Source: a virus. Taken from it: DNA of 64,000 nucleotides. How positions within the stretch are numbered: position 1 is the first letter of the stretch; the number at the start of each line of letters is the position of its first letter. Positions 1 through 64,000 of the stretch are shown in pieces. Position numbers and translations under genes: made by a program. The stretch is from IMG/VR virus record IMGVR_UViG_3300038393_000351, positions 1 through 64,000 of that record; one strand, written 5' to 3'. A model generated the notes under the pieces. It saw only the letters and a program-made list of their open reading frames with translations, ran no database searches and was not told the origin of the DNA.

Positions 1-315
1 GCCGCGCTTCTCGGTGGTCGCCGGTTCGCCTTCCTGAGTGACGGGCTTCGACCTGGGCTTCCGTTTGGATTTCGTTCCCATAACGAAACCCGGGATCATT
101 TCGTTCTTGACGATGTGCATATAGTACGATCGCGCTTTGCTCTCAGCCTTGGCCAGGAGCTCTGGATCATCGAATTCCCCAAAGAGAGCCTCGCGGATCG
201 CATTGGTGCATTCTTCGAAGGAGTGCCCATCGGGATACTTTTCCATGAAGGATTCCATGATCCCGATCGCGGTAGAGCGCTTATCGCCCTTTTTCCAATC
301 CTTTTCTTCAGACAT
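1..315 (-). CDS. hypothetical protein, runs off the window edge
   Basis: Manual translation MSEEKDWKKGDKRSTAIG... open to position 1; GGAG RBS upstream; absent from the ORF track because it is truncated. Confidence 0.7.
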   Translation of the reverse strand, partial: MSEEKDWKKGDKRSTAIGIMESFMEKYPDGHSFEECTNAIREALFGEFDDPELLAKAESKARSYYMHIVKNEMIPGFVMGTKSKRKPRSKPVTQEGEPATTEKRG

Positions 316-579
316 AATCTAATTATCTCCTATTTCTCTGATACCGTTCGAGTTGTCTTGATGTTATTAACTCTACACAGTGAGATACCGTTGTAAAACA
401 GTTTGTTCCAACGGTTAGGATTTTTTACTCCCGGATACAAAGTTAGCGGCATCGGATGCCGAATGCATAGCTCAGCGTCTTGTCAGATCGACAAGTGTGC
501 GAGTTTATACCGATGATTGATACGGAGATTTCGACTAAGCCGAAAAAGTAAACTACCCCACCCCAGAATCAATAACTGT

Positions 580-608
580 AATCTATCCATTTTAACCAGT
601 ATTGTAAA
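580..608 (-). promoter_or_regulatory. early/sigma70-like promoter TTTACA-N17-TAGATT
   Basis: Same hexamers and 17-nt spacer recur at 37577-37605; resembles the T4 early -35 GTTTAC. Confidence 0.55.
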
Positions 609-759
609 TACCTTTTTGGACTTATTCTGGTCCAATTTCATTCTTTGTGATCAAAATCACATATGTTCATTATCACGATGAATCAAAAGTTGTTCCCAAA
701 TGCCGAGGAATGGATTACATTTGTCTTGTGTAAAGTCGTTTACACAGGGGCATTTTCCG

Positions 760-957
760 ATGGGCACAATTGAAAACGCAGTTGAATGTGCGGAAGATCT
801 TCTGATATGGCATCAGGGAGACTATGACATAGCGCGACGGATTTTCGTTTCCGTTTATAAAGACTATGAAGATGTCTTTAACGAAGCGATCGTCGCTAGA
901 GATCAAGGTCGGACATTGAGTTCCCCCACCCCGTGTCTGACCTTGTATTTTCGGTAA
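760..957 (+). CDS. hypothetical protein
   Basis: ORF from ATG 760 with AGGGG upstream, ending before a bidirectional hairpin. Confidence 0.45.
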   Translation: MGTIENAVECAEDLLIWHQGDYDIARRIFVSVYKDYEDVFNEAIVARDQGRTLSSPTPCLTLYFR

Positions 958-979
958 TTCGTTCTGCGTACCGAAGAGG

Positions 980-1010
980 AAAGAGTGGGCCTCATAAGCC
1001 CACTCTTTTT
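980..1010. terminator. bidirectional intrinsic terminator
   Basis: aaagagtgggc-ctcataa-gcccactcttttt between convergent ORFs. Confidence 0.7.
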
Positions 1011-1654
1011 CATGTGCAGAAGACTCTCTGAACTTCAGAATACCAAGTCGATGGCTTCTCGATAAAGACTTGACTCTCATCTTCATCAACAGCGAGAATC
1101 ACGGCGATCTGCTTGATTCTTTTGCCAGTGAGTTCCTCGAACATCAGTGAATAGCACGTCGACTGGATGAAGTATCCGGGTATGTCCTCCTTAGTCTTGA
1201 GCTTCTTCGACGTCTTGAAGTCGATGATCGAGTCGATCCCATCGAACTCAGCTACCAGATCAGTCTTTCCGGCTGTCTGGAGGAACTTGGAGTACAGGGG
1301 ATACTCAATCCCATAGATCACTCCTACCCGCTGATCTAGGACACTCTTAAGCTTCAGGAACGTCGCTGTGTTGATGGGCATAGATCCCTTCTTCCACAGA
1401 GGATCATTCATCAGGTACTTCTCGGCTAGGCTATGGATGGAAGTACCTCGAGTGCACGCTTGACGAGAGACTTGGTCAGCGACTTCATCACCAACACGAG
1501 CCCTCCACTCCTTCAGCCACGTGTTGTCGGACTTATCTCCAATTCTCGTGGTCACTGAACGCAGGTCGCCGACAGGTGTATGGTACACTCTGCCGGCTTC
1601 CGTTGTCGTATCAGTCAGTTCTATACGAGAAAAGAGCTGATGTCTGAAATTCAC
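1010..1654 (-). CDS. PD-(D/E)XK exonuclease of T4-like phages
   Basis: RGTSIH, AGKTD...IIDFKTS and Q...Y motifs. Confidence 0.85.
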   Translation of the reverse strand: MNFRHQLFSRIELTDTTTEAGRVYHTPVGDLRSVTTRIGDKSDNTWLKEWRARVGDEVADQVSRQACTRGTSIHSLAEKYLMNDPLWKKGSMPINTATFLKLKSVLDQRVGVIYGIEYPLYSKFLQTAGKTDLVAEFDGIDSIIDFKTSKKLKTKEDIPGYFIQSTCYSLMFEELTGKRIKQIAVILAVDEDESQVFIEKPSTWYSEVQRVFCT

Positions 1655-2352
1655 GTTCCAATCCTATCCTTTGCTATGATGTAATCCCTAACGATGTCGC
1701 TTCTGACGATGTCGGAGATTCCGTAGTCGATAAACGTGAAATCGGGAATCTCACGAACGATCTTCATGAACTGCTTGAGTCCGTTCTTCTCATTGTCACG
1801 GATGAAGTCAGTCTGTGTAACGTCACCGGAGAAAACGAGTCGAGTATCCTCTCCAGTACGCGTGATGACTGAATCCAACTCATGGAAGTTCAAGTTCTGG
1901 ATCTCGTCTGTAAATATCACACAGTCATCCAGAGTTATACCGCGAACGTACGATGTAGTGACGAACTCAATGATACCCTTCTGCTTTAATATCTCATAAG
2001 CGTCTCCGCGCCCGTACAGATCTGTGCAGATCACTTTATAGGGTGCCTCATAGACTTCAGCTTTCTCCTTCAATGAACCGGGCATGAATCCCTGATCACG
2101 AGTGGGAACGGCTGACCTGACGATGTAGAGTTTTCTAAACTTACCAGCTGCCACATCTCGAAGAGCCAGATAAAGAGCTACGAACGTCTTACCAGTTCCA
2201 GAATATCCATGCATGAAAAGATGTTGACCATTATTCCATGCATCAAACGCAACACCTTGATTTTTCGTCAGAGGACGTGCATCTGAGAGAACCATCTCAT
2301 TCTTGATGCGAGTTGTTGTGTTGCTCTTCTTAGATTTTGGTGACTTGCTCAT
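1651..2352 (-). CDS. phoH: PhoH family ATPase
   Basis: GYSGTGKT Walker A, GFMPG, RGITL, DEIQN, GDVTQTD. Confidence 0.95.
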   Translation of the reverse strand: MSKSPKSKKSNTTTRIKNEMVLSDARPLTKNQGVAFDAWNNGQHLFMHGYSGTGKTFVALYLALRDVAAGKFRKLYIVRSAVPTRDQGFMPGSLKEKAEVYEAPYKVICTDLYGRGDAYEILKQKGIIEFVTTSYVRGITLDDCVIFTDEIQNLNFHELDSVITRTGEDTRLVFSGDVTQTDFIRDNEKNGLKQFMKIVREIPDFTFIDYGISDIVRSDIVRDYIIAKDRIGT

Positions 2353-2399
2353 GTATGCTCCTTGCTATGAGTTATTCCTTCATAACAAAAAGTCCATTT

Positions 2400-2645
2400 T
2401 TATCTGATGTTTATCGTCGATCCCTTGTGCTTCTTTTTGATGTGGCGAAGAGTATCGCGGAAGTGTTCAGATGGTTTCCTGATACCGAGTCTAAATGCAT
2501 CTCCGAAACCCGGTGCACCGGTCACACCCAGCTCCAAGTGCTTGTTCTTCTTCAGAAAAGCTTCCATCTCAGAGATGGTCTGCAGACCGACGTCAGTCTC
2601 AACGACTTCCTTAGTCTTCTTATCTAGATATGTGTAGTAAGGCAA
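2400..2645 (-). CDS. conserved T4-like small protein (FmdB-like, lacks Zn cysteines)
   Basis: MPYY start; position upstream of phoH. Confidence 0.6.
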   Translation of the reverse strand: MPYYTYLDKKTKEVVETDVGLQTISEMEAFLKKNKHLELGVTGAPGFGDAFRLGIRKPSEHFRDTLRHIKKKHKGSTINIR

Positions 2646-2840
2646 CTATCGCCTCCTCTTAAAATAAGTGTCCATGATAACATCCTCAGCTGAGAATGTA
2701 TCCTCCCACTTTTTCTTTGGTTCACCGAGCTCAATGTCCGGCTCAACGAACTGACGCTTCTTCCGCTTGTTCTTACGATACTCGGCTTCCTGAAGTTCCT
2801 CTTCATCGTGCCAATCGTCGTCTTTCCATGAACGGCCCAT
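2646..2840 (-). CDS. hypothetical protein
   Basis: Abuts both neighbours in the operon. Confidence 0.6.
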   Translation of the reverse strand: MGRSWKDDDWHDEEELQEAEYRKNKRKKRQFVEPDIELGEPKKKWEDTFSAEDVIMDTYFKRRR

Positions 2841-3331
2841 TATAGTAGCTCTTTCTCTTCCTCTTTTGTCTTCTCAGGAACGGTGATTAGTCCGGGAAAC
2901 GCTGCGTTGATGACTGAGACTGATAATCCCTTGAACGGCAGCTTCTTCTCCAGAGCACATAGAACGAGCTCGGCGTCGTCTGCCTGAAGCGATTCCAGAA
3001 GTTGAATGAAGATCTGCTCTCGGCGAGCAGGCCGTACGTTGTTGTTGTACTCATTCCCAAAGATCTTGTTGGGTCCCTTCAGGAACAGATAGAACTTCTT
3101 CATTTGTGCGTACAGCGCGTCTTCCTGATCATACTTCCACTCATTCTCTTGGAACGGAGGACGTCCTTCCGGAAGCAAGAACTCAATGGTTGGATCAAGA
3201 GCCATGCACAGAAGTGCTCTGAGCTGCGGTTTATCAACGGACTGCAGGTACTTGATCTTCTCCGATTTCTTATCGAGCTTCGATGCCGCTTCTAGTGTTT
3301 TATACATCGACTGGTGTCGGGGTTCACTCAT
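2840..3331 (-). CDS. conserved T4-like hypothetical protein
   Basis: LPEGRPPF...RREQIFIQLLESL pattern typical of the gene after rnh. Confidence 0.75.
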   Translation of the reverse strand: MSEPRHQSMYKTLEAASKLDKKSEKIKYLQSVDKPQLRALLCMALDPTIEFLLPEGRPPFQENEWKYDQEDALYAQMKKFYLFLKGPNKIFGNEYNNNVRPARREQIFIQLLESLQADDAELVLCALEKKLPFKGLSVSVINAAFPGLITVPEKTKEEEKELL

Positions 3332-3345
3332 TAAAATATTCCTTT

Positions 3346-4224
3346 CTAAAAATCACTGATACTCTCCATTAGGATCCGCATTCGGTTCTTCATTAGGTAG
3401 TTGAAAATGTGACGCTTTGTTTTCCCAGCCTGCTGCTCATACGATTCCATGATGCTCTTTCGAACTTCATCTGGAGTATTTCGTAGATCAATCAGCTGGA
3501 AGTTTCTTATGTATCGCCTGGTGATCTCGGGATCGGCGATGGAGTCTAAGTTATCGATGTAGAACATCTCCTTGCATTCTTTCATGCGCTTGGCAGTCAT
3601 CGGCTTCTGACGCTTGCCGGGAACAACGAACGTATCGTCGTCTGAGAGAATGTTGGGAACACCGTCGCCCGCATCACCCTTGATGATGTGCTCCTGCAGA
3701 TACTCGTTAGCTGAGTGGTGTGTGATCCAAGCTTTAGCTACTGGGTTATACTGCTTAACGTTGGCGTATCGATGAAGCTGAGCAAAGTCTTTATCACCGG
3801 AGAGAATCACTATAGTCTCGCCGGTGTTCAATCCCTCAACACCAAACTCCTGAACGAGCGTACCGATAACGTCGTCGGCCTCAGCTCCCTCACCACCCAC
3901 TACTCTGTAGGGAAAGAACTTCGCCACATCATCCCTGATCTCATTGAAGATCTTAAAGATCGCGTTCCAGTCGAGATGTGACTTCTCTTTAGCCGTTGCT
4001 CGAGCCGCTTTATAATATGGGAATATGTTCTTCCTCCATGAACGACCGTCGCACGCAATGATGAGTTCGCCGTACTCGTCTTTGGGAAATCTGGTGCGAA
4101 TCGAACGCAGGGTGTTTAGAACCATATGCTTAAGCAGATCTGGTTCTACTTCATTGGCTGCGTGAAGACCGATCTGCACATGCAGGTTAGCGATCATCAC
4201 CTGGGAAAAATCAAGTAAAAGCAT
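3346..4224 (-). CDS. rnh: T4-type RNase H / 5'-3' flap exonuclease
   Basis: WRK..FPYYKAAR, EADDVIG, SGDKDFAQL, GDAGDGVPNI. Confidence 0.95.
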   Translation of the reverse strand: MLLLDFSQVMIANLHVQIGLHAANEVEPDLLKHMVLNTLRSIRTRFPKDEYGELIIACDGRSWRKNIFPYYKAARATAKEKSHLDWNAIFKIFNEIRDDVAKFFPYRVVGGEGAEADDVIGTLVQEFGVEGLNTGETIVILSGDKDFAQLHRYANVKQYNPVAKAWITHHSANEYLQEHIIKGDAGDGVPNILSDDDTFVVPGKRQKPMTAKRMKECKEMFYIDNLDSIADPEITRRYIRNFQLIDLRNTPDEVRKSIMESYEQQAGKTKRHIFNYLMKNRMRILMESISDF

Positions 4225-4672
4225 TGTGCTTCTTCAGATATTTGATGACTTTTTTACGAATCTCATTCATCGAGGTATGATATCGGTCTGTCTTAGACGT
4301 ACCGCCGACCTTCGTATTCAGGCCCGTGTTAGCTCTAGTTCGAAGGTTGTACTCGATATTGTTGCAAGTGTCTTTATCACCTTCGAAGATCGGCCACATA
4401 TTCTCTTGTCGTGTCCACTGCTTTTCGTTGATGATCTCAGCGATGTGCTGGTTCTTGCGAGTGTTTCTCATGCAGTTGTCGTTGAATCGCTTTCGCGCTT
4501 GCTCAGTGATTCCAACATATAAATCTAAAAAGTATACGTTGATCTTATCATCCCAGTCGGATAGAAAAACACTTAATGCTTTAAAAAAGACGTCTCGATC
4601 ACCGATTACATATACTATGCACTTTTCGTGTTCATCAGGCGCCGTCGGCGGTAATTGTTTCAGCTGAAGCAT
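4211..4672 (-). CDS. divergent GIY-YIG-like protein
   Basis: CIVY...LYVGITEQARKRF...E...N resembles a GIY-YIG core; AT-rich; overlaps both neighbours. Confidence 0.45.
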   Translation of the reverse strand: MLQLKQLPPTAPDEHEKCIVYVIGDRDVFFKALSVFLSDWDDKINVYFLDLYVGITEQARKRFNDNCMRNTRKNQHIAEIINEKQWTRQENMWPIFEGDKDTCNNIEYNLRTRANTGLNTKVGGTSKTDRYHTSMNEIRKKVIKYLKKHNAFT

Positions 4673-5054
4673 CTATACCTTTCTCATTGTGTTGTGTAGC
4701 AATGTTCTCACGTATCTGATAAACACCTTCTCCATTTTCAATCATCGTCTTTTCCATAACGTCTTGAAAAGGATGATACAGTCCATAGTGTTCGGACATC
4801 AGCGAGTGAATGGATTCTGAAATAAAGGAGAGAGGAAGAGCATCGTCGTCGTCTATCTCAAACCCACCAACGATGAGCTGCTGTATGAGTGTATCGACGA
4901 TGGCGTCTAGAATGTTGGAGATGTGGATACGGTGAACAGCTTCAACGCGCTCATCAACGTCTTCTTCTGTCTCGACACCGAGACTGGTAGAAAACGGAGT
5001 ATTCCTCCGCTTCTTGGGAAATGCGATGACGTTGGATTCATCTGACATGGACAC
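4635..5054 (-). CDS. hypothetical protein (late)
   Basis: NVIAFP motif; GAGG RBS; CCTAAATA upstream. Confidence 0.7.
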   Translation of the reverse strand: MSMSDESNVIAFPKKRRNTPFSTSLGVETEEDVDERVEAVHRIHISNILDAIVDTLIQQLIVGGFEIDDDDALPLSFISESIHSLMSEHYGLYHPFQDVMEKTMIENGEGVYQIRENIATQHNEKGIDASAETITADGA

Positions 5055-5066
5055 CTCTTCTGTTCT

Positions 5067-5074
5067 TATTTAGG
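5067..5074 (-). promoter_or_regulatory. T4-type late promoter CCTAAATA
   Basis: Variant of TATAAATA in an intergenic gap. Confidence 0.55.
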
Positions 5075-5086
5075 ATTTCCATGTTC

Positions 5087-6070
5087 TTACGTTCTATAAA
5101 CGAACGACGGTTCCGGCATCTCCCTGGGTTCAGACTGCAGTGATAGAATCAAAGATTCCCACTGGTGCTTTCGGAAGTTCCAATTGTGGAACACATTGAC
5201 GTATTCCCTCTGATTCTTGATCTGATTTTGCTGGATATCCGATCCCCAGTTGATCAGAGCGTTGTCCAGAATCTGATACAACGCCGATGCATGATCGTTG
5301 ACGTTCTCCAGATACTGATACATCGTAGTCCAAGAAGCGGATGTCTCAAACAGCGCACCGAGGTTTGAGTGAACGCAGAGAAGTCCAGCCGACATAGCTT
5401 CGATCAGCGCCAGGCAGCTCGTCTCCGTCCAAGTACATGGGTAAGCGAAGATGTCAGCCGTCTTCAGCGCATTCCTAACTTCATCGTTGGAGACGGATCC
5501 ATGATTAGTCATGTTCGGATGGGCGTCGATCTCATCGAAGAGAGCCCTGAACTGCTCGTCTCTATCGGGCCAACCGTAGATCTTAAACGATGAGTAGACG
5601 TCTAGGTGAACCGGATGCTTTTTAGCAAGTTCATCTATCACTGCACAGAGAATATTCAATCCTCTGTGAGGTGTAGTGTGATAGATGAACTTATAGGGAC
5701 GGTCTGGAGTCCTCAGAAAGGAGTAGTCCTGTGCAGGAGCTCTGACCGGATCGATGGCGTTTGGGATCACCACACACTTCGACCAGGGGATGTCGTACTT
5801 CTGAATATACTGCTGCATCTGCCAATTTGACACAAAAACAATCTGATGGAATCGCTCCCATCTGCGATTCCCGAGTGCCTTCTCAGCTTCCGGATCCTCA
5901 GCGAGATCGTGGCAGTAGAGGATTCTAATCTTATCGTTCTTTAGTTCACGCACTCGAGACGGAATGATCTGAACCGTCTCGAGTAGCTTTGGATCAAGAG
6001 AATCATAGATCCTCTTCATCATTAGTTCAGTCCCGCCCATGGCGTTCACTGAAAGCTCATTTACTTCCAT
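5087..6070 (-). CDS. GT-B (family 4-like) glycosyltransferase
   Basis: GGTE near the N-terminus; ETSCLALIEAMSAG (E-x7-E); GAL.E. Confidence 0.85.
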   Translation of the reverse strand: MEVNELSVNAMGGTELMMKRIYDSLDPKLLETVQIIPSRVRELKNDKIRILYCHDLAEDPEAEKALGNRRWERFHQIVFVSNWQMQQYIQKYDIPWSKCVVIPNAIDPVRAPAQDYSFLRTPDRPYKFIYHTTPHRGLNILCAVIDELAKKHPVHLDVYSSFKIYGWPDRDEQFRALFDEIDAHPNMTNHGSVSNDEVRNALKTADIFAYPCTWTETSCLALIEAMSAGLLCVHSNLGALFETSASWTTMYQYLENVNDHASALYQILDNALINWGSDIQQNQIKNQREYVNVFHNWNFRKHQWESLILSLQSEPREMPEPSFVYRT

Positions 6071-6289
6071 CTAGTCCTCGTTGATGTACGCTTCAGCGGC
6101 GTCGAACGCTGCGTCCTCAAGAATCCAAGTAGGATCGGTGATGACTTTAACCAGAACGTTGTCCTTATAGCACCTGACGGCGTACCGATTGCTCTCAAGA
6201 TTATAGAGAACATCGGCTATCTTTCCGATGCCGTTCTGATTGACGAAGGAATCCTCTGTGAGGACCGTGGTGACTACGATATCATTCAT
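6071..6289 (-). CDS. hypothetical protein
   Basis: Coupled to both neighbours. Confidence 0.6.
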   Translation of the reverse strand: MNDIVVTTVLTEDSFVNQNGIGKIADVLYNLESNRYAVRCYKDNVLVKVITDPTWILEDAAFDAAEAYINED

Positions 6290-6581
6290 GTCGATCTACA
6301 TCATCCGCTGATGATTCAGTGATTGTCGGAAGAGAATTCTCGGTAGTCTGCCAGGAAGTGATCGAGTCCCAGCGGAATGAACGCCAGCCGCCGTTGTCTA
6401 CTGACCAAACGTTGCAGACATCGTCGTTCCTGACGCGATTGCTTTGGAAATCACCTGAGACGCTGGGAAGATGAGCTTCATTCAGCGTACACCGCATCGT
6501 GCGGGTGACACCCGAGACTTTCTTGAACTCGACTTCAACGATGCCGTTACGTAGGTCTTCTAGATACTTCTGCTTATTCAA
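6282..6581 (-). CDS. WYL-like / SH3 beta-barrel protein
   Basis: VEFKKVSG..RTMRCTL...WRSFRWD. Confidence 0.75.
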   Translation of the reverse strand: MNKQKYLEDLRNGIVEVEFKKVSGVTRTMRCTLNEAHLPSVSGDFQSNRVRNDDVCNVWSVDNGGWRSFRWDSITSWQTTENSLPTITESSADDVDRHE

Positions 6582-6828
6582 CTGAATCTCCTGTTAAAAG
6601 TTTAATCTGACCATTCTCTACGATTGTCTTCAGCTCAGATGAACCGACTACGTCTCCATTGAGTGTGATGATTGGAAGCGTCTTCTGATCGGGAAACTTG
6701 GCTACGACGTCGTTTCTCTCAACGTCTACACCGATCTTCAACTCGTGGTAGTTGATGTCCTTATTCTTCAAGAACATCTTGATGTCGGTGCAGTGAGGAC
6801 ATCCGTCTCTAGTGTAGATCTCAATCAT
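6574..6828 (-). CDS. nrdC: glutaredoxin
   Basis: CPHC active site; TLPII. Confidence 0.9.
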   Translation of the reverse strand: MIEIYTRDGCPHCTDIKMFLKNKDINYHELKIGVDVERNDVVAKFPDQKTLPIITLNGDVVGSSELKTIVENGQIKLLTGDSVE

Positions 6829-6884
6829 TGATTTTCCTGTGTTGGTTTAAAATAAAAAGAGGAGCTTAGCTCGACTCTTAAAAA

Positions 6885-6960
6885 TGGCTCCAGCTCCTGG
6901 GATCGAACCAGGGACATCTTCGTTAACAGCGAAGCGCTCGTACCGCTGAGCTAAGCTGGA
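6885..6960 (-). tRNA. tRNA-Asn(GTT)
   Basis: Cloverleaf; CTTCG-CTGTTAA-CGAAG; TTCGA T-loop; CCA encoded. Confidence 0.95.
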
Positions 6961-6961
6961 A

Positions 6962-7051
6962 TGGCGGAGGGAGTAGGATTCGAACCCACGGAACCCGTGA
7001 AGGTTCTCCGCATTTCAAGTGCGGCGCATTCGACCGCTCTGCCATCCCTCC
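6962..7051 (-). tRNA. tRNA-Ser(TGA)
   Basis: CCGCA-CTTGAAA-TGCGG; long variable arm; G73 then CCA. Confidence 0.95.
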
Positions 7052-7063
7052 AATATGATATCT

Positions 7064-7071
7064 TATTTATA
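7064..7071 (-). promoter_or_regulatory. late promoter TATAAATA for the tRNA pair
   Basis: Perfect T4 late consensus 12 nt upstream of tRNA-Ser. Confidence 0.75.
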
Positions 7072-7572
7072 TCACACTCCGGTACTGTGATGTTCTAAAA
7101 GTTTAGTCTCACTTGGTGATTTAATCTCAGTGCATTCCGAATTGCGAATGAGCACGAGTTCTGGACCAACGATCTTCAGTGAGACTTTCTCATTCTTACA
7201 CACGTCCCCGCCTAGTCGAATGTAGTCTCGACCACCGTCGATAAATCCTCCTGGAATGTTCCTGTAGTCGTGGCGATACCTGGAGTAGTAGATGTTGCCG
7301 TCAGCTGCGATGATGCCCGTGAACTCCTCTTGAGTCGCGGAGATGCCGTTGGCAATCATGAGTACGTCGCCCATTCCACCAAAGTACAGTGCGAAGTAGT
7401 TCGATCCCTGAGGATGAGGTACATCGGTCCAGAACAACGCACACGGCTGGTTGATCCAATTGCCCATTTTGTTTTTCAGACACGTCTCACAAACGTACTT
7501 GGCGTTGAAGCGCTTCTCGATGTTCGCGATCTGCTCGGGTGTAAAGAGAATTGAGTCTAGGTTGATCTTCAT
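7072..7572 (-). CDS. hypothetical protein
   Basis: 166-aa ORF with YSRYRHDY...IDGGRDY. Confidence 0.75.
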   Translation of the reverse strand: MKINLDSILFTPEQIANIEKRFNAKYVCETCLKNKMGNWINQPCALFWTDVPHPQGSNYFALYFGGMGDVLMIANGISATQEEFTGIIAADGNIYYSRYRHDYRNIPGGFIDGGRDYIRLGGDVCKNEKVSLKIVGPELVLIRNSECTEIKSPSETKLLEHHSTGV

Positions 7573-7573
7573 A

Positions 7574-7738
7574 TCAGTCTCGCTTTAAGTGAAAGAATAC
7601 GCTGGTAAATCCTCCAAAGAGAATCGATACAAAGAACATCAGCGTTGGGTGACTCTTGGAAGCTGGATCGGCGATCGCAGCAATGGTAGTGATCCACATC
7701 GAAGCTAATGAGACGTAGAACATAAAAACGTAGATCAT
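7574..7738 (-). CDS. small membrane protein
   Basis: 54 aa MIYVFMFYVSLASMW...; two hydrophobic segments; ATGA overlap with the upstream gene. Confidence 0.55.
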   Translation of the reverse strand: MIYVFMFYVSLASMWITTIAAIADPASKSHPTLMFFVSILFGGFTSVFFHLKRD

Positions 7739-8298
7739 GATTTAAGCGACCTGTACGTGAGTGAGATTCGAGGACCGATCTCTTCGTGAATTTTTGGAAT
7801 GCGGTGGACGTGTGTGTCCTGCATTCCGGCGTGCATGATGAACAGAGATCCATGCTTGAGTGTGATTCCCGGGGCGTGTCCCTTCTCATCTCTTCCACGA
7901 AACTCAATCCGACGCTCTTGACCGAGTGTGATCACTGATATCGGCTGAGTATGATCGATTCCAGGATCATCGTCGGAGTGCCATCCGAGTGCATCGGTGC
8001 CGTCCTCGTACATATTCAAGAAGCATCCTTCTGGAGGACGATGGATGATGTCGCCGTGGCTGATCCATATCATCAGAGCGATGTTGGCGATGTCCTGTGT
8101 GTTGGGACGAGATTCATACGTACGCTGACCCAGTCCCTGACCATACGTGTACGGTCGCCCGAACCTATTAGTCCAGTACTCAGACCGAGGAGCGGTGTCC
8201 CTTCTCTCCCAATCTAGCTTGTTTCGAAGTCTTTCATATACAGACCACGCATAGGCCGTGTTTAAGTAGTTCTCAACGTATGTAATCGGTGCGTCCAT
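7735..8298 (-). CDS. AlkB-family 2OG-Fe(II) dioxygenase
   Basis: LNMYEDG...GWHSD, H...RISLTYR. Confidence 0.9.
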   Translation of the reverse strand: MDAPITYVENYLNTAYAWSVYERLRNKLDWERRDTAPRSEYWTNRFGRPYTYGQGLGQRTYESRPNTQDIANIALMIWISHGDIIHRPPEGCFLNMYEDGTDALGWHSDDDPGIDHTQPISVITLGQERRIEFRGRDEKGHAPGITLKHGSLFIMHAGMQDTHVHRIPKIHEEIGPRISLTYRSLKS

Positions 8299-8460
8299 CT
8301 ACCACCTGTTTGGAAAGAACATGGGGACGATAGATGAGAAGCCGATGAAGAAAGCTAATATAGCTCCCACCACATCGATCGTCTCAGTCCCTCGAAATAG
8401 AATTGCTACAGCGCATACTATCATAGATACGCCGAATGTAATCCGATGATTATTCGACAC
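8299..8460 (-). CDS. small membrane protein
   Basis: 53 aa, GTG start, two hydrophobic segments. Confidence 0.45.
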   Translation of the reverse strand: MSNNHRITFGVSMIVCAVAILFRGTETIDVVGAILAFFIGFSSIVPMFFPNRW

Positions 8461-8493
8461 TTCTCTTAAACCCACCGTGATTTTGATATGGAG

Positions 8494-8769
8494 TTATTTT
8501 AACTTAATCTGATCAGATGTCAAAGAAGATAACACACCGTTGATGATATTGTACCTATCTTTCTTCTCATCAAGAAGATCGACAACGGCATCTTTAAGTT
8601 GCTCCGGAGGAGACAGGAGCGTCAGTATGTTTAGTGCTCTGACGAGAAGAGTTGTACCCAGGAACGCGAGTTCTCGATTGTTCTCCGTCAGATACGTGTG
8701 TCGATTGATCTCAGCTTCTATGGAGCGCGTTGATAACACATCGAAGAAGTCCTCATCTGCCGTACTCAT
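8494..8769 (-). CDS. hypothetical protein
   Basis: 91-aa ORF. Confidence 0.6.
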   Translation of the reverse strand: MSTADEDFFDVLSTRSIEAEINRHTYLTENNRELAFLGTTLLVRALNILTLLSPPEQLKDAVVDLLDEKKDRYNIINGVLSSLTSDQIKLK

Positions 8770-8774
8770 AAATA
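8767..8774 (+). promoter_or_regulatory. late promoter CATAAATA for the endolysin
   Basis: Late-type motif 45 nt upstream of the GH25 gene. Confidence 0.55.
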
Positions 8775-8819
8775 GCTGATCCCCCGTTTAACTGCTCAAT
8801 TATTTAAGGAGAATCAAAT

Positions 8820-9737
8820 ATGGACAACGCAGCGATCCAAAAAGAATTAGCTAAGCGAAGTCTCTATTCTGGAAAAATCGATGGTGTAGTCGGTCCTGGA
8901 ACTATGAAGGGAATCAACGCTGCTCTCTCAACGTTCAACACAAGCGGCTGGCCCGATTCACATAAACTCATTGGATTTGAGCAGTTGGTTTATAAAGAAG
9001 CCGGAATGCCGAGCGACGTCGATGGAATCTTGGGTTCTCAGACTCTGGCCAACAGAGGAAAATACGGTGCTCCTCCATCCTCCTCGTCATCATCATTCGT
9101 ACCACGCATAGTCGACATCTATCACGGCGACGCAGTTAAAGATTTTCATCCGGCCGCTGATGCTGGTGTCTGGGGGATCATCCATAAAGCGTCGCAGGGA
9201 ACTACGTACAAGGACGTAGCGTACGATGAGAGACGTAAGCTAGCGGCTCAAGTTGATGGTCTTCTCTGGGGTGCTTATCACTTCAACACCGGAGAGAATG
9301 TTTCCAGACAAGTCGATTTTTTCTTGAAGTCAGCTCAGCCCAAGGACGATACTCTGATGGTTCTCGACTATGAGAACAACGCAAAGTCTGATATGTCCGC
9401 TAAGCAGATGGTCGAGTTCCTTCACTTACTTGAGCAGAAGCTCGGTCGTAAGGGAGCACTGTACTCGGGTAACAAACTCAAGGAGACTGTTGGTCAGCTC
9501 AGCGACAGTGATTTCGAGTACGTTAAGAGCCATCGTCTTTGGATCTGTCAGTATGGACCCAGGGTCAAGCTTCCTCAGGGATTTGATAGCTGGTGGTTAT
9601 GGCAATTCACCGGCGACGGCATAGGTCCTATGCCTCACTACGTTCCCGGAATCACCGTACCAGGAGGAAAGGGAATCGACTTAAATCGAGTTCCCGATGG
9701 TGTCACGCGAGAGCAGTTCGCGGCAACGTGGGCTTAA
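8820..9737 (+). CDS. endolysin: peptidoglycan-binding domain plus GH25 muramidase
   Basis: IDGVVGPGT and VDGILGSQT repeats; VDIYH, HKASQG, GAYHF, LDYE, WLWQFT, IDLN; AAGGAG RBS. Confidence 0.9.
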   Translation: MDNAAIQKELAKRSLYSGKIDGVVGPGTMKGINAALSTFNTSGWPDSHKLIGFEQLVYKEAGMPSDVDGILGSQTLANRGKYGAPPSSSSSSFVPRIVDIYHGDAVKDFHPAADAGVWGIIHKASQGTTYKDVAYDERRKLAAQVDGLLWGAYHFNTGENVSRQVDFFLKSAQPKDDTLMVLDYENNAKSDMSAKQMVEFLHLLEQKLGRKGALYSGNKLKETVGQLSDSDFEYVKSHRLWICQYGPRVKLPQGFDSWWLWQFTGDGIGPMPHYVPGITVPGGKGIDLNRVPDGVTREQFAATWA

Positions 9738-10030
9738 TTACTAACTGATACAAGTCGACCGTGAATTGCTCTTGTCCATCCATTCACGTGACCGTGGTTG
9801 TTGGAGATACGATATCGGTCGCCGTTGATCGCGGTGATCAAGTGAAGGTACTGTTGTCCTTTAACTGAACAAAGGACGACGTCTCCAATTGCGAGTTGTT
9901 CTTTCTTAGCCGGTGCTACGACACAGAGCTGACCAGACTTGATATGTGGTGTCATCGAGTTTCCACGAGGACGAAACGAAACTGTTTCTCCATTATTGAG
10001 TGCTTCTATGTACTTTGAAGCCCACCCCAT
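9734..10030 (-). CDS. S24/S26 peptidase-like protein
   Basis: RGNSMTPHIKSG...GDVV...YLHL. Confidence 0.7.
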   Translation of the reverse strand: MGWASKYIEALNNGETVSFRPRGNSMTPHIKSGQLCVVAPAKKEQLAIGDVVLCSVKGQQYLHLITAINGDRYRISNNHGHVNGWTRAIHGRLVSVSN

Positions 10031-10033
10031 CTA

Positions 10034-10771
10034 TCATTCCTTTACTACTTCCAGATGTCCGTGCTTCAAGTCCCAGGCTGCGATCGAGCGATCGTATGAA
10101 GTGCCGGAAGTCAGATCGGATAATCTCACTCTCTGACTGACTTTAGCGAACTGGTTGATGTAGCACCGAGCCTGGTATTCTTGTGCAAAGCACTTAGTTC
10201 CTCTTTTGCGGAACGTCGAAGGATACCTAAAGCGTACCAGAGGATCTTCACCGCGCTTGAGTTTATAAGTCTCGGCTCCGACTTTCTCAGCGTACGTTGA
10301 GGGACCCGGGTTTAAGATGTGCCAGGCATTCTCCACCCGTCTCCCGAGTCTCTTTCTGGCTCCTTGAGCTACGTTGGGATCGATCACTCTCCCATCACGA
10401 ACGACCCATGCGTGCCCGTTTCCACGCACTAAGAAAACACCTTCAGGATGTTCGGCGCAGAACTGCTTGAGAGTGACGTATCGAGCCGCATTCAAGCGGA
10501 ACGTCGCGTATCCATCGTCGTCGGTATCCTCGACGAGTGCGCTCCTACCCTCTACTGACGTCGAGATGTTGACGTACTCAATCTGTAAATCGGAGAGAAC
10601 GCCCAGGTACTGGTGATCCCTGGTTCCGCGATGTGGAATATATCCACGGTTCTGGAACAGTTCCAGGATCACTCGGTCTGGAGCTCCGCTTATTTCCTTA
10701 ACTGCCACCAGGGAGCAGTTGTTGGTGAAGTGCCGGATTGAGATATTGGGAATATCAGCAAGTCGTGTCAT
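10034..10771 (-). CDS. hypothetical protein with a papain-like Cys/His pattern
   Basis: NNCSLVAV...GHAWVVRDG. Confidence 0.6.
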   Translation of the reverse strand: MTRLADIPNISIRHFTNNCSLVAVKEISGAPDRVILELFQNRGYIPHRGTRDHQYLGVLSDLQIEYVNISTSVEGRSALVEDTDDDGYATFRLNAARYVTLKQFCAEHPEGVFLVRGNGHAWVVRDGRVIDPNVAQGARKRLGRRVENAWHILNPGPSTYAEKVGAETYKLKRGEDPLVRFRYPSTFRKRGTKCFAQEYQARCYINQFAKVSQRVRLSDLTSGTSYDRSIAAWDLKHGHLEVVKE

Positions 10772-10851
10772 TTTCAGCCCCGAATCACTGATTCTACAGT
10801 ATATCAGGGTAAGAAGATGTCAATAGCCTCTATGTGGCTATTTTTAGAACA

Positions 10852-11004
10852 CTAGTCGTGGTGTTTCCAGACACTGACTACTTCAGTGAAGTAGTCCCTC
10901 AGTTCACACACAGCACCATACACAACCACGATCGGGATATAAACCGGCATAGTAACGATGATCGCGGCACGCCTCACGAAATTATTCTCGATTCTCGCTA
11001 TCAT
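10852..11004 (-). CDS. small membrane protein
   Basis: 50 aa, one hydrophobic segment, ATGA overlap. Confidence 0.45.
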   Translation of the reverse strand: MIARIENNFVRRAAIIVTMPVYIPIVVVYGAVCELRDYFTEVVSVWKHHD

Positions 11005-11249
11005 GATATTTCCATCTCCGCTCCAACGACTTCCGCTTTGATTCCCATCGTCTTTAAAGCACCATAACCCTCAACGAAGACGGGAGTTAAGATCTCACGT
11101 GCTTCAAGTTGGGCTATGTGCTTGATGTGATCGTCGATGTCGTAGAACGGATAAAAGCTTTCTCGGAAATCCTTCATCCATTGCTCTGTGAACTTCGTCT
11201 CATCGACTTCAACGTCGACTAGGAATCGCACTTCAACAGTTTTCTTCAT
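11001..11249 (-). CDS. hypothetical protein
   Basis: Coupled ORF. Confidence 0.7.
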   Translation of the reverse strand: MKKTVEVRFLVDVEVDETKFTEQWMKDFRESFYPFYDIDDHIKHIAQLEAREILTPVFVEGYGALKTMGIKAEVVGAEMEIS

Positions 11250-11533
11250 CAGACCACCGTCAGAATATAATCAACAATCGCTTTGGCTTTTTCTTCAGCG
11301 TCTCGGTATTCTTTAGTGTAGCCGGACGCAGCTGGCTCGATGATTCGAGCTATATTAAGCTCCATCATCGTTCGTTCTTGAGGAATAGCAGCTTTGATCT
11401 GATCAGCTACGTCCGCGCGAACGTATTCGTGGCTTTCGTACACAGGCCACTTCTCTTCTGACCACATCGGAGGACTCTTACCATGACGCGCCTCTATAGC
11501 CCAGATCTTCTCCGGCATTGAGTTGCTAACCAT
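11249..11533 (-). CDS. hypothetical protein
   Basis: MPEKIWA...EYVRAD, common in phages. Confidence 0.65.
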   Translation of the reverse strand: MVSNSMPEKIWAIEARHGKSPPMWSEEKWPVYESHEYVRADVADQIKAAIPQERTMMELNIARIIEPAASGYTKEYRDAEEKAKAIVDYILTVV

Positions 11534-11903
11534 TGATATCTACCTCACTGATCGCAATCATATTATCTGCGAACTCATAAGCCTGAAGCGAGATCTGTTG
11601 TTCCAGTGTATAATCTGGATTCAGAGATTTCATATTCGGGATCATAGCAATAAGAGACTGAAGTGCGTGGGCTGCGAAGTAGTCGCGTCTTGATATACCA
11701 TTAACACCGTCGTTCACTGACATCTCCTCTACGATGCGTTTAACCGCTTTAACTGCGGTGCTTAGATTCTTACGTGCGTCTTTAGTGACTTGCTCTTCGG
11801 ACGGACCATCGTCTGATTCCCTACGTGAATCAAGAGCGTCTACAACCGGCCCAGAGATCTGAACGCGCTCAATCGGAAGTTCAAGATCTTTAGTAATCGG
11901 CAT
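11526..11903 (-). CDS. hypothetical protein
   Basis: GISRRDYFAAHALQ...AYEFADNMI. Confidence 0.7.
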   Translation of the reverse strand: MPITKDLELPIERVQISGPVVDALDSRRESDDGPSEEQVTKDARKNLSTAVKAVKRIVEEMSVNDGVNGISRRDYFAAHALQSLIAMIPNMKSLNPDYTLEQQISLQAYEFADNMIAISEVDING

Positions 11904-13296
11904 CTCTTACTCTCTCCCTGATCTTTGCTAGAGAATCATCGACGACGAGTTCACCATTCAGATAAACGATCCTAAGCTGGTTGCTTCGGTCGATGATGTC
12001 GTAGCCGATGGCACTCGTCGTTGTGAATTCTCCAGTGTTGGTGTCTTTATACACAGCGAACCGACCCTTCTTCGATCGCTTATCCGGCTGATCGACTGGA
12101 TTCTTAAAGACGTCGAGCCACTTACCATTCCTATAGATCGCCGAGCACTTCATGGCGAACTTATAAGTGTCGCGGTTGACCATCTGAAGAAGACCGCTGC
12201 CCATTCCAAATGCCAGGTTATCAAGAGACCATCCGGCTTTCTTCAAGTTTTCACAGATGATGGGAATCGTATCGACTGTGATTCCATCGCCCTGAATGAC
12301 ACGGATATACGATGGAAGTACTTTATAACCCTTCTCATTCACCGTGTAACCATATAACTCGCCGAGTCTCTCCACGACGCGAACAGGTACAGTGAGGGGA
12401 TCACCGGAATCCGGACGAGCAATGAATACTCCACCCTTCTCCTTCAACTTATCGATGTACGCTCCTAGAACGTTCTCGATAAAATCCCATGTCGAGTACG
12501 AATCGATCGGGCAAGCAAAGAGATCGAAGAGATCGATCATCTTCCCGAAGTACTCCTTCTCGCCTCCCTGCTGATACGACGTCACACAAGAGTGCTCTCC
12601 AGCTGGGATCGAGAATCCAGCCATCGGCTCATTGTAGTACTTCTTGGCGAATAGAACAGCCTTCATCGTGTCCGTTCCTAAGAACGAGCAGAGATGTCCC
12701 ATGCCACCGATGCCGGCCGACTCCTGAGATGAAGCACCGCGGAATCCAAAATCATGAAGCTTGAAGCTGATTCCATCGAGGTTGTCGCACGTCTCCTCCA
12801 TGTATTTCCGGATGATCTGGCGACAGCGGTAGGAGTTCGTGGCGATCGTTGTCGGATACCAGACTTGAAGAAGGATCGTCTCAAAGAACGATACGACTCC
12901 AGCACACCTGGAATCAGTGTTGACGATTGTCATGAGTACATTTTTGTTCTTAACAACCGTGCCCTCAGGCAGCGCTCGAATCTCGATAGGTAGCCTTCCA
13001 TCAAGTCGATTAACGATGTAGTCCCACATCTTCCTGTCGAACGGCTCGCCGTGCTCGTTCCAGACTCTCTCAGCTTCATCGACTTGTGCTTTGATGATCG
13101 GTCGGCTGAAGTATCGCTTGAGGATGTACTGAAGCCCAAAGAAGAGCGTTCGGTCGTACTCGCCTCCTCGACTCTCGATATAAGAGTAAACGAAGTCCGT
13201 TCCCTCAGGATACGTCTGAGACTGAGACGCTTTATAGCTGTCCACGCACAGAAGCGGATTCTTATCACCGAGTCTCTCTTTCTCATTCTTCTTCAT
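11890..13296 (-). CDS. nadV: nicotinamide phosphoribosyltransferase (NAMPT)
   Basis: DSYK, LHDFGFRG, SIPAGEHS, RPDSGDP, VIQGDG, FGMGSGLLQ, FAMKCS. Confidence 0.95.
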   Translation of the reverse strand: MKKNEKERLGDKNPLLCVDSYKASQSQTYPEGTDFVYSYIESRGGEYDRTLFFGLQYILKRYFSRPIIKAQVDEAERVWNEHGEPFDRKMWDYIVNRLDGRLPIEIRALPEGTVVKNKNVLMTIVNTDSRCAGVVSFFETILLQVWYPTTIATNSYRCRQIIRKYMEETCDNLDGISFKLHDFGFRGASSQESAGIGGMGHLCSFLGTDTMKAVLFAKKYYNEPMAGFSIPAGEHSCVTSYQQGGEKEYFGKMIDLFDLFACPIDSYSTWDFIENVLGAYIDKLKEKGGVFIARPDSGDPLTVPVRVVERLGELYGYTVNEKGYKVLPSYIRVIQGDGITVDTIPIICENLKKAGWSLDNLAFGMGSGLLQMVNRDTYKFAMKCSAIYRNGKWLDVFKNPVDQPDKRSKKGRFAVYKDTNTGEFTTTSAIGYDIIDRSNQLRIVYLNGELVVDDSLAKIRERVRDADY

Positions 13297-13334
13297 ATCT
13301 TGATCTCCTCAAGTTAATCTGATAGACACACCGT

Positions 13335-13535
13335 CTACCACGACGTTCCTTTAATTCTAGCTGCAGTCAATCCCGGGCAATTAGGACAAGGAACGTACTC
13401 ATGTCCAGATGATTCACCCATGATCGTATAACGTGATGTTTGAACTTCTGCTTGTGTATATTCGAGAATAGCAGCACAGCTCTGACACGTGACTCGCTTA
13501 ACATGCTTCTCATCTCGACCAACGATCTTGACCAT
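13335..13535 (-). CDS. zinc-ribbon protein
   Basis: CQSC...CPNC; GAGG RBS. Confidence 0.7.
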   Translation of the reverse strand: MVKIVGRDEKHVKRVTCQSCAAILEYTQAEVQTSRYTIMGESSGHEYVPCPNCPGLTAARIKGTSW

Positions 13536-13544
13536 AACGCGCCT

Positions 13545-13772
13545 CTAATGAAACTGCCAGTTCAACTTAGTTTTATCTAGCTCCCTGTCACGCGACGTAA
13601 CGGCGATGGAATCTGAGCAAATTGGACACGCAACCATAAACAAATAATGTCCCATGCTGCGATCCCTGGATAGACGATCGGCTTTCGAACATCGAAGCTT
13701 AGATGAACACTTGGTGCACGTGACGATGTACGTGTAGTCGTCGGGGTTAACGCCTTAGTGAATTACTTCCAT
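13545..13772 (-). pseudogene. zinc-ribbon gene interrupted by in-frame TAA at codon 6
   Basis: MEVIH*GVNPDDYTYIVTCTKC...CPIC...; TAA at 13755-13757. Confidence 0.55.
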
Positions 13773-14806
13773 TGGATTCCCGTCATTTTCTGGATGATGA
13801 ACCAGTGATCTCCCATGAAGTCTCGTGGGTTGAGATCGTGAAGTGAGTACCACTGAGCTGACTCAGCATCGTCGTCTCCTCTCACATGGAATCTCTCCTT
13901 GGCGTTTGGAAAGACGTATCGATAAGCGTGTGTGATGAGACGACCTCTTGGATCTCTGTCAGGTGCATCGAAGACTTCAGCCGGTCCTGTGATGTAGGAC
14001 TTGAGCTTTCCGTGTGGAATCTCACCGTGCTGATCGGAGATTCTCGTCTCCTCCTTCAGCTCCCTGACACAAGCGTCGATAAGACGCTCCGAGCCGTTCT
14101 TGTCAGATGGTCTGGATAAGAATCCTCCCGGAAGGGCGAGCGATCCGGCATACGGGGCCGCTCTCCTTCGAACGAGCAGGATATGCCCGCTCTGAGTAGC
14201 CACTGAGTCAACTGTGACGAAGGGTCCCTGTCCCCACACCTCATGATATCCCTTGAGGAACTTTGCTTCATCTAAGATCCACTTAAACTCCGGCGTGAAC
14301 ACGAACTGACGCAGTGCTTTTCTAACTTCAAACGCTAGAAACTCAGAGGTCACCGGTGTGTCTTGGAAAAACTGCTCGCGGATGCCTGTAGCGTTGAACG
14401 TTCCATATTTATGAAGAACGTTGATCTTCTCCCACTCCGGAAACATACCCAGGTAGTACGTCGATGGATCTTTATCGAAGCCGACTAATGCGATCGATGC
14501 TCCGCGGTTTCCAGCAACGCTCTCGACGAGAGTACGCACCTGTGTCTGCCAGGCCGTATCATTATATGGTACATCGTTCAGGGGAAGAACGTCGACGCGA
14601 CCGACTGCATCACACTCAACTAAGTTGTAGTGAATGAACTGCTTCCGCTCTTCGAATGTAAAGGGATTTTTTGGAGACCGATGAAGGTTCGCTGAACCGA
14701 CGAGGACTATAACTCGTCTTGCATTCTGCAGTGCATGCTTCAGAACTGACAGATGTCCGATGTGAAACGGTTGAAATCGGCCAATATACACCGCGTAGTC
14801 ATGCAT
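13763..14806 (-). CDS. nadM: bifunctional NMN adenylyltransferase / Nudix ADP-ribose pyrophosphatase
   Basis: YIGRFQPFHIGH; Nudix box LPGG...RELKEET; RDPR; GDDA; GAGGGAG RBS before ATG 14806. Confidence 0.93.
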   Translation of the reverse strand: MHDYAVYIGRFQPFHIGHLSVLKHALQNARRVIVLVGSANLHRSPKNPFTFEERKQFIHYNLVECDAVGRVDVLPLNDVPYNDTAWQTQVRTLVESVAGNRGASIALVGFDKDPSTYYLGMFPEWEKINVLHKYGTFNATGIREQFFQDTPVTSEFLAFEVRKALRQFVFTPEFKWILDEAKFLKGYHEVWGQGPFVTVDSVATQSGHILLVRRRAAPYAGSLALPGGFLSRPSDKNGSERLIDACVRELKEETRISDQHGEIPHGKLKSYITGPAEVFDAPDRDPRGRLITHAYRYVFPNAKERFHVRGDDDAESAQWYSLHDLNPRDFMGDHWFIIQKMTGIQWK

Positions 14807-14850
14807 TCGAGTCTCCCTCGTGTTATAAGCAGAACACTCCATCCTGCTTC

Positions 14851-15123
14851 TTATTTATACTTGGCTAAACGCTCTTCGTAAACTTTTATCATCTTTTCGG
14901 ATGCCGATGTTGCATACCGTAAATTAGCTTCGGCAGCCAGAGCTCGATCCATCCAGCGCTGTCCCGTTGGACTATAGATCTCAGCTGGAGATAGATTACC
15001 ACCATTCACTACCGTCAGCTGGTGTTGCTTCAAGATTTCCATGATGGACGGAACGTCGAAAGGCCACTGCTGGAAATCTGGACGAAGTGGCCGATGAAAG
15101 TACTCTTCTGGACAGACGGACAT
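14851..15123 (-). CDS. hypothetical protein
   Basis: ORF within the operon. Confidence 0.6.
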   Translation of the reverse strand: MSVCPEEYFHRPLRPDFQQWPFDVPSIMEILKQHQLTVVNGGNLSPAEIYSPTGQRWMDRALAAEANLRYATSASEKMIKVYEERLAKYK

Positions 15124-15124
15124 T

Positions 15125-15241
15125 TTACTTAATCAAGTATCCCAGAGCGAATCCCAGAGTTCCAAACACGACCGCAACTGTTGTGGGTATCATGACCAGA
15201 TAGAGCTTAATCGAATCACGAGCGACTTTATCGAGCGGCAT
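15125..15241 (-). CDS. small membrane peptide
   Basis: 38 aa filling the gap; hydrophobic C-terminal half; GAGG upstream. Confidence 0.45.
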   Translation of the reverse strand: MPLDKVARDSIKLYLVMIPTTVAVVFGTLGFALGYLIK

Positions 15242-15242
15242 A

Positions 15243-15740
15243 TTATATCAACCTCTGTTGTGTAACGTAAGCTTTCAGGGCACGAAGTGATTCTTCAGCT
15301 GACTGATGAAGGATGAATACACCGCCGGCTTTCTCCCAGAGAGGAATGTATTTCTTCCAATCATCGATGAGAACGTCGCCGGGTTGTGTGATGTGTCTGA
15401 ACTTATCACGCGACTTGCAAGTGATGATGCGATCGGTGTCAAACCACTTCTTTGCCCACATCTTCTTCTGAGTAGCGGGATGAATGCTGAATCCATCTTC
15501 TCTGGGTATACCAGTCAAGATCGTCGGCTTGAAGCCCAGCTCATGAACTCCCTGCCACAAATCAAACGCATCGTACATGGGTTCGAGCGAGAGGAAGAAG
15601 TTCTTATAAGAATAGAGCTTCTCCCAGAGAGACGCCTCTCCTTCTTGGTTTTCATAGTCTCTCGGTCGACACCCGACGATCTCGATCGCTCTCTTGTCGA
15701 AGTCTGCCAGGACTCCATCCATGTCGATGAATATGTGCAT
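15243..15740 (-). CDS. HAD-family 5'(3')-deoxyribonucleotidase
   Basis: IFIDMDGVLADF...ILT...K...LIDD. Confidence 0.88.
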   Translation of the reverse strand: MHIFIDMDGVLADFDKRAIEIVGCRPRDYENQEGEASLWEKLYSYKNFFLSLEPMYDAFDLWQGVHELGFKPTILTGIPREDGFSIHPATQKKMWAKKWFDTDRIITCKSRDKFRHITQPGDVLIDDWKKYIPLWEKAGGVFILHQSAEESLRALKAYVTQQRLI

Positions 15741-15940
15741 TACTTTACAATTTCCCTGATAGCTTCTTTTTCAGTAACATAAAGATTTTTCCGAAGTTTA
15801 TCTTTGGTTACATTATCAACTGTGTTTAGACTGCGTCCAGCGAAAGCGTCTTCATAGAGTTGCCTGGCAGCCAAATATCGAAGATAGATCAGCATCTCTT
15901 TGTCGGGATGCGTGATTATCTCTGCGTGAAACGACGACAT
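15740..15940 (-). CDS. hypothetical protein
   Basis: Likely start MSSFHAEII immediately after the upstream stop. Confidence 0.55.
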   Translation of the reverse strand: MSSFHAEIITHPDKEMLIYLRYLAARQLYEDAFAGRSLNTVDNVTKDKLRKNLYVTEKEAIREIVK

Positions 15941-15941
15941 C

Positions 15942-16592
15942 TTACCAACCTTCTGTAAGGGACGACATATAGACTTGAACTTGACGCCGAATCTCATTCG
16001 ACACTGGACGCTTGGTATCCCATGAGATGCGACCAAACCATCGCCATCCGTTGGCGATCGCCGGCGTTCCCTGATGAAAGCTCTTTGAGTTGAAGTGAAT
16101 GAGCTTCCCAGACGGTGCTTTGACTTCTCTAAGCACTTTTTTCCGGATGTATTTCTCTACATCCGAGTGCCACTTCTTATAGATCGGTCCTTCGTCTGGA
16201 AGATCAAAAACTGCCGAACCGACCGCGAACACAGTTGGACAGATGTCGCCGTTGATCAGACCCATGCAGTGCTGAGCGTAGTACTCAGGATCATCGTAGT
16301 TCGGCTGGCCGCTCGCTGTTGATCTCGGAACATCATCGTGATGATAACCGGGAATACACGGATACCATCCGGGCATAAGCATGTGAACGCGTGAATCGAA
16401 GACGAAGTCGTCCACTAAAGGACGCTCCTTCATGAAAGTTCGAATGAAGGACTTTGTTATCGGTCCTCCATTCTCCACTGCGAACTTACTCGAACTCGAG
16501 AAGAACATCGGTTCATTCTTAACTTCATCCTGATTGAACTTTTGATCGAAGTTCTTACCCGTAGTAAACTCAGAGTCGAAGCTGTACGGCAT
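15942..16592 (-). CDS. putative 2OG-Fe(II) oxygenase-like protein
   Basis: GYHHDD (HxD), FHQG, WRWFGR. Confidence 0.6.
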   Translation of the reverse strand: MPYSFDSEFTTGKNFDQKFNQDEVKNEPMFFSSSSKFAVENGGPITKSFIRTFMKERPLVDDFVFDSRVHMLMPGWYPCIPGYHHDDVPRSTASGQPNYDDPEYYAQHCMGLINGDICPTVFAVGSAVFDLPDEGPIYKKWHSDVEKYIRKKVLREVKAPSGKLIHFNSKSFHQGTPAIANGWRWFGRISWDTKRPVSNEIRRQVQVYMSSLTEGW

Positions 16593-16595
16593 AGA

Positions 16596-16820
16596 TCACC
16601 ACCAGAAGTGAATTAGAACGCTCCCGTCTTCGGGATTCTCTCCCATCTCTTTAATATAGTCGGTGATGATTTGATACTTTCCATTGTAACCGTACCACTC
16701 AACGTAGGTGTAGTCATTTCCAAGTCCATTCACGTGCCAATACGCACTTATGGCGTTGTACACATCGACCGGAACATCAACACCATGGGCATCGAGCACA
16801 GTAACGTTTTTAAACGACAC
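16596..16820 (-). CDS. hypothetical protein
   Basis: Coupled ORF. Confidence 0.6.
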   Translation of the reverse strand: MSFKNVTVLDAHGVDVPVDVYNAISAYWHVNGLGNDYTYVEWYGYNGKYQIITDYIKEMGENPEDGSVLIHFWW

Positions 16821-17070
16821 GGATCACAGCCTTTCTTACATCTTCCTGAAGTTTTCTCGTATCTTCTACTCGATATCTATAAGTCGTGTTCACTGCGCTG
16901 AACACCGTTGTTACTTCCTTCGTTCTGGTGTTTATCTCCTTGACGTAGATATCATCGGCGCCAAACACACCATGAGATAATCTCTCGATCAGAGCATCGG
17001 CGTCAAAGAAGTGTTCTGGACCCGAACACCCCTCATGACGAGCGCTGCTGTACAGACACCAGACTTTCAC
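16810..17070 (-). CDS. hypothetical protein
   Basis: Coupled ORF. Confidence 0.6.
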   Translation of the reverse strand: MKVWCLYSSARHEGCSGPEHFFDADALIERLSHGVFGADDIYVKEINTRTKEVTTVFSAVNTTYRYRVEDTRKLQEDVRKAVIRVV

Positions 17071-17588
17071 ATCATCTCCTTCATCTTCTGCTGCAATTCA
17101 TCGAACGAAACGGGAGTGTAGTTGATAGCCTCCATCGAGAGATTGATGTGGCTGGGAGTAGGAGATTTGTTCTGATGAATGTGACCGTGAACGTTGAAGA
17201 ATCCCTTGATGGACTTCGTGTCGATTGGAACGTGTGTGACGGTGAAGGGATACGCGATGTCCTTATCTTTGAACACTCTCCAGATCTGGATCTTCTGAAA
17301 GAAGGGAACAAGCTTCTTAACGTCGTCGTGATTTCCGACGAGAAGACGCTTTCTACCCTTGAACTTAGCAAAGAAGGACTTGAAGTCGTCTCCATAGGAG
17401 AACGTTAAGTCTCCCATGAAGTAGACGATATCGTTCTCATTGACCTGCTCATTATGGTGCGTCAAGATGCAGTCGTTGTGTTGCTCGATGTTGTTAAACT
17501 TCCTAACTTGATTGCCATAATCATCTTTAAACGTCAGGATGTTTCGATGAAAGAGATGGTGATCTGAAGCGAACCAGATGTTTCTCAT
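17067..17588 (-). CDS. calcineurin-like metallophosphoesterase
   Basis: SDHH, GD, GNHD, THVP, HGHIH. Confidence 0.9.
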   Translation of the reverse strand: MRNIWFASDHHLFHRNILTFKDDYGNQVRKFNNIEQHNDCILTHHNEQVNENDIVYFMGDLTFSYGDDFKSFFAKFKGRKRLLVGNHDDVKKLVPFFQKIQIWRVFKDKDIAYPFTVTHVPIDTKSIKGFFNVHGHIHQNKSPTPSHINLSMEAINYTPVSFDELQQKMKEMM

Positions 17589-18007
17589 AGTGTGAAGTTA
17601 TCTACCTGAAGATAAGAGAGGGATTCGAAGTATCCATCCCAGGGTGCATAGATTTTCTCAACAGTCCCATCATCGTGCTCAACGATGTGATTACCGCTCT
17701 GCAAGTTGTTCATATTCTTGAATGCAAGGTCCGGGCTCTTGTGCACTGAGATGAACTCCAGACAACCGTTCTCATCGTGTCCAAATGAATCACCAGTAGA
17801 ATATACGGCGTAGAGCACGAAGACTTCATCTCCCTTCTTCAGATCACCGGGATACGGAACGTTCTTATATCCGCGATCCTCAGCGAGCTTAGCACCATGG
17901 ACTGTCCAATCAGAACAAGTGTTGGGACGATCCCAAGGATCATCGGGATCAGAAGAACTAGTTTCCCATGATTCTTTGTCGTACTGAAGTTCAACATACG
18001 ATGTCAT
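17585..18007 (-). CDS. hypothetical protein
   Basis: YSTGDSFG...PWDGYFE. Confidence 0.7.
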   Translation of the reverse strand: MTSYVELQYDKESWETSSSDPDDPWDRPNTCSDWTVHGAKLAEDRGYKNVPYPGDLKKGDEVFVLYAVYSTGDSFGHDENGCLEFISVHKSPDLAFKNMNNLQSGNHIVEHDDGTVEKIYAPWDGYFESLSYLQVDNFTL

Positions 18008-18378
18008 TAAAATTTCTTTCCATCTGCTGCGCGGCGCGCTTCATGGCTGTGATCTTGACGCCATTTGTTATAAGACGTCTTTTCTTGATAAGCACCTTCG
18101 AGATCGAGACCATGAGCTCCAGCGTAGTCAAAGATGCGAATAAGTACATCGGCTAACTCAACTTCCTCTGATAAACGATGAGGAAGGTGATCGTCCATCT
18201 TTCCCTTCCGAGCTCCTTCCAGAGCTTCAGAGAGCTCGGAGTGCATCAGTGCTATGAGCTCTCCCTTGTTGCGCTGGATCTTCTCTCCGGTGTTGATGTC
18301 CTGCCACCACTTCATGTTGTTCTGGTGGCTCTCGTTTGCGTAGTCGTTTAGATTCAAGACGCTTGCTCCACTGCCCAT
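18007..18378 (-). CDS. MazG-like NTP pyrophosphohydrolase
   Basis: HSELSEALEG...EVELADVLIR. Confidence 0.85.
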   Translation of the reverse strand: MGSGASVLNLNDYANESHQNNMKWWQDINTGEKIQRNKGELIALMHSELSEALEGARKGKMDDHLPHRLSEEVELADVLIRIFDYAGAHGLDLEGAYQEKTSYNKWRQDHSHEARRAADGKKF

Positions 18379-18716
18379 TTAAGCCATGTATCGAAATCAG
18401 CGTTGTCAGATTCGGACCATTCATAGTTGCTGACGTAGCGCTTACCCTCAGATAGTGCTTTAAAGTGAACTTCTGGTTCAAATTGTTCTGGATCAAACTG
18501 TCCCTCTAGACCATAGCACGAACAGTGCGAGCCGGTAACCATCTTCCACTCGGAGTCAGACTCATCAAAGAATACGACCATTGCATAACCATCGTATCCA
18601 CCACCATCGTATGAAGCCCAGATGTACTTGGGTTCAGGTGCTGTGCTGTCTAGAACAAAATTACAAACAACGTCGCTCCAGTCTTGAAATTGCCCAGAGT
18701 AGTTCTGATCATTCAT
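18354..18716 (-). CDS. hypothetical protein
   Basis: GSHCSCYGLEGQ motif; GAGG RBS. Confidence 0.7.
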   Translation of the reverse strand: MNDQNYSGQFQDWSDVVCNFVLDSTAPEPKYIWASYDGGGYDGYAMVVFFDESDSEWKMVTGSHCSCYGLEGQFDPEQFEPEVHFKALSEGKRYVSNYEWSESDNADFDTWLKWAVEQAS

Positions 18717-18741
18717 GATAAACCTCTCATTGTAAAAATAT

Positions 18742-18816
18742 TGGAGCGGACGACAGGTAACGATCCTGCCTCTTTAGTTTGGAAAACTAAGGCCCATCCA
18801 TCTAGACCACGTCAGC
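18742..18816 (-). tRNA. tRNA-Gly(TCC), atypical T-loop
   Basis: TTAGT-TTTCCAA-ACTAA; U73 then CCA; T-loop ATCGTTA; one acceptor mismatch. Confidence 0.75.
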
Positions 18817-18824
18817 TCAATCGG

Positions 18825-18925
18825 TACGTGTGCGACACCGTCCATCGCAGCCGGTGGTGTCCGTTCTTAGCATTCCGTCAGCCCTTTTCCCAGTAGCTAC
18901 TATGAGCGGGTTCTGAACACACGTA
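18825..18925 (-). ncRNA. candidate structured RNA between tRNAs
   Basis: Closing stem TACGTGTG/CACACGTA; inner stems GACACC/GGTGTC and TCAG..CCC/GGG-CTGA. Confidence 0.5.
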
Positions 18926-18928
18926 TTC

Positions 18929-19003
18929 TGGTGGACCGATCCGGAATCGAACCGGAAACTGAAGCTTGCAAAGCTACTGTTTTCCCGATTAAACTATCAG
19001 CCC
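18929..19003 (-). tRNA. tRNA-Ala(TGC)
   Basis: G3:U70 pair; loop TTTGCAA; A73 then CCA. Confidence 0.9.
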
Positions 19004-19004
19004 G

Positions 19005-19088
19005 AGCTAGGCACAGGATTTGAACCTGCGATGGGCTTGCGCCTCCGGCTTACAAAACCGTTCCGATCGACCACTCTGGCAACCTAGC
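19005..19088 (-). tRNA. tRNA-Thr(TGT) with long variable arm, CCA not encoded
   Basis: Acceptor GCTAGGT/GCCTAGC; CGGT-TTTGTAA-GCCG; variable region AGGCGCAAGCCCATC. Confidence 0.7.
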
Positions 19089-19096
19089 AAAAAATT

Positions 19097-19265
19097 TGGA
19101 GCGCATGGGAGGTTTCGAACCTCCTTTCATATCCTAAGTTTCACTTTCGTCTCTGCGTCCAGGCCATTTCAACACTCTTGCGGATCCGTTATCTGGAGTG
19201 TTGGTAAGGCGACGACTACTTGCATACCTCAAAGGATCGCTTTAATCCACATAAGCTACACGCGC
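19097..19265 (-). ncRNA. 169-nt tRNA-like RNA with ~97-nt insert replacing the anticodon loop
   Basis: Acceptor GCGCGTG/CATGCGC-T-CCA; D stem GCTT/AAGC; stem ATCCT/AGGAT; T arm GGAGG-TTCGAAA-CCTCC. Confidence 0.8.
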
Positions 19266-19279
19266 ATAATTAAACTTTT

Positions 19280-19365
19280 TGGTAGGTGATAATGGATTCG
19301 AACCACTGTAGACCGAAGCCAACGCGTTTACAGCGCGTCCCCTTTAACCACTCGGGCAATCACCT
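19280..19365 (-). tRNA. tRNA-Tyr(GTA)
   Basis: ACGCG-CTGTAAA-CGCGT; long variable arm; CCA. Confidence 0.95.
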
Positions 19366-19377
19366 TGAAACTATTAG

Positions 19378-19468
19378 GGAGGCTAGGTGCTGGTTAATTC
19401 ACCTAGGTCTACATCGCCGAGTAGACTTTACTTTCTGGGAGTTACCAACTCCTCTTGTGCAATCCTCC
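19378..19468 (-). ncRNA. candidate multi-hairpin RNA
   Basis: GGAGG/CCTCC enclosing GGAGTT/AACTCC, GTCTAC/GTAGAC and CTAGGTG/CACCTAG. Confidence 0.45.
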
Positions 19469-19501
19469 ACTTTCGCTCACTGGGTTATGAATCCAATGAG
19501 C

Positions 19502-19867
19502 TTATGTGTCTTTATCCATATTAGTTACTTGTTCGAACGTCATGCGTTTCTTACCTGACATCGGCGGCTGATCGCGATAGATGCCACACTCTTCATCGAG
19601 TTCTCTAGCAGAGAGTTCTATATAACGCCCGGCGATGCGTTCTTTATGAGCCTGAATCAAGCTCTCAAGAATAGCAGGCTTTGCTTCTTCGTGCATCCGA
19701 TTATACTCTTCGATCATTGACTTCGGCATCGGCTCAAGGAGATACTTTATATCCATGAACTTATCGAAGTCCTCACCGAGTTCGTAATGAAGTGCGGTGA
19801 TCTTACCATTCCATTCAGGAGTAGAAGCTTGAATTGTATCCAGCATTTCTTGATCAGCCCAGGGCAT
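19502..19867 (-). CDS. hypothetical protein within the tRNA cluster
   Basis: 121-aa ORF; AGGA upstream. Confidence 0.65.
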   Translation of the reverse strand: MPWADQEMLDTIQASTPEWNGKITALHYELGEDFDKFMDIKYLLEPMPKSMIEEYNRMHEEAKPAILESLIQAHKERIAGRYIELSARELDEECGIYRDQPPMSGKKRMTFEQVTNMDKDT

Positions 19868-19895
19868 CTCTCTGTCCTTTAAAATTCCTCACCCC

Positions 19896-19935
19896 GAGGG
19901 GATGTGCCATCACCACTCTCACTGCACATCCCCTC
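19896..19935. repeat. 12-bp inverted repeat hairpin
   Basis: gaggggatgtgc-N16-gcacatcccctc. Confidence 0.6.
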
Positions 19936-19943
19936 TGGTATTC

Positions 19944-20013
19944 TGGTGACGGAGTTGGGTATGATCCAACATTTCGGGCTCTAAACACCCGCGTCCTACT
20001 TAGACGATCCGCC
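19944..20013 (-). tRNA. atypical tRNA-like RNA with TTA anticodon (ochre-suppressor-like or pseudo)
   Basis: GGCGGA/TCCGTC-A-CCA; CGGGT-GTTTAGA-GCCCG; GTTGG-ATCATAC-CCAAC. Confidence 0.55.
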
Positions 20014-20020
20014 GTAAACT

Positions 20021-20099
20021 TGGCTGCACTGGATGGATTCTCACCACCAACGTCGGTCAATGCATCAGACCGGTGTTTTAAGTGTTAAACTACAATGCA
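20021..20099 (-). tRNA. tRNA-like RNA with 9-nt anticodon loop (isotype undetermined)
   Basis: TGCATTG/CAGTGCA-G-CCA; CGGTC-TGATGCATT-GACCG; T-loop TGAGAAT. Confidence 0.55.
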
Positions 20100-20120
20100 A
20101 TAAACTTCATGATCTATAAT

Positions 20121-20197
20121 TGGTCAGGGTGGGTGGATTTGAACCACCGTCCCAGCTTTCCGAGAGCCGTACTTTAACCAGACTAAGCTACACCCTG
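20121..20197 (-). tRNA. tRNA-Pro(CGG)
   Basis: C1-G72; CGGCT-CTCGGAA-AGCTG; CCA. Confidence 0.92.
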
Positions 20198-20206
20198 TTG
20201 AAAACT

Positions 20207-20282
20207 TGGTGCAACCTTCTGGAATCGAACCAGACCCTCCGGGACTTCACGCCGGCGCTCTACACGTCTAAGCTAAGGTTGC
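20207..20282 (-). tRNA. tRNA-Phe(GAA)
   Basis: Cloverleaf; loop GTGAAGT; C-C mismatch closing the stem; CCA. Confidence 0.85.
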
Positions 20283-20376
20283 TTATCTATGCAGAGAGTA
20301 ACTAAATTGTCGGAATTTTTTAGAAGAATTACTCTCTGCGGATATTTTCGACCGGGAGAGCTAGCGTGAAGAACCC

Positions 20377-20475
20377 TTAGTTACAATATCTCAGATACCA
20401 TTGATATCGTCCTCGGGTGCCTGTACTGGCCCACCCGGCGATAAATGGCTTTGCTGTATTTTTGTAGCGAGACAT
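20377..20475 (-). CDS. 32-aa basic peptide at the head of the tRNA transcript
   Basis: GAGGA RBS; MSRYKNTAKPFIAGWASTGTRGRYQWYLRYCN. Confidence 0.45.
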   Translation of the reverse strand: MSRYKNTAKPFIAGWASTGTRGRYQWYLRYCN

Positions 20476-20499
20476 TTTGTTCCTCAAGAATTGATAGTC

Positions 20500-20507
20500 T
20501 ATTTATA
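20500..20507 (-). promoter_or_regulatory. late promoter TATAAATA
   Basis: Perfect consensus upstream of the main tRNA cluster. Confidence 0.7.
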
Positions 20508-20544
20508 CACTAGAGCTGCTCAGATTTACACTTCTTTTTAAATT

Positions 20545-20778
20545 TTAGCAGCGGACGAGTGTCTTATCGCTAAAGATGTCAAGCGGCTGGTGAATCGCAT
20601 TGAGCTTATCCTGATGCTCCTTGTCACCCATCTTCGGATCGATGTCGTGAACGAAGACGAGATCCAAGTGCTTCCTGATCATGTCAACCTGCTCCCTGGT
20701 CAAGAAAGCACCCTTGTGCTCGGGGTCCTTTATCTCAAAGTAGCCCTGAAGCCAGAATACGAAATCACGCGCCTGCAT
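20545..20778 (-). CDS. hypothetical protein
   Basis: FVFWLQGYFEI...IRKHLDLVF, common in phages. Confidence 0.7.
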   Translation of the reverse strand: MQARDFVFWLQGYFEIKDPEHKGAFLTREQVDMIRKHLDLVFVHDIDPKMGDKEHQDKLNAIHQPLDIFSDKTLVRC

Positions 20779-20935
20779 CGTCGTTCTCCATGACTTCGGT
20801 AGCAGTCAGAATCTGCAGACCGTACATTCCAGCACTCTCAACTTCGATCTGCCACGTCGTTCCATCTGTGAAGTAGAACGTCCAGCAGTTGCACGCGCTT
20901 GTGTCTACGTGATCGATCGTCTTATTGCGCCACAT
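20765..20935 (-). CDS. hypothetical protein (56 aa)
   Basis: GGGAG RBS; MWRNKTIDHVD... Confidence 0.55.
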   Translation of the reverse strand: MWRNKTIDHVDTSACNCWTFYFTDGTTWQIEVESAGMYGLQILTATEVMENDDAGA

Positions 20936-20947
20936 CTAGTATTCTCC

Positions 20948-22072
20948 CTAAAATCCGCGCCAGTCGTAGATTTTTTCCTCTTGACGAGTCAGCTTAAGAA
21001 CGTCGCCCATCTCATTCTTCAGGATCATGACTGATCCCTCGCACTTGACGATGTCCAAGTTCACGAAAGTCGGATACTGAATCCTCTTATCATCGAACTC
21101 ACCTTCTTCCCACTGCCTCTGAGCTTCCTCGTTGCCCAGAAGCTCACGAGGAAGAGTCGGATAATACAGTGTGAACATGAAACTCTCACTCGTCGTCAGC
21201 GGATTCTTGATGACTTTCGGTGCGATTTCATCTCCACCCTTGAGAACATAGCCCTCGCGTGTGGTAAGCTCAACGGCGTACGTAGCATAGTCTTTTGAGG
21301 GATTGATGTTCAAGAACTCAAGAGCTTGCCTGGGTGTCTCGTTGTACCGGTTCATTTCCTCGACGAGCGCTTTGAGCATATCGAAGTTGAACGTCTTGAA
21401 GATGTCGATGATTCGAACGACGTTCTCGATCTGCGACTTGTCGTTAAGAACATCGTTCAGATAGTCTAGGACGAAATCGGAAGAGAGACCCGAGAACTCC
21501 ATGATGTAGAACAGACGACCCGGACGGTTGATCATGTATTGATCGATCGCGAGCTTGTCGTTGCACGTCATCAGGAAGAGCTTGCGGCTCTGAAACACAC
21601 CGTCAAGCAGCGTCAGGATCGACTCCTGACCATCGTTCTTTCTGGGGTTGTACATCTTCTCGAACTCATCGAAGAGGATGATCGTCGGCTGCGTGATAGC
21701 AGCTAGGAACTCCATGAACGCTTCTCCACTGTACGCGGAGTTGATGATGATCGTTGGGATTCCCTTCTCAGCGGCTTTGATCGAGATCTCACGAGCAAGG
21801 AGAGTCTTACCAGAACCCTTCTCACCGACGAGGAGAGTTCCTGTCGAAGCGGGTCGATCCATGAAAGTGTTCAAGATTCGATCGGCGTTCTGCAGACTCG
21901 ATCCATATACTTTTGGAAGCTGAACGAAAGACTCAGTCTGTTCAAGAAAGAAGCCATCGACTTGAGTGTACTTCACCGTGTAGTTAGCCACGGGAAGATC
22001 GTCCAACATCGTAAAAGATGTATCCTTGGCGATCTTATAGATGTTGTTCGACTGAAAGTACTTGGTAGCCAC
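20948..22072 (-). CDS. AAA+ ATPase
   Basis: GEKGSGKT, ILFDEFEK, LLDG, NRPGR. Confidence 0.9.
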   Translation of the reverse strand: MATKYFQSNNIYKIAKDTSFTMLDDLPVANYTVKYTQVDGFFLEQTESFVQLPKVYGSSLQNADRILNTFMDRPASTGTLLVGEKGSGKTLLAREISIKAAEKGIPTIIINSAYSGEAFMEFLAAITQPTIILFDEFEKMYNPRKNDGQESILTLLDGVFQSRKLFLMTCNDKLAIDQYMINRPGRLFYIMEFSGLSSDFVLDYLNDVLNDKSQIENVVRIIDIFKTFNFDMLKALVEEMNRYNETPRQALEFLNINPSKDYATYAVELTTREGYVLKGGDEIAPKVIKNPLTTSESFMFTLYYPTLPRELLGNEEAQRQWEEGEFDDKRIQYPTFVNLDIVKCEGSVMILKNEMGDVLKLTRQEEKIYDWRGF

Positions 22073-22106
22073 TGTATGTGTCCTTTGTCCGACTTCAAAA
22101 TTTTAA

Positions 22107-22179
22107 CGAGCTTGCATGGGAATCGAACCCATGTCTCTGACTTCCACGCCAGCGTCAAGTCCACTCTACTAACAAGCTC
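22107..22179 (-). ncRNA. tRNA-like RNA with 6-nt anticodon loop, no CCA
   Basis: GAGCTTG/CAAGCTC; CTGGC-GTGGAA-GTCAG; CATGGG-TTCGATT-CCCATG. Confidence 0.6.
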
Positions 22180-22181
22180 TA

Positions 22182-22265
22182 TCCAAGGGCAGGGGATTTC
22201 GAACTCCCCTACTTTTTCACTGTCGTTTCACCACTACGGAGTCGAACCGCCGACAGCGACTTGAA
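22182..22265 (-). ncRNA. candidate RNA with two T-arm-like hairpins
   Basis: GCGG-TTCGACT-CCGT inside CTGTCG/CGACAG, followed by AGGGGA-GTTCGAAA-TCCCCT. Confidence 0.5.
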
Positions 22266-22266
22266 T

Positions 22267-23436
22267 CTACGTAATTATATGAGGTACTACTCTCGATTTA
22301 TCGATGATGATCGGCGTGTCGTCTTCTCTGATGATTAGTCCAGTGGGTTCGTCTCCGACTACCCACGATCCGATCACAGCGTACTGATCATCGAACTTCG
22401 GGAGTTGAAACGCCTTCTGAATGATTGACCCACCCTGATTATAATCACCCTTCGTCTCATGTAAAACTTTTCCTCCCTCGAACCACTGAATGTTGGCACC
22501 TTCGCGGGAGTACATGGGTTTCTTAACCCATTGATCCTTCATCTTGTTGTAGTCCATCACTCCGTTGTCGAACGACGCTTCGAGAAGATTCTCGTGGTTC
22601 GGGAACATCTCCCAGAGAATGGGAAGGATTCCCTTGTTCGATAAGATCATCTTCCACGCGGGCTCAAGGATTCCCATGTCTACATTGGGAATGTGCTTAC
22701 CGAACTCCTCTCGACAGAGCCACTCCCATGGATAGAGCTTGAACCACCAGAGAATTGGGTTCTCCTCAACGTCGGTGAAGCACTCACCGTTCCATCCGAT
22801 GTTCCCCATGTCGATGAACTCGGAGAAGATGTGTGCCTGATCACAAGTGTCGCGAAGGTACTCAGTAGTTGCGTACTCCTCGAGCGACTCAGAGCTTGCA
22901 CCGAAGTAGAGGCACTCATCACCGATGAAGAGTTTCAGAGAATTCCATCTAGCAACCAGAGCATCGTGAATGGAATTGAACTGATCGGCTTTCGGAAACT
23001 TATCCTCCATCCAGTACCACTGGACAACGGCTGACTCGATCAGGGTAGTCGGTGTGTCGGCGTTGTACTCCAGAAGCTTGGGAGGATTGACTCCATCGTA
23101 AGCGAGATCCATGCGTCCGTAGATCGATGGGTGATTCTCATAGATCGATCGGTGAATCACGTCGTGAAACTCTTCTGGAATCCCGAGTTGATTCATCATG
23201 AAATTGGAAGAACCAACTCTCTTCACGGCTTCCAGGCACATCTGGTGCAGGTCAGACGTCGCTTTCTTCAAGCGCTCGTAGTCGTCGTTGCTGAACTCAT
23301 AGTACGCACCCTCATACCAGTTCGTACCAAAGTTCGTCACGTTGTCCGGACGGACTCCGTTGGAGTGAAAAGTAAAACCCTGCCCCTCCACGATCTTTTG
23401 CCAGTTCGGACGCGGATCTGTAGTACAACGCTTCAT
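22267..23436 (-). CDS. glutathionylspermidine synthase-like ATP-grasp ligase (YgiC-like)
   Basis: YGRMDLAY, KLLEYNADTPT, FKLYPWE, SNKGIL, SREGAN. Confidence 0.9.
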   Translation of the reverse strand: MKRCTTDPRPNWQKIVEGQGFTFHSNGVRPDNVTNFGTNWYEGAYYEFSNDDYERLKKATSDLHQMCLEAVKRVGSSNFMMNQLGIPEEFHDVIHRSIYENHPSIYGRMDLAYDGVNPPKLLEYNADTPTTLIESAVVQWYWMEDKFPKADQFNSIHDALVARWNSLKLFIGDECLYFGASSESLEEYATTEYLRDTCDQAHIFSEFIDMGNIGWNGECFTDVEENPILWWFKLYPWEWLCREEFGKHIPNVDMGILEPAWKMILSNKGILPILWEMFPNHENLLEASFDNGVMDYNKMKDQWVKKPMYSREGANIQWFEGGKVLHETKGDYNQGGSIIQKAFQLPKFDDQYAVIGSWVVGDEPTGLIIREDDTPIIIDKSRVVPHIIT

Positions 23437-23448
23437 GATGTGTTCCTA

Positions 23449-23883
23449 TCAGGCTGAGGCTGAGAACGACCTGCCGGTGCTTCCAAATCCACCGCGAACC
23501 GAGGGACTCGAGAAAGCCCTGGATGAAGACCAGGAACCCGTTCGCGCACTGGGCGTCGCCGCAAAGATGGGCTTGGATGGAGCGTATCCCGATGCCATCC
23601 TGGGAGCAGAGGGAAGATACCCACCGTGGAATCCAGGAGACGGCAGAAAGATCGGGAGGATCGTAGTCGATGAAGACGTCGATCCTCCGTTAGTTCCGGA
23701 TGTCGATGTTTGAACCGCTTTCTTCACTGGCTCAGTCTGGCAGTTCTCCTTACCGATGTTGACTGCGCAGTCCTCAAAGGACTCAAACGCCATTCCATCC
23801 CCATAAGGAGAGTCAGTATCGTCGCACGCAGCGAGTGTCAGAGATGCCAGCAGCAGAGCTACTGTGATGGATTTGGTTCTCAT
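23449..23883 (-). CDS. DUF1190/YgiB-like lipoprotein
   Basis: Lipobox LAAC; Ser/Gly-rich tail with RGGFG. Confidence 0.8.
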   Translation of the reverse strand: MRTKSITVALLLASLTLAACDDTDSPYGDGMAFESFEDCAVNIGKENCQTEPVKKAVQTSTSGTNGGSTSSSTTILPIFLPSPGFHGGYLPSAPRMASGYAPSKPIFAATPSARTGSWSSSRAFSSPSVRGGFGSTGRSFSASA

Positions 23884-23894
23884 CGTATCTTCCT

Positions 23895-24530
23895 TTAGTT
23901 GAACTTAATCTTCGGAGCCTTCTTAGAATCTGCGTCGGCTTCGAAGAAGGACTTAGTGCTGAATCCGAACGCCGAGGCTAAGATGTTCCCCGGAAACACG
24001 CGAACCGCTTGGTTGTAGTTGCGGATCGTAACGTTCTCCAGGATGCGTACCTTGACGATGCGCTCCTCGGTGTTCTTGATCTCGTCCATGAGCTTGGAGA
24101 AGAGGGGCGCCGACTTCAGTTCGGGATAAGCTTCACGAACCTGATTGATCGCCATCATCGCCTGCTGAGTAGCAACAGCTGCCGCGGCCTGGTTCTCCTG
24201 GTACTTCTTCCGGAGCTCGGCGTTCTTCTCCAGAGCTTCTGAAGTCGCGGGCTTGCCGGTCGCGGGATCGATGGGAAACTGCTTTGCCACACCCGCTCGT
24301 GCTTGAGCGGTCTCGATCAGAGTACGCTGCTCGTGCGTCGCGTATCCCTTGACAGTCTCGGCGGCGTTGTTCAGCAGATCAGCCCGACGCTGCAGGTTCG
24401 TCTGCACATTCGCCTCGGCGGTCTGTACTTTCAGGTCGAGCTTCGTCAGTCGATTGTAGGTGGGAACGGTAAGCATCAGACCGGCAACAACTGCGCCCGC
24501 GATCACAATGCCGGTAACTTTCTTACTCAT
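23895..24530 (-). CDS. lemA: LemA family protein
   Basis: N-terminal TM; YNRL, QRRADL, VKGYATHE, EAYPELK, FPGNILA. Confidence 0.9.
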   Translation of the reverse strand: MSKKVTGIVIAGAVVAGLMLTVPTYNRLTKLDLKVQTAEANVQTNLQRRADLLNNAAETVKGYATHEQRTLIETAQARAGVAKQFPIDPATGKPATSEALEKNAELRKKYQENQAAAAVATQQAMMAINQVREAYPELKSAPLFSKLMDEIKNTEERIVKVRILENVTIRNYNQAVRVFPGNILASAFGFSTKSFFEADADSKKAPKIKFN

Positions 24531-24598
24531 ATCTCAAATTCCTTTCCAAAGAGATAAGGAAACATATTCTATAGATGATACCGATGAAACTAGAAAAC

Positions 24599-24675
24599 AC
24601 TCTCTATATAGGATTCGAACATATTTTACCCTACTAACTTCAGGCGTCCTTACCTGGCTTAGACGAATAGAGAGC
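24599..24675 (-). pseudogene. degenerate tRNA-like sequence
   Basis: CTCTCTAT/ATAGAGAG; D arm GTCT..GGAC; GTTCGAATC; A at position 33; no CCA. Confidence 0.5.
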
Positions 24676-24682
24676 ATTATCT

Positions 24683-24757
24683 TGGTTGCGGGTGCACGAA
24701 TCGAACGTACGTCTGCAGGCAATGAACCTGCCAAGGCAACCACTCCTCCAACCCGCA
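24683..24757 (-). tRNA. tRNA-Met(CAT), initiator-like
   Basis: TGCGGGT/ACCCGCA-A-CCA; GCAGG-TTCATTG-CCTGC. Confidence 0.85.
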
Positions 24758-24780
24758 GTAGACTCAGCGCCCTAAGGTGT

Positions 24781-24936
24781 TCAGGGCGCTCTTAGCACAA
24801 TCGTCGTTGGGGAAACGAACCAGGTGCTTTTCAGTCGGCGTGCTTTGTTGTGCTCACGTCGACCGCTGTTCTTGTATACGGAGCAGGAGATCTTGTTGCG
24901 TCCGATCTTCCGCATTCCGCCGCTTTTTGAAGCCAT
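24781..24936 (-). CDS. small basic protein
   Basis: AAGGAGGA RBS; MASKSGGMRKIGRNK... Confidence 0.65.
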   Translation of the reverse strand: MASKSGGMRKIGRNKISCSVYKNSGRREHNKARRLKSTWFVSPTTIVLRAP

Positions 24937-25072
24937 TTTAGTCCTCCTTCAAGTAGAGGACCCTCGGGATTGAAGGTCCTACTTACTTGGCATCAGACCA
25001 ATTCCCTTCTTTATACATTTTTCATTCTCCATTTAACCCACGCTTTAAGTGGATCGGGTGTTGTTGTGATAT

Positions 25073-25222
25073 TTAGGCGATCACCAGCTTTTTGAAGCGC
25101 GCTGTTGGATCCACGTGCTCCTTCTTCCACTTCTCAGCGTCCTTCTTATACCAGAAGAGCTTGACTTCGTTTGTGATGCTGGTGATGCACACGTAGCAGT
25201 ACATCCTGTTGTCGCTGGACAT
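25073..25222 (-). CDS. hypothetical protein (49 aa)
   Basis: Starts 2 nt after the upstream stop. Confidence 0.5.
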   Translation of the reverse strand: MSSDNRMYCYVCITSITNEVKLFWYKKDAEKWKKEHVDPTARFKKLVIA

Positions 25223-25224
25223 GA

Positions 25225-25455
25225 TCAGGCTTCGATCGTGATTTTAGTTCCTGGTTCAAGATGGATGAACGCTCTTTCGTCCCAGGCTCCACAGTAGAAT
25301 CCCAGAGGATTCACTGCAAATTCACCGGCGTGAACGACTACACCCCTCCCCGGCTCAGTGAATAGGACGACGTAGTTGCTCATTGCGTTTTCTGAATCCG
25401 GACGCTTCAGACACGGATATTCACTTTTCTTTTCTTTCGTCAGAGTAGTCCGCAT
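25225..25455 (-). CDS. hypothetical protein
   Basis: 76-aa ORF. Confidence 0.6.
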   Translation of the reverse strand: MRTTLTKEKKSEYPCLKRPDSENAMSNYVVLFTEPGRGVVVHAGEFAVNPLGFYCGAWDERAFIHLEPGTKITIEA

Positions 25456-25522
25456 AGCACTGATCTTTCATGTGATCGCCTCTCACTCGAACACTGAGCC
25501 ACTTGTTATCCCTAAATAAGCA

Positions 25523-26149
25523 ATGAACGAGTATTATGTATACGCTTATTTACGAGATGACGGGTCGCCATATTACATCGGTAAGGGCAAAGGAAAACGA
25601 TATCTTTCTAAGCATTCTGTTAGTGTACCAGATAATATCAATAAGATTGTATTTCTGGAAACAAATTTAACTAACATTGGTGCTTGTGCATTAGAAAGAC
25701 GTTATATTCGTTGGTATGGACGAAAAGACATCAATACCGGTATTCTTCGAAATAGAACAGACGGTGGTGACGGAAATACTGGACCACGATCAAAAGAATG
25801 GTGTGAAAATCACAGCAAAAAACTCAAAGGACGTAAAATATCTGAAGAACATAAAGAAAAATTAAGTAGAATAGATCGTTCTTATACACAAACAGAAGAA
25901 TATAGACAAAAAATTAGTCAAGCATGCAAAGGAAGAATGTCGTCGTTTAAAGGACGAAGGCACGCCGAAGAAACAAAACGTAAAGTAAGTGAATCAAAAC
26001 GAGGAAAAAGCAATCTTAAAATTAGAGGTGATAATAATCCAGCAAAACGTCCTGAAGTAAAAGCAAAAATTAGTGCTTCACAAAAAATTAGACTTGCTAA
26101 GTTGAAAGCTGAACACTCTTTAAATGATCAGCACGAATCTTACACATAA
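25523..26149 (+). mobile_element. free-standing GIY-YIG homing endonuclease with NUMOD3-like repeats
   Basis: YYVYAY...PYYIGKG; NRTDGGDG; SEEHKEKLS and [10 protein letters not shown] repeats; AT-rich; opposite strand to neighbours. Confidence 0.85.
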
Positions 26150-26519
26150 TCCACTTATTGTAGTAGCGTTCATTGAGAATAGCGTCGGTTGTGAATTGTT
26201 CTTTAGCTTCAAAGTAGGAGCATTCAGCTAGCGTCTTGCAGAAGCGAATGATCTTCCTCTCAAACTTATCTGATCCTAACTCAGCAACATCCGATAGTAA
26301 ATCATCATTTGACCCATAGTAGTCTCTCCAATCACTGGGTACGATAGACCGACGCTTGCGCTTTGATCCCTTGAGAGGAGGCTTAGTTACTTTGCGAATT
26401 AGTCTTTTTTTACCGATGTAGAGGCGATCGTTCGTCGTGTTTCTTATCACATAAACGAATCCGATGTATCCTTCCGTCATTTCATCGGTAACTGGTTTAC
26501 CGTTGTATTCCCATTCCAT
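26097..26519 (-). CDS. GIY-YIG endonuclease (T4 endonuclease II-like)
   Basis: GFVY...[17 protein letters not shown]; likely start MEWEY. Confidence 0.8.
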
Positions 26520-26534
26520 ATGATATTTATGGAA

Positions 26535-26624
26535 TGGAAACCAGGGCGAGACTCGAACTCGCATAAGGAGATAAACTCCCAGCAGGGATTTGCAATCCCC
26601 GCATCACCGTTCTGCCACCTGGTT
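26535..26624 (-). tRNA. tRNA-Cys(GCA) with long variable arm
   Basis: AACCAGG/CCTGGTT-T-CCA; GGGA-TTGCAAA-TCCC; extra arm GGAG-TTTAT-CTCC. Confidence 0.8.
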
Positions 26625-26631
26625 ATAGATG

Positions 26632-26707
26632 TGGTGCCCGCGGCAAGATTCGAACTTGCACTGTATGGTACCTAAAACCACCGCCTCTGCCGTTGGGCTA
26701 CGCGGGC
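26632..26707 (-). tRNA. tRNA-Leu(TAG) with short variable loop
   Basis: GTGGT-TTTAGGT-ACCAT; 5-nt variable loop; A73 then CCA. Confidence 0.85.
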
Positions 26708-26713
26708 ATTCAT

Positions 26714-26796
26714 TGGTACGCTCTGCGGGACTCGAACCCGCAATCCTAAGAATCAGATTTTAAGTCTGACGTGTATACCGATTCCACCAAGAGCGC
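26714..26796 (-). tRNA. tRNA-Leu(TAA)
   Basis: TCAGA-CTTAAAA-TCTGA; variable arm; CCA. Confidence 0.95.
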
Positions 26797-26967
26797 TTAA
26801 TTAGTTACATTAACGTCAAGAGGTTTTGAACCAGTGCACATAGTAACCGCAGTAAGATATTTACACCTGGTGCACCTGCGTTCACTAACCCATGAATCGC
26901 TAGACAGCTTCTCCCACTTAGAGTCTGTGTTCTTATGTCCGAAGATGAAACAGAGAAGCTGCCTCAC
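26797..26967 (-). CDS. small Cys/His protein
   Basis: LCFIFGH...CTRC; GTGA overlap. Confidence 0.5.
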   Translation of the reverse strand: MRQLLCFIFGHKNTDSKWEKLSSDSWVSERRCTRCKYLTAVTMCTGSKPLDVNVTN

Positions 26968-27215
26968 TCGTCGTCCTCCGAATAGTCTTCATCGTCGTCC
27001 GATGGATAGCGCTCCTCGTAGATCTCATCGTAGACGTCGTCGACACCCACACACTCATCCAGAGTATCCCAATCATGGGCCTCAAACGCTTCGATCATGT
27101 CGAGATAGATCGCTTTACGATCATCGTCGTCGGAAACATGCTTCATCAGCGAATCGATCAATTCACCGAAGAGACCTGATCCTGAACTCCACCCCATCCT
27201 TACGCCTCCACCCAA
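26964..27215 (-). CDS. acidic hypothetical protein
   Basis: MGWSSGS...DWDT..EC. Confidence 0.7.
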   Translation of the reverse strand: MGGGVRMGWSSGSGLFGELIDSLMKHVSDDDDRKAIYLDMIEAFEAHDWDTLDECVGVDDVYDEIYEERYPSDDDEDYSEDDE

Positions 27216-27460
27216 TCATCGGCGAGAAGATCGGTCTGTGAACACAGCCAGGGAACGATCTGTCCATTCGCTGTGCGCATGTCAACGTGACCGTGATAAT
27301 CGACTTGAGTACCCTCACCGAGGATCGAGAGGAGAGGCTCGCGGTTTACAGTGAACCTCGATCCAGGAACGAGAAAGATGAACATATTCTTTCCGTTCCA
27401 TCCAGCGCGAGCAGCTCGCCCACCCGATTTTACAATACGCAGTGCATCTGAGAAATCCAT
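27200..27460 (-). CDS. tad2: DUF2829 / Tad2-like anti-Thoeris sponge
   Basis: AARAGWNGKNMFIFL...VPWLCSQTDLLADDW. Confidence 0.8.
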   Translation of the reverse strand: MDFSDALRIVKSGGRAARAGWNGKNMFIFLVPGSRFTVNREPLLSILGEGTQVDYHGHVDMRTANGQIVPWLCSQTDLLADDWVEA

Positions 27461-27470
27461 GTTATTCCTT

Positions 27471-27644
27471 TTAATTACGTTTCATATATTTTGCAAAAGC
27501 TTCAACTTCACTTTTCTCTTCAGACGTAAGAGCATCGGGTACGTGATACAACAGAGTATTGCGTACGAGATCACGAACGTCTTTTGGTGTAACGGCCATT
27601 CCGGCTTTAATCAGAAGACTACCAATGTATGTTCTGATTCTCAT
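27471..27644 (-). CDS. hypothetical protein (57 aa)
   Basis: ATGA-coupled; MRIRTYIGSLL... Confidence 0.5.
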   Translation of the reverse strand: MRIRTYIGSLLIKAGMAVTPKDVRDLVRNTLLYHVPDALTSEEKSEVEAFAKYMKRN

Positions 27645-27805
27645 TGTTCTGAGAGCTCACGTTCTCGCTTTAATCGCACGCGTTCTTCTTCGATGGTCTC
27701 AATCTGCTCCATCACGTCGCAGTATCCGCGAGTAAAGTGTGCTTTAAGACCAATAGCATCGAAATCGTCCATGTTACAGAACGGACAAGTGTATGGATAC
27801 TTCAT
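27641..27805 (-). CDS. small zinc-finger protein
   Basis: CPFC...H...C; ATGA overlap with the nrdB stop. Confidence 0.55.
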   Translation of the reverse strand: MKYPYTCPFCNMDDFDAIGLKAHFTRGYCDVMEQIETIEEERVRLKRERELSEQ

Positions 27806-28920
27806 AGTGACATTCCCTTAAACGTGTTCTCAGTGACGTCCTGCTTGACCGCACCGATGGTGTAACTCGACACTTCGACTTCCTGAGGTGCGACTTGAAC
27901 TTCAGAGCCCGCGATCCATTTAGCAGTCCATGGGAGAGGGTTCGAGATGTTCTTATACTGAGTAGGAAGTCCTACCGCAGTCATCCGCTTGTTGGCAATC
28001 CACTCGATGTAGTCGCAGAGAAGCTGCTCGCTTAATCCAATCATCGATCCGTCTTTGAAGAGATACTTAGCCCAAGTCTTCTCCTGATCAACGGCTTTCG
28101 TGAAGAGATCGATGCACTTGGGTCTAAGCTTCTCACTGATATCAAAGAACTCAAGATCATCCGATGGTAGAATTTTCAAGAGGTGCTGTGTTCCAGCCAG
28201 GTGTAAGTTCTCATCACGGGCAATGAGCTTGATGATCTTGGCGTTACCCTCCATCTTCTTGAGCTCAGCGAAAGCCCATGAGCACGCGAAGGAAACGTAG
28301 AACCGGACACCCTCTAGGATGTTCACTGCCATCAGAGACAGATAGATCGATTCTTTGAGCTTAGTCTCGAAATCTGACTGTGTGTGGGGAGATACACCGG
28401 CTTTACGCAGGCAGTAAGTCATCGCGAGATTGACTTGCTTATCATACAGCACCGATACATCCTTAGCGCAGTCTACGATCTCTTGGATATCAAGCATCTC
28501 GTCAAAGACTGGACTGGCGTCCGGATAGATGTTCTCGATGATGTGGGTGTAGCTCAGAGAGTGGATGGTCTCCGAGAACGTCCACGTCTGAAGCCACGTC
28601 TCCAGCTCCGGCAGAGATGTGATGGGACCAAACGCCGCCACGGGTGCTCTTCCCTGAACGGAGTCGAGAAGGATCTGCCGCTTTAAGTTCGACGTGAAGA
28701 TGTGCTTCTCATGATCAGTCAGGAGCTTGAAGTCCTTAGCGTCGCGGTAGAGATCGATCTCAGTGGGTCTCCAGAAAAACGAGTGCTGCTTCTCCGTGAG
28801 CTTCTTAAGCCAGGAATACTTCTGACGATCGTATCGAGCAATCGTCGGAGGATTGTCTAGAAACGCTCTGACTTTAGTGTGATCCTGCTTATTCTCTGAG
28901 TTGAATACTGAGTACGTCAA
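27802..28920 (-). CDS. nrdB: class Ia ribonucleotide reductase beta subunit
   Basis: FFWRPTEI, LLDSVQGR, ETIHS, LEGVRFYVSF, RDENLH, APQE. Confidence 0.97.
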   Translation of the reverse strand: MTYSVFNSENKQDHTKVRAFLDNPPTIARYDRQKYSWLKKLTEKQHSFFWRPTEIDLYRDAKDFKLLTDHEKHIFTSNLKRQILLDSVQGRAPVAAFGPITSLPELETWLQTWTFSETIHSLSYTHIIENIYPDASPVFDEMLDIQEIVDCAKDVSVLYDKQVNLAMTYCLRKAGVSPHTQSDFETKLKESIYLSLMAVNILEGVRFYVSFACSWAFAELKKMEGNAKIIKLIARDENLHLAGTQHLLKILPSDDLEFFDISEKLRPKCIDLFTKAVDQEKTWAKYLFKDGSMIGLSEQLLCDYIEWIANKRMTAVGLPTQYKNISNPLPWTAKWIAGSEVQVAPQEVEVSSYTIGAVKQDVTENTFKGMSL

Positions 28921-29237
28921 ATCTTGAGTTCCCTGCGGATAGCGCTTCTTACTTTTTCTTTACCGGTGATGACACCGTGATCGTACAGTGCATCCATAGC
29001 GCGAAACGATTGATACTGATCATTCATATTATATGCACGATATTGAAGATCTTCAATCTTGTATGGAGTGTCTTCATTAAGTCCAGTGCGTGAAAGGTTA
29101 TCGTACCATTTACAAATACTACCGATCACGAGTACTCTCTCGACTGGAAAATACATAACGTCGCTGTCGATGTAGAACGGTTCACCGTCCACAGTGACGT
29201 TGGTTTCATAATCCATAGTTAAAAGTGTCAGGCTCAT
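28917..29237 (-). CDS. hypothetical protein
   Basis: Coupled ORF. Confidence 0.6.
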   Translation of the reverse strand: MSLTLLTMDYETNVTVDGEPFYIDSDVMYFPVERVLVIGSICKWYDNLSRTGLNEDTPYKIEDLQYRAYNMNDQYQSFRAMDALYDHGVITGKEKVRSAIRRELKI

Positions 29238-29443
29238 TTTATTCTCGGTGTGCCAAAATCTACGACTTTAGGATAGTAGTACCTGGGAAGCTTCAACGCT
29301 TCTTCGATGTACTTCTCGCAAGCTTCAATATCATTTGATTCAAATACTTTGAACCAGATAAACCAAAGTTGTTCATAAACGGCGAATTTAAACCAGCCGT
29401 TGCGCGTGGAATCAAGCTTAAATCTCGGTTTCTGCATTATCAA
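29234..29443 (-). CDS. hypothetical protein
   Basis: Coupled ORF. Confidence 0.55.
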   Translation of the reverse strand: MIMQKPRFKLDSTRNGWFKFAVYEQLWFIWFKVFESNDIEACEKYIEEALKLPRYYYPKVVDFGTPRIK

Positions 29444-29724
29444 AGAAGTCCTCTTGCCTGAGCCCAGAGCATTCCATCTCTGGGGTTAATTGAATATGAT
29501 CCACCGTTTTTACAGGGCATATCCACAAGTCGACGTTTAACGAGACCCTGCAAGTCTCGAGTGTACGTTGATGGGGCGTATCCGAGACCATTCGACTCAG
29601 CTAATCGTTTAATCTCGTCAGCTCGATGAGGACGTCTGAGAAGCTGAGACACGATCCATTCAGACCGAACTCCAGTGGGATCTCGCTTGACGTCTTGTTG
29701 AAAATATCTGACTGCATCGTTCAT
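29440..29724 (-). CDS. putative winged-helix protein
   Basis: STYTRDLQGLVKRRLV...GSYSI. Confidence 0.55.
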   Translation of the reverse strand: MNDAVRYFQQDVKRDPTGVRSEWIVSQLLRRPHRADEIKRLAESNGLGYAPSTYTRDLQGLVKRRLVDMPCKNGGSYSINPRDGMLWAQARGLL

Positions 29725-30221
29725 TTCCAGTCCTCGTCTAAGTCCTTTACTTCAAATCTATTGAATACAAGGGGAACGATGATTTCTCTTTTAGGAACGA
29801 CAAAGGAATCATCTAGATCACGTGCTAGAGTAACGTGTGTCTCATAGCTCGGAAAATCGTGTGTTCCGCCTCTTTGAATAAGCTTATTGTGTAGTCCTTG
29901 CAAGTATATACTCGAAAACTCTAAAACTAAACATTTTTTTCCATCTTGCTGAGGAAAAAGGGCAAGACCATCGCCTCTTCCATATACCGGCAGCTCAATT
30001 AGTTTCCTACACACATCGTGGTCAACGTGTTTCCTAGAATAGAGCACCGTTGAGTGAAGCTTACTTGGAGGCATCGGATCTTTGATACCGAGCCTGGCAC
30101 ACAGCGCCCGCACCTGCAGGATAGTCTCTTCATCGGGATACACGGCGCAGTACGTTCCCGGTTTCTCAGTCTCTTCAGAGACACACGACAAGCGTAAGTA
30201 CGATGAGAAGCTCAACATCAT
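29721..30221 (-). CDS. acb1: anti-CBASS 2H phosphodiesterase Acb1 (T4 57B-like)
   Basis: KLHSTVLYSR and THDFPSYETHVTL (two HxT motifs); C-terminal LDEDW. Confidence 0.88.
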   Translation of the reverse strand: MMLSFSSYLRLSCVSEETEKPGTYCAVYPDEETILQVRALCARLGIKDPMPPSKLHSTVLYSRKHVDHDVCRKLIELPVYGRGDGLALFPQQDGKKCLVLEFSSIYLQGLHNKLIQRGGTHDFPSYETHVTLARDLDDSFVVPKREIIVPLVFNRFEVKDLDEDWK

Positions 30222-30508
30222 TTATTCCTATACTTAATCAGAGAACTAGCTGATAGTTCAACTTTAGTATTATCGTAGAGATCAAGTGGACGTGTATAAT
30301 CAGTGAAGGAATCTGGATGTTTATAAACTACTCTAGATGATTTTCCTTCATCGTTCCTGTACAACTCTGACCACAGCTGCTCGCCTACAATTTTATTAAT
30401 GCGCTTTCCGTGAAGAAAAACTTTCATACCGGAGCTAGCTAGAAGTGGATTGTTCAGTATTCCATCAACGGCTTTAAGGTACTTATTCCACTGCTCTTTA
30501 GTGATCAT
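30218..30508 (-). CDS. hypothetical protein
   Basis: Likely start MITKEQW. Confidence 0.55.
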   Translation of the reverse strand: MITKEQWNKYLKAVDGILNNPLLASSGMKVFLHGKRINKIVGEQLWSELYRNDEGKSSRVVYKHPDSFTDYTRPLDLYDNTKVELSASSLIKYRNK

Positions 30509-30738
30509 AGTTCGTCTTTCGTAGGTGCGACTGGAATCGTCTCCTCCCAGGGAATCCAATGACCCGAATCAACGACGAGGAGAATCGAGAGAGGAAGAAA
30601 CCGAATATAGATCATATGAAGGTCTGGATCAGTTCGCGTGGGTTTATGATGAAGAAACTTGAATCCCCAGACAAATGGATTCAGATCGAATGAGAACTTC
30701 ACGTTTGAGTTCTTGATGTAGTCGAAGAAATTACGCAC
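30505..30738 (-). CDS. hypothetical protein
   Basis: Coupled ORF. Confidence 0.55.
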   Translation of the reverse strand: MRNFFDYIKNSNVKFSFDLNPFVWGFKFLHHKPTRTDPDLHMIYIRFLPLSILLVVDSGHWIPWEETIPVAPTKDEL

Positions 30739-31006
30739 GATCTATATACTCCATTAAAGCCGCTAGTGAAGACGCCGCGATGCAATAGGATCCTACAGGT
30801 GTGTTTGGATACACTTGCAGAGTCCAAACAGTATTTTGGTTACATGCTTTTTCTTTTTCCTTAGAAGAAATCCAATCTACATAATTTGCGTGTTCAGCCC
30901 ATTTAGCTACAGTCTCATAGCACAGTGCACAATCATTAAACGATAACGTAAGACCAGTGTATTCACCTTTTAAAAGTGATCTAAATTTAGTTTCTAAATC
31001 TTGCAT
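30731..31006 (-). CDS. hypothetical protein
   Basis: WTLQVYPNTPVG motif. Confidence 0.65.
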   Translation of the reverse strand: MQDLETKFRSLLKGEYTGLTLSFNDCALCYETVAKWAEHANYVDWISSKEKEKACNQNTVWTLQVYPNTPVGSYCIAASSLAALMEYIDRA

Positions 31007-33276
31007 GCGTCACAGTCCTCTTCATCGACTACCGCTTGAGGAAGCTCGACTTTAACTTCGCCGGCCGCGTCGTTTGTGTTGTTGTAGTACAAGCACTTCG
31101 TTCCCCACTTATACGATAGGAGTAGGTGCTTGAGGAGTTCCGACATTGGAACTTGCTCATCTTCGTAGTGTGCCGGATTGTACGACGTATTGACTGAGAT
31201 GGATTGATCGATGAACTTCTGCAGAACGGCCATGATCTTCAAGTAGCCGACTGGAGATTCCTGATCCCAGAGAAGATCGTACTTATTCTTAAGCTTCCTA
31301 ATCTCTGGAACTACCTGAGCCAAGACACCGTCCTTGCTCTGTTTGATTGAGACTAGAGCTCTGGGAGGCTCAACACCGTTCGTAGCATTAGCGAGCTGAG
31401 CCGAAGTCTCAGCCGGCATCAGAGCCATCAGCGTCGAGTTGCGTATCCCGCTCTTTACTACGCGCTTTCCTAGAACTTCCCAGTCCATCTTATAGACTGG
31501 ATCGACGAGTTCATCGACGTCTTTCTTGTACGTGTCCTTGGGGAACAACCCGAGTGAGTATTTAGTCTCGTCGAATCCACCGCACGGACCGAACTCCTCA
31601 GCTAATGTAACCGAAGCGTCGATTAGATAGAACGACCACGCTTCTGTCCACTCATGAATCTTCTGCAGACCCTCCTTCGTGATGTTCTGATAAGTCAGAT
31701 CGTTCTTAGCGAGCCAGTATGCCAGGTTGATGATGCCGATACCCAGAGCCCTGCGCTTAGCAGCACCAGTCTCAGCAGCGAGCATCGGATAGTTTTGATA
31801 AGTCAAGAGAGCGTCCAGACCACGTACGGCGAGCTCACAGGGTCTCTGAAAGTCGTCGGGTTTCTTGATCTTTCCCCAGTTGATAGCGGAGAGTGTACAG
31901 AGCGCGATCTCGCCCGAGACGTCGTCGTAGATGTCATTCATCGGATTTGTCGGAAGTGTGATCTCGGTGCAGAGGTTCGAGAGGCGAATCGGTGCTTTCT
32001 CGGTGATGAACGATGAGTGATCGTTGCAGTGATCGACGTTCATCAGATAGATTCGACCGGTGTCCTTTCTCTCCTGAACGAAAGCTGAGAACAGATCGAG
32101 AGCTTTGATAGTCTTCTTTCGAATCTTCTTGTTGCTCTCGGCTTTTACGTAGAGTTCCTCGAACTTCGCTTGGTCTTGAAAGAAAGCATCATAAAGACCA
32201 GGAACGTCACTGGGCGAAAATAGAGTAATGTTGCCTCCAGCAAGAAGCCTCTCGTAGAAGAGCTTCGAAAATTGGACTCCATAGTCCAAGCCTCGAGCAC
32301 GTGTGTCTTCAGTGCCTTTATTGTTTTTGAGAACAAGGAGATCCTCTACTTCCAGATGCCAGATAGGATAGTAAAGAGTCGCCGCACCGCCCCGTACACC
32401 TCCCTGGCTGCACGACTTAACAGCAGCCTGAAAAAGTTTATAGAATGGAATAACACCAGTATGCAGAGTGTCACCGTTGCGAATAGAGCTACCAAGAGCA
32501 CGTATCCGACCAGCGCCAATACCGATTCCGGCCCTTTGACTGACGTACTTAACGATTGAAGAGACTGCGGCATTGATTGAGTCGAGGGAATCTCCGGACT
32601 CGATAACGACACATGAAGAGAACTGTCTCTGCGGCGTTCGAACTCCTGCCATGATGGGGGTAGGGAGGGAGATTTCGTGGGTTGAGATTGCATCGTAGTA
32701 CTCCTTTACCCAGTACATTCTCTTCTCCTTAGGATACCCGGAGAAGAGTGTAGCCGCGATCATCATATAGACGATCTGCGGAGTTTCATAGTATTTATTC
32801 ACTTTCTTGTCGCGAACGAGGTACTTTCCTCGAAACTGCTCCATGGCGGCGTATGTCAGATCGAGATCTCGATCGTGCTTGATGTACGACCCGAGCTCGG
32901 TCAGCTCCTCTTCGGTGTACTGATTGAGAATATCAGAATCGTAGAATCCAGCTTCCACCACGCGCTTGACGTGGGGAGCGAACGCGGTCGGATTCGCTTC
33001 ACCGTACACAGTCTTTCTCAAGTGATAGTTGATCAACCTTCCGGCGACGTACTGATAGTTGGGATGATCCTCTGAGATCAACTCAGACGCCGCTTTGATC
33101 AGCGTCTCCTGAATGTCGGATGTCTTGATCTTATCGTAGAACGATAAGTTAGATCGAATCTCAACTTCAGACGAGGAGACTCCAGTTAAGTCCTGACACG
33201 CCCACGTAGTGACTCGGTGCAGTTTATTTAGATCAAGTGGTTCCTTAGTCCCATTTCTCTTGGTAACAGTAATCAA
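30994..33276 (-). CDS. nrdA: class Ia ribonucleotide reductase alpha subunit with ATP cone
   Basis: VTKRNG, SLPTP, QFSSC, SNLCTEI, PAETS, C-terminal CDAC; TTG start. Confidence 0.97.
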   Translation of the reverse strand: MITVTKRNGTKEPLDLNKLHRVTTWACQDLTGVSSSEVEIRSNLSFYDKIKTSDIQETLIKAASELISEDHPNYQYVAGRLINYHLRKTVYGEANPTAFAPHVKRVVEAGFYDSDILNQYTEEELTELGSYIKHDRDLDLTYAAMEQFRGKYLVRDKKVNKYYETPQIVYMMIAATLFSGYPKEKRMYWVKEYYDAISTHEISLPTPIMAGVRTPQRQFSSCVVIESGDSLDSINAAVSSIVKYVSQRAGIGIGAGRIRALGSSIRNGDTLHTGVIPFYKLFQAAVKSCSQGGVRGGAATLYYPIWHLEVEDLLVLKNNKGTEDTRARGLDYGVQFSKLFYERLLAGGNITLFSPSDVPGLYDAFFQDQAKFEELYVKAESNKKIRKKTIKALDLFSAFVQERKDTGRIYLMNVDHCNDHSSFITEKAPIRLSNLCTEITLPTNPMNDIYDDVSGEIALCTLSAINWGKIKKPDDFQRPCELAVRGLDALLTYQNYPMLAAETGAAKRRALGIGIINLAYWLAKNDLTYQNITKEGLQKIHEWTEAWSFYLIDASVTLAEEFGPCGGFDETKYSLGLFPKDTYKKDVDELVDPVYKMDWEVLGKRVVKSGIRNSTLMALMPAETSAQLANATNGVEPPRALVSIKQSKDGVLAQVVPEIRKLKNKYDLLWDQESPVGYLKIMAVLQKFIDQSISVNTSYNPAHYEDEQVPMSELLKHLLLSYKWGTKCLYYNNTNDAAGEVKVELPQAVVDEEDCDACKI

Positions 33277-33298
33277 CTATAGCTTCCTTTTCTTATTC

Positions 33299-33583
33299 TT
33301 AATTCTGAGGAGGGATGCAGTCCGTCGATCGAGGACAACCATCGACTCCGTATTTTTCTAGAGCAGCGACTGCAACGGCCGCTACTTGAACCAATTCATT
33401 TAACGGTGCGCTCTTTCCAGGAAGATTCTTGATCCATCCCATGATCGCTTCGTTAAGCTCAGCCTGAGCAACGAGAAGAAGCCCAGGAAGAGACTGAGGC
33501 TGGTCTTTACCCCATTTAGCATCTTGATAGTCGCGCTCGCGATCAATCGCTGCGTAGACTTCGCTTCTTTCTAAAGTGTACAT
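33299..33583 (-). CDS. MazG-like all-alpha protein
   Basis: ERDYQDAKWG...ELVQVAAVAVA. Confidence 0.65.
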   Translation of the reverse strand: MYTLERSEVYAAIDRERDYQDAKWGKDQPQSLPGLLLVAQAELNEAIMGWIKNLPGKSAPLNELVQVAAVAVAALEKYGVDGCPRSTDCIPPQN

Positions 33584-33678
33584 ATAGAATTCTCCCAATC
33601 GCATACATAATATAAAGTGCAACTATAATCGCAGCTGCGATCTGATGTTCTTGAGCTGTGATACCATTACTAAGCTGT

Positions 33679-34419
33679 TCAATTGGATACAATGTATTCT
33701 CCTTCATACTGTGCAACGGCCTGATCAACGATGTTGAAGGTGACCGGATTTCTCAGATCAAGATAAATCATCAGAGAGATTCGCGGTGTGTCTTCTGAAT
33801 CGTTGAAAACGTTGTGATAGTGGATTGAATTGAAGAGATTCACCGTTCCACTGTGATAGCTCTGAGTGTAGATCTTCATCGTCTCATTCTGATGATCCTT
33901 CAGACGGAAGTCTTGAATCGGAATCACTGAGTATCGAAAATCAATCGGTGAAACAATGGGAACGTGGACTACGATCATCCATGGACGAAACTTCTCAACA
34001 CCGGCTACGTCGAACTGATGTGAGTGCCAAGTCAGACTCGACTTGGGCTGAACGATCATGATCCTAGCACGCGTCCCGATGTTTTTCTTCCGATCGTAGC
34101 CGCCGAGCTCCTCGACTATCGACGTCAAGTACGGTGCTTTATCAACGATCTGAGTCGGGATGCACGTCAATGCGTGGTCTGATGGATTCTCAGTCAAGTC
34201 AAAGTGAAGTGATCCATCAGGAGAGAAGAGAGACACACCTTGCCAAGCTTTGGCGATCTTCGTGGCGATCCTAGGTGTTGTCGTTCTATACGGCTGAATG
34301 ACTAGTGGATCCGATGCGATCCTCCCATATTCATCTATCATCTTGAATACGTCGTATCGAAGACCGAGATCAAGGTGTGGAATCCACGTGATCTCATTGA
34401 CGAGTCTATCGATATTCAA
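33679..34419 (-). CDS. Asp/Asn beta-hydroxylase-like 2OG-Fe(II) oxygenase
   Basis: RARIM...WHSH...VHVPI...HNVFN...RISL. Confidence 0.7.
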   Translation of the reverse strand: MNIDRLVNEITWIPHLDLGLRYDVFKMIDEYGRIASDPLVIQPYRTTTPRIATKIAKAWQGVSLFSPDGSLHFDLTENPSDHALTCIPTQIVDKAPYLTSIVEELGGYDRKKNIGTRARIMIVQPKSSLTWHSHQFDVAGVEKFRPWMIVVHVPIVSPIDFRYSVIPIQDFRLKDHQNETMKIYTQSYHSGTVNLFNSIHYHNVFNDSEDTPRISLMIYLDLRNPVTFNIVDQAVAQYEGEYIVSN

Positions 34420-35302
34420 GATTCTCTCCGTCTAGCGTTTTACGGTATTGGATCCACCCATCAAAGTTGCCGTGAAGATGTGGATTCGCCCATCCTTCGT
34501 ATCGATCATTTGCAGTACACCAGATGTGTTGATCAGGAGTCGCTTGGTGCTCTGCAGGTGAAGCGTGGATGGGATGTTTGGATAGTAACTTCTTATTTAG
34601 CTCGAGAGCGCGATCGGGTGTCATGATTTTTCCATCAACAGTTTTATATGATACCGATGCTGAGCGAGCGATAGAGAGTGCGATCTGTTCATCGTGATTG
34701 AACCCCAGCTTCTCCTCGTCAGTAACCCATGGGAGGTGCCATTCTCCAGGTTCAAGAATTTGAGGAATCGATTCATCACGAAGTCGCTTCATCTCAACAG
34801 CAAGGTGATAGATCTCATCTTGAGGAACCGGCATCCCATCTTCATTGAGCTCAGTCCTCAGAGCGAAGAAGTTGTTCCACTCAGTCGATGTCACTTGAAC
34901 GTTGATGTAACCGAACCACTCCAGCATTCGGTTAGCCCACTGCTTGTGTACGTTCAGTTTAGCCAACTGAAAAGCTGCTTCAGTGCACGTTTCCGCGGCA
35001 AACTTCCATACTTCTTCAGCTTCAATCTGATCTTCGGGAGAGAGCCAATCACCTGGCTGCATGCCGGGTTTGTTCTGACGAAACCTGGGAATGAACATAT
35101 CATCCGACGACCAAGACAACATCTTTTCAACGGGAATAGCCCTAGACGAAGACGCGTTCCTGGAGAACACTCTGTGTGTCATGAACTCCGCGTGGATAGC
35201 CCGCCAATAACGGAGCCTATAAGTCGTGATTCGTTTATATGGTTCTATAGATGAAATTGAATCTAGAATAATCTCTACAATATAATTCAAGCGTAGCTCC
35301 AA
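34406..35302 (-). CDS. thyX: FAD-dependent thymidylate synthase-like
   Basis: HAEFMTHRVFSRNASSSRAIP, HKQWANR, HASPAEH. Confidence 0.85.
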   Translation of the reverse strand: MELRLNYIVEIILDSISSIEPYKRITTYRLRYWRAIHAEFMTHRVFSRNASSSRAIPVEKMLSWSSDDMFIPRFRQNKPGMQPGDWLSPEDQIEAEEVWKFAAETCTEAAFQLAKLNVHKQWANRMLEWFGYINVQVTSTEWNNFFALRTELNEDGMPVPQDEIYHLAVEMKRLRDESIPQILEPGEWHLPWVTDEEKLGFNHDEQIALSIARSASVSYKTVDGKIMTPDRALELNKKLLSKHPIHASPAEHQATPDQHIWCTANDRYEGWANPHLHGNFDGWIQYRKTLDGENLEYR

Positions 35303-36348
35303 TGCGCGATCTCACTCTCAGCGGCGAGACCTCGATAAGTGTTTGCTTTAATGATTTCAAGGATTATATCAGGGTCGACGCCGTTTTTAACCATGTCATT
35401 GACGTCTTTTTCTTTAGAGCTTCTCGGCCAGACGACTACTCCATATCCTGCCGACACAGCTTTGAGAAGCTTGTGCTTAGTGTCAGCTGATCTCGGCTCA
35501 TTGTCGAAGACGACGACCGTTCTTTTAGGATCATAATCCTTAAGGGTCGTGTAGTCTCCTCCCGCGAACGCAATACCATTAGGGATGAACATGGCGTCGA
35601 GCGGTCCCTCGAATGCGTAGACGGTACCATCGGAAATACGATCTGCACCCCATATCTTTGGGCTGTCTTCTTCAATTTTGATAGTGATGTACTTAACGCT
35701 TGATCTTTCTCTGTAGTCCCGTCCTTGAAAGGCAATGAGTTTACCTCCTTGATTATAGAACGGAATGATGAGCCTAGAGTGATCAGTTCTCGGTGTGCAG
35801 AGTTCATCTTTGAATGTTCCCGGAACGACGGTGTTCGTCCACGTATAGAAACACGGACAGTGATAGAGGAGTGTGAGATCCGGCAGACAACGCTTCTCGC
35901 AGAACTTACGTGCGTAGTGAGTTTCAGGAAGCGTGTCTATGCGCTTGAGAAATCGGAGAGGATCGTCGCTGTCGCATGCGGCGGATGCGCTCGGTCCCTT
36001 ATCATTGAACTGCGGTCCGCCCGTCTTGAATGAAGTCCCGGGTTCCCGGGTCCGTTTCCTCATCCATAGACCAGCGACGATCCTCTCCTTCTGGTACTCA
36101 TCGTATAGAACGGGATCAACCCGCTTAAAGAACGATGAGAATTGCATCGACCCACACACGTTGTGGCACGTGTAGATCGTAGAACCCTTCTTCTCAGTTA
36201 TGTATCCGCGCGCTTTTCTCTTGTTCTTCTTTGAATCACCGCAGATCGGGCAGGAGAAGTTGAACGTTCTATCATTTATCCTACGGTAGTTTCGAAACTT
36301 TCCCGTCAGGATATTTAGGTATTTTTGCTCCAGCCAATTCATCTTCAT
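35287..36348 (-). CDS. 61: DNA primase (gp61)
   Basis: CPICGDS..K.RG; TOPRIM EGPLD, DNEPR, KDVND. Confidence 0.95.
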   Translation of the reverse strand: MKMNWLEQKYLNILTGKFRNYRRINDRTFNFSCPICGDSKKNKRKARGYITEKKGSTIYTCHNVCGSMQFSSFFKRVDPVLYDEYQKERIVAGLWMRKRTREPGTSFKTGGPQFNDKGPSASAACDSDDPLRFLKRIDTLPETHYARKFCEKRCLPDLTLLYHCPCFYTWTNTVVPGTFKDELCTPRTDHSRLIIPFYNQGGKLIAFQGRDYRERSSVKYITIKIEEDSPKIWGADRISDGTVYAFEGPLDAMFIPNGIAFAGGDYTTLKDYDPKRTVVVFDNEPRSADTKHKLLKAVSAGYGVVVWPRSSKEKDVNDMVKNGVDPDIILEIIKANTYRGLAAESEIAHWSYA

Positions 36349-36640
36349 AACTCTTCACGTAGTCTACAACGAGTTCACCGAGCTGATCGATCTTCTCGAT
36401 GATGAACTCAGCGTGGTCCTTCAGCGGACCCTGAACGTACGATGGGAGGTTGTGGTGTTCGAAGTAGTAACCCCGCTTGTCCCAATCGCCCTGAAAATTC
36501 TTGTTGTCGATCAGGAGATTCTTAACACACTTCGACAGTGCTTTGAACTCACGTCTCATGAGTTCATCCGGCTCCATGGGCTTTCTCTCTTTCATTCGAC
36601 CCATCCCATGACGATCATCACGCCGAGAGCAGCCATGCAT
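36281..36640 (-). CDS. hypothetical protein
   Basis: ORF; start uncertain. Confidence 0.55.
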   Translation of the reverse strand: MHGCSRRDDRHGMGRMKERKPMEPDELMRREFKALSKCVKNLLIDNKNFQGDWDKRGYYFEHHNLPSYVQGPLKDHAEFIIEKIDQLGELVVDYVKSYEDELAGAKIPKYPDGKVSKLP

Positions 36641-36674
36641 ACACCGATCACGATCAGGGGAATGATCTGGATCA

Positions 36675-36923
36675 TCATGGTTTATTCCTCACGTACATGC
36701 TCCCGTCCCATTGAAACTGGTGAGTTGGAACACCCTTCTCAAACTCACCATCATCCCACATTATATCATAGACGGTGAGAAAATAAACCGATGAGAAGGG
36801 ATTCTCCTTGGCGGGGCGAGTCTCCTTGATCTCGCCCCAGCGCTCCCTGCCTTCCCTGTAGTCGATGACGAACACAGTTGGCCACGCGACCACACCCCAG
36901 AGTTTCTTAAAGAAAGTGATCAT
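36675..36923 (-). CDS. hypothetical protein
   Basis: GAGGAG RBS before MITFFKK. Confidence 0.6.
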   Translation of the reverse strand: MITFFKKLWGVVAWPTVFVIDYREGRERWGEIKETRPAKENPFSSVYFLTVYDIMWDDGEFEKGVPTHQFQWDGSMYVRNKP

Positions 36924-36934
36924 CGGTGAGCTCC

Positions 36935-37057
36935 TCAGGTTAAGTCGCACTTGGTGCACGCCCAGTGTCCGTCTCTCCAGTCGATGCGCTCGCCACCGCA
37001 CTTTGGGCAGAGATACCCAAAGGAGACGATGCTCATGATCCAGTAGAAGAACCTCAC
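36935..37057 (-). CDS. 40-aa zinc-ribbon peptide
   Basis: CPKC...CTKC; GTGA overlap. Confidence 0.5.
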   Translation of the reverse strand: MRFFYWIMSIVSFGYLCPKCGGERIDWRDGHWACTKCDLT

Positions 37058-37308
37058 GCCGCTCTCCTAAACGAGACTACGTTGGTGTGCTCAGTCAGAA
37101 GCGATGCTTCGGTACCGCCGGTCGGAGGAGTGTTCTTCGGATCTTCCTTCTTCGGTCTCTCGAAGATGAAGGCGAATCCCATTCCGGGTTTATCTGACGG
37201 TACAACGTGGTACAGAGTCCATCCCGGATTGTTCGTCGTGAACTTATTGACTGCGTCGGTACCGGAGATACCGTGATCAGCCATGATGATCTTATAGTCT
37301 TTTGACAT
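37054..37308 (-). CDS. DUF4177-like small protein
   Basis: YKII...N....GW.L...FIFERPK. Confidence 0.6.
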   Translation of the reverse strand: MSKDYKIIMADHGISGTDAVNKFTTNNPGWTLYHVVPSDKPGMGFAFIFERPKKEDPKNTPPTGGTEASLLTEHTNVVSFRRAA

Positions 37309-37460
37309 CAGTGAACGACCCTCTTCCGCCTCATAACGATGATCATCGAACTATCGGAAGCCGCAAGGCTAACGAACTCATAACCCTCGTCTACCAAGGA
37401 GTTGATTCTGTCTTCCAAGTAACCAGTGTGAGTGTCTCGAATTACTCGATAATCATACAT
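37308..37460 (-). CDS. DUF4177-like small protein (50 aa)
   Basis: MYDYRVI...INSLVDEGYEFVS...IVMRR; GGAG RBS. Confidence 0.55.
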   Translation of the reverse strand: MYDYRVIRDTHTGYLEDRINSLVDEGYEFVSLAASDSSMIIVMRRKRVVH

Positions 37461-37490
37461 CGTTTTCTCTCCAAGGAATTTATGTTCTTG

Positions 37491-37605
37491 AAAATACTGT
37501 TCAGATGCACCAATGTAAACTTATTTCACACCATGTTTTTGGTAGTGTTACCACTGAACGGGATGGACTCAGCGAGAATCTATCGTTCCCGAACCGTTTT
37601 GTAAA
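37491..37605 (-). promoter_or_regulatory. tandem early promoters
   Basis: TTTACA-N17-TAGATT (37605-37577) and GTTTACA-N17-TATTTT (37520-37491). Confidence 0.6.
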
Positions 37606-37618
37606 GGATTTGGTACCT

Positions 37619-37828
37619 TTATTGTTTGCTTATTGTTATATTATCTAATGGGATAATCGGATTGATCATCTGATAGTTTCCTTTGCAAGCCGGGTAATCG
37701 ACTTCCGTAGCAAGAGATGACGACTTAGGTCTATTCACATACGTCGATGTTACGGTGAAGCTAATGAAGAGGATGCCGAGGATGATTGTCAAGTCCCTGA
37801 GGACGCCGATGATCTTTTCATGCAACAT
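37619..37828 (-). CDS. small membrane protein
   Basis: One TM segment. Confidence 0.55.
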   Translation of the reverse strand: MLHEKIIGVLRDLTIILGILFISFTVTSTYVNRPKSSSLATEVDYPACKGNYQMINPIIPLDNITISKQ

Positions 37829-38059
37829 TTACGATGCTCCTAGTTTTACGAAAAAACCCTTGAATTTATCATAGTAAGTAAAGACAAATCCAGCTAGAGA
37901 TCCGAGTGCGATAAGAGCGGCTCCTCCGCCCTTCCATCTGTCAGCCATTTTTGAGACTTTCTCGCTCTTCTTCTCCAGCTCTTCGACCTTCTCTTCTAAT
38001 AGATCGTACTTGAGTTGAAGAACAGCGAGTTGAACTGCTACTTCACTGTTTGCCGCCAT
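37829..38059 (-). CDS. coiled-coil plus TM protein (holin-like candidate)
   Basis: N-terminal coiled coil; RWKGG followed by a TM segment. Confidence 0.55.
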   Translation of the reverse strand: MAANSEVAVQLAVLQLKYDLLEEKVEELEKKSEKVSKMADRWKGGGAALIALGSLAGFVFTYYDKFKGFFVKLGAS

Positions 38060-38465
38060 CGGTTTTCCCCACCCTTCGAATAACGTCGTTGATGATTTTC
38101 TTCTTTCTAGTCTTTAAGAGTGGGTCGTACGTGTTGATGGGACCAGAGGTAGAGCTCGATGCTCCCATGCTGTTCGTCGGCGCGTCTTCTTTGATGCTGT
38201 GATAGTGCTTCAAGTGCTTGTCTAAAGCTTTAGCGCTGATAAAGCGCTCCTTTGAATGTGAATGAGCAGCCACCGGTGTAGACGTAACTTCCATCCTTCC
38301 AGTCTCGGGACTGCGGCTTAGAGAATGAGTGCGTAGGTGGGTCTTGGCGCCTGAGCTGTGTGTGTATGTCTTATAATCGCTGGTAGTGTAGCCGTGCTTC
38401 TGGAGAGTGCGGTGCATCTCTTTAAACTCGTCTTTCTTACCAAAGAACTTCTCGCTGATCATCAT
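38043..38465 (-). CDS. late/virion-associated hypothetical protein
   Basis: IKEDAPTNS...YDPLL motif seen in T4-like late blocks. Confidence 0.6.
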   Translation of the reverse strand: MMISEKFFGKKDEFKEMHRTLQKHGYTTSDYKTYTHSSGAKTHLRTHSLSRSPETGRMEVTSTPVAAHSHSKERFISAKALDKHLKHYHSIKEDAPTNSMGASSSTSGPINTYDPLLKTRKKKIINDVIRRVGKTDGGKQ

Positions 38466-38851
38466 ATCCCCCGAAGTTTTTCAACGATCACTGGATCCAT
38501 CTGAATTCCAGTCAGATCCAACACACCTTTTTTTCTTACGTCCTCGATTTCATCCGGCATAATATTCAGTAGAACCAAAAACGGCTTAATCATATTGAAT
38601 TGATTCTCCATCTTGAGATAGAGAATCCGCGCTAGGTACTCATATCCAAATACATTATTAAGAACTATCAGGTGATTGAGTATCAGTCTCTCCTTAAGCT
38701 CACCGGTTTCAACGTACCTAGTCAGCAGCTTCTTGATGTACTTAATTCGAGATAGATCTTCAAAAAATTCCGTATCTGTAGTGCACTGTGTGTTTAAGTA
38801 CTTCTTCGACGTAAAGAGTACGAAATTCTCATCATTTAAAACTTCATTCAT
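38462..38851 (-). CDS. conserved T4-like hypothetical protein
   Basis: EFFEDLSRIKYIKKLL.RY...LKERLILNH. Confidence 0.8.
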   Translation of the reverse strand: MNEVLNDENFVLFTSKKYLNTQCTTDTEFFEDLSRIKYIKKLLTRYVETGELKERLILNHLIVLNNVFGYEYLARILYLKMENQFNMIKPFLVLLNIMPDEIEDVRKKGVLDLTGIQMDPVIVEKLRGI

Positions 38852-38853
38852 TA

Positions 38854-39168
38854 TTAAAAGTCGCTTCCCAACACCCTCTTTACGTGATTGTTTGAAGTCG
38901 TATAGTATAGATACGTTCCATCCGACCAAATGACACCTGAATCAACGTTCAGTGCTGCTGAGTTAGCGGGTGTTCCCAGAGGGGAAACCACGCGAAGACT
39001 GACTAGATTAGCAGCAACGTTATCGGTGTTTAGAAACAGATCGGAGATGGCGATCGTAGCCGTGTTAGATGTGTCTGAAGCGGCGTTTGAAACGAACACA
39101 ACGCGATCAGACGCCTTTGCAGACGTCTTGATCGGTAGATTCCTAGTTGTCTTTTCCTCTCCAGCCAC
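38854..39168 (-). CDS. putative virion structural protein
   Basis: TPANS...G.IWSDGTYLYY fibre-like motif. Confidence 0.65.
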   Translation of the reverse strand: MAGEEKTTRNLPIKTSAKASDRVVFVSNAASDTSNTATIAISDLFLNTDNVAANLVSLRVVSPLGTPANSAALNVDSGVIWSDGTYLYYTTSNNHVKRVLGSDF

Positions 39169-39178
39169 TTCTCAATCC

Positions 39179-39760
39179 TTAGACTGGGAAGACGGTCGTA
39201 TTAGTAGGTGTGTTGATTCCGCCGGCTACGAGAGTCTCATATGAAACTCGTCCCGCGCGTCCACCCAAGTTCACGGTGAATGCAGCGTTTGATCCAGCGG
39301 ATGCACCGGCCGTTGAGTTGGTGACAGTAACAGTTCCTGCACTGACGAATCCCTCACCTTGGCTCGTGATAGTGACCGATGTGATTCCACCAGTTGCGTT
39401 GGTGACGATCGTTCCAGCAGCGTTTACAGTTCCACCCGATACTTCGACCAAGTCAGTGTTGGAGTAGCCATCACCTCCCAGTGATATGTCGACTGAGGAT
39501 ACGCCGCCCGTTCCAGCCACACGTAGATTCCAACCAGTATGATTGACTTTCTTAGCTTCTCCACCAGTGTTCGCCAGGTGCTCCTCGGCAACACCAAATA
39601 CACCATCTGCTTGGTGAGTGATGAACGCTCCTGAAGTCGTGTTCTGATAGAGAGCGGTTGTATTAGCTACTTGTGCCGTTGGACCCGATCCAATCGAGAG
39701 GTTTTGTGCTCCGTACTTCGGCGAGTTGTTAGCCTGATCAATTGAGCCAAATAATGACAT
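39179..39760 (-). CDS. putative virion structural protein
   Basis: HTGW...GGRAGRVSYETLVA; G/T-rich; late promoter and AGGAG RBS. Confidence 0.75.
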   Translation of the reverse strand: MSLFGSIDQANNSPKYGAQNLSIGSGPTAQVANTTALYQNTTSGAFITHQADGVFGVAEEHLANTGGEAKKVNHTGWNLRVAGTGGVSSVDISLGGDGYSNTDLVEVSGGTVNAAGTIVTNATGGITSVTITSQGEGFVSAGTVTVTNSTAGASAGSNAAFTVNLGGRAGRVSYETLVAGGINTPTNTTVFPV

Positions 39761-39781
39761 TTGAAAGTTTCTCCTTTTTCT

Positions 39782-39789
39782 TATTTATC
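39782..39789 (-). promoter_or_regulatory. late promoter GATAAATA
   Basis: Intergenic late-type motif. Confidence 0.55.
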
Positions 39790-39798
39790 TAGCTGTGA

Positions 39799-41349
39799 TT
39801 ATGAGGCACTCGGACGGATGTTGTGCTCAGCTTCGTGTTGATCGGCTGAGTTGGCATGGCGCTCGGCATTATCTAGATGATAATCACCTCGATCGTCGGC
39901 TCCTAAGCGGAATGCTCTGGCTGCCTCTCGGTAAGAATCCGCTGCGCGTCCGTGAAGATGAGCAGCCATATCGTGCTTCTTAGCTAGGCCATAATTCTCA
40001 TCATTTTCATGATGAGCAGTCATCTCCTCGTGGTGTGCTTGCATAGATTCATGATGCTTGGCTATCTGAAGTGCATTAGTTCCGGCCTGAGCAAAAGCCT
40101 CACTAACGTCTTCTTTAGCAAAAACACGAGGACGATGACCGCCACCTAACTTATCGATGGCTAAATTCATTCCTTTCGTGCGATTCTTCTGTTTACGTTT
40201 CCACGCCGGAAGATCTTCATCGCTTGGATTTGTATAAAGCCTGTGTGCGTAATCGAGGTCTGCTTTGTCGAGATATCGATCGATCTTCTTAACTGAAGCT
40301 TCATTCACATCTATCTCTTCAGACATCTGCTTGAATTTCTTAGCACCATACTTCTTACGACCGATTGCAGCCGCTAAACCAGCTGGATTATAGACTCCCT
40401 TCTCATGAGAGAGCTTCTTCTCCAGCTTCTTAAAGCCGATGTGCTTTTCGTCGAGCACTTTCGCTGAAATTTCTTGAAGATCATACTGAACTAAAGCAAC
40501 AGTATCTTCAAACATGACAGTTAGTTCTGCAATGAACGATGTGTCGCTAGTCTTAGCTTCTAGAATCTGACCGATACCTAATTCATCATGCTCAACGATC
40601 CACTCATTTGAGTTAAACACCGAGATCGCCAGATCGTGTTCGAGCTGTAGAGCACGCCTCTCATTCGCTTGAACGATAGCGCGACCCGTCAATGAAGATA
40701 CATCACCTGTGAAGTAAGCGGTTTTCGCACGCTCGATGTTCTCGACGAGCTTCTTCTGCTCCTCAGAAACCGGCATCTCGCCCGGCTCCTCGTCTTTAAT
40801 CTTGGGTTTCAGGTTGATCTTAGTCTTCTCCGATCCATCGACTTCATCTTCTTTCTCTGAGTCCGACTTCTGATCCGAACCGTCTCCATCCTTCGACTTA
40901 TCGAGTTCATCATCGGAATCTTTAGAATCGTCGGAATCTTCGTCATCTGATTTCGAATCATCATCGCTCGAGTCGTCTGGAACTTCTTTCTCTTCAGCTC
41001 CATCGTCGTTCGAATCGTCTTTTACTGGAGAATCACTCTTCTTTTTTGGTTTGGAATCATTGCCGGATTCATCCGAATCATCTGATTTCTTTGAAGAAGC
41101 CTTATCGGAATCCCCATCGTCCGATTTTGAGTCATCCTTCTTCTTGTCCTTTGATGGAACTTTCTGCTCAGCTTTACTACCATCCAGAACTTTACCATCT
41201 CCATCACCGTCCTTGGTGTGAAGCTTAGTCACTTTCCCATCCTTAGTCTTAACGTCGATCTCGATGTCGTCGTCTTTCTTATCTTTCTTTTCAGGCTTCT
41301 TACCTTCAAGGATGAGCAGCGCTGCTTTTAATAGATCCAAATCGGGCAT
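39799..41349 (-). CDS. modular low-complexity late protein (possible internal head protein)
   Basis: K/D/S-rich N-terminal third; several hydrophobic-x-E junctions; His-rich C-terminus. Confidence 0.65.
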   Translation of the reverse strand: MPDLDLLKAALLILEGKKPEKKDKKDDDIEIDVKTKDGKVTKLHTKDGDGDGKVLDGSKAEQKVPSKDKKKDDSKSDDGDSDKASSKKSDDSDESGNDSKPKKKSDSPVKDDSNDDGAEEKEVPDDSSDDDSKSDDEDSDDSKDSDDELDKSKDGDGSDQKSDSEKEDEVDGSEKTKINLKPKIKDEEPGEMPVSEEQKKLVENIERAKTAYFTGDVSSLTGRAIVQANERRALQLEHDLAISVFNSNEWIVEHDELGIGQILEAKTSDTSFIAELTVMFEDTVALVQYDLQEISAKVLDEKHIGFKKLEKKLSHEKGVYNPAGLAAAIGRKKYGAKKFKQMSEEIDVNEASVKKIDRYLDKADLDYAHRLYTNPSDEDLPAWKRKQKNRTKGMNLAIDKLGGGHRPRVFAKEDVSEAFAQAGTNALQIAKHHESMQAHHEEMTAHHENDENYGLAKKHDMAAHLHGRAADSYREAARAFRLGADDRGDYHLDNAERHANSADQHEAEHNIRPSAS

Positions 41350-41933
41350 TATGATCTCCTTGATTCTAAGATTCTCTTCACCACCGAGAGGGTGTTGTCT
41401 TTTGGTTGTGGTTCTACAATGACAGTCTCACCTAATAGATCGGCGTCCAGCTTTCTAGCACGTCCGCCGGCGATGAATGAGTTCACGCGATTGAAGCCGT
41501 CTGACTCATCACCGAGTTCAGCGCCGCGTGAATAGACTTCAAAGATCGTGTCTAGTGGAATCTCGTATTCGTTTGATTTCTTGATCAGGGCGCGCATTCC
41601 ATCTTCTGAGATGTCCTCACGAAGGGACTTCAGGGATTTTGATCGATTGCGGGTCAGGATGGTCTTAAAGCGATTCCAGATCACCGTATCATTGAAGAAA
41701 ACATCTAGGAGAGTGTTCAGGATCTCGGCTGTGTATTTTCTTGTGATCTGATTATTAACGCCGTCTACTGGATTAGCCAGGACTCGCTTATAGAGATTGA
41801 GCTTTCCCTGCTCCTTGGCTAGTCCTAATCTCAGGAGATAATCGATCTTCTGAGACGAGCGCGACTCTTCGATAGGGAGCTGCTGGCTATCAATATAGTT
41901 TATGGCTGATTCAATCGCGTTGTCGCGTTTCAT
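41349..41933 (-). CDS. conserved T4-like late protein
   Basis: LLRLGL; L.KKS...I...VYSRG...FNRVNSFIAGG...D.DL. Confidence 0.7.
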   Translation of the reverse strand: MKRDNAIESAINYIDSQQLPIEESRSSQKIDYLLRLGLAKEQGKLNLYKRVLANPVDGVNNQITRKYTAEILNTLLDVFFNDTVIWNRFKTILTRNRSKSLKSLREDISEDGMRALIKKSNEYEIPLDTIFEVYSRGAELGDESDGFNRVNSFIAGGRARKLDADLLGETVIVEPQPKDNTLSVVKRILESRRS

Positions 41934-42005
41934 TCTGAGTTTCCCGTGGGCTTGATCAGTGATAGCCAGCAGTGTTCGCCGTAGCCGGAACTGCCGTATT
42001 CCTCT

Positions 42006-42013
42006 TATTTAGG
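42006..42013 (-). promoter_or_regulatory. late promoter CCTAAATA
   Basis: Directly after a terminator, at the head of the late block. Confidence 0.6.
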
Positions 42014-42015
42014 GC

Positions 42016-42045
42016 AAAAGAAAACCCACGGAAGACCGTGGGTTT
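42016..42045 (-). terminator. intrinsic terminator
   Basis: aaacccacgg-tctt-ccgtgggtttt-cttt. Confidence 0.75.
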
Positions 42046-42091
42046 GTCAACTTCGTGCCACTTAAATGGCATATTATGATTCACGAAGATA

Positions 42092-42715
42092 TCAAATAGG
42101 AACAAAGATCTGGTCTGAAACCGACTTCACGTCCTCTCGATAACCGAGTTCTTTGAGCAGTTCTTTGACTTCAGTTCCAGGCATCTCGGCTACGATCACG
42201 GGACGACACTTCTCGATAGTCTTTACCGCTCCACGTAGAGCAAACCGTTCGTATCCCTCGATATCTAGGGCGATCAGCCCGCAGGAGGGAAGTTCTAAGT
42301 CGTCGATCAACATCGTAGGAATGGAACTTCCGGCTCCAACTTTATGCATTCCCGTATTCACCATCGAGTGACGGGTTACGTCTAAGAGGCCGTGTTTGTC
42401 TCCTAGACCTGCGTTGAGCTTGACGATGTTGTCGTTCTGACAATTCTTGACTAGACAATGGAAGTTCAGGGGATCGGGTTCAAACGTGAAGACTCTCTTG
42501 AATTTACACGAGAGAAGACGAGGATACATACCTTGGTTTCCTCCCGCTTGAACACAATAGTCCCATGTCTTCACGTGTGTGAACCACTTCTTAGAGTGGT
42601 GCTGTTCCCAGTCGGTCTTAGGACCTGACCAAGCACCGTTGTCGGTCTTGATCCAATGCCATCCAACTAATCCATCAACGGATTCGTGGCGGAAGTAAAT
42701 AAGATCTTCATACAT
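42092..42715 (-). CDS. FkbM-family SAM methyltransferase
   Basis: VQAGGNQG, FEP, LDIEGYE..AL.GA...I....PVI. Confidence 0.88.
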   Translation of the reverse strand: MYEDLIYFRHESVDGLVGWHWIKTDNGAWSGPKTDWEQHHSKKWFTHVKTWDYCVQAGGNQGMYPRLLSCKFKRVFTFEPDPLNFHCLVKNCQNDNIVKLNAGLGDKHGLLDVTRHSMVNTGMHKVGAGSSIPTMLIDDLELPSCGLIALDIEGYERFALRGAVKTIEKCRPVIVAEMPGTEVKELLKELGYREDVKSVSDQIFVPI

Positions 42716-44101
42716 CTATGAGATATCCGAGAATCTTGACATATCACCGAATCCCTTCGCTTTGGAGAAGTTCGCTGGTCTAGGTGCTGGGTCAGAAGCG
42801 ATGTCCTTCTGAGCTTGAGGATCGAGATCGAACAACCTCATCTTTGGTTTATCGATTCCAATTAAGAATCTCTTGTCGATGTTCTCATCGCGATATCGAT
42901 TCTTAAGCTGCTTGATCAGAAGCTGGTTCTGAGACGCGAGCTGCTCGTTCGTAGTCATAGCCAACATAAGATCCGCAGTGGCCGGCAGACCAAAGGATTC
43001 AGAAGTGTGCTCGAGTCCTGGATCTGAGTTAGTGAAGCCCTCTCTGTTCATCTGAGTAGCCGTGACGATCGGAACGTTGAACTCCACTGCCAGTCCGCGA
43101 ATCTCCTCCGCTATAGCCTTAACATATGTATAGGAGTTTACAGAACCTCCCATCTTTATCCGAGAGGATATACAGATGTTCAGATAGTCGATGTAGATGA
43201 TATCCGGTTTGAAGTTCTTCTTGATCCGAAGTTCATTGAGCAGGTGCCTGAAGTTAGCAGCTCCAGCAGAGGACGTCGGATACTCCTTGATGATGAGCTT
43301 TCCCTTAGTCTTCGCTTTAAGCTTCTCGATCCTCGCTTCGTATGTGTTCCTGGGAAGAGTCTCGAGTTCATCGATCGTAACGTCGAGAAGGTTAGCGTCG
43401 ATTCGCTGAGCAACCATCTCCTCTGAGAGTTCGTTCGTGATGTACAGAACATTGAGACCAGCCGCTAGGTTAGCCGACGCCATATGACACATGACGAGAG
43501 ACTTACCGACACCGGTTCCTCCAAGAAGAACTGTCAGTGTCTTTCTATAGATGCCTCCCCTCGTGATCGTATTGAAAAACTCGATGTCGAATGGAATCCT
43601 CGCTTCTACTCGGTGATAGAAGTCAAACCGCTGTCCCCAATCTTCGATGAAGTCGTGTCCGATGCTCGTGTCGAATGAGACGGCCAGAGCATCCGACATG
43701 ATCTTGACGATGTGACCCTTATCGTGAACTTTATCCTGACCGTCTAAGATCTTGATAGAAGCTCGGATTCCATTTTGAATTGCCTGATCTTGACAGAACT
43801 CCTCAGTTCGATCAACGAGCCAATCAACGTCGGTCTGATCCTGTGGCGGTGTAAGCTCCGTGACGAGCGTCTCCGAGCACTTGTAGAGATCTTCATTAGC
43901 TCCGGCGTTGGACTCGACTTCGATGTTCAGTGCATCTAGAGTCGGAACGCTGTGATACTTATCGGTGTAGTCCTTGATTAGTTCAAAGACCAACCGCTCG
44001 GATTGGTCTATGAAGTATTCAGGCCTGATGAATGGTATTACTTTACGCCAGTATTCAGTTGAGTGGAGTAGGTTCTGCAGGATCAAACGTTCTATATTCA
44101 T
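42716..44101 (-). CDS. 41: replicative helicase (gp41)
   Basis: GGTGVGKS, IDYLNIC, TATQ, SESFGLPATAD, QLKNRY. Confidence 0.96.
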   Translation of the reverse strand: MNIERLILQNLLHSTEYWRKVIPFIRPEYFIDQSERLVFELIKDYTDKYHSVPTLDALNIEVESNAGANEDLYKCSETLVTELTPPQDQTDVDWLVDRTEEFCQDQAIQNGIRASIKILDGQDKVHDKGHIVKIMSDALAVSFDTSIGHDFIEDWGQRFDFYHRVEARIPFDIEFFNTITRGGIYRKTLTVLLGGTGVGKSLVMCHMASANLAAGLNVLYITNELSEEMVAQRIDANLLDVTIDELETLPRNTYEARIEKLKAKTKGKLIIKEYPTSSAGAANFRHLLNELRIKKNFKPDIIYIDYLNICISSRIKMGGSVNSYTYVKAIAEEIRGLAVEFNVPIVTATQMNREGFTNSDPGLEHTSESFGLPATADLMLAMTTNEQLASQNQLLIKQLKNRYRDENIDKRFLIGIDKPKMRLFDLDPQAQKDIASDPAPRPANFSKAKGFGDMSRFSDIS

Positions 44102-44161
44102 TATTCCTCTTTAGTCAGTAAAAATCAATTATAACATCCTGCAGCAACCTATTAAATCAGT

Positions 44162-45289
44162 TTAAGCCTCCTCTAGAACTTCACCAGTCTCACTGTCGAT
44201 AACGTCGCCCTCATCGAACATGGGCCTATCACTCTCCAGAAGGTACTTCTTCTCGATGAAGTCGACAAACGCTTTGTCCTGAAGTAGAGACTGATAGAAG
44301 TTCTTCGATGTGATCAGTGCGTCTTTCTTGATCGGTTCATCGAGTGCGTCGCCGATCGTAACGTATCCCTGCATCTTACCCTGGATCTTACTCGGTTTGA
44401 TGATGCCGAACTCCTCTGCGAGCTCCCAGAGACCCGACCACTGATCGATGCCAGAACCAAATGAGACAGTGATCGGAATCTTTGATCCCTCACGCACGTA
44501 GCGCGACTTCTCGACTTTGATGACGAAGTGATAACCCAGAAGTCCTTCCTTATCAGTCTTATCCTGCTGACGACCGATGATCCAGATGTTCTCCGAGTTG
44601 TAGATGCCTCCAGTACCGCCCGAGACTACATCCTTAGAGTACATCTCCTGAGTCTTATATGTGTGATTGATCGCTACCAGGGGAATGTTCTTGATAGTCA
44701 GGTGAGGTGTAACCATACGCCATAGAGACTTAAGCGACTTAGCGCGCGTCATGTCAGCGACTTGCTTGCCCTCGAGTGTGTCGTTGATCTCCTTGACTGA
44801 CGCAAGGTTACCAACTGAGTCGATGAAGATCAAGATGTTGTCCTCTCTCGACAGTTCCTTGAGCTGGACCATGATGTCGTGTTTGAGCATCTCGATGTCA
44901 GTCACGGGCGAGTGAACGACGTTATCGGTCGGGATTCCATATGAATGGAAGTAGGATTCCGGTGAACCAAACTCCGAGTCATAGAACAAAACAGTACCGT
45001 CAGGATACTTCTTCAGAAACGATGAGATGATGAGCAGGCCATAGCCCGTCTTAAAGTGCTTGGAAGGACCGGCTAGCATCAGGACACCTGGACCCATACC
45101 ACCATCGACTTTTCCAGACAAAGCTACGTTGACCATCGGAACTGGAGTTGAGACAACGTCCTTCTCCTTAAAGAGCTTTGATTCTGAGACGAGAGCTGTC
45201 TCCTTGATCGTTGAGTTCTTGAGGATGCGCTCCTTGAGTGATAGCTTCTTCTCCGGTGTGACTTGTGCTGCTTTTTCTTTCTTAGCCAT
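44162..45289 (-). CDS. uvsX: RecA-like recombinase UvsX
   Basis: GPSKHFKT, YDSEFG, DSVGNLAS, ADMTRAK, SGGTG. Confidence 0.96.
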   Translation of the reverse strand: MAKKEKAAQVTPEKKLSLKERILKNSTIKETALVSESKLFKEKDVVSTPVPMVNVALSGKVDGGMGPGVLMLAGPSKHFKTGYGLLIISSFLKKYPDGTVLFYDSEFGSPESYFHSYGIPTDNVVHSPVTDIEMLKHDIMVQLKELSREDNILIFIDSVGNLASVKEINDTLEGKQVADMTRAKSLKSLWRMVTPHLTIKNIPLVAINHTYKTQEMYSKDVVSGGTGGIYNSENIWIIGRQQDKTDKEGLLGYHFVIKVEKSRYVREGSKIPITVSFGSGIDQWSGLWELAEEFGIIKPSKIQGKMQGYVTIGDALDEPIKKDALITSKNFYQSLLQDKAFVDFIEKKYLLESDRPMFDEGDVIDSETGEVLEEA

Positions 45290-45512
45290 TCGTATTCTCT
45301 TCCTTATATGTTTCGTATAGATGTGCGTAGTATGCGTTCATTGCTATGAGAGAGACTTGCAGGTCCATCAGCTTTTGTGAAAAGTGACTGAAGTATACGC
45401 ACGATGGTGATGTATAAATGTCTTGATCAAACATCTGATTGACCATACTCAACCACGTACCGATTGTATTCAACGTGTATGCAAATTTCTCCGGATTAAA
45501 TTCATCTTCCAT
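45282..45512 (-). CDS. hypothetical protein
   Basis: AGGAG RBS before MEDEF. Confidence 0.6.
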   Translation of the reverse strand: MEDEFNPEKFAYTLNTIGTWLSMVNQMFDQDIYTSPSCVYFSHFSQKLMDLQVSLIAMNAYYAHLYETYKEENTNG

Positions 45513-45528
45513 AATATAAATTCTCCTT

Positions 45529-46341
45529 CTACATTTCTCTGATATCGTCGTGGGATACTTCCACGATTCCATCTTCCCTGACGTTCATGAGCTGCTTCTC
45601 TCGAATGAATCCATCGTTAGCCGCGATAAGCAGACAGATGGCCAAGGGATCGAATACCATGACGATGACCATGATCACCCAGCGAACGGCTTTATCAACT
45701 GATTCCGCACCTGAGCTTCCATAGACCGCCTCGGCGATGTATTTAAGAGGACCGACTTCAGCCTCGAGCTTAGCCTCATTAGCATCTACCCGCGCTTTCT
45801 TACTCAAGAGTGTGGTCAGATCAGTGGCGATCAAGTCGCGCTCAGCAGTGGCTTTCTGCTGCTGAATCCTCACTTCAGCCAGCTCTTTACTTTTAAGCTT
45901 ACCGTTTTTATCCAAGCTCTGTGATGAGAGTTTTTCAGATTGACTATCATAGTTCTGGATGTTCTTCGTCGCGGTTTCCAGTGCACGCTTCTTCTCATTG
46001 ATCTTAAAGTTCAGGATCTCACTCTCAACACCGACTGTGCTTGAGATGTGCACTCCCTGCTCGATGTGTGCTTTGCTCAGATAACCAAACACACCCAGTG
46101 AGTTGATGAGGATCAGAACGATGATAGCACCGGAGAGATACGACTTAATCGCTAATGAAGTTGATTTCCAGTTTCTATAAAGCCACGAGACACCAATGAT
46201 TTTACAGAGTTCGAGTGCACCTGCCATAACAGCTACAGATGCAGCTGAAGCAGCGAAGATAGCCGTCATACCTATGATGCTGAAGTACGCGGATACGCAC
46301 GAGAGGATGAGTGCGATTATTAACGTAAGGCGGTGAATCAT
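45529..46341 (-). CDS. membrane coiled-coil protein conserved in T4-like phages
   Basis: N-terminal TMs, FGYLSKAH, coiled coil, EVGPLKYIAE, VFDPLA. Confidence 0.8.
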   Translation of the reverse strand: MIHRLTLIIALILSCVSAYFSIIGMTAIFAASAASVAVMAGALELCKIIGVSWLYRNWKSTSLAIKSYLSGAIIVLILINSLGVFGYLSKAHIEQGVHISSTVGVESEILNFKINEKKRALETATKNIQNYDSQSEKLSSQSLDKNGKLKSKELAEVRIQQQKATAERDLIATDLTTLLSKKARVDANEAKLEAEVGPLKYIAEAVYGSSGAESVDKAVRWVIMVIVMVFDPLAICLLIAANDGFIREKQLMNVREDGIVEVSHDDIREM

Positions 46342-46622
46342 TGTGTTTCCTTTATCGCTTGTATTTTCTTGATGAATGCGTCTATCTTCTTGACGCGATC
46401 CGGCCACAGTATGTATGCTTTTTCTGGGTCGGCTTTAAGATTTATAAGCAGAGGCATGATCATCTTGTAGAGACGATCGAAGCGCTCCTCCGCTTCTGCG
46501 TGGAGTTCAGCTGTCTGTGTGACCGTCTGCTGAAGTGTGTGTTCGTAGGCTTTTAGCTCAGATTCGCTGACTGTGCTAAAACCGAAATCAAAGTCCGTCT
46601 CGAAGACTTCGTCTTTAGGCAT
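46338..46622 (-). CDS. conserved T4-like hypothetical protein
   Basis: DFDFGFS...PLL.NL..DPEK.YI.WP.R. Confidence 0.75.
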   Translation of the reverse strand: MPKDEVFETDFDFGFSTVSESELKAYEHTLQQTVTQTAELHAEAEERFDRLYKMIMPLLINLKADPEKAYILWPDRVKKIDAFIKKIQAIKETQ

Positions 46623-46975
46623 TCTGTAAAGCTCCCGGGTAGTTCAACGTTTTCAGGTGCTGACTCAAACATCGGCGCTATGTCCTGAGGTTTGTAGCCG
46701 GCTAAACCAGTTCCTATCGGCGTTAGTTCAAAGAGCTCCGTGGGATTCTCATTTGCATAACGTAAGAATTCGTCGACGTAGACCTTGATCCTATCGAGAG
46801 GAAGTGTTCTGATGAATTCATCTTTTGTAGGAATAGCGTAGGAGTTTCCCTGACGTCCCACGCCTTGTCCGTACACAGCTCCACAATGCTGTCTAGCGTA
46901 TTTAGCAGCACCCGCTCCGTGCCTGCCCGCTAAATTACTTCCAAATACGAAAATCTTCAGGCGTAAATCTCTCAT
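46553..46975 (-). CDS. macro-domain-like conserved phage protein
   Basis: IFVFGSNLAGRHGAGAA, SYAIPTK, IGTGLAG. Confidence 0.75.
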   Translation of the reverse strand: MRDLRLKIFVFGSNLAGRHGAGAAKYARQHCGAVYGQGVGRQGNSYAIPTKDEFIRTLPLDRIKVYVDEFLRYANENPTELFELTPIGTGLAGYKPQDIAPMFESAPENVELPGSFTECLKTKSSRRTLISVLAQSANLS

Positions 46976-47135
46976 CGATTAAATCATTTATACGCGCTAA
47001 GATGTACTCTTGCTGACCGCCAACGGCACTTTTATTATGATCATAATACAAACGACGTACTTCTTGCATCGTCTCCCATACTTCATCAATAGTGATTGGA
47101 TATTCTACTAAGTTTCTACTCATCGCGTATAACAA
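46935..47135 (-). CDS. hypothetical protein
   Basis: Coupled ORF. Confidence 0.5.
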   Translation of the reverse strand: MLYAMSRNLVEYPITIDEVWETMQEVRRLYYDHNKSAVGGQQEYILARINDLIDERFTPEDFRIWK

Positions 47136-47449
47136 ACCCTTCCTACTCCAGTGTGAGTGAGACCAATCGCTCTGGCGGCACCCTTCGATAGATCCAGCGA
47201 CCGTCCTCTAATGAACGGACCTCGATCGTTGATCCGTACAGTAACAGATCTTCCTGTGCGTGGGTTAGTAACGTGCAGGCGCGTTCCAAACGGGAGTGTT
47301 CGGTGTGCTGCTGTGAATCCGTTTGGATTGTATCTCTCGCCATTAGCTGTTCTCTTTCCCTCACTGTAATATGAAGCCACGACACATCGAGATTCAGAAA
47401 AAGCCGGTGTAGAGAAGAGTGTGGCTAGTACGAGTAAAAATGCTAACAT
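47120..47449 (-). CDS. rlpA: RlpA-like (DPBB) lytic transglycosylase with signal peptide
   Basis: ASYY, TANGE, TAAHRTLPFGT, INDRGPF, DLS. Confidence 0.9.
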   Translation of the reverse strand: MLAFLLVLATLFSTPAFSESRCVVASYYSEGKRTANGERYNPNGFTAAHRTLPFGTRLHVTNPRTGRSVTVRINDRGPFIRGRSLDLSKGAARAIGLTHTGVGRVCYTR

Positions 47450-47463
47450 TGTTTTATCCTATT

Positions 47464-50070
47464 CTAGAGAAGATCAAGGAGAGTTCCACTACCCGCCTCA
47501 GTCTTCCAACCGACGATGTCGGTGATCTTACTGATCGGATCTTGGAACGTCTTAATGAATTGTGTCTCATAGTCAATGTAATCATCCAATCCAAACTCAG
47601 GCGGAAGTACGTCGTTCACCGCGATCACACTCTGATGAATGTGATTTGGTGTCTTTAAGTACGCAAACTTAATCTTACTTCCCTCCTTAATCAGTTCGTA
47701 CTTATTCTCTAATCCCATCTCCTTGATCAGGTGATTGTAGATCAGGGAACCCTTCACTTGAATCGGTGTGCCCGTTCTATATATGGATGCAGCGTCTTCA
47801 AACTTAGCCATATTGTTACAGCCGCGAGGAAAAGCAATATCCGTAAAGGGAAGTGTATGGAACTCTTCACGGAACTTTTCAACGAAGTCCTGCAGTTCCC
47901 CTTCATCTTTATTCATGATGATTGAGTAGATGTTCTTAATCTTGTCTCGAACTACCATCGGTGTCGATGAGCGAACTGCCTGAACACCCTTCATCTTGAG
48001 CTTCGGTTCCTTGTATCGAACACCCTCAGAATCCCAGACATTCAAGATGTACATCTTCTTAGCTGAGAAGACCGCTTTATCGGCGATGATCTCACGTTTC
48101 ATCTTCATCTTCTGGAAAGGAGCGTTGACTATCTTTTGAAGTTCCTCAAACGACTTCTCGATGTAGGGTTCAAACTTACTCTTGCATGAGACGTCAAGGA
48201 AATCAATTACTTTCTCATGCGGCGCGTTCTCAAGACCAACCGCTTTCACTAGAGGTTCGAAGTTGATGTAGATGGAGTCAGTGTCAGCCGCGATGACGTA
48301 GTCGAGGTCGGTAGTCTTGAGCAGCTTATTCATCAGCTCATTGATCTTTCTCTCGATCCACATCGTGGTGATCTGACCAGAAGACGTGACAGACTCAGCC
48401 AGATCAGGATCAAACCAACGGAAGAATTGGTTAGCCAGTGCACCGTAACCAGAGTTCAGGAAGAGCTTCATGGCCATCTGCATATTGTAGCACCTAGCGA
48501 TCTCCTTCTCATCCTCCGGCGATTTGGTCTCTTCGAACCTCCGCTGAGCCTCAAGCATCATCTTCTTATAGACAACGCGTCCATCGTAGAACTTCTTCAT
48601 GATGGTCGGAATAAATCCAACACCGTCCTTCTTAAAGAAGACACCTATTCCAGATGTAGTCACATCCTTCCGTGCAAGCTCATTGTTGTATTCACTACAC
48701 TTGAGCAGGAACATATCGAGATCCATAACCGGAATCCCATTGACGATCTTGGTGCAGTCCCATCCGGATATGACTTTCTCCACCATCTCGGGAGAGATGT
48801 TGTACTGCATGATGATGTGTGGGTACAGTGAGTTCAAGTCAAACGACACGACCCACTTATACATCCCGGGAACCGTGTCCTTAACGTATCCACCCATGAT
48901 CTGACGGTTGATCACGCTTCCCTGCTGGGGAACGACGATCTTTTGTTCTAGAAGGAAGTTGTGGATCAGAACGTCCCAGGGGCGCGTGGTCGTCATCGTA
49001 TCTTGATACGTGATCTTAGCTGAGTACGCCATGGCTAAGACGAGATCGATGAGCTTCAGTTTATCATCGAGCTTATCGATCTTGATCGTATCATCGAGGT
49101 TGTAGTCCATATAGCCTTCATAGTTCTTCTCATAGAAGTTATGAAGTGAACCGTACTCCGAATAGTCCAGCTTTCTCTCACCGAGCTCGACGAAGGCGAT
49201 GTGATCGAGCTTATACGACTCGTGATTTTTGAATGAGAACTTCTTGTACAACTCCATGTAGTCTAGAACTGTGATTCCATAGAGCTCATACACGTGATCG
49301 ATTCGGTTAGCTATATTCGTACCGCCTCGAGCCTGAGACTTACCGCGAACGATGTCTCGATCCTGAACGATTCGCCATGGACTCCACATCTTAATGTAGG
49401 AATCTCCCAGAACGTTCTTGGTGCGGTTCAAGAGATAAGGAATATCAAATCCCTCTACGAACCAACCAGTCAAGATGTCCGGAGTCCACTCGGGATCATT
49501 CCAGCATTCGAGAAGCTTTATGATCAGCTCTCGCTCATTTTCACATAGACAGAACGCAACGCCGGGAAGCTTAGGACGATAGGCTTTAGTGCCAAACATC
49601 AGACGCTTAGTCTGACCATTCTGACGATGCGATAGAGTTACAGCCGTGATCTCCTTGTCGGCGATCTTCGGATCGGGAAATCCAGAATCCGACATCGTCT
49701 CGATGTCGACAGACACGCGCGCTATCTGAGTCGGATCGTACTTGATCTCTCCATAGAACTCATCGTTCAGATACGTATAGAGGAAGTTCGTCAGACCAAA
49801 GAAGGGTTCAGGATCGGGTGCGTTCGAGATCTTAAGCGCTAGACTCTGCTCATACTCTTTGACAAAGTTCTTTGCGTCTTTGATTGAGTCGAAGTGAATC
49901 TTTGATACCGATTCACCATCGAGTGTTCTGAACTCACCTACCGGATCTCTGGCGAAGAGATATGGTTGGTACTCAACGGTTTCTTTAAACGGTTTACCAT
50001 TTGAATATCCACGAACGTAGATGGTGTCACCGCGACAGTGCGCGGACGTATAGAAGTGATTGGTCATCAA
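47464..50070 (-). CDS. 43: family B DNA polymerase (gp43)
   Basis: DIET exonuclease motif, SFDLNSLYP, K...NSGYG, ADTDS, MKG. Confidence 0.97.
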   Translation of the reverse strand: MMTNHFYTSAHCRGDTIYVRGYSNGKPFKETVEYQPYLFARDPVGEFRTLDGESVSKIHFDSIKDAKNFVKEYEQSLALKISNAPDPEPFFGLTNFLYTYLNDEFYGEIKYDPTQIARVSVDIETMSDSGFPDPKIADKEITAVTLSHRQNGQTKRLMFGTKAYRPKLPGVAFCLCENERELIIKLLECWNDPEWTPDILTGWFVEGFDIPYLLNRTKNVLGDSYIKMWSPWRIVQDRDIVRGKSQARGGTNIANRIDHVYELYGITVLDYMELYKKFSFKNHESYKLDHIAFVELGERKLDYSEYGSLHNFYEKNYEGYMDYNLDDTIKIDKLDDKLKLIDLVLAMAYSAKITYQDTMTTTRPWDVLIHNFLLEQKIVVPQQGSVINRQIMGGYVKDTVPGMYKWVVSFDLNSLYPHIIMQYNISPEMVEKVISGWDCTKIVNGIPVMDLDMFLLKCSEYNNELARKDVTTSGIGVFFKKDGVGFIPTIMKKFYDGRVVYKKMMLEAQRRFEETKSPEDEKEIARCYNMQMAMKLFLNSGYGALANQFFRWFDPDLAESVTSSGQITTMWIERKINELMNKLLKTTDLDYVIAADTDSIYINFEPLVKAVGLENAPHEKVIDFLDVSCKSKFEPYIEKSFEELQKIVNAPFQKMKMKREIIADKAVFSAKKMYILNVWDSEGVRYKEPKLKMKGVQAVRSSTPMVVRDKIKNIYSIIMNKDEGELQDFVEKFREEFHTLPFTDIAFPRGCNNMAKFEDAASIYRTGTPIQVKGSLIYNHLIKEMGLENKYELIKEGSKIKFAYLKTPNHIHQSVIAVNDVLPPEFGLDDYIDYETQFIKTFQDPISKITDIVGWKTEAGSGTLLDLL

Positions 50071-50095
50071 ATCCTAATGATTTTTATGTGAAATC

Positions 50096-50118
50096 GAGAC
50101 CGGAAAAGCCGTAGTCTC
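50096..50118 (-). promoter_or_regulatory. hairpin upstream of the gene 43 RBS (possible translational operator)
   Basis: GAGAC-ta-CGG-CTTTT-CCG-GTCTC; T4 gene 43 has an autogenous operator hairpin at a similar position. Confidence 0.4.
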
Positions 50119-50142
50119 TAGAAAGATAGTACCACAGATAAG

Positions 50143-50170
50143 AAAAAAGGAGAACCTTTCGATTCCCCTT
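50143..50170 (-). terminator. intrinsic terminator
   Basis: aaggggaatc-gaaa-ggttctcctttttt. Confidence 0.75.
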
Positions 50171-50285
50171 TATCTGCTTAAAATGTTTGCCCAATTAAGC
50201 ATGTACCCGTTTTTTACATCGACGTACCTCTTTGTTGGCGAAACAGTATAGTTTCCATTTTTTTGCCGTGCTTTCCACGGCCCGC
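50143..50285 (-). ncRNA. candidate ~140-nt late small RNA
   Basis: Bounded by TATAAATA (50290-50297) and a terminator; contains only a 14-codon ORF. Confidence 0.45.
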
Positions 50286-50289
50286 ACTG

Positions 50290-50297
50290 TATTTATA
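50290..50297 (-). promoter_or_regulatory. late promoter TATAAATA
   Basis: Perfect consensus, intergenic. Confidence 0.7.
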
Positions 50298-50329
50298 TCC
50301 GGATCAGATGCCGATGTAAATAGCTAAAT

Positions 50330-50563
50330 TCAATTTAAATAACGACCAAACGTTTCCTCAGCTACGCATCCGATGACCATGTCCTCTTCTCGATCATCGG
50401 CAATGATGAATACTGGAGTACATCCGGCTTCCCTCCATTCATCGGCGATCTTCAGGAGTCTCGCGAATGAGTTCCTCCCGCTCAATCCAGAAGTCGCGGC
50501 CATGCTCCTGATGCGTTCCTCTGGAATAACGTCAAAATCATCTAGCGTGCGGGGCATTCTCAA
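50330..50563 (-). CDS. hypothetical protein
   Basis: AAGGAGG RBS. Confidence 0.65.
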   Translation of the reverse strand: MRMPRTLDDFDVIPEERIRSMAATSGLSGRNSFARLLKIADEWREAGCTPVFIIADDREEDMVIGCVAEETFGRYLN

Positions 50564-50840
50564 CCTCCTTTACAGCGCGGTTCGAATAGCGCTTGATTGA
50601 GTTCAGGGAAGCACCGCACGTGGCTCTAGCTTTGTACAAGCGATTGAGATAATCAGCGGTCTGTGAATCCGTCAGAGTCTCAGTGTTCGGCTTCTCGGGA
50701 AGCGGGCATTTATAGAGATTGACGGGAGGAGCTACTACAACCGTTCGCGTTGGAGATTCTTGGTTTGTAGTCTGACAGTTGGCAAGCGGAAGTGCCAAGA
50801 ATACAAGTGCCGCTGCGGTTATAATACGCTTCATCATCAC
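50538..50840 (-). CDS. o-spanin (Rz1-like lipoprotein)
   Basis: Lipobox LANC; Pro-rich segment; follows the i-spanin. Confidence 0.8.
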   Translation of the reverse strand: MMMKRIITAAALVFLALPLANCQTTNQESPTRTVVVAPPVNLYKCPLPEKPNTETLTDSQTADYLNRLYKARATCGASLNSIKRYSNRAVKEVENAPHAR

Positions 50841-51226
50841 TTAGCTCCTAGTTTCTCAATGGTCTTCTTAAGAATAAGCGAAGAGGGTCGATCGTGCTTT
50901 AGAACATCCGGCGACTGCAGCCATTCGTTGATCGAGTGTTCCTGATCGCTGAGAACTGATATATCATCATCGAGCTCCTTAGAAGCCGCTTGCTGAAGCT
51001 TCATGAGTGCTTTCTGGTGAGCGATAGTCTCATCCTGCTCTTCTATAACGCGCTGCTTGGCAGCTACTTCAGCAGTGAGTCGAGCGTTCTCAGCTGCGGT
51101 GTGTGTGACGGACCAATACATCCAGCCGACTGTGCCTACAATCGCTACAGCACCGATTCCAATAAGCCAATATTTAATAGCAGAACTAGCGAAAAACGCC
51201 GTTATTCGAGCTAACAATCCAGACAT
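50837..51226 (-). CDS. i-spanin (Rz-like)
   Basis: N-terminal TM plus coiled coil; GATAAATA at 51255-51262; GGAGGAG RBS. Confidence 0.8.
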   Translation of the reverse strand: MSGLLARITAFFASSAIKYWLIGIGAVAIVGTVGWMYWSVTHTAAENARLTAEVAAKQRVIEEQDETIAHQKALMKLQQAASKELDDDISVLSDQEHSINEWLQSPDVLKHDRPSSLILKKTIEKLGAK

Positions 51227-51260
51227 CGTTTATGTGACTCCTCCATGTACTTTGTATTTA

Positions 51261-51623
51261 TCACCCAAAGTACTCCCGTTTCTTATGAATAGCGTATTCC
51301 GTGGCTTTCTCGATAGCTTGTTCATAGTTGTCGTAGGCGCGATCGAGTTCATCATCAGTGAAAGTTCTGAAATAACTTCCCTCTTCCCACGCATCCGCTG
51401 GATCTCTCTTCGTCTCACAGCGATAGCAGGCTGAGACTTCACCGCGACTGTTCACTGAAGCTTCAATACCGACTATACGTCTTATCTTGACTTCCGGAGA
51501 GAAATAACTTTCCTGTCTCTCCCAGACTTTACCGTCGATTTCTTTTTGAACTACACGCACTCGTTCATATGAGCGCGGGCAGTAGAAGACGTCGTCGATT
51601 CCATACTTACACTCAAAATTCAT
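51261..51623 (-). CDS. hypothetical protein
   Basis: Coupled ORF. Confidence 0.6.
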   Translation of the reverse strand: MNFECKYGIDDVFYCPRSYERVRVVQKEIDGKVWERQESYFSPEVKIRRIVGIEASVNSRGEVSACYRCETKRDPADAWEEGSYFRTFTDDELDRAYDNYEQAIEKATEYAIHKKREYFG

Positions 51624-51808
51624 TTCGATTCCTCGATCATCGGAGTTCCAATCAGGATTTCTTTACCCGATAGACGAACTTTGAGTTCACGAACGAACGA
51701 CATCGCGCCGCTGAACGTCTTGAACTTCTTCGATCGCTCATCTATGAGTTTGAAGTTTGGATCACTCTCGTCAACGTTCTTGATTGTAAATTTTACTCTG
51801 TGCTTCAA
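51620..51808 (-). CDS. hypothetical protein
   Basis: AGGAGG RBS; TTG start. Confidence 0.6.
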   Translation of the reverse strand: MKHRVKFTIKNVDESDPNFKLIDERSKKFKTFSGAMSFVRELKVRLSGKEILIGTPMIEESK

Positions 51809-51874
51809 GTGACCGCCTCCTACATCCTTAGTCTGACTCAGATATTAAACTATACATCGTATATGAGAATTCTT

Positions 51875-52858
51875 TTAATCTCCAATTACTTGTTGACGAT
51901 AGAGTTCCACGATCAGTTCCTCGATCTTACTCACGTCCGCTCTCTCAGGGAGCGAAGATTGAGTGCTCGCTTCTTCAACATCCGTTAATAATTTATCAAG
52001 TTCATCGGCTATCGCTTTATACGGAACTTCACCGCGCTTGATACTCAAGAGACGATCGGCGTTTGGTCTGGGAAATGTGATTTGATTCGTGCTGAGAAGC
52101 TCGATCGCCTGCTCACCTACGCGGATGGCGTGCGACAGGGCTTTCCAGTCGATTCCCTGATTCGTCTCAGCTTGCTTTGCTCGATCACCGTATTCATTGT
52201 AGACTCGTCGGTAGATTTTACAAGCGTTCTCGATCGTGATGGTGTAGGGTACTTTCCTATCGCAGCAGACGAAGTGAAGCATGTGTGTGCCGTGTGCACC
52301 GTTTGGAATGCTCTCGATCGAGCAGTGCTCTACGCTATCGGCTAAATTCTGGAGCACACCGTAGAGTTCTCCAAGCTTTTCCTTTGGAGAGATATTCTCA
52401 TAGTATTCAAGAACTTCAAGCACTTCCCTGACAGCCGCGACACGGGAACCACGGATTCCATACTTATTCGCCTGCTGTCTGCAGTATCCTACATAACCAT
52501 CAACTTTCCTCGATAGGAAGATGTTCTTGTTATCTAGAATGATGTCGTAGAGAGGGTCCTTGAAGATGATGTTCTGAGGAGGAGCGTAGATCATCTCCAT
52601 CCCAATGATGTCGCCGGAGAACAACATCTCACAGAGCTTATGGACTGAGAAGCTCTGGATGTCTACATCGTCCGCGGTGTTCTTTGCACCGTGCTCCTTG
52701 GGTTTTGAGTTGTCGTACGCTTTCTTGGCACGCTGCAGAACGATGTCTCGACCCGAGGGAAGGTGAACTTCCTTCAGATCGAGATCAGACGTTTCAGTGT
52801 TCGTTCCGTAGAGGTGCGAGCCGTGCTTAATCTTAAAGATAGTCTTCTTGTCACGCAT
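51875..52858 (-). CDS. Pol-beta-superfamily nucleotidyltransferase (RlaP-like phage family)
   Basis: HGSHLYGTNTETSDLDLK; DWKALSHAIR; LLSIKRG. Confidence 0.88.
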   Translation of the reverse strand: MRDKKTIFKIKHGSHLYGTNTETSDLDLKEVHLPSGRDIVLQRAKKAYDNSKPKEHGAKNTADDVDIQSFSVHKLCEMLFSGDIIGMEMIYAPPQNIIFKDPLYDIILDNKNIFLSRKVDGYVGYCRQQANKYGIRGSRVAAVREVLEVLEYYENISPKEKLGELYGVLQNLADSVEHCSIESIPNGAHGTHMLHFVCCDRKVPYTITIENACKIYRRVYNEYGDRAKQAETNQGIDWKALSHAIRVGEQAIELLSTNQITFPRPNADRLLSIKRGEVPYKAIADELDKLLTDVEEASTQSSLPERADVSKIEELIVELYRQQVIGD

Positions 52859-53576
52859 TGTTCTGAAGTAGATCCCGTAGTGTAAGCTTATTCGAGACTT
52901 CTACAACAAGCCCATGATGATTGATGAAGTGAGTGGGCTTGTTGTCGACGTCGTTGAAGACAGCACCAGTCAGGACACCACCGAACACACAAGCGGTGTC
53001 GAGATTGAGACGATTGTGATGAAGATCCGGCCAATCGCTCCTTAGCGGTGTGTGACCGTGAACGACGAATCCACCGTTTGGACGCATATCCATCATGAAC
53101 TCATCGCGAGCCCAGACCATGTAGTCCTTGTTCTGGGTATCCATCGAGAGACGAAGGCTCCGTTGGATGCCGGCGTGGACAAACGTCCTGAGTCCATCGT
53201 TGAAGAAGTACGGAAGATTCATCATCTCCTCGATGTAGGAACGAGGGATGTCGTAGATCTCCTGAACTCCGAACGAGTCCATCGTATCACCATACGACGC
53301 CGTCCACTGGTACTGAGAGTGAGTATCACCGAAGTACGCTTCCCAGAGCATCTTCTCATGGTTACCCATCAGGCGAATGGTCTCTCCCTTCTCCTTCATA
53401 CGACGAGAGAAGTCGAGCACTCCCTTTGAGTCCGGACCGCGGTCGATGTAGTCGCCGATGAAGACGTAGCGAGTCTCCTCACCCGGAAAGTTCTTTTCAT
53501 AGGCTGCTATGAGCGCCTTGAGTTGATCAAGGCACCCATGAACGTCGCCGATTGCAAGTGTTTTCATTTTACTCAC
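52851..53576 (-). CDS. Ser/Thr phosphatase-type metallophosphoesterase
   Basis: IGDVHG, GDYIDRG, GNHE, VHAG, HGHTP, LDT. Confidence 0.92.
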   Translation of the reverse strand: MSKMKTLAIGDVHGCLDQLKALIAAYEKNFPGEETRYVFIGDYIDRGPDSKGVLDFSRRMKEKGETIRLMGNHEKMLWEAYFGDTHSQYQWTASYGDTMDSFGVQEIYDIPRSYIEEMMNLPYFFNDGLRTFVHAGIQRSLRLSMDTQNKDYMVWARDEFMMDMRPNGGFVVHGHTPLRSDWPDLHHNRLNLDTACVFGGVLTGAVFNDVDNKPTHFINHHGLVVEVSNKLTLRDLLQNNA

Positions 53577-53724
53577 TCAAGATCGCCACGATGTCCTTGG
53601 AGATCGAATCGAATACTGCGTTAGCTTCTTCCTGCGACAGATTCTTGTCGTCGATTAAGCCGTGCTTTGCAAGAGCTGTTACAACGCTAACAACGATTAA
53701 AACTGCGATCACTTCGGTGTTCAT
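53569..53724 (-). CDS. small hydrophobic protein
   Basis: AAGGA RBS; MNTEVIAVLIVV...; ATGA overlap. Confidence 0.5.
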   Translation of the reverse strand: MNTEVIAVLIVVSVVTALAKHGLIDDKNLSQEEANAVFDSISKDIVAILSE

Positions 53725-54740
53725 GATGCTAATTCCTTGTTTCCTTGATAAAGACGAACTCGACCTTCCGCTTCTGCTTTGATGAAGCGGGCTACGTAGT
53801 CGTCGTTGTACATAGCCAGAACTTGGTAGTAGTGTTCCCAGGCATACTCCCTCCACCATCCGGAGGTGATCGAAGTGCATACCTTCTCCAGAGCGATCAG
53901 GAACGAAGTCCTCGGTGCGATCTCGAAGTTGCACGGAATCTGGCTGCGCTCCAGAGCGAGAACGTAGGACTCTTCGAGAACTGAGAGGAGCTTGACGTGA
54001 ATCGGAAGTTCAAAGAACTTCTTCTTATCGGTTTTAACTTCTGCGCCGTCGGCTTGAAAATACTTGTACGCCGGAGAAGTTTTTTGCATATCTTCGTCCA
54101 TGCAAAACGGCCAATCCGGATCTGGAAGCGTGGCTAAAGCCGCGTGTATGTCGTCGTGCTCATACTTGTACTCGACTCCATCACCTGAGAAGAACTGCTC
54201 CTTGTTCCGTTCAAGAGACGGGTGCTTATAATAGTACGTTGCCTTCTCACGTCTCTTGAACCAGTCCTGAAGCACTGGGGGTACGCTGTAACCAAGTCCC
54301 CTCAGAGCCAGGATGTCGTCCATCGTCTTCCTGAAGTGTGGATTGTTCTTCAGATAGCGGTGAGACAACTTCAGTGCTAGAACAACGTTCGGATCAGCAA
54401 AGTGAACGACGCCGAACAGATCATCTAGAAACTTTTTGTTAAACTCTGTAAATAGCGCTCGGTCTGTTCTTTTCAGTTCCCATCCAGTTGGATTCTCGAT
54501 CGGATCGGCAACCTCAAACTCGATCGGCCTGGCACCTCTCACGTGAAGATGAATGATGATCTTTAGCAACCGAGAATCATCGGTGTGAAACTCGATTTTC
54601 TTTTCCCTAAGGCGATCTTGAAAACCATTGATTTCATCCATCGTAGCGATGGCGTCTACATCCGAGGGAATCCTCCCCAGGCGAACGCCGTGAGCGATGA
54701 GTGCATGAGAACCGATGATGAGCATGTCAGCAACCCGCAT
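53721..54740 (-). CDS. putative nucleotidyltransferase (GS...DxD) with a helical C-terminal domain
   Basis: LIIGSHAL...PSDVD; LKLSHRY, YEHDDIH, LEESYVLALER, TSGWWR. Confidence 0.75.
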   Translation of the reverse strand: MRVADMLIIGSHALIAHGVRLGRIPSDVDAIATMDEINGFQDRLREKKIEFHTDDSRLLKIIIHLHVRGARPIEFEVADPIENPTGWELKRTDRALFTEFNKKFLDDLFGVVHFADPNVVLALKLSHRYLKNNPHFRKTMDDILALRGLGYSVPPVLQDWFKRREKATYYYKHPSLERNKEQFFSGDGVEYKYEHDDIHAALATLPDPDWPFCMDEDMQKTSPAYKYFQADGAEVKTDKKKFFELPIHVKLLSVLEESYVLALERSQIPCNFEIAPRTSFLIALEKVCTSITSGWWREYAWEHYYQVLAMYNDDYVARFIKAEAEGRVRLYQGNKELAS

Positions 54741-55020
54741 CCGATGATAGCCAACCTTCTAAGGCACCATGCCCTTCGAGAGGCCAATAGTCGTTCCGTA
54801 CATCAGAACTATACCATGGTGTTCCATCCGATTGAACCGGAAAATAATACCCAGAGTTTCCAAATTCATCAAAGGGAGGAAGTCCAGTAAACGAAACGAT
54901 GATGCCGTGTTCATCGGCGATCTTTTCGATCTCCCAGATCTTCCTCTTAACGTAGTCGCGAAGCTCAACTCGGATTCCCTCGATCTTCGCCTGAGCTTCA
55001 GCTTTCGGATCATTAGTCAT
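54727..55020 (-). CDS. W-x-SS-C paralog 5
   Basis: EKIADEHG...SGYYFP...GWLSSDAGC*. Confidence 0.8.
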   Translation of the reverse strand: MTNDPKAEAQAKIEGIRVELRDYVKRKIWEIEKIADEHGIIVSFTGLPPFDEFGNSGYYFPVQSDGTPWYSSDVRNDYWPLEGHGALEGWLSSDAGC

Positions 55021-55201
55021 CTTGATACTTCTCCAGGATCAAGGTGAATTTCTCACCATTGATTTCGAAATTGCGATAGCTAACGTGTTCACCGTGTTTT
55101 GAAGCTTGAAAGAATCGCCTATCTTCATATCGATCCATGACGTCTTCTATCCCATTATCGATAGAAGACGTTAGTTCATCTAGAATACTCACGCTCAACA
55201 C
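55013..55201 (-). CDS. hypothetical protein inserted in the array
   Basis: Overlaps both neighbours; unrelated sequence. Confidence 0.55.
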   Translation of the reverse strand: MLSVSILDELTSSIDNGIEDVMDRYEDRRFFQASKHGEHVSYRNFEINGEKFTLILEKYQDD

Positions 55202-55524
55202 CTTTCGGACGAACTGATCCAGTTACCGTGACTCCAGTCACGTTCGTATTCTCCGCAGTTGTTCCATGGATGATATTCATGGTGTTCCGGATGATTTTTG
55301 TTTGGATCTTCTTCGTAACCTTCCGGAAGATCATATGCATAATCATCCCAGACTACCCAATCATCTGGACGCTTCGGGTAATAAGTTCCAGAATGCTGGT
55401 TGTCTGGGCTGGAGTAGACAAAAGGCACTATATGATCGTCGGCGATCTTTTGTGCTTCTTTCCATTTTTCTTTGATCGAATCGATGATATCATCGATTCG
55501 ATTGCGCGCTTGTTGTTGATTCAT
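55195..55524 (-). CDS. W-x-SS-C paralog 4
   Basis: AQKIADDH...SGTYYP...NWISSSERC*. Confidence 0.8.
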   Translation of the reverse strand: MNQQQARNRIDDIIDSIKEKWKEAQKIADDHIVPFVYSSPDNQHSGTYYPKRPDDWVVWDDYAYDLPEGYEEDPNKNHPEHHEYHPWNNCGEYERDWSHGNWISSSERC

Positions 55525-55526
55525 CT

Positions 55527-55775
55527 TCAGCAATAGATCGAAGATGAAGACCAGGACGAAGGATACCACTCACCTTCACCTGAAGCACCACCGTCTGCGT
55601 ACGGATGATTTTCCGAACCGGCCGGGTAGTAAGTACCGATGTTGCGAGGCTCGAAATCGAACTCTTCACCAGTCTCATCGGCGATCCTCTGAGCCGCGTC
55701 GATCAGTTCCTGAATCTGACCACGAATCTCAGCGAACTTCTTTCGCGCGTATTCCTTCTTACTCATACCGTCCAT
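55527..55775 (-). CDS. W-x-SS-C paralog 3
   Basis: AQRIADETG...IGTYYP...WSSSSIYC*; GGAGG RBS. Confidence 0.8.
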   Translation of the reverse strand: MDGMSKKEYARKKFAEIRGQIQELIDAAQRIADETGEEFDFEPRNIGTYYPAGSENHPYADGGASGEGEWYPSSWSSSSIYC

Positions 55776-55786
55776 TTCTTCCTCCA

Positions 55787-56047
55787 TCAGCAAGTCGACG
55801 CTTGCCAGTCAATGTGTTCATGAGACCAATGAGCGTCTGCCCATTCATCTGACGCTTCCCATTCGCACCCGCCCGACGCTTGCCAGATCAGCTCACGAGG
55901 GTGATACGTGCCCAGCGTACTCGGCTTGAAATCAAACGAGATTTCATGCTCGTCGGCGATCTCAGTCGCCTTATCGAGAAGATCGTTGACTTCAGCCAGG
56001 ATCTTCTTGATATCTTTCTTCGCTTTTTCCTTCTTACTCAGCGTCAT
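55787..56047 (-). CDS. W-x-SS-C paralog 2
   Basis: ATEIADEHE...LGTYHP...WQASGGC...WEAS...WQASTC*; AAGGAG RBS. Confidence 0.8.
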   Translation of the reverse strand: MTLSKKEKAKKDIKKILAEVNDLLDKATEIADEHEISFDFKPSTLGTYHPRELIWQASGGCEWEASDEWADAHWSHEHIDWQASTC

Positions 56048-56058
56048 TCAGTTCTCCT

Positions 56059-56316
56059 TTAACAGTTCTGCGACGATGAACGCCAGAAACCACCATCGTC
56101 TCCATACTCATTCGATGGAAACAAGTAATCGTCGGGATCACCTTCCCACTCGCTTTTTCTTGCAGGATCGGGATAATACGATCCGCCCATGCCATACGCA
56201 ACACTGAAGAAGAACTCGATACCGTGAGCATCGGCGATCTCAGTAGCTTCCTTGATGAGGAGCTTTGCTTGATTCTTCAGTTCCTGAATCTTTCCTCTCG
56301 CTTCGTTCTTATCCAT
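56059..56316 (-). CDS. W-x-SS-C paralog 1
   Basis: ATEIADAHG...GGSYYP...FWRSSSQNC*; GAGGA RBS. Confidence 0.8.
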   Translation of the reverse strand: MDKNEARGKIQELKNQAKLLIKEATEIADAHGIEFFFSVAYGMGGSYYPDPARKSEWEGDPDDYLFPSNEYGDDGGFWRSSSQNC

Positions 56317-56345
56317 CCGTTCCTCTTCCATATAAAGACAGTGGG

Positions 56346-56375
56346 ATTATACGTCCTAAATACTCATTCGTGAAC
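56346..56375 (-). promoter_or_regulatory. early/sigma70-like promoter (G)TTCACG-N17-TATAAT
   Basis: Heads the paralog array operon. Confidence 0.6.
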
Positions 56376-56467
56376 TTATCGTTGAAAGTCTTTTTGAACC
56401 GTAAAATAGTTAACACTCATCCCTGTACAATGCCGATGATAAGGTATATGTATGATCTAGAAGGAGA

Positions 56468-56734
56468 ATGATCATGAGTATCTGGTCAGACATGCTTAGA
56501 GGAGCTTTTTATGGACTCTTTGGGAGCGGTTCATACATAGACTCCGATCATCCGAACCTCGATCCAGTCAAGATCGAGATCATGGAACCCAACACTCTTC
56601 AGTGGGCTCCGGTTGGAACATCGGTACCAAACATCAACGCCGTGAGCGTCAGGCTTCGAGAAGAAGTTAGAAAAGTTCCCGGCAGGCGAGCTCGGGCTGT
56701 TGATTCTTCCGGCCGAGTAATCGACATCGCGTAA
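56468..56734 (+). CDS. hypothetical protein
   Basis: AAGGAG RBS; RARAVDSSGRVID C-terminus. Confidence 0.7.
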   Translation: MIMSIWSDMLRGAFYGLFGSGSYIDSDHPNLDPVKIEIMEPNTLQWAPVGTSVPNINAVSVRLREEVRKVPGRRARAVDSSGRVIDIA

Positions 56735-56752
56735 AAATAAAAGTTTCTAGAT

Positions 56753-56791
56753 CAACTGCACTGTGGTTATAATCTGGCCACAGTGCAGTTG
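56753..56791. repeat. 14-bp inverted repeat enclosing TATAAT
   Basis: caactgcactgtgg-ttataatctgg-ccacagtgcagttg. Confidence 0.75.
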
Positions 56792-56821
56792 CTGTATCTA
56801 TAACAAGGAGAACACTATACG

Positions 56822-57019
56822 ATGACGACCAATAAGACTACCAAGCTTCTGAATGAGTTCTTGAAGGGCAAGGTCCTGACCGTTGCTCAGATCCGTTCGA
56901 AGTTCGGCGTTCGCAATGTTTCGGCACACATCTCGTACATCCGCCAGAAGCACGATCGCCGCATCGTCACTTCCCGCAAGGGAAACAAGACCTACTACGG
57001 GTTTCAAGCTGTAGCCTAA
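56822..57019 (+). CDS. small winged-helix DNA-binding protein
   Basis: LT.AQI...FGV.NVSA.IS.IR...I......TYY; AAGGAG RBS. Confidence 0.75.
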   Translation: MTTNKTTKLLNEFLKGKVLTVAQIRSKFGVRNVSAHISYIRQKHDRRIVTSRKGNKTYYGFQAVA

Positions 57020-57045
57020 TCACTTAAATATCAAGTGGTTCGTAG

Positions 57046-57069
57046 GGCCGGCGCATAGCCGGCCTTTTT
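57046..57069 (+). terminator. intrinsic terminator
   Basis: ggccggc-gcata-gccggcc-ttttt. Confidence 0.8.
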
Positions 57070-57082
57070 CGTATGAGGAGGG

Positions 57083-57268
57083 ATGATGGCAAAGAAGAAA
57101 GAAAAACAATGGAAGCTTCATGCGATGACCAAAGAGGGTTGCGCTACTCTCTTCAAGTTCTATAAAGACAGATACAACGTCAGACTGATTAAAGATCGTG
57201 AACTGGATACCAACGGAGTCACGTGGACGTTTACGATCACACATCCGTTTCCAGATGAGGTGGACTGA
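57083..57268 (+). CDS. hypothetical protein
   Basis: GAGGAGG RBS. Confidence 0.6.
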   Translation: MMAKKKEKQWKLHAMTKEGCATLFKFYKDRYNVRLIKDRELDTNGVTWTFTITHPFPDEVD

Positions 57269-57699
57269 TGAAGATAGGATTCACTGGAAACCAACACGGA
57301 ATGAGCAAGGCTCAGAGAGTAGCGTTCGCTGAGACGATCATATCCTGGGATTCAAAGCAGTTCCCAACTGAGTTTCATCATGGAGACTGCATAGGTTCGG
57401 ATGAACAAGCACACTTCATCGTGAAAGAAGTGTGTCCTCACTGGAAGATCGTAATCCATCCTCCCATCAATCATACGAAGAGGGCGTTTGTTCTGGGCGA
57501 TGAGTCTCGGATCTTACGGGATTATCTACCGAGAAATCGAGACATAGTCAGCGAAGCTCTGAGGATGATAGCTACACCGGCTCAGTATCTGGAGCAACTC
57601 AGATCTGGTACGTGGTACACTATTCGGTATTCGAGAAAAAGAGGCAGAATGATCCGAATCATCTTTCCGGATGGATCGTTTCGAGACGAAAACGTATAA
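57268..57699 (+). CDS. SLOG-superfamily (YspA/Smf-like) protein
   Basis: IGFTG, HHGDCIGSD, RNRDIV, SGTWYTIRY. Confidence 0.8.
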   Translation: MKIGFTGNQHGMSKAQRVAFAETIISWDSKQFPTEFHHGDCIGSDEQAHFIVKEVCPHWKIVIHPPINHTKRAFVLGDESRILRDYLPRNRDIVSEALRMIATPAQYLEQLRSGTWYTIRYSRKRGRMIRIIFPDGSFRDENV

Positions 57700-57727
57700 A
57701 CCCGGGAAATTTCCCGGGTTTTATTTT
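57698..57727. terminator. bidirectional terminator
   Basis: aaacccgggaaatttcccgggttttatttt between convergent genes. Confidence 0.7.
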
Positions 57728-57826
57728 AACTTCCTAATATGTAGGGAATGATGATTCGAAGAAGTCCGGTATTATTAGCAATCACCATCAGTCCAATGAA
57801 GATGAGTACAGCAGTTACCCAGCGCA

Positions 57827-58234
57827 TCACTTCTTCTTTCCGATAGCGTACTTTGGAGACAGTGTCCATTCCTTCTTCTCGTCGAAGTGGATTACTTTAA
57901 TCTTCTCCCGAAGGGGTCCTTCAATCTTTTCCGAGATAGCGTTCTTAGGTGTCCTGATCTTGACCAGATCCCATTGCTCAAGTAGGTCCGCGATCGTGTT
58001 TCGACGTGCTCGATCCTCATCATCGAATCCAGCATCCATGCCATCGAGCAGCCTCATCTCCTTGTAGTGAGTGATGAAGTATCGACCGCGCTTCTGTAGG
58101 ATGTGGCAGGACTGATAGAGCGTCTTATCTTTTGAAATACCAATTCGAGTGAGCGTTTCCTTGACTTTCAGGAACTGCGGGCGATCTAGCGGCTCAATCT
58201 CAATAAACGTATCAATCAACTTCTGCATAACCAA
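57827..58234 (-). CDS. regA: translational repressor RegA
   Basis: FLKVKETLTRIGI, LYQSCHILQKRG, RRNTIA.LL..W. Confidence 0.95.
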   Translation of the reverse strand: MVMQKLIDTFIEIEPLDRPQFLKVKETLTRIGISKDKTLYQSCHILQKRGRYFITHYKEMRLLDGMDAGFDDEDRARRNTIADLLEQWDLVKIRTPKNAISEKIEGPLREKIKVIHFDEKKEWTLSPKYAIGKKK

Positions 58235-58275
58235 AGCCTTCTTATTTTATATTGGCTTTGTATTTAGGCTTTTAC

Positions 58276-58662
58276 TTAGTTCTCGACACCTCGACTTCTG
58301 GACTCCCGCATCTCCTCGATCTGCTCGGGAGTGAGGATAGACGCCGCTTGCTCAGCTTTTACTCTGGAAAATGAGTAGGCTTCCATCAGGAACTTAACGT
58401 CCTCAGATGAGTTCCTCTTTCCCCACTTAGCAAACCTCTTCTTAGGACGAATGGCTTCTCGATAGTAGTCGTACTGAAGCTTTGGATCAAGATACTGATA
58501 GAGGTTGATCTCAGCTGCATGAAGAATCGTATCGGGATAGTAGGAGAGGGAGCGGTTGACCATAAACGCTGGATACTCCTTCTCTCCGTACTCAGCCATA
58601 GGATCACCCTTCTTCTGAGTGATCGCGTCGACCCATGTAAACGGTGATACCTTCTCAGCCAT
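58276..58662 (-). CDS. 62: clamp loader small subunit (gp62)
   Basis: FMVNRSLSY..DT, QYDY, KKRFAKW; position between gene 44 and regA. Confidence 0.92.
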   Translation of the reverse strand: MAEKVSPFTWVDAITQKKGDPMAEYGEKEYPAFMVNRSLSYYPDTILHAAEINLYQYLDPKLQYDYYREAIRPKKRFAKWGKRNSSEDVKFLMEAYSFSRVKAEQAASILTPEQIEEMRESRSRGVEN

Positions 58663-58665
58663 CTG

Positions 58666-59610
58666 TTACTTCCACATCCCCGATCCCTCGATCATGATCT
58701 CAGCCAGACAAGCCGAGAGGTTGATCTCCGGATCTACACTGAAAGCAGCCTGGTACTGATACTTCGCCAGAGTCACAACCAGAGCGGGAATGAATCTCGG
58801 ATCGAGCTGCTCAGATGCGGCGTCGTAGAACTTACGAAACACCGCTTGCTGTGAAGTATCGGAGTTCTCCGCAACCCACTTCCGTACGTTGGAATACTCC
58901 TTCTTCTTCATATAGCCAATGAGTTCATCTAGTGAAACTGACTCAAGGTTGACGAGAATTCCCGAATCGATCTTTCCGGTCGCTGAGTATCGCTGAAGTT
59001 CGTTGAGAATACGTCTCCAGTCGGGAAACCACTTCTGGATCACCGCAGCGAGAGCTTTCTTATCGTACTCGACACTCTCTTGTTCAAGGATCACTTCCAC
59101 TCGCTTCATGAACTGAACAGCGAGCTTGGCCATATCACTCTTCTTGATCTTGAAATCGATGATGGAACACCGACTCTGCAGAGCTTCAATGATCTTATTC
59201 GGATAGTTCGCCGTTAGGATGAAGCCGCAGTTGTTCGAGAACTCCTCCATAAAGTTGCGAAGAGCCGGCTGAGTGCTGTTGGGATTCAGGTGATCGGCTT
59301 CGTCTAGGATCACGTACTTTCGTCCCTCGGAGAACGAGATAGACGACGCAAACTGAGTTATCTCATTTCGAAGAGTGTCGATGTTTCGATCGAGCGATCC
59401 ATTCACGACGATGTAGTCGGAGCCAATCTCCTTAAGCATCGCTTTAGCGACAGTAGTCTTACCAACGCCGGCGTTCCCAGTCAAGAGGAGGTTCTGTACG
59501 TTCTTCTGGTCTACGTACGTTTGGAACACTTTCTTAAGATCTTCCGGCAGAATAACATCGGCGATCTTATTCGGTCTAAACTTCTCAGTCCAAAGATATT
59601 CGTCAGACAT
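58666..59610 (-). CDS. 44: clamp loader AAA+ subunit (gp44)
   Basis: WTEKFRP, GNAGVGKTT, ILDEAD, SRC, FPDWR. Confidence 0.96.
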   Translation of the reverse strand: MSDEYLWTEKFRPNKIADVILPEDLKKVFQTYVDQKNVQNLLLTGNAGVGKTTVAKAMLKEIGSDYIVVNGSLDRNIDTLRNEITQFASSISFSEGRKYVILDEADHLNPNSTQPALRNFMEEFSNNCGFILTANYPNKIIEALQSRCSIIDFKIKKSDMAKLAVQFMKRVEVILEQESVEYDKKALAAVIQKWFPDWRRILNELQRYSATGKIDSGILVNLESVSLDELIGYMKKKEYSNVRKWVAENSDTSQQAVFRKFYDAASEQLDPRFIPALVVTLAKYQYQAAFSVDPEINLSACLAEIMIEGSGMWK

Positions 59611-59796
59611 TCTAACTCCATAATATAAAGGCTCAGTTGATTTTACTCTACTGAGCCTGACTTTGATACTTTTTAACTAAATCGATTATAGCTTCCGCTT
59701 GCTTAGACCAATGAAGTCGATGTTCTTCTTTATAGTGAGTCGGCCACGATCCTCCATTATGGAGAATCGCAATCTGCTCAACCAATTCATCATACG

Positions 59797-60084
59797 TCAT
59801 TTCACATCGATCTCGACGCCGACTAGCTCAGCGATCTTCTTGATCAGAGCAGTCTTCTCCTCGAGCTCACACTCAGGCTCATTGTTGTCGATGTCGTACT
59901 GTTTAGCGCGAATGATCCAGTCCTTAAGTTCAAGCACTTCACGCTTTAGTTCATCGAAATCTTCTTTACTAATCCGATCCGATTCGGGAAATTGGGTAGA
60001 GGGAATCGTTGGAAAAGGTTGAAAATAAGGACGGTCTTTCCAAATATCAGTGTATCGATCTGAGACCATGCTAACTGCGCACAT
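59797..60084 (-). CDS. hypothetical protein
   Basis: AAGGAG RBS before MCAVSMV; EPECELEEK. Confidence 0.65.
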   Translation of the reverse strand: MCAVSMVSDRYTDIWKDRPYFQPFPTIPSTQFPESDRISKEDFDELKREVLELKDWIIRAKQYDIDNNEPECELEEKTALIKKIAELVGVEIDVK

Positions 60085-60428
60085 TATAGTTCTCCTTCTG
60101 AATGGCGAGCTTCGGCTGAACGAATGTCTCCTGTGTAGGGTTCGTTTGTATATTCGAAAATATCGGGTTTCACCGGCCAATACTCTCCCCTGACACCTCG
60201 ACAGATGTAGTCGCCTACGTGAGCCGTCATCACACCTTCCAGAGTCTCGATACGAATCGTGTACTCCAGAGTGAAGATGTCGCGACTGATGGAAGCTTCG
60301 ACACCTGAAGCCTTGATCTCATCGAGGATCGGCTTCGCCGTGAGTCCAGCGAACTTCATCGCCTCAGTCGTCCACTGGATCGCCTCAACGACAACCGGCT
60401 TTCTCTTGTACTTCTTAAATACTGTCAC
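60084..60428 (-). CDS. PGDYG-like phage protein
   Basis: KPVVVEAIQW, TLEG.M.A..GDYI..G..GE.WP.KPDIF. Confidence 0.8.
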   Translation of the reverse strand: MTVFKKYKRKPVVVEAIQWTTEAMKFAGLTAKPILDEIKASGVEASISRDIFTLEYTIRIETLEGVMTAHVGDYICRGVRGEYWPVKPDIFEYTNEPYTGDIRSAEARHSEGEL

Positions 60429-61102
60429 TTCTTCTTTGACTCCGTCGTCACGAGGTAAGTAATGTTCTCCGATCCAAAGCGGGCGATTCCTCTAGATGAA
60501 TACTTCACAGTATAATCAAGTGGTAGGAACTTGATGTTCTCCGATTTAAACAGAGCTGTGAACGCCTCCGTTGTAGTATCGAGCTCAGCTTCGTATGTAT
60601 CTCCCGTCGGATTCTTAGAATCGAGAGCACGGAGCTTAACGGTCTCGCCGTCACCCACGACCTCAAACTCAGGAAGCTTCATGATCAGCAGAGCTTTGTT
60701 GACGTCTGCAAACACGTCGTTGCTCCAGGGAAACTCGATCTCACCCTTCTCAACGACCGCGATCAGCTTCTTGAACGTCTCGGGATCAACTGAGTTGATG
60801 TGCCTGGGATCAGCGAACGTATAGTTGAGCTGCTTCTTTCCCTCTTCGATGGTGATGAACTTATCACCGATCAGGAGCTCAGGATCTTCAAAGTGCGACA
60901 TCACCGCCAGAAGACGATTGATGTCGTAGATCGCAAAGTCGCTCTCGAAGCTCTCAGCAATGGTAGCCTTAACCATGATGCTCTTGGCTTCTGAGATGGT
61001 GTAGATCTCGTTTCCCTGACGAAAGAGCAGGGACTTATTGATCGAAGCGAAGTTGCGAAGGATCGCGATCGTCTCCGGTGATAGCTTAATCTTCTGTGTC
61101 AT
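60425..61102 (-). CDS. 45: sliding clamp (gp45)
   Basis: LSPETIAILRNFASINKS, FAIYDI. Confidence 0.93.
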   Translation of the reverse strand: MTQKIKLSPETIAILRNFASINKSLLFRQGNEIYTISEAKSIMVKATIAESFESDFAIYDINRLLAVMSHFEDPELLIGDKFITIEEGKKQLNYTFADPRHINSVDPETFKKLIAVVEKGEIEFPWSNDVFADVNKALLIMKLPEFEVVGDGETVKLRALDSKNPTGDTYEAELDTTTEAFTALFKSENIKFLPLDYTVKYSSRGIARFGSENITYLVTTESKKK

Positions 61103-61121
61103 AATCTAAATTTCTTCTCCG

Positions 61122-61976
61122 TTAATTCTTTTTCTTCTTGAGTTGAGCTGGATCGACAGTAGCCGATGCGCCAATCGTAGCTAGATCAGCTAGTGAACCA
61201 CCGAACACGTACGTTCCTACATGGTTCATCGACATCCACGGACAGAGCCACACTTTCAATCCCGCGTCGATACACTTCTGTGTAAACCAGTAGTCCTCAG
61301 AAAGATACCGTTTTGTCTTTGGGTCCACGTCGGCTTGGAAGTACATACCGATCTCCCTAGACCCATCGAAATCAGCCATGCGGGCGTGGTCCGGTCGATA
61401 TGTAGACTCCGGATACGCTTGAAGGAACTTCTCCAGAGTCCTTCGCGGAATCATCATGAAACCAGTACCGATCTCCAAAACTTCAGCTGGTTCACTGATC
61501 TGGAATGAACCAGTGCCTGCTTTAGGATTGAAGACGTAGTCGCCAACGAACTTCTCCAAGATGTTGGGATCGGACTCAGCCTTACCCTGATCAACGGCCA
61601 TCTTGATCTTTTCCCAGGAGATGCACTTCTTAGGATATGGACCACCAATGACATCGTATGGAGAATTGGGATCAGCCGTCATAGCCATCAGAGCGACAAC
61701 GTCCTGCGGAGTGAAGCCGATGTCTGCATCGATGAACATCAGGTGAGTAGCACCCGATCGCAGAAACGCATCGCAGCAGTAGTTTCTGGCTCGAGTAATC
61801 AGAGACTCATTCGAGAGAAAATAAAGCATGATCTCGATGCCATTCACCGCACACAGAGCAGTCAAGTCTGCGATTGCTTTAGTGAACATACCGGCGCACA
61901 TCCCACCGTACATTGGAGTCGCGATGAAGAGCTTATTCTTCCTCAGCTCCGACATCGGTACTGTAATTTCAACCAT
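61122..61976 (-). CDS. GT-A-fold glycosyltransferase-like protein
   Basis: IATPMYGG, SLITRARN, FIDADIGF (DxD), GTGFM, YLSEDY. Confidence 0.75.
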   Translation of the reverse strand: MVEITVPMSELRKNKLFIATPMYGGMCAGMFTKAIADLTALCAVNGIEIMLYFLSNESLITRARNYCCDAFLRSGATHLMFIDADIGFTPQDVVALMAMTADPNSPYDVIGGPYPKKCISWEKIKMAVDQGKAESDPNILEKFVGDYVFNPKAGTGSFQISEPAEVLEIGTGFMMIPRRTLEKFLQAYPESTYRPDHARMADFDGSREIGMYFQADVDPKTKRYLSEDYWFTQKCIDAGLKVWLCPWMSMNHVGTYVFGGSLADLATIGASATVDPAQLKKKKN

Positions 61977-61977
61977 T

Positions 61978-62565
61978 TTATCCTTTCTTCCTTAAGAACT
62001 CAGCGACGATGATTGTGATCTTTTCATAGTACTCATTGATCGTCGTGTCGTTGTGTACGTCCACCTCGTTCGGTGAAACGCCGTAGATGTATGACCGAGA
62101 ATCACCGGTAAAGTCGTAACCGGGGCGATGACACCTGATCAGAAGAGTGTTCTCCAAACCAAAAGCATCTGCAACTGGTTTAGCTTCCTCGATAAAACCT
62201 GAATCCGGAACAACGATCGCGGATGCACTCGTGTTTCTATTTCGCTGAACGAAGAGTCGTGCAAAGATATCCGAGCCATACTTTAGCTTCATATATGATT
62301 CTGAAAAATCGATCTGCCACTGGCGATATGAACAGTTAAATTCAGGAATGATGTCTCCCTTAGTGCTTTCATATGGTTCTACGTTTCCGTATTCATCCAT
62401 GCCAGCTCCTACAACACCGGCAAAAGCAGCTTTAAGCGGCATTGCAAACCGATCAAAATCAACGTAAGAATCGGCACTTATAGATGAGAAGATCTTTTGT
62501 ACTCTAAGAGCAGCAGTGTCTTTTCCAGAACGCGGTGGGCCGTTAAACAGAATTATCTTGGTCAA
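61978..62565 (-). CDS. deoxynucleoside monophosphate kinase-like P-loop kinase
   Basis: NGPPRSGKD, FA.PLK, D.GF..E. Confidence 0.8.
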   Translation of the reverse strand: MTKIILFNGPPRSGKDTAALRVQKIFSSISADSYVDFDRFAMPLKAAFAGVVGAGMDEYGNVEPYESTKGDIIPEFNCSYRQWQIDFSESYMKLKYGSDIFARLFVQRNRNTSASAIVVPDSGFIEEAKPVADAFGLENTLLIRCHRPGYDFTGDSRSYIYGVSPNEVDVHNDTTINEYYEKITIIVAEFLRKKG

Positions 62566-62746
62566 TGGGTTTCTCCTCTATAATGAGTTTTCTGTTCCCC
62601 CACACATAAAAATGAGCGTAGTCTCCCGGATTGAAGAGATCTGTTCTATCTCCAACGTATACAGAACCGTCTTCAAGCGATTCGACGACGCGGGCGGAGA
62701 CGGTGTGATTTCCTCCGCCGTGAATGATGTGAATCTTTGTTGTCAT
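62543..62746 (-). CDS. hypothetical protein
   Basis: Coupled ORF. Confidence 0.55.
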   Translation of the reverse strand: MTTKIHIIHGGGNHTVSARVVESLEDGSVYVGDRTDLFNPGDYAHFYVWGNRKLIIEEKPIDQDNSV

Positions 62747-63954
62747 AGCAAAATGTCCTCGAGTGTTCTAGGTGCTTCCTTTTCATACACGTGTTTCTGA
62801 GTATGATTATATTGAAACACTAGCGGTTTAGTGACCCACTGCCTGTTTCCATTCAGTGCTTCACGAACTTCCACAGCCATGTCGTGTGCCGTCTTAACGG
62901 GAACGTTCTGACAGATGTGATTAGCCGATTTCTTTGGATCGAGAAGCTCAAAGTTCTCGGGAAGTCCCATTATCGACATAGCTTCACGATAAGTGATGAA
63001 GCGATCGTGAATTGGGTGTGTCAGGCAAGTGGGATAATGACCGACAAACGCACCGATGTAGTCCTTGGGAACAACAGTTCCGCGGCGCATTAAGTTTCCG
63101 CCGGCGTCGAGCTTAGCCTGCCTCTTGGCACACTTGGCGACTTCTCTTTCGAGACCCTGCTTCGCCATCCACTCACCGACTTGAGTGTAATTATAACCCT
63201 GAAGCTCGATATATGACAACGAATCGTTGCCGCGGGCTTTCAAGGGTTCAAGAACTTTCGTCGAGAACTCTCGATGTGAGATACCACCGTGAATCACTTC
63301 CAGAATAAATCGGTAGTATGGATCTGACTCAGAAGGTGTCCTGGGATTGATCGGATCCATCTGGGAGTTTGACTTAACGTTGATTATAAGATCTTCAATC
63401 TTCTGATGCGGCTCGTTATAGTAGTTCAAGATCGGAGTCTTATCGCCTTTCCAGAAGAAGTAGAACGAACGCTCCCGGACTTGAGGGATGCCGTGCAGGA
63501 GTGATCGCGTACGATAGAAAGAAGCTGTGTATCCATACTTCTTTCCAATGCTGATTAAGTTAGCTCGTACGTTCTGTCCAATCTTTCCGGCTAGTCCTGG
63601 AGCGTTCTCACCGAAGTACGCAGCTGGTTTAATCGTTCCCAGAACATACTCAGCTGCTTTCGGCATCCAATCGTTTGCGGGATTGTTGTCACCGTATCCA
63701 TGGGATAACTGAGACAAGCCCGCACAAGGACACGTGCTGTGAACAACGTCTACTTTAGTGTGCGGAGAATCACCGTTGTCTATTACGTAGTACGGAACGT
63801 CTTTACCAAGCGTGCTTTGGTAGTGATTGACGATGTGCTTATCGTTATTCCAAAACGCTTTGTACGAAATAAGATATTCTGGATCTTGATCAAAAGCCTT
63901 GGCTGTTCCAATATCCATTCCACCAATGAGTGGAATAATTCCCGCGAATTTCAA
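62743..63954 (-). CDS. C5 cytosine DNA methyltransferase-like
   Basis: PCAG catalytic motif, ENAP, PQVRER, R.IT.RE....G.P..F; motif I is divergent; TTG start. Confidence 0.8.
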   Translation of the reverse strand: MKFAGIIPLIGGMDIGTAKAFDQDPEYLISYKAFWNNDKHIVNHYQSTLGKDVPYYVIDNGDSPHTKVDVVHSTCPCAGLSQLSHGYGDNNPANDWMPKAAEYVLGTIKPAAYFGENAPGLAGKIGQNVRANLISIGKKYGYTASFYRTRSLLHGIPQVRERSFYFFWKGDKTPILNYYNEPHQKIEDLIINVKSNSQMDPINPRTPSESDPYYRFILEVIHGGISHREFSTKVLEPLKARGNDSLSYIELQGYNYTQVGEWMAKQGLEREVAKCAKRQAKLDAGGNLMRRGTVVPKDYIGAFVGHYPTCLTHPIHDRFITYREAMSIMGLPENFELLDPKKSANHICQNVPVKTAHDMAVEVREALNGNRQWVTKPLVFQYNHTQKHVYEKEAPRTLEDILL

Positions 63955-64000
63955 ATTACCTCTTTTCTCTATGGCAGTAGAATTTTCTTAGTAAGAAGGA

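What the first reader, a model, noticed from the sequence alone, without database searches (positions are those of the whole stretch)
19097..19265. tRNA scaffold whose anticodon loop is replaced by a ~97-nt folded domain
Seen: intact acceptor stem with U73 and CCA, D arm, 5-bp ATCCT/AGGAT stem and canonical T arm. Instead of a 7-nt loop there is a nested insert (TCGTC/GACGA, GCC/GGC, CAACACTC/GAGTGTTG) with an alternative TCCAG/CTGGA pairing. It is too short for a group I or II intron and lacks the tmRNA G3:U70 pair. Established: T4 makes CCA-ended stable RNAs of unknown function from its tRNA cluster. Inference: host tRNA processing releases and stabilises an aptamer, decoy or ribozyme cargo, or this is a novel mini-intron.
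Basis: partly seen in the sequence, partly recalled or inferred. Interest (0 to 1): 0.75.

Follow-up and report, generated by a model that had tools for sequence, protein, structure and literature searches.

The report
Phage tRNA gene with 90-base insert
A soil T4-like phage carries a well-formed tRNA gene whose anticodon loop is split by a 90-base insert that fits no known intron or RNA family, so it is either a tRNA-shaped stable RNA like those long known but unexplained in phages T4 and T5, or a tRNA intron removed in a way not yet described for bacteria.

Summary
On the minus strand, 19265..19097 is a complete tRNA cloverleaf: a 7-bp acceptor stem, D arm, 5-bp anticodon stem, canonical T arm, U73 and encoded CCA. 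A 90-nt insert (19136-19225) follows loop position 37 or 38. Default ARAGORN and Rfam miss it, and 30 shuffled windows gave no such call.

Contigs of a roughly 85%-identical relative in two other sequencing runs keep the insert. Their acceptor and T stems differ through compensatory changes, so the scaffold is under selection. The insert has no homologue in about 150 related phage records or loci. It matches no Rfam family, and it is not significantly more stable than shuffles (z -1.2).

Against a decoding tRNA-Leu:
- The discriminator is U73 (G73 in the relative), whereas 27 of 28 Leu tRNAs of related phages have A73.
- No ligase, RtcB or splicing endonuclease gene was found in the 117 kb held.

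My best reading (0.45) is an unspliced tRNA-like stable RNA of the T5 RNA1/RNA2 and T4 RNA C kind. The main rival (0.3) is a protein-dependent intron. This scan has noted interrupted phage tRNAs on other DNA before, but not this insert. No RNA data exist.

The parts
19097..19265 (-). Whole interrupted tRNA-shaped gene, 169 nt. It lies 14 nt downstream of tRNA-Tyr (19280-19365) and 8 nt upstream of tRNA-Thr (19004-19088), on the same strand as both.
   Evidence: ARAGORN with introns allowed; sequence. It is a single copy in the 117-kb record.
19226..19265 (-). 5' part: acceptor 5' strand 19259-19265, D arm 19239-19256, anticodon-stem 5' strand 19233-19237, and loop letters UUGAGGU 19226-19232 (U33, anticodon GAG, G37).
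19136..19225 (-). 90-nt insert after loop position 38. Because of the flanking T it could equally be position 37, shifted by one base.
   Evidence: There is no Rfam match at E<=10. The covariance model R1 hits only this copy, at 124.9 bits.
19147..19215 (-). Folded core of the insert: the closing helices UCGUC/GACGA and GCC/GGC, a long hairpin, and a small CUG-GACG-CAG hairpin, together forming a three-way junction.
   Evidence: Constrained fold and pair probabilities of 0.95-1.0.
19170..19203 (-). Perfect 8-bp helix CAACACUC (19196-19203) / GAGUGUUG (19170-19177) with an 18-nt loop that contains the palindrome CGGAUCCG. The relative's indels cluster here.
   Evidence: Indels in runs X2/X3 fall at 19166-19190.
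19097..19135 (-). 3' part: anticodon-stem 3' strand 19131-19135, 6-nt variable loop 19125-19130, T arm 19108-19124, acceptor 3' strand 19101-19107, U73 at 19100, and encoded CCA 19097-19099.
   Evidence: In the relative, 13 of these 39 positions differ, all at paired or known-variable tRNA positions.

Best explanation
This is a real, selected phage gene for a 169-nt tRNA-shaped RNA. It lies in a same-strand tRNA cluster, so it is presumably transcribed with its neighbours. Its intact acceptor, T and D scaffold should let the host's RNase P and 3' trimming enzymes cut it out to the encoded CCA; this step is inferred.

The 90-nt insert sits where loop position 38 meets the anticodon stem. It lengthens the anticodon arm into an irregular rod that ends in a three-way junction. 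I think the insert most likely stays in the RNA. The product would then be a non-decoding, tRNA-like stable RNA of the kind annotated in phage T5 (RNA1, RNA2) and T4 (RNA C).

On this reading the tRNA part is a handle for processing and stability, and the extended arm is the working part. My best guess for its role is a decoy or sponge for a host or phage factor that binds tRNA by the elbow and the 5' half of a CUN-type anticodon loop. That role is pure inference.
For: Shown here:
- The cloverleaf is complete and is not a chance or chimera call.
- Contigs of a relative in runs X2 and X3 align as a single piece across 19043/19062-19466, with 48/46 substitutions and 20 gap letters. The insert is therefore kept in that relative.
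- In the 3' part of the gene, 13 of 39 positions differ from the relative, and none falls in the conserved T-loop letters. T-stem pair 49:65 changes G-C to C-G, and 50:64 changes G-C to A-U.
- The acceptor 3' strand changes C72>A, U68>C and A67>G. The 5' strand seen in a third run of the same study (the X4 loose end) reads U1 and C6. Together these give U1-A72, G5-C68 and C6-G67, all paired.
- The discriminator is not held: U73 here, G73 in the relative. By contrast, 27 of 28 distinct Leu-anticodon tRNAs in related phage loci have A73.
- The body resembles no Leu tRNA: none appears among the 40 nearest of 488 tRNAs.
- No RtcB, Rnl2-type ligase, splicing endonuclease or group I intron was found in the 117 kb held. 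The Rnl1 search was also blank, but its control did not ring.
- There is precedent. T5 annotates RNA1 (144 nt) and RNA2 (125 nt) as 'tRNA-like stable RNA with unknown functions' inside its tRNA cluster. ARAGORN reads T5 RNA1 as tRNA-Leu(UAA) with a 40-nt insert in the anticodon loop. T4 rnaC has a T arm and an acceptor-like stem around a large extra domain.
Against: - Removing exactly 90 nt restores a textbook 7-nt loop with U33 and G37. A non-decoding RNA has no obvious need for this.
- The anticodon GAG would read CUC and CUU. These are 27% and 21% of 2094 Leu codons in 95 long ORFs of this phage, and no other GAG tRNA was found in the record.
- The insert sits at the site used by protein-spliced introns of archaea and eukaryotes.
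- The record is only 67% complete, and the host is unknown. Missing ligase or nuclease genes therefore prove little.
- That T5 RNA1 and RNA2 accumulate unspliced rests on the GenBank annotation alone. I found no paper on them (0 papers).
- Pairing the acceptor 5' strand from run X4 with the 3' strand from X2/X3 assumes they are one lineage.
Confidence: 0.45

Rival explanations
1. It is a true intron. Proteins, either the host's or ones encoded in the unsequenced third of the phage, cut the pre-tRNA at both ends of the insert and rejoin the halves. The product is a 79-nt tRNA with anticodon GAG that reads the phage's commonest Leu codons.
For: - The loop UUGAGGU is restored exactly, with the join at 37/38 or 38/39.
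- CUC plus CUU make up 48% of Leu codons.
- The scaffold is under purifying selection for tRNA shape.
- The anticodon can pair with the last three insert bases, CUU, at a probability of about 0.45, as in spliced pre-tRNAs elsewhere (recalled).
- Phage tRNA genes with unexplained introns are in print for Lak megaphages (PMC6784885, passages).
Against: - The discriminator is U73, and G73 in the relative. All but one of 28 related Leu tRNAs have A73. As I recall, A73 is needed by bacterial LeuRS.
- There is no bulge-helix-bulge: only 2 of the 4 central pairs are Watson-Crick.
- No EndA, RtcB or RNA ligase was found in the 117 kb held.
- No intron-less allele was seen; both relatives carry the insert.
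- No such splicing pathway is known in bacteria.
Confidence: 0.3
2. It is a dead tRNA gene. An insertion, for instance the remnant of a mobile element, broke the anticodon loop, and the gene is decaying.
For: - The 3' part evolves fast: 13 of 39 positions differ, against at most 30 substitutions in the remaining 331 aligned bases.
- The identity letters drift.
- The same cluster holds other odd tRNA-like genes, such as the 6-nt loop at 22107-22179.
- The insert has no homologue anywhere searched.
Against: - Four pairs changed on both sides and one changed from G-U to G-C. No broken pair was seen in the acceptor or T stems.
- The T-loop consensus and the CCA are kept.
- The insert is retained in the relative rather than lost.
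Confidence: 0.1
3. The insert is a small self-cleaving or self-splicing RNA of a class not yet described.
For: Only that it is compact and folded, and sits where self-splicing introns sit in bacterial tRNAs.
Against: - It matches no Rfam ribozyme or intron family at E<=10.
- At 90 nt it has no terminal G.
- Its fold energy is not above chance.
- Its apical hairpin carries indels in the relative.
Confidence: 0.05

Closest known systems
Phage T5 RNA1 and RNA2 (NC_005859 30501-30644 and 32959-33083), annotated 'tRNA-like stable RNA with unknown functions'
   Same: They are genes inside a phage tRNA cluster on the tRNA strand, with an acceptor stem, D arm and T arm and an extra folded piece in the anticodon arm. 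ARAGORN with introns allowed reads T5 RNA1 as tRNA-Leu(UAA) plus a 40-nt insert that leaves a canonical loop.
   Different: There is no sequence or structure match to this insert (model R1). The T5 RNA1 insert lies at 32/33 and that RNA has a long variable arm. RNA2 carries an inner T-loop-like hairpin, which is absent here.
Phage T4 RNA C / species 1 (rnaC), with rnaD
   Same: It is a small stable RNA encoded at the end of the T4 tRNA cluster, with a T arm and an acceptor-like stem around a large extra domain. Its role is unknown (PMC3014915 passage).
   Different: T4 rnaC has no recognisable D arm or anticodon stem-loop, and ARAGORN finds no interrupted tRNA in it. Model R1 does not match it.
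'Enigmatic' introns in tRNA genes of Lak megaphages (Devoto et al. 2019, PMC6784885; passages read, supplement tables not seen)
   Same: A phage tRNA gene is interrupted in the anticodon region by a short insert that Rfam cannot classify. The removal mechanism is unknown.
   Different: Lak phages have alleles with and without the intron, and at least one insert is itself tRNA-like. Here no intron-less allele was seen, and the insert has no T-loop or CCA end.
Group I introns in bacterial tRNA anticodon loops (e.g. cyanobacterial tRNA-Leu UAA, Azoarcus tRNA-Ile)
   Same: A bacterial-type tRNA is interrupted in the anticodon loop.
   Different: This insert is 90 nt, has no Intron_gpI match, and ends in U rather than G.
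Archaeal/eukaryal protein-spliced tRNA introns at 37/38
   Same: The position is the same, 37/38 being one of the two possible registers. The anticodon can pair with the end of the insert.
   Different: There is no bulge-helix-bulge and no EndA gene. The phage tRNA-Tyr has a long variable arm, which is the bacterial type (recalled), so the host is a bacterium.

Membership tests
Group I intron | Conserved catalytic core (match to Rfam RF00028) | tested here: not met
   There is no match at E<=10 over 18600-20400 or in the whole record (the control rang in 8 of 14 genomes).
Group I intron | The intron ends in G and the 5' exon ends in U | tested here: not met
   The insert ends ...AACUU, or ...AACU in the other register. 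There is no terminal G.
Archaeal/eukaryal BHB intron | Two 3-nt bulges separated by a 4-bp helix at the splice sites | tested here: not met
   Positions 32-35 (UUGA) face GAAA, which gives 2 Watson-Crick pairs out of 4.
Archaeal/eukaryal BHB intron | A splicing endonuclease (EndA, PF01974) is available | tested here: not met
   No match was found in the 117-kb record; the control rang in 4 archaea. The record is 67% complete and the host is unknown.
Lak-type 'enigmatic' phage tRNA intron | A phage tRNA gene is interrupted in the anticodon loop by an insert unclassifiable by Rfam | tested here: met
Lak-type 'enigmatic' phage tRNA intron | Related genomes carry the same tRNA without the insert | tested here: inconclusive
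   The only relatives seen (runs X2, X3) keep the insert. No other relatives could be fetched.
Phage tRNA-like stable RNAs (T5 RNA1/RNA2, T4 RNA C) | Encoded within the phage tRNA cluster, with tRNA acceptor and T arm plus a non-tRNA domain | tested here: met
Phage tRNA-like stable RNAs (T5 RNA1/RNA2, T4 RNA C) | Accumulates as a full-length stable RNA in infected cells | not testable with these tools
   No RNA run holds the sequence.
Phage tRNA-like stable RNAs (T5 RNA1/RNA2, T4 RNA C) | Homology of the extra domain | tested here: not met
   Model R1 gives no hit at E<=10 in the T4 and T5 tRNA regions.
Bacterial tRNA-Leu | Discriminator A73 (recalled as the main LeuRS identity element) | tested here: not met
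   It is U73 here and G73 in the relative. A73 is found in 27 of 28 distinct Leu-anticodon tRNAs of related loci.
tmRNA | G3-U70 pair, tag reading frame, and a call by ARAGORN's tmRNA search | tested here: not met
   The pair is G3-C70. ARAGORN -m finds no tmRNA in the record.
YrlA / Y RNA | Match to the Rfam Y RNA families, and a Ro60 (TROVE) partner gene | tested here: not met
   There is no Rfam match at E<=10 and no TROVE domain in the record; the control rang in 2 genomes.

The most novel reading that the evidence does not exclude
A bacterial virus splices a tRNA without a ribozyme. The 90-nt insert at the canonical 37/38 site is cut out and the halves are rejoined by proteins, either the host's or ones encoded in the unsequenced part of the phage. 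This releases the phage's main CUC/CUU-reading tRNA, and perhaps a stable intron RNA as well.
Probability: 0.3. Interest if true: 0.85.

Novelty: new variant of a known kind. Interest (0 to 1): 0.45.

Why it matters
Phage tRNA clusters have long been known to hold tRNA-shaped RNAs with no known role. T4 RNA C/D and T5 RNA1/RNA2 are examples, and megaphage tRNA genes hold 'enigmatic' introns.

This case is clean. A fully canonical tRNA frame carries an unrelated 90-nt fold at the classical intron site, the frame shows compensatory evolution, and the aminoacylation identity letters drift. That contrast argues for selection on tRNA shape rather than on decoding. If so, phages use the tRNA fold as a carrier for other RNAs.

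If the insert is instead spliced out, it would show protein-dependent tRNA splicing in the bacterial world. A single northern blot or small-RNA library from an infected culture would decide between the two.

Tried and rejected
**Hunting for relatives**
- Exact patterns from the insert and from the 3' part found nothing in viral contigs.
- A degenerate 3'-part pattern covering both known lineages found nothing in viral contigs or genome contigs.
- A 24-mer from the conserved stretch upstream of tRNA-Tyr found nothing in viral contigs.
- Protein-anchored searches returned only distant phages. They used the ATPase (6 loci), the major capsid protein (56 loci) and the neighbouring 120-aa protein (80 loci from metagenome contigs and 80 from viral contigs). 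The neighbour protein was at most 50% identical in these. One 14.8-kb near-identical fragment turned up, but it lacks the tRNA region.
- Neither blastn nor model R1 found the insert. R1 was run on 49 whole virus records (one further handle was not held) and on 100 of the 228 loci. The positive control on the own genome scored 124.9 bits.
- Closer homologues of the neighbour protein exist, at 76% and 66% identity.

**Expression**
- No RNA holder was listed. All four runs laid were DNA contigs.

**Readings I rejected**
- Coding insert. An 18-codon frame starts at the insert's first base, AUG, with GAGG only 1 nt upstream. The relative's 1-nt indels fall inside it.
- tmRNA.
- Y RNA with Ro60.
- The UCCAG/CUGGA alternative pairing, whose probability is about 0.
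- A chimera of two neighbouring tRNAs. The call overlaps no ordinary tRNA, and the insert has no T-loop.

**Inconclusive or empty checks**
- The blank Rnl1 search (PF09511) is uninformative because its control rang nowhere.
- AAA_33 gave only a 14-bit match, below the cut-off.
- Promoter and terminator scans gave counts near their shuffle expectation.

**Literature**
- Searches found only Devoto et al. 2019 on introns in phage tRNAs.
- One search found no paper on the T5 tRNA-like stable RNAs, and one search listed none that treats them.
- The T4 genome review (PMC150520) is not held.
- Supplementary tables of Devoto et al. (Table S6) were not seen and may list inserts like this one.

Full report
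**What is there**

All tRNA genes of this window lie on the minus strand. Read on that strand, 19265..19097 is a complete cloverleaf:
- acceptor stem GCGCGUG/CAUGCGC (G5-U68 is the only wobble pair)
- U8 A9
- D arm with a GG in its loop
- anticodon stem AUCCU/AGGAU
- 6-nt variable loop
- T arm GGAGG-UUCGAAA-CCUCC
- U73 and an encoded CCA

After the loop letters UUGAGGU come 90 extra bases (19136-19225), and then the 3' strand of the anticodon stem. ARAGORN with introns allowed reports tRNA-Leu(gag), 79 nt, with a 90-nt intron. A T on both sides makes 37/38 and 38/39 equally possible joins. Default ARAGORN and Rfam report nothing here, even at E<=10.

The gene sits 14 nt after tRNA-Tyr and 8 nt before tRNA-Thr. 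It is a single copy in the record.

**Is it more than chance?**

Thirty dinucleotide shuffles of the window (1.92 Mb) gave no tRNA call of any kind. In real tRNA clusters the intron mode is unreliable. Of 64 intron calls in 224 related loci, 54 were chimeras of neighbouring ordinary tRNAs. This gene overlaps no ordinary tRNA, and its insert contains no T-loop.

The fold of the insert is less secure. With the cloverleaf enforced, its helices have pair probabilities of 0.95-1.0. But the insert alone is not significantly more stable than shuffles (z -1.2), and an 8-bp perfect helix turns up in 48 of 2000 shuffles.

**Whose genome**

The window is the first 64 kb of a 117,391-bp IMG/VR virus record estimated 67% complete. 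It encodes a T4-type major capsid protein (Pfam Gp23) that is at most 54% identical to those of cyanomyoviruses and a Stenotrophomonas phage.

The one run that holds most of the stretch is labelled soil metagenome, and may be the source sample. The phage's tRNA-Tyr has a long variable arm, which is the bacterial type (recalled). The host is therefore a bacterium.

**Relatives**

Only the read-laying step reached a relative. In runs X2 and X3 of another study, single contig pieces align across 19043/19062-19466. They show 48/46 substitutions and 20 gap letters against 424/405 window bases, so the insert is present there.

The difference table was cut off after 19131, so only the 3' part can be read in full. 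It differs at 13 of 39 positions. None lies in the conserved T-loop letters.
- Changes 49 G>C with 65 C>G, and 50 G>A with 64 C>U, keep two T-stem pairs.
- Positions 59, 60, 45 and 46 are known variable positions.
- Changes 72 C>A, 68 U>C and 67 A>G lie in the acceptor 3' strand.

A loose end of a short contig from run X4 (same study) shows the matching 5' strand with U1 and C6. That gives U1-A72, G5-C68 and C6-G67. In total four pairs changed on both sides, one G-U became G-C, and no broken pair was seen in the 12 pairs of these two stems.

There is a caveat: the 5' and 3' strands come from different runs, and I assume they are one lineage.

The rest of the aligned block (331 bases: insert, 5' part, tRNA-Tyr and its upstream region) carries at most 30 substitutions. 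The insert is therefore not evolving faster than the tRNA frame. However, ten deleted bases in X2 fall at 19166-19190, in and beside the apical hairpin. Covariation inside the insert could not be examined.

**Is it a decoder?**

For:
- Removal of the insert restores a canonical loop with U33 and G37.
- GAG would read CUC and CUU, which are 27% and 21% of 2094 Leu codons in 95 long ORFs.

Against:
- The discriminator is U73, and G73 in the relative.
- Among 28 distinct Leu-anticodon tRNAs in the related loci, 27 have A73. This holds even though 16 of them are short, class-I-sized tRNAs like this one.
- None of the 40 nearest of 488 tRNAs to the joined product is a Leu tRNA.
- A discriminator and a first base pair that differ between 85%-identical relatives are not what a charged tRNA shows.

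**Could it be spliced?**
- It is not a group I intron: no RF00028 match, only 90 nt, no terminal G.
- It matches no Rfam self-cleaving ribozyme.
- It has no bulge-helix-bulge (2 of 4 central pairs).
- The 117 kb held encode no EndA, RtcB or Rnl2-type ligase. The Rnl1 search was uninformative.
- The genome is incomplete and the host is unknown, so a protein route is not excluded.

**Comparison with what is known**
- T4 annotates rnaC and rnaD as small stable RNAs in its tRNA cluster. A review passage says their roles are unknown (PMC3014915).
- T4 rnaC has a T arm and an imperfect acceptor stem around a large extra domain.
- T5 annotates RNA1 and RNA2 as 'tRNA-like stable RNA with unknown functions'. 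ARAGORN reads T5 RNA1 as tRNA-Leu(UAA) with a 40-nt insert that also leaves a canonical loop.
- Devoto et al. 2019 (PMC6784885, passages) report 'enigmatic' introns in Lak megaphage tRNAs and state that phage tRNA introns had not been reported before. My searches found no other paper on them.
- Earlier notes of this scan describe many interrupted phage tRNAs on other DNA. Those notes led me to the Lak paper, to T5 and to the Ro60 idea. I checked each: there is no TROVE gene here.
- The present insert matches none of these. It lacks the T-loop and CCA design of the 'tRNA-shaped' inserts those notes describe.

**Verdict**

This is a real, selected, interrupted tRNA-shaped gene. I weigh the readings as follows.

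| Reading | Weight |
|---|---|
| Unspliced tRNA-like stable RNA, whose tRNA frame serves processing and stability | 0.45 |
| Protein-dependent intron | 0.30 |
| Decaying gene | 0.10 |
| New small ribozyme | 0.05 |

The remaining weight is undefined. It is a new variant of a known but unexplained kind. Interest is moderate, and the question is experimentally easy to settle.

Noticed in passing
window 19366-19466: The stretch upstream of tRNA-Tyr is conserved in the relatives: run X4 shows 7 differences over 19279-19441. It holds two hairpins, at 19383-19406 and 19405-19428. It may be a further small RNA or a transcription signal.
   Followed up: partly
window 18754-18842: In the main holder run, a second contig replaces these 89 bases (most of tRNA-Gly and its flank) with 91 other letters. 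This points to strain-level cassette swapping inside the tRNA cluster (table 5).
   Followed up: no
window 22107-22179; 19946-20014; 20021-20099: There are other aberrant tRNA-like genes in the same cluster. One has a 6-nt anticodon loop (ARAGORN 'tRNA-???'). One is found only by Rfam (34.5 bits). One has extra loop bases and a non-canonical T-loop.
   Followed up: partly
related loci, e.g. L002, L006, L092, L161, L200, L223; window 26632-26707: Short (74-78 nt) tRNAs with Leu anticodons and A73 but no long variable arm are common in these T4-like phages: 16 of 28 distinct Leu-anticodon tRNAs.
   Followed up: partly
L213:9895-10025; L116:2572-2672; L210:2090-2221: These are further candidate interrupted tRNAs in unrelated phage contigs, and none overlaps an ordinary tRNA. 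They are Val(GAC) with a 53-nt insert after position 38, Ile(UAU) with a 28-nt insert, and His with a 45-nt insert holding a T-loop-like hairpin.
   Followed up: partly
L228:1502-1645 (T5 NC_005859 30501-30644): T5 RNA1, annotated as a tRNA-like stable RNA, is read by ARAGORN with introns allowed as tRNA-Leu(UAA) with a 40-nt insert at 32/33.
   Followed up: partly
window 19169-19225 (minus strand): An 18-codon open frame runs from the first base of the insert (AUG) to a UGA, with GAGG 1 nt upstream. It is probably chance, because the relative's 1-nt indels fall inside it.
   Followed up: partly

Follow-up and report, generated by a model that had tools for sequence, protein, structure and literature searches.

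MntA-HepT (MNT-HEPN), GlnE and DrrA are Pol-beta-fold enzymes that nucleotidylate a partner protein, the acceptors being Tyr residues in folded partners, and none of them is known to come with an array of paralogues. ANT(2'')-Ia and LnuA, small single-lobe bacterial resistance enzymes without a partner protein, transfer NMP to a hydroxyl of a non-nucleic-acid substrate. Closer to the locus described here are MenA1-MenT1 and the other MenAT or AbiEi-AbiEii (DUF1814) systems of bacterial chromosomes, where the gene directly before that of the enzyme encodes a short protein with an N-terminal helix, which, according to PMC10435456 and PMC11375011, controls MenT1 by the action of that helix on the active site. 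The clade of MenT1, MenT3/TglT, ANT(2'') and LnuA transfers NMP to hydroxyl groups and, in PMC11375011, MenT1 is described as able to phosphorylate the hydroxyl of a Thr within its active site. Here we compare with these systems a locus in a window of 64,000 nucleotides (positions 1 to 64,000 of the virus record IMGVR_UViG_3300038393_000351), where an array of small Cys-tailed proteins and the nucleotidyltransferase encoded next to it make up a conserved, undescribed two-part phage module; our literature search found no paper describing it.

The array occupies 54727-56316 on the minus strand (coordinates refer to starts having a ribosome-binding site) and encodes five proteins of 82-109 aa: P1 (56059-56316, 85 aa, ending WRSSSQNC; an alternative upstream ATG at 56331 would give 90 aa), P2 (55787-56047, 86 aa, ending WQASTC), P3 (55527-55775, 82 aa, ending WSSSSIYC), P4 (55195-55524, 109 aa, ending WISSSERC) and P5 (54727-55020, 97 aa, ending WLSSDAGC). 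The original prediction had placed five tandem ORFs here, and their positions, all five C-terminal ends, the shared N-terminal helix, the IAD(E/D/A) and G-x-Y-x-P motifs and the W-x-S-S...Cys-COOH end were all recovered; the alignment of the five is invariant at I-A-D and G-x-Y-x-P, at one Gly, and at both the tail Trp and the terminal Cys. A profile of 87 family members from elsewhere (i.e., built without the window's own five rows and without P0001, which is 85% identical) matches exactly five of the 775 six-frame window ORFs of at least 40 aa, at E values of 3e-29 to 6e-16 (3.3e-29, 4.5e-20, 1.2e-20, 1.5e-18 and 5.7e-16 for P1 to P5, respectively), and no further window ORF at E <= 10 beyond a 62-aa ORF with an E of 0.58. 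P1 to P4 also match phrog_899 (E 2.1e-20, 3.1e-10, 1.1e-11 and 2.9e-9), while the PHROG search with P5 gave no match. The resemblance is not due to chance, and the five are paralogues of one family. The 62-aa ORF (55013-55201, minus strand), whose ends overlap those of P4 and P5, has no Cys tail and was rejected as a family member; its homologue was found in a close relative of the window phage only (locus L008; 51% identity, dN/dS 0.23).

This small-protein family is widespread and practically phage-only: 263 clusters (50% identity) match at E <= 1e-3, and cellular genomes are nearly without it (nine loci among 185,579 species, all on MAG contigs). Its members are acidic, with a median pI of 4.4 and a net charge of -8. 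The terminal W-x-S-S...C, whose conservation had been named as a point to check, is kept across homologues, with a terminal Cys in 142 of the best 150 of the 263 clusters and, among 149 of these 150, Trp(-8) in 130, Ser(-5) in 136 and Ser(-4) in 130, that is, a pattern of aromatic-x-Ser-Ser-Ser-x-x-Cys-COOH. The same tail is found on a different body in upstream ORFs of 7 of the 18 profile-negative enzyme loci (e.g., five such ORFs in L029), and the pattern occurs in 154 of 4794 same-strand vs. 4 of 6099 opposite-strand ORFs. Judged from these alignments, the tail is the constant element of the small proteins and their most conserved part, and not a leader. Further, W-x-[SAP]-S recurs inside the variable region (49 occurrences in 43 of 127 proteins vs. 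3.0 +/- 1.7 in shuffles, with a maximum of 10 in 500), for instance as two W-x-A-S copies in P2 (residues 55 and 63) and a WYSS in P5, which fits a short recognition or modification motif. The upstream acidic protein of Brevibacillus phage Sundance ends in two Y-S-S-S-Y-Y copies without Cys; since the Ser run is kept there without the Cys, it is the more general feature of the two. The AlphaFold2 model of P1 is compact (pLDDT 89.7), with a helix of 30 residues lying against a sheet of three strands, the tail Trp in the third strand and the last five residues less confident (block mean 68), and the fold has no PDB match. Each small protein is predicted to have a compact body, followed by a tail of lower model confidence.

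The co-occurrence check on the small family and the enzyme at 53721-54740 revealed that the two are linked: 62 of 80 enzyme loci carry a family member by profile and 69 by profile or tail pattern, counts that overstate the independent events since the loci were not dereplicated (e.g., L022/L023/L026, L031/L034, L047/L048), and in the reverse test the enzyme is present in 21 of 23 loci found via the small protein. Members lie upstream of the enzyme in 162 cases and downstream in 9, at a median gap to the enzyme ORF of 37 nt and with one to six tail-bearing genes per locus. Eleven of the 80 enzyme loci have no tail-bearing gene within 6 kb (two of these lack upstream sequence), and one small-protein locus with full flanks (L099) has no enzyme within 6 kb. 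None of the other gene families near the enzyme co-occurs with it; the runner-up clusters are present in no more than 11 of the 80 loci, and the largest two of these consist of alternative frames read within the enzyme's own gene. Three genomes were tested for both genes: p000v and PN09 carry the pair, and T4 carries neither. The linkage spans Straboviridae, Otagovirus, Phapecoctavirus, jumbo-sized contigs and Xanthomonas, Ralstonia and Myxococcus phages, family and enzyme being confined to genomes of lytic-type phages. The small proteins and the enzyme probably work as a pair.

The partner enzyme (53721-54740, minus strand; translation probably begins at the ATG at 54725, one base past the P5 stop) is a Pol-beta-type nucleotidyltransferase with DUF7275 (207.9 bits) and DUF7277 (41.9 bits) domains and a match to phrog_2141 (E 4e-97). 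Membership in DUF1814 was considered and rejected, as Pfam gives these two domains only, and a PDB sequence search returned no match. The GS/DxD site is intact, with G10, S11, D27 and D29 invariant across 54 sequences. The AlphaFold2 model (pLDDT 87.5) predicts a MenT-like fold, closest to MenT1 (8an4; Z 11.0, rmsd 3.8, 162 aligned) and further matching MenT3/TglT (6j7n; Z 9.7), ANT(2'') (Z 9.1), LnuA (Z 8.5) and MenT4 (6y56; Z 8.4), with unrelated rows beginning at Z 4.6; MntA-HepT, GlnE and DrrA are absent among the fold matches listed. The two resistance enzymes match over the N-terminal 150-170 residues of the phage enzyme, which is twice as long as they are. The substrates of these nearest structural relatives are tRNA 3' ends or small molecules and not proteins, which speaks against tail modification.

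The phage locus thus shares with the MenAT systems the predicted fold, the catalytic motifs and a short, helix-bearing protein encoded immediately upstream, but differs in having no sequence-level relation to their enzymes, an inserted segment (about 75 residues) bearing invariant His, Asp and Tyr motifs of its own, a partner that belongs to another family, is present in one to six copies and has an invariant tail ending in Cys, and a home in lytic-type phages as opposed to bacterial chromosomes. It also has, by motif register from the consensus R-x-P-x-D-x-D, a Pro in place of the MenT1 phosphoacceptor T39, two residues before the first catalytic Asp (numbering from PMC10435456). The likeness to MntA-HepT is one of concept, a minimal nucleotidyltransferase encoded beside a small protein with modified hydroxyl side chains, whereas the acceptor proposed here would sit in a C-terminal Ser-rich tail and not be a Tyr in a folded partner as in MntA-HepT, GlnE and DrrA.

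Start and stop codons overlap or abut from the array through the enzyme, a 51-aa hydrophobic ORF, a metallophosphatase and a second GS..DxD protein, in agreement with the tight packing originally described. The single sigma70-like promoter of that description stands as to place, as the best of six sites in 51000-57300 lies directly upstream of P1 (56374-56346, minus strand; TTCACG-17 nt-TATAAT, 10 of 12 consensus matches), but it is known by its consensus match only, and this interval contains no more such sites than shuffles would give (6 found vs. 7.6 expected). The two parts of the module look like early-transcribed genes; the small ones sit amid the accessory genes of T4-like phages. The hydrophobic ORF (53569-53724, minus strand) is local to this lineage, with a homologue in 1 of 80 enzyme loci (the near relative L008) and a weak, below-cut-off match to holin_LLH (E 0.0025).

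The remaining two genes are not part of the module; of the operon originally proposed as one system, only the small proteins and the first enzyme form the undescribed, conserved unit. The phosphatase (52851-53576, minus strand; PF00149, 64.6 bits; phrog_246, E 1.6e-44; PDB 4j6o, E 2e-14) is of the lambda-phosphatase/Pnkp-phosphatase/ApaH type, its best named relatives being the Pnkp phosphatase domain and ApaH/PrpE; TIGR04075 (bacter_Pnkp) matches through its phosphatase part, at E 1.5e-21 and below the whole-protein cut-off. The second nucleotidyltransferase (51875-52858, minus strand) belongs to the RlaP family (PF10127, 41.3 bits vs. a cut-off of 23; phrog_388, E 2.2e-82) and matches T4-like phage genes annotated nrdC.11 (Aeromonas phage 31) or nucleotidyltransferase. 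RlaP enzymes add NMP to damaged RNA 3' ends according to PMC12776372, and the two genes look like RNA-repair genes that would merely share a transcription unit with the module in this lineage. The 117-kb record, about 67% complete, yielded no RNA ligase of the RtcB or PF09414 family, and the control of the PF09511 search was silent; therefore, a complete repair pathway is not shown.

Our best explanation, to which we assign a probability of about 35%, is that the enzyme modifies the Ser-rich tail and the small proteins then act as effectors or decoys. The enzyme would recognise the tail, with the terminal Cys and its free carboxylate as the putative handle, and would move a nucleotide (or phosphate) from an NTP onto a tail serine hydroxyl; we infer Ser over Cys or Tyr as the acceptor, set apart by conservation alone. 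The diversified bodies, one to six per phage, would each be directed at a different host target, and such numbers per single enzyme gene are easier to reconcile with substrates or decoys than with an inhibitor acting 1:1. Alternatively, and in our view only slightly less probably, the substrate may be RNA, most likely tRNA 3' ends, with the enzyme poisoning host translation or repairing phage or host tRNAs and the small proteins, bound via their N-terminal helix and tail, keeping it inactive or directing it to different RNAs, each paralogue having a target of its own. The closest folds are indeed those of tRNA-extending toxins (MenT1, MenT3 and MenT4), MenT1 is controlled by an upstream-encoded protein as described above, the gene order is the same (small gene, then enzyme, overlapping or abutting), and the window phage has 14 tRNA genes and two RNA-end enzymes in the same transcription unit. 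However, diversified copies are unlike a stoichiometric antitoxin, the Pro takes the place of T39, the enzyme is outside DUF1814 by sequence, near-absence from cellular genomes is not the behaviour of a toxin-antitoxin addiction module, and the invariant extreme C-terminal Cys is left unexplained.

It is less probable still that the small proteins have no direct biochemical link to the enzyme, being early proteins that act by themselves in host takeover or anti-defence (as acidic mimics of nucleic acid, or as decoys for a host factor reading the tail) with which the enzyme is co-inherited through one early accessory cassette. Their acidity, accessory position, promoter candidate and fast, deletion-prone evolution (below) would suit this, but not the joint presence or absence of both genes, nor a linkage that persists across very different phage groups with the enzyme as the only conserved neighbour, usually tens of bases away. 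We consider very unlikely the original prediction's view of the whole 4.5-kb operon as one post-translational system, in which both nucleotidyltransferases write and the phosphatase erases: translational coupling does join all genes behind a single promoter-like site here and in the 94%-identical L008, and a phosphatase homologue lies directly downstream of the enzyme in L055 too, no more than about 3 kb from it in L053 and L058 and, by annotation, some 3 kb upstream of it in phage ESCO13. However, only 4 of 80 enzyme loci have a phosphatase homologue nearby and only 2 of 80 an RlaP homologue, the 1575 phage records with RlaP homologues include one of T4, itself without the module, RlaP acts on RNA 3' ends, and the named proteins most similar to the phosphatase are the Pnkp phosphatase domain and ApaH/PrpE. 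The RiPP-type picture also raised there, with a constant leader guiding a maturase and a variable core becoming a modified released peptide, did not hold up and is highly improbable. It draws on tandem diversified small genes, with constant and variable segments, beside an enzyme, and on the free C-terminus with its S(-4)-x-x-C(-1) spacing, which recalls the C-terminal ring of some lanthipeptides (e.g., a lanthionine- or AviCys-like product); yet the fold is confidently predicted as compact with the tail Trp in a core strand, the constant segment includes the extreme C-terminus, the 'variable' C-terminal half is better conserved than the helix among orthologues, the conserved neighbourhood includes no dehydratase, cyclase, radical-SAM enzyme, YcaO, maturase, protease or exporter, and the family is confined to lytic-type phage genomes.

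Besides the recurrence of the tail motif inside the proteins, what is novel here is how the array evolves. Relative to L008, dN is 0.106-0.224 for the small genes vs. 0.038-0.051 for the three enzymes, that is, the small genes evolve 2-6 times faster; their dN/dS is 0.06-0.29, all below 1, and there is therefore no positive-selection signature of an arms race. The array itself changes through unit deletion.

The five Cys-tailed small-protein genes P1 to P5 (all on the minus strand, at 56059-56316, 55787-56047, 55527-55775, 55195-55524, and 54727-55020, respectively) and the nucleotidyltransferase that follows them (53721-54740, minus strand; the partner enzyme) constitute a conserved two-part module, characterized by an intact nucleotidyltransferase site, a folded small partner, an invariant C-terminal tail (W-x-S-S...Cys-COOH) that recurs as an internal motif, and a variable copy number of the small genes. 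Read along the minus strand from 56316 to 51875, the gene order is P1, P2, P3, P4, a 62-aa ORF, P5, the partner enzyme (a 339-aa GS..DxD protein), a 51-aa hydrophobic ORF (53569-53724), a 241-aa metallophosphatase (52851-53576), and a 327-aa second GS..DxD protein (51875-52858), with neighbouring stop and start codons overlapping or abutting. The best sigma70-like promoter match of the region (TTCACG-17-TATAAT, 10/12) lies immediately 5' of P1; such matches are no commoner here than in shuffled sequences. The 62-aa ORF (55013-55201, minus strand), translationally coupled to both P4 and P5, is a non-member of the small family (profile E 0.58); it is retained in locus L008, a close 94%-identical relative, at 51% identity and a dN/dS of 0.23, and hence is probably a real, fast-evolving gene.

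Alignment of the five small proteins confirmed that they are paralogues with shared motifs, with I-A-D, G-x-Y-x-P, one Gly, the tail Trp, and the terminal Cys being invariant, and their C-terminal ends are as first described. The family of unknown function phrog_899 matches four of the five (E 2.1e-20 to 2.9e-9; P5 is unmatched), while a profile built from 87 members outside the window singled out exactly these five (E 3e-29 to 6e-16) from the 775 six-frame ORFs of the window. P1 to P5 belong to the phrog_899 (Cys-tailed) family by a whole-protein profile match that includes the W-x-S-S-S-x-x-C end. Since a word-indexed protein search with P1 returned a single relative (85% identical), a full profile search against 1.84 billion cluster representatives was used instead, and recovered 263 families at E <= 1e-3. 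Among the best 150 of these 263 matches, 142 end in Cys. The last nine positions, counted over 149 proteins after exclusion of a spurious 757-aa hit from the best 150, read G-W-x-S-S-S-x-x-C (Trp is present in 130 proteins, Cys in 142, and the central Ser pair in 136 and 130, respectively), and YGMGG precedes the conserved Tyr in 82.

The AlphaFold2 model of P1, based on a 93-row alignment, is compact and confident (pLDDT 89.7, pTM 0.76), with a predicted helix spanning residues 3-31, a hairpin (35-48), and a third strand (77-80) containing the tail Trp; confidence drops over the last five residues (block mean 68), and no segment falls below 50. This fold had no PDB match by Foldseek at E <= 0.001 (best E 3.3) and, against 48,161 chains, a best VIA-align Z of just 3.4. 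The BFVD matches were all uncharacterised proteins of this family (e.g., RB69ORF139c), and those in the protein atlas were all unnamed clusters, with scores of at most 0.79. One BFVD entry, A0A142IFN2 of Pseudomonas phage vB_PsyM_KIL5 (276 aa), matches the whole 85-aa model (TM 0.67 by query) and may represent a fused or multi-unit form of the small protein or, alternatively, an over-long gene call; a search for longer proteins with the family alignment found no fused forms in 8000 candidates, a negative of little weight.

The partner enzyme (339 aa) belongs to DUF7275 (207.9 bits) and DUF7277 (41.9 bits; Pfam cut-offs 27 for both) and matches phrog_2141 (E 4e-97). Across 54 homologues, the residues of the GS and DxD motifs (G10, S11, D27, and D29) are invariant, and the C-terminal part contains many further invariant His, Asp, Glu, Arg, and Tyr residues. 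Its predicted structure (pLDDT 87.5) shows the bi-lobed Pol-beta nucleotidyltransferase fold of MenT/AbiEii proteins, i.e., a beta-sheet lobe and a helical bundle, and is closest to MenT1 (Z 11.0, rmsd 3.8, 162/195 residues aligned, model range 1-304), in agreement with Foldseek (E 1.1e-4). Next are MenT3/TglT (Z 9.7), H. pylori 4ok0 (9.2), TM1012 (9.1), ANT(2'') (9.1), AbiEi (8.5), LnuA (8.5), and MenT4 (8.4), after which the list drops to 6.8 and then to 4.6. At the sequence level, no link to solved structures was found: a profile of the 54 homologues retrieved no MenT chains from the PDB at E <= 10, and a Pfam scan at E <= 0.1 gave only DUF7275, DUF7277, and a sub-threshold DUF4768, that is, no DUF1814. 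PADLOC matched none of the five proteins that were scanned. The catalytic set described for MenT1 comprises T39, D41, D43, K137, and D152, that is, T/S-x-D-x-D plus a Lys and an Asp of the helical lobe (PMC10435456). In the partner enzyme, K124 is invariant and D142 nearly so, with a spacing like that of the MenT1 Lys and Asp, an equivalence read from motif register. By the same register, the position of the MenT1 phosphoacceptor T39, two before D27, is occupied by Pro, neither Ser nor Thr (PMC10435456).

Homologues of the partner enzyme were found in 701 deposited phage records, all at <60% identity, vs. nine loci among 185,579 prokaryotic species (one genome each), all on MAG contigs, which is not the niche of the MenT/AbiEii toxins, members of bacterial chromosomal or plasmid toxin-antitoxin pairs that arrest growth by extending tRNA 3' ends. 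Carriers include RB69 relatives, phAPEC8-type coliphages, and Acinetobacter, Klebsiella, and Pseudomonas syringae phages. Linkage was assessed in 80 IMG/VR loci encoding an enzyme homologue, a sample that is not dereplicated and contains some near-duplicates. A profile-detectable small-family member lies within 6 kb of the enzyme in 62 of the 80, always on the same strand, and the tail pattern occurs in 154 of 4794 same-strand ORFs vs. 4 of 6099 opposite-strand ORFs. Profile and tail pattern together place members in 69 of the 80 loci, at 1-6 copies per locus, with 162 members upstream and 9 downstream of the enzyme and a median gap to the enzyme ORF of 37 nt. Two of the remaining 11 loci lack upstream sequence. 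Seven of the 18 profile-negative loci have upstream genes that combine the same tail with another body, as in L029, where five such genes end in FW(V/I)PSSM(E/S)C. In the reverse direction, the enzyme lies about 1.2 kb or less downstream in 21 of 23 loci found through a YGMGG-type small protein; of the two exceptions, one is on a contig that ends about 100 bases beyond the small genes, and the second, L099, is fully flanked. All-against-all clustering of the same-strand ORFs of the 80 loci revealed no third conserved component: the small family was present in 57/80 loci and the next clusters in at most 11/80, the two largest of which are other frames inside the enzyme gene.

Both families are absent from T4, and are present and adjoining in Mosigvirus p000v and Otagovirus PN09; Phapecoctavirus ESCO13 carries three tail-bearing genes 5' of its enzyme. 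In Brevibacillus phage Sundance, the gene of the acidic gp088 (3675-3956 of locus L121) immediately precedes that of a full-length enzyme homologue, and the C-terminus of gp088 consists of two E-Y-S-S-S-Y-Y copies, without a terminal Cys; judged from its sequence, this end may be a Gram-positive variant of the tail. The enzyme homologues of actinophages are N-terminally shortened (254- and 284-aa ORFs in Streptomyces phage Blueeyedbeauty and Gordonia phage Bachita), and one or two small proteins with a common G-Y-[YR]-[DS]-S-[WY] are encoded 3', not 5', of the short enzyme (L122:4597-5295 and L123:4711-5001).

The tail motif is not restricted to the C-terminus. W-x-[SAP]-S occurs 49 times inside the variable region, in 43 of 127 proteins, vs. 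3.0 +/- 1.7 (maximum 10) in shuffles; P2 has two such extra copies, and P3 and P5 have one each. Comparison with L008 showed that P2-P5 evolve faster than the three neighbouring enzymes: protein identity is 70-84% (dN 0.106-0.224) for P2-P5 vs. 94%, 93%, and 91% (dN 0.038-0.051) for the partner enzyme, the phosphatase, and the second nucleotidyltransferase, respectively. The dN/dS of P2-P5 is 0.06-0.29, and the changes are mostly in the N-terminal helix, the acidic C-terminal half of each paralogue being well kept. L008 is also one array unit short, with the DNA alignment skipping from 56231 to 55962 of the window (L008:4678-4956), and its first array gene joins a P1-like start to a P2 body. 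Hence, it appears that arrays change by recombination between neighbouring units, here with deletion of a unit.

The phosphatase and the second nucleotidyltransferase had been proposed as parts of the same system, which their distribution argues against, homologues being found near the partner enzyme in just 4 and 2 of the 80 loci, respectively. The 52851-53576 product belongs to PF00149 (64.6 bits; cut-off 21.5), in the calcineurin-like lambda/Pnkp/ApaH branch, with GDxHG, GDxxDRG, and GNHE all in its translation; it also matches TIGR04075 in the phosphatase part, followed by PrpE/ApaH and, after these, the protein Ser/Thr phosphatases. Its best PDB match is 4j6o, a record named only 'Metallophosphoesterase' that we take to be the phosphatase domain of C. 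thermocellum Pnkp. L055, L053, and L058 have a phosphatase homologue close to the enzyme, and an annotated serine/threonine phosphatase (L124:240-983) lies about 3 kb 5' of the three tail-bearing genes and enzyme of ESCO13, a recurrence (4/80) too rare to call linkage. The 51875-52858 product is a member of the RlaP family (PF10127, 41.3 bits vs. a cut-off of 23; phrog_388, E 2.2e-82), with G-S and D-L-D within its first 30 residues and a putative RNA 3'-end role; it had no sequence match in the PDB. RlaP homologues occur in 1575 phage records, including a T4 record, and are annotated nrdC.11 in Aeromonas phage 31. Enzymes of this family are reported to append one or two NMPs to damaged 3' ends of RNA (PMC12776372), and those of jumbo phages are interpreted as RNA repair enzymes (PMC7824862). 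Neither RNA ligase RtcB nor PF09414 was found in the incomplete 117-kb record. We read the two genes as probably serving RNA-end repair or as general phosphatase genes, sharing a transcript with the module here without being parts of it.

We tentatively favor, with a probability of roughly one in three, the hypothesis that the partner enzyme uses the hydroxyl of a tail Ser as the acceptor for an NMP or a phosphate, because the enzymes of its fold clade move NMPs onto hydroxyls of RNA or antibiotics, and because MenT1 can phosphorylate a Thr of its own active site (PMC11375011). In that case, the diversified bodies of the small proteins would direct the modified tail to different targets. A more specific and rather unlikely form of this hypothesis is that the module is a protein-tagging system, in which the MenT-fold enzyme would nucleotidylate the tail Ser of diversified small carriers and the conjugates would be used early in infection; the tail nucleotide could possibly be extended to a short protein-primed chain, and the conjugates, e.g., as mimics of tRNA or nucleic-acid ends, might trap host defence or translation factors. 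The main rival, only slightly less probable than the tail-Ser hypothesis, is that the small proteins are MenA1-like regulators or adaptors of an RNA-directed enzyme. MenAT, a nucleotidyltransferase with a small upstream partner, is the nearest working analogue of the module, from which the latter differs in sequence family, phosphoacceptor (Pro by motif register), and genomic niche. The median pI of the enzyme (6.1) does not help to decide whether its substrate is RNA or protein, and complex prediction of the enzyme with P1, each given as an alignment (score 0.00 in two runs, without controls) speaks neither for nor against binding.

The remaining alternatives are less likely than the adaptor role. 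Simple co-inheritance of the small genes and the enzyme is improbable in our view. The complete writer/eraser operon of the original prediction, with the phosphatase as eraser, appears very unlikely given how seldom that gene accompanies the enzyme. Least probable of all is a RiPP system: a leader-core-like array next to an enzyme was its starting point, but the predicted structure is a compact helix plus sheet, not an unstructured core, and the sole conserved neighbour is a nucleotidyltransferase. A lanthionine/AviCys reading of the S-x-x-C end is likewise of low probability. The combination of an invariant, Ser-rich C-terminal Cys tail, a fast-evolving multi-copy protein, and one enzyme makes for a directly testable hypothesis. 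Should the enzyme prove to modify the tail, a toxin-type nucleotidyltransferase fold would be the source of a new protein modification; should the small proteins guide an enzyme that acts on RNA, it would be the first use of the MenT fold in phage offence or repair. Either way, a function would be assigned to several accessory-region genes per genome in widely used therapeutic-type phages. In the literature searched, we found no mention of DUF7275, DUF7277, either PHROG of the module, or a MenT-like phage enzyme, and, among the matches listed, no paper on a C-terminal cysteine with a bacteriophage nucleotidyltransferase or anti-defense.

Finally, the window derives from an IMG/VR virus record of 117,391 bases (~67% complete) that encodes T4-type replication genes, i.e., a family-B DNA polymerase, a clamp loader, a UvsX-like recombinase, a DnaB-like helicase, and a ribonucleotide reductase; the 4.6-kb gene region examined here had no DNA-level match to deposited phages by megablast. 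One of the 14 tRNA genes of this phage (ARAGORN) is a tRNA-like gene at 22107-22179 (minus strand) with an undetermined two-base anticodon (gg). Also on the minus strand are a nicotinamide phosphoribosyltransferase gene (11890-13296; phrog_448, E 8e-153), a glutathionylspermidine synthase homologue (22267-23436; phrog_6215, E 1.5e-116), and, at 50538-51226, two adjoining ORFs that, judged by eye, resemble a spanin pair, one of 129 aa with an N-terminal hydrophobic segment followed by one of 100 aa with a lipoprotein-type signal ending in L-A-N-C.
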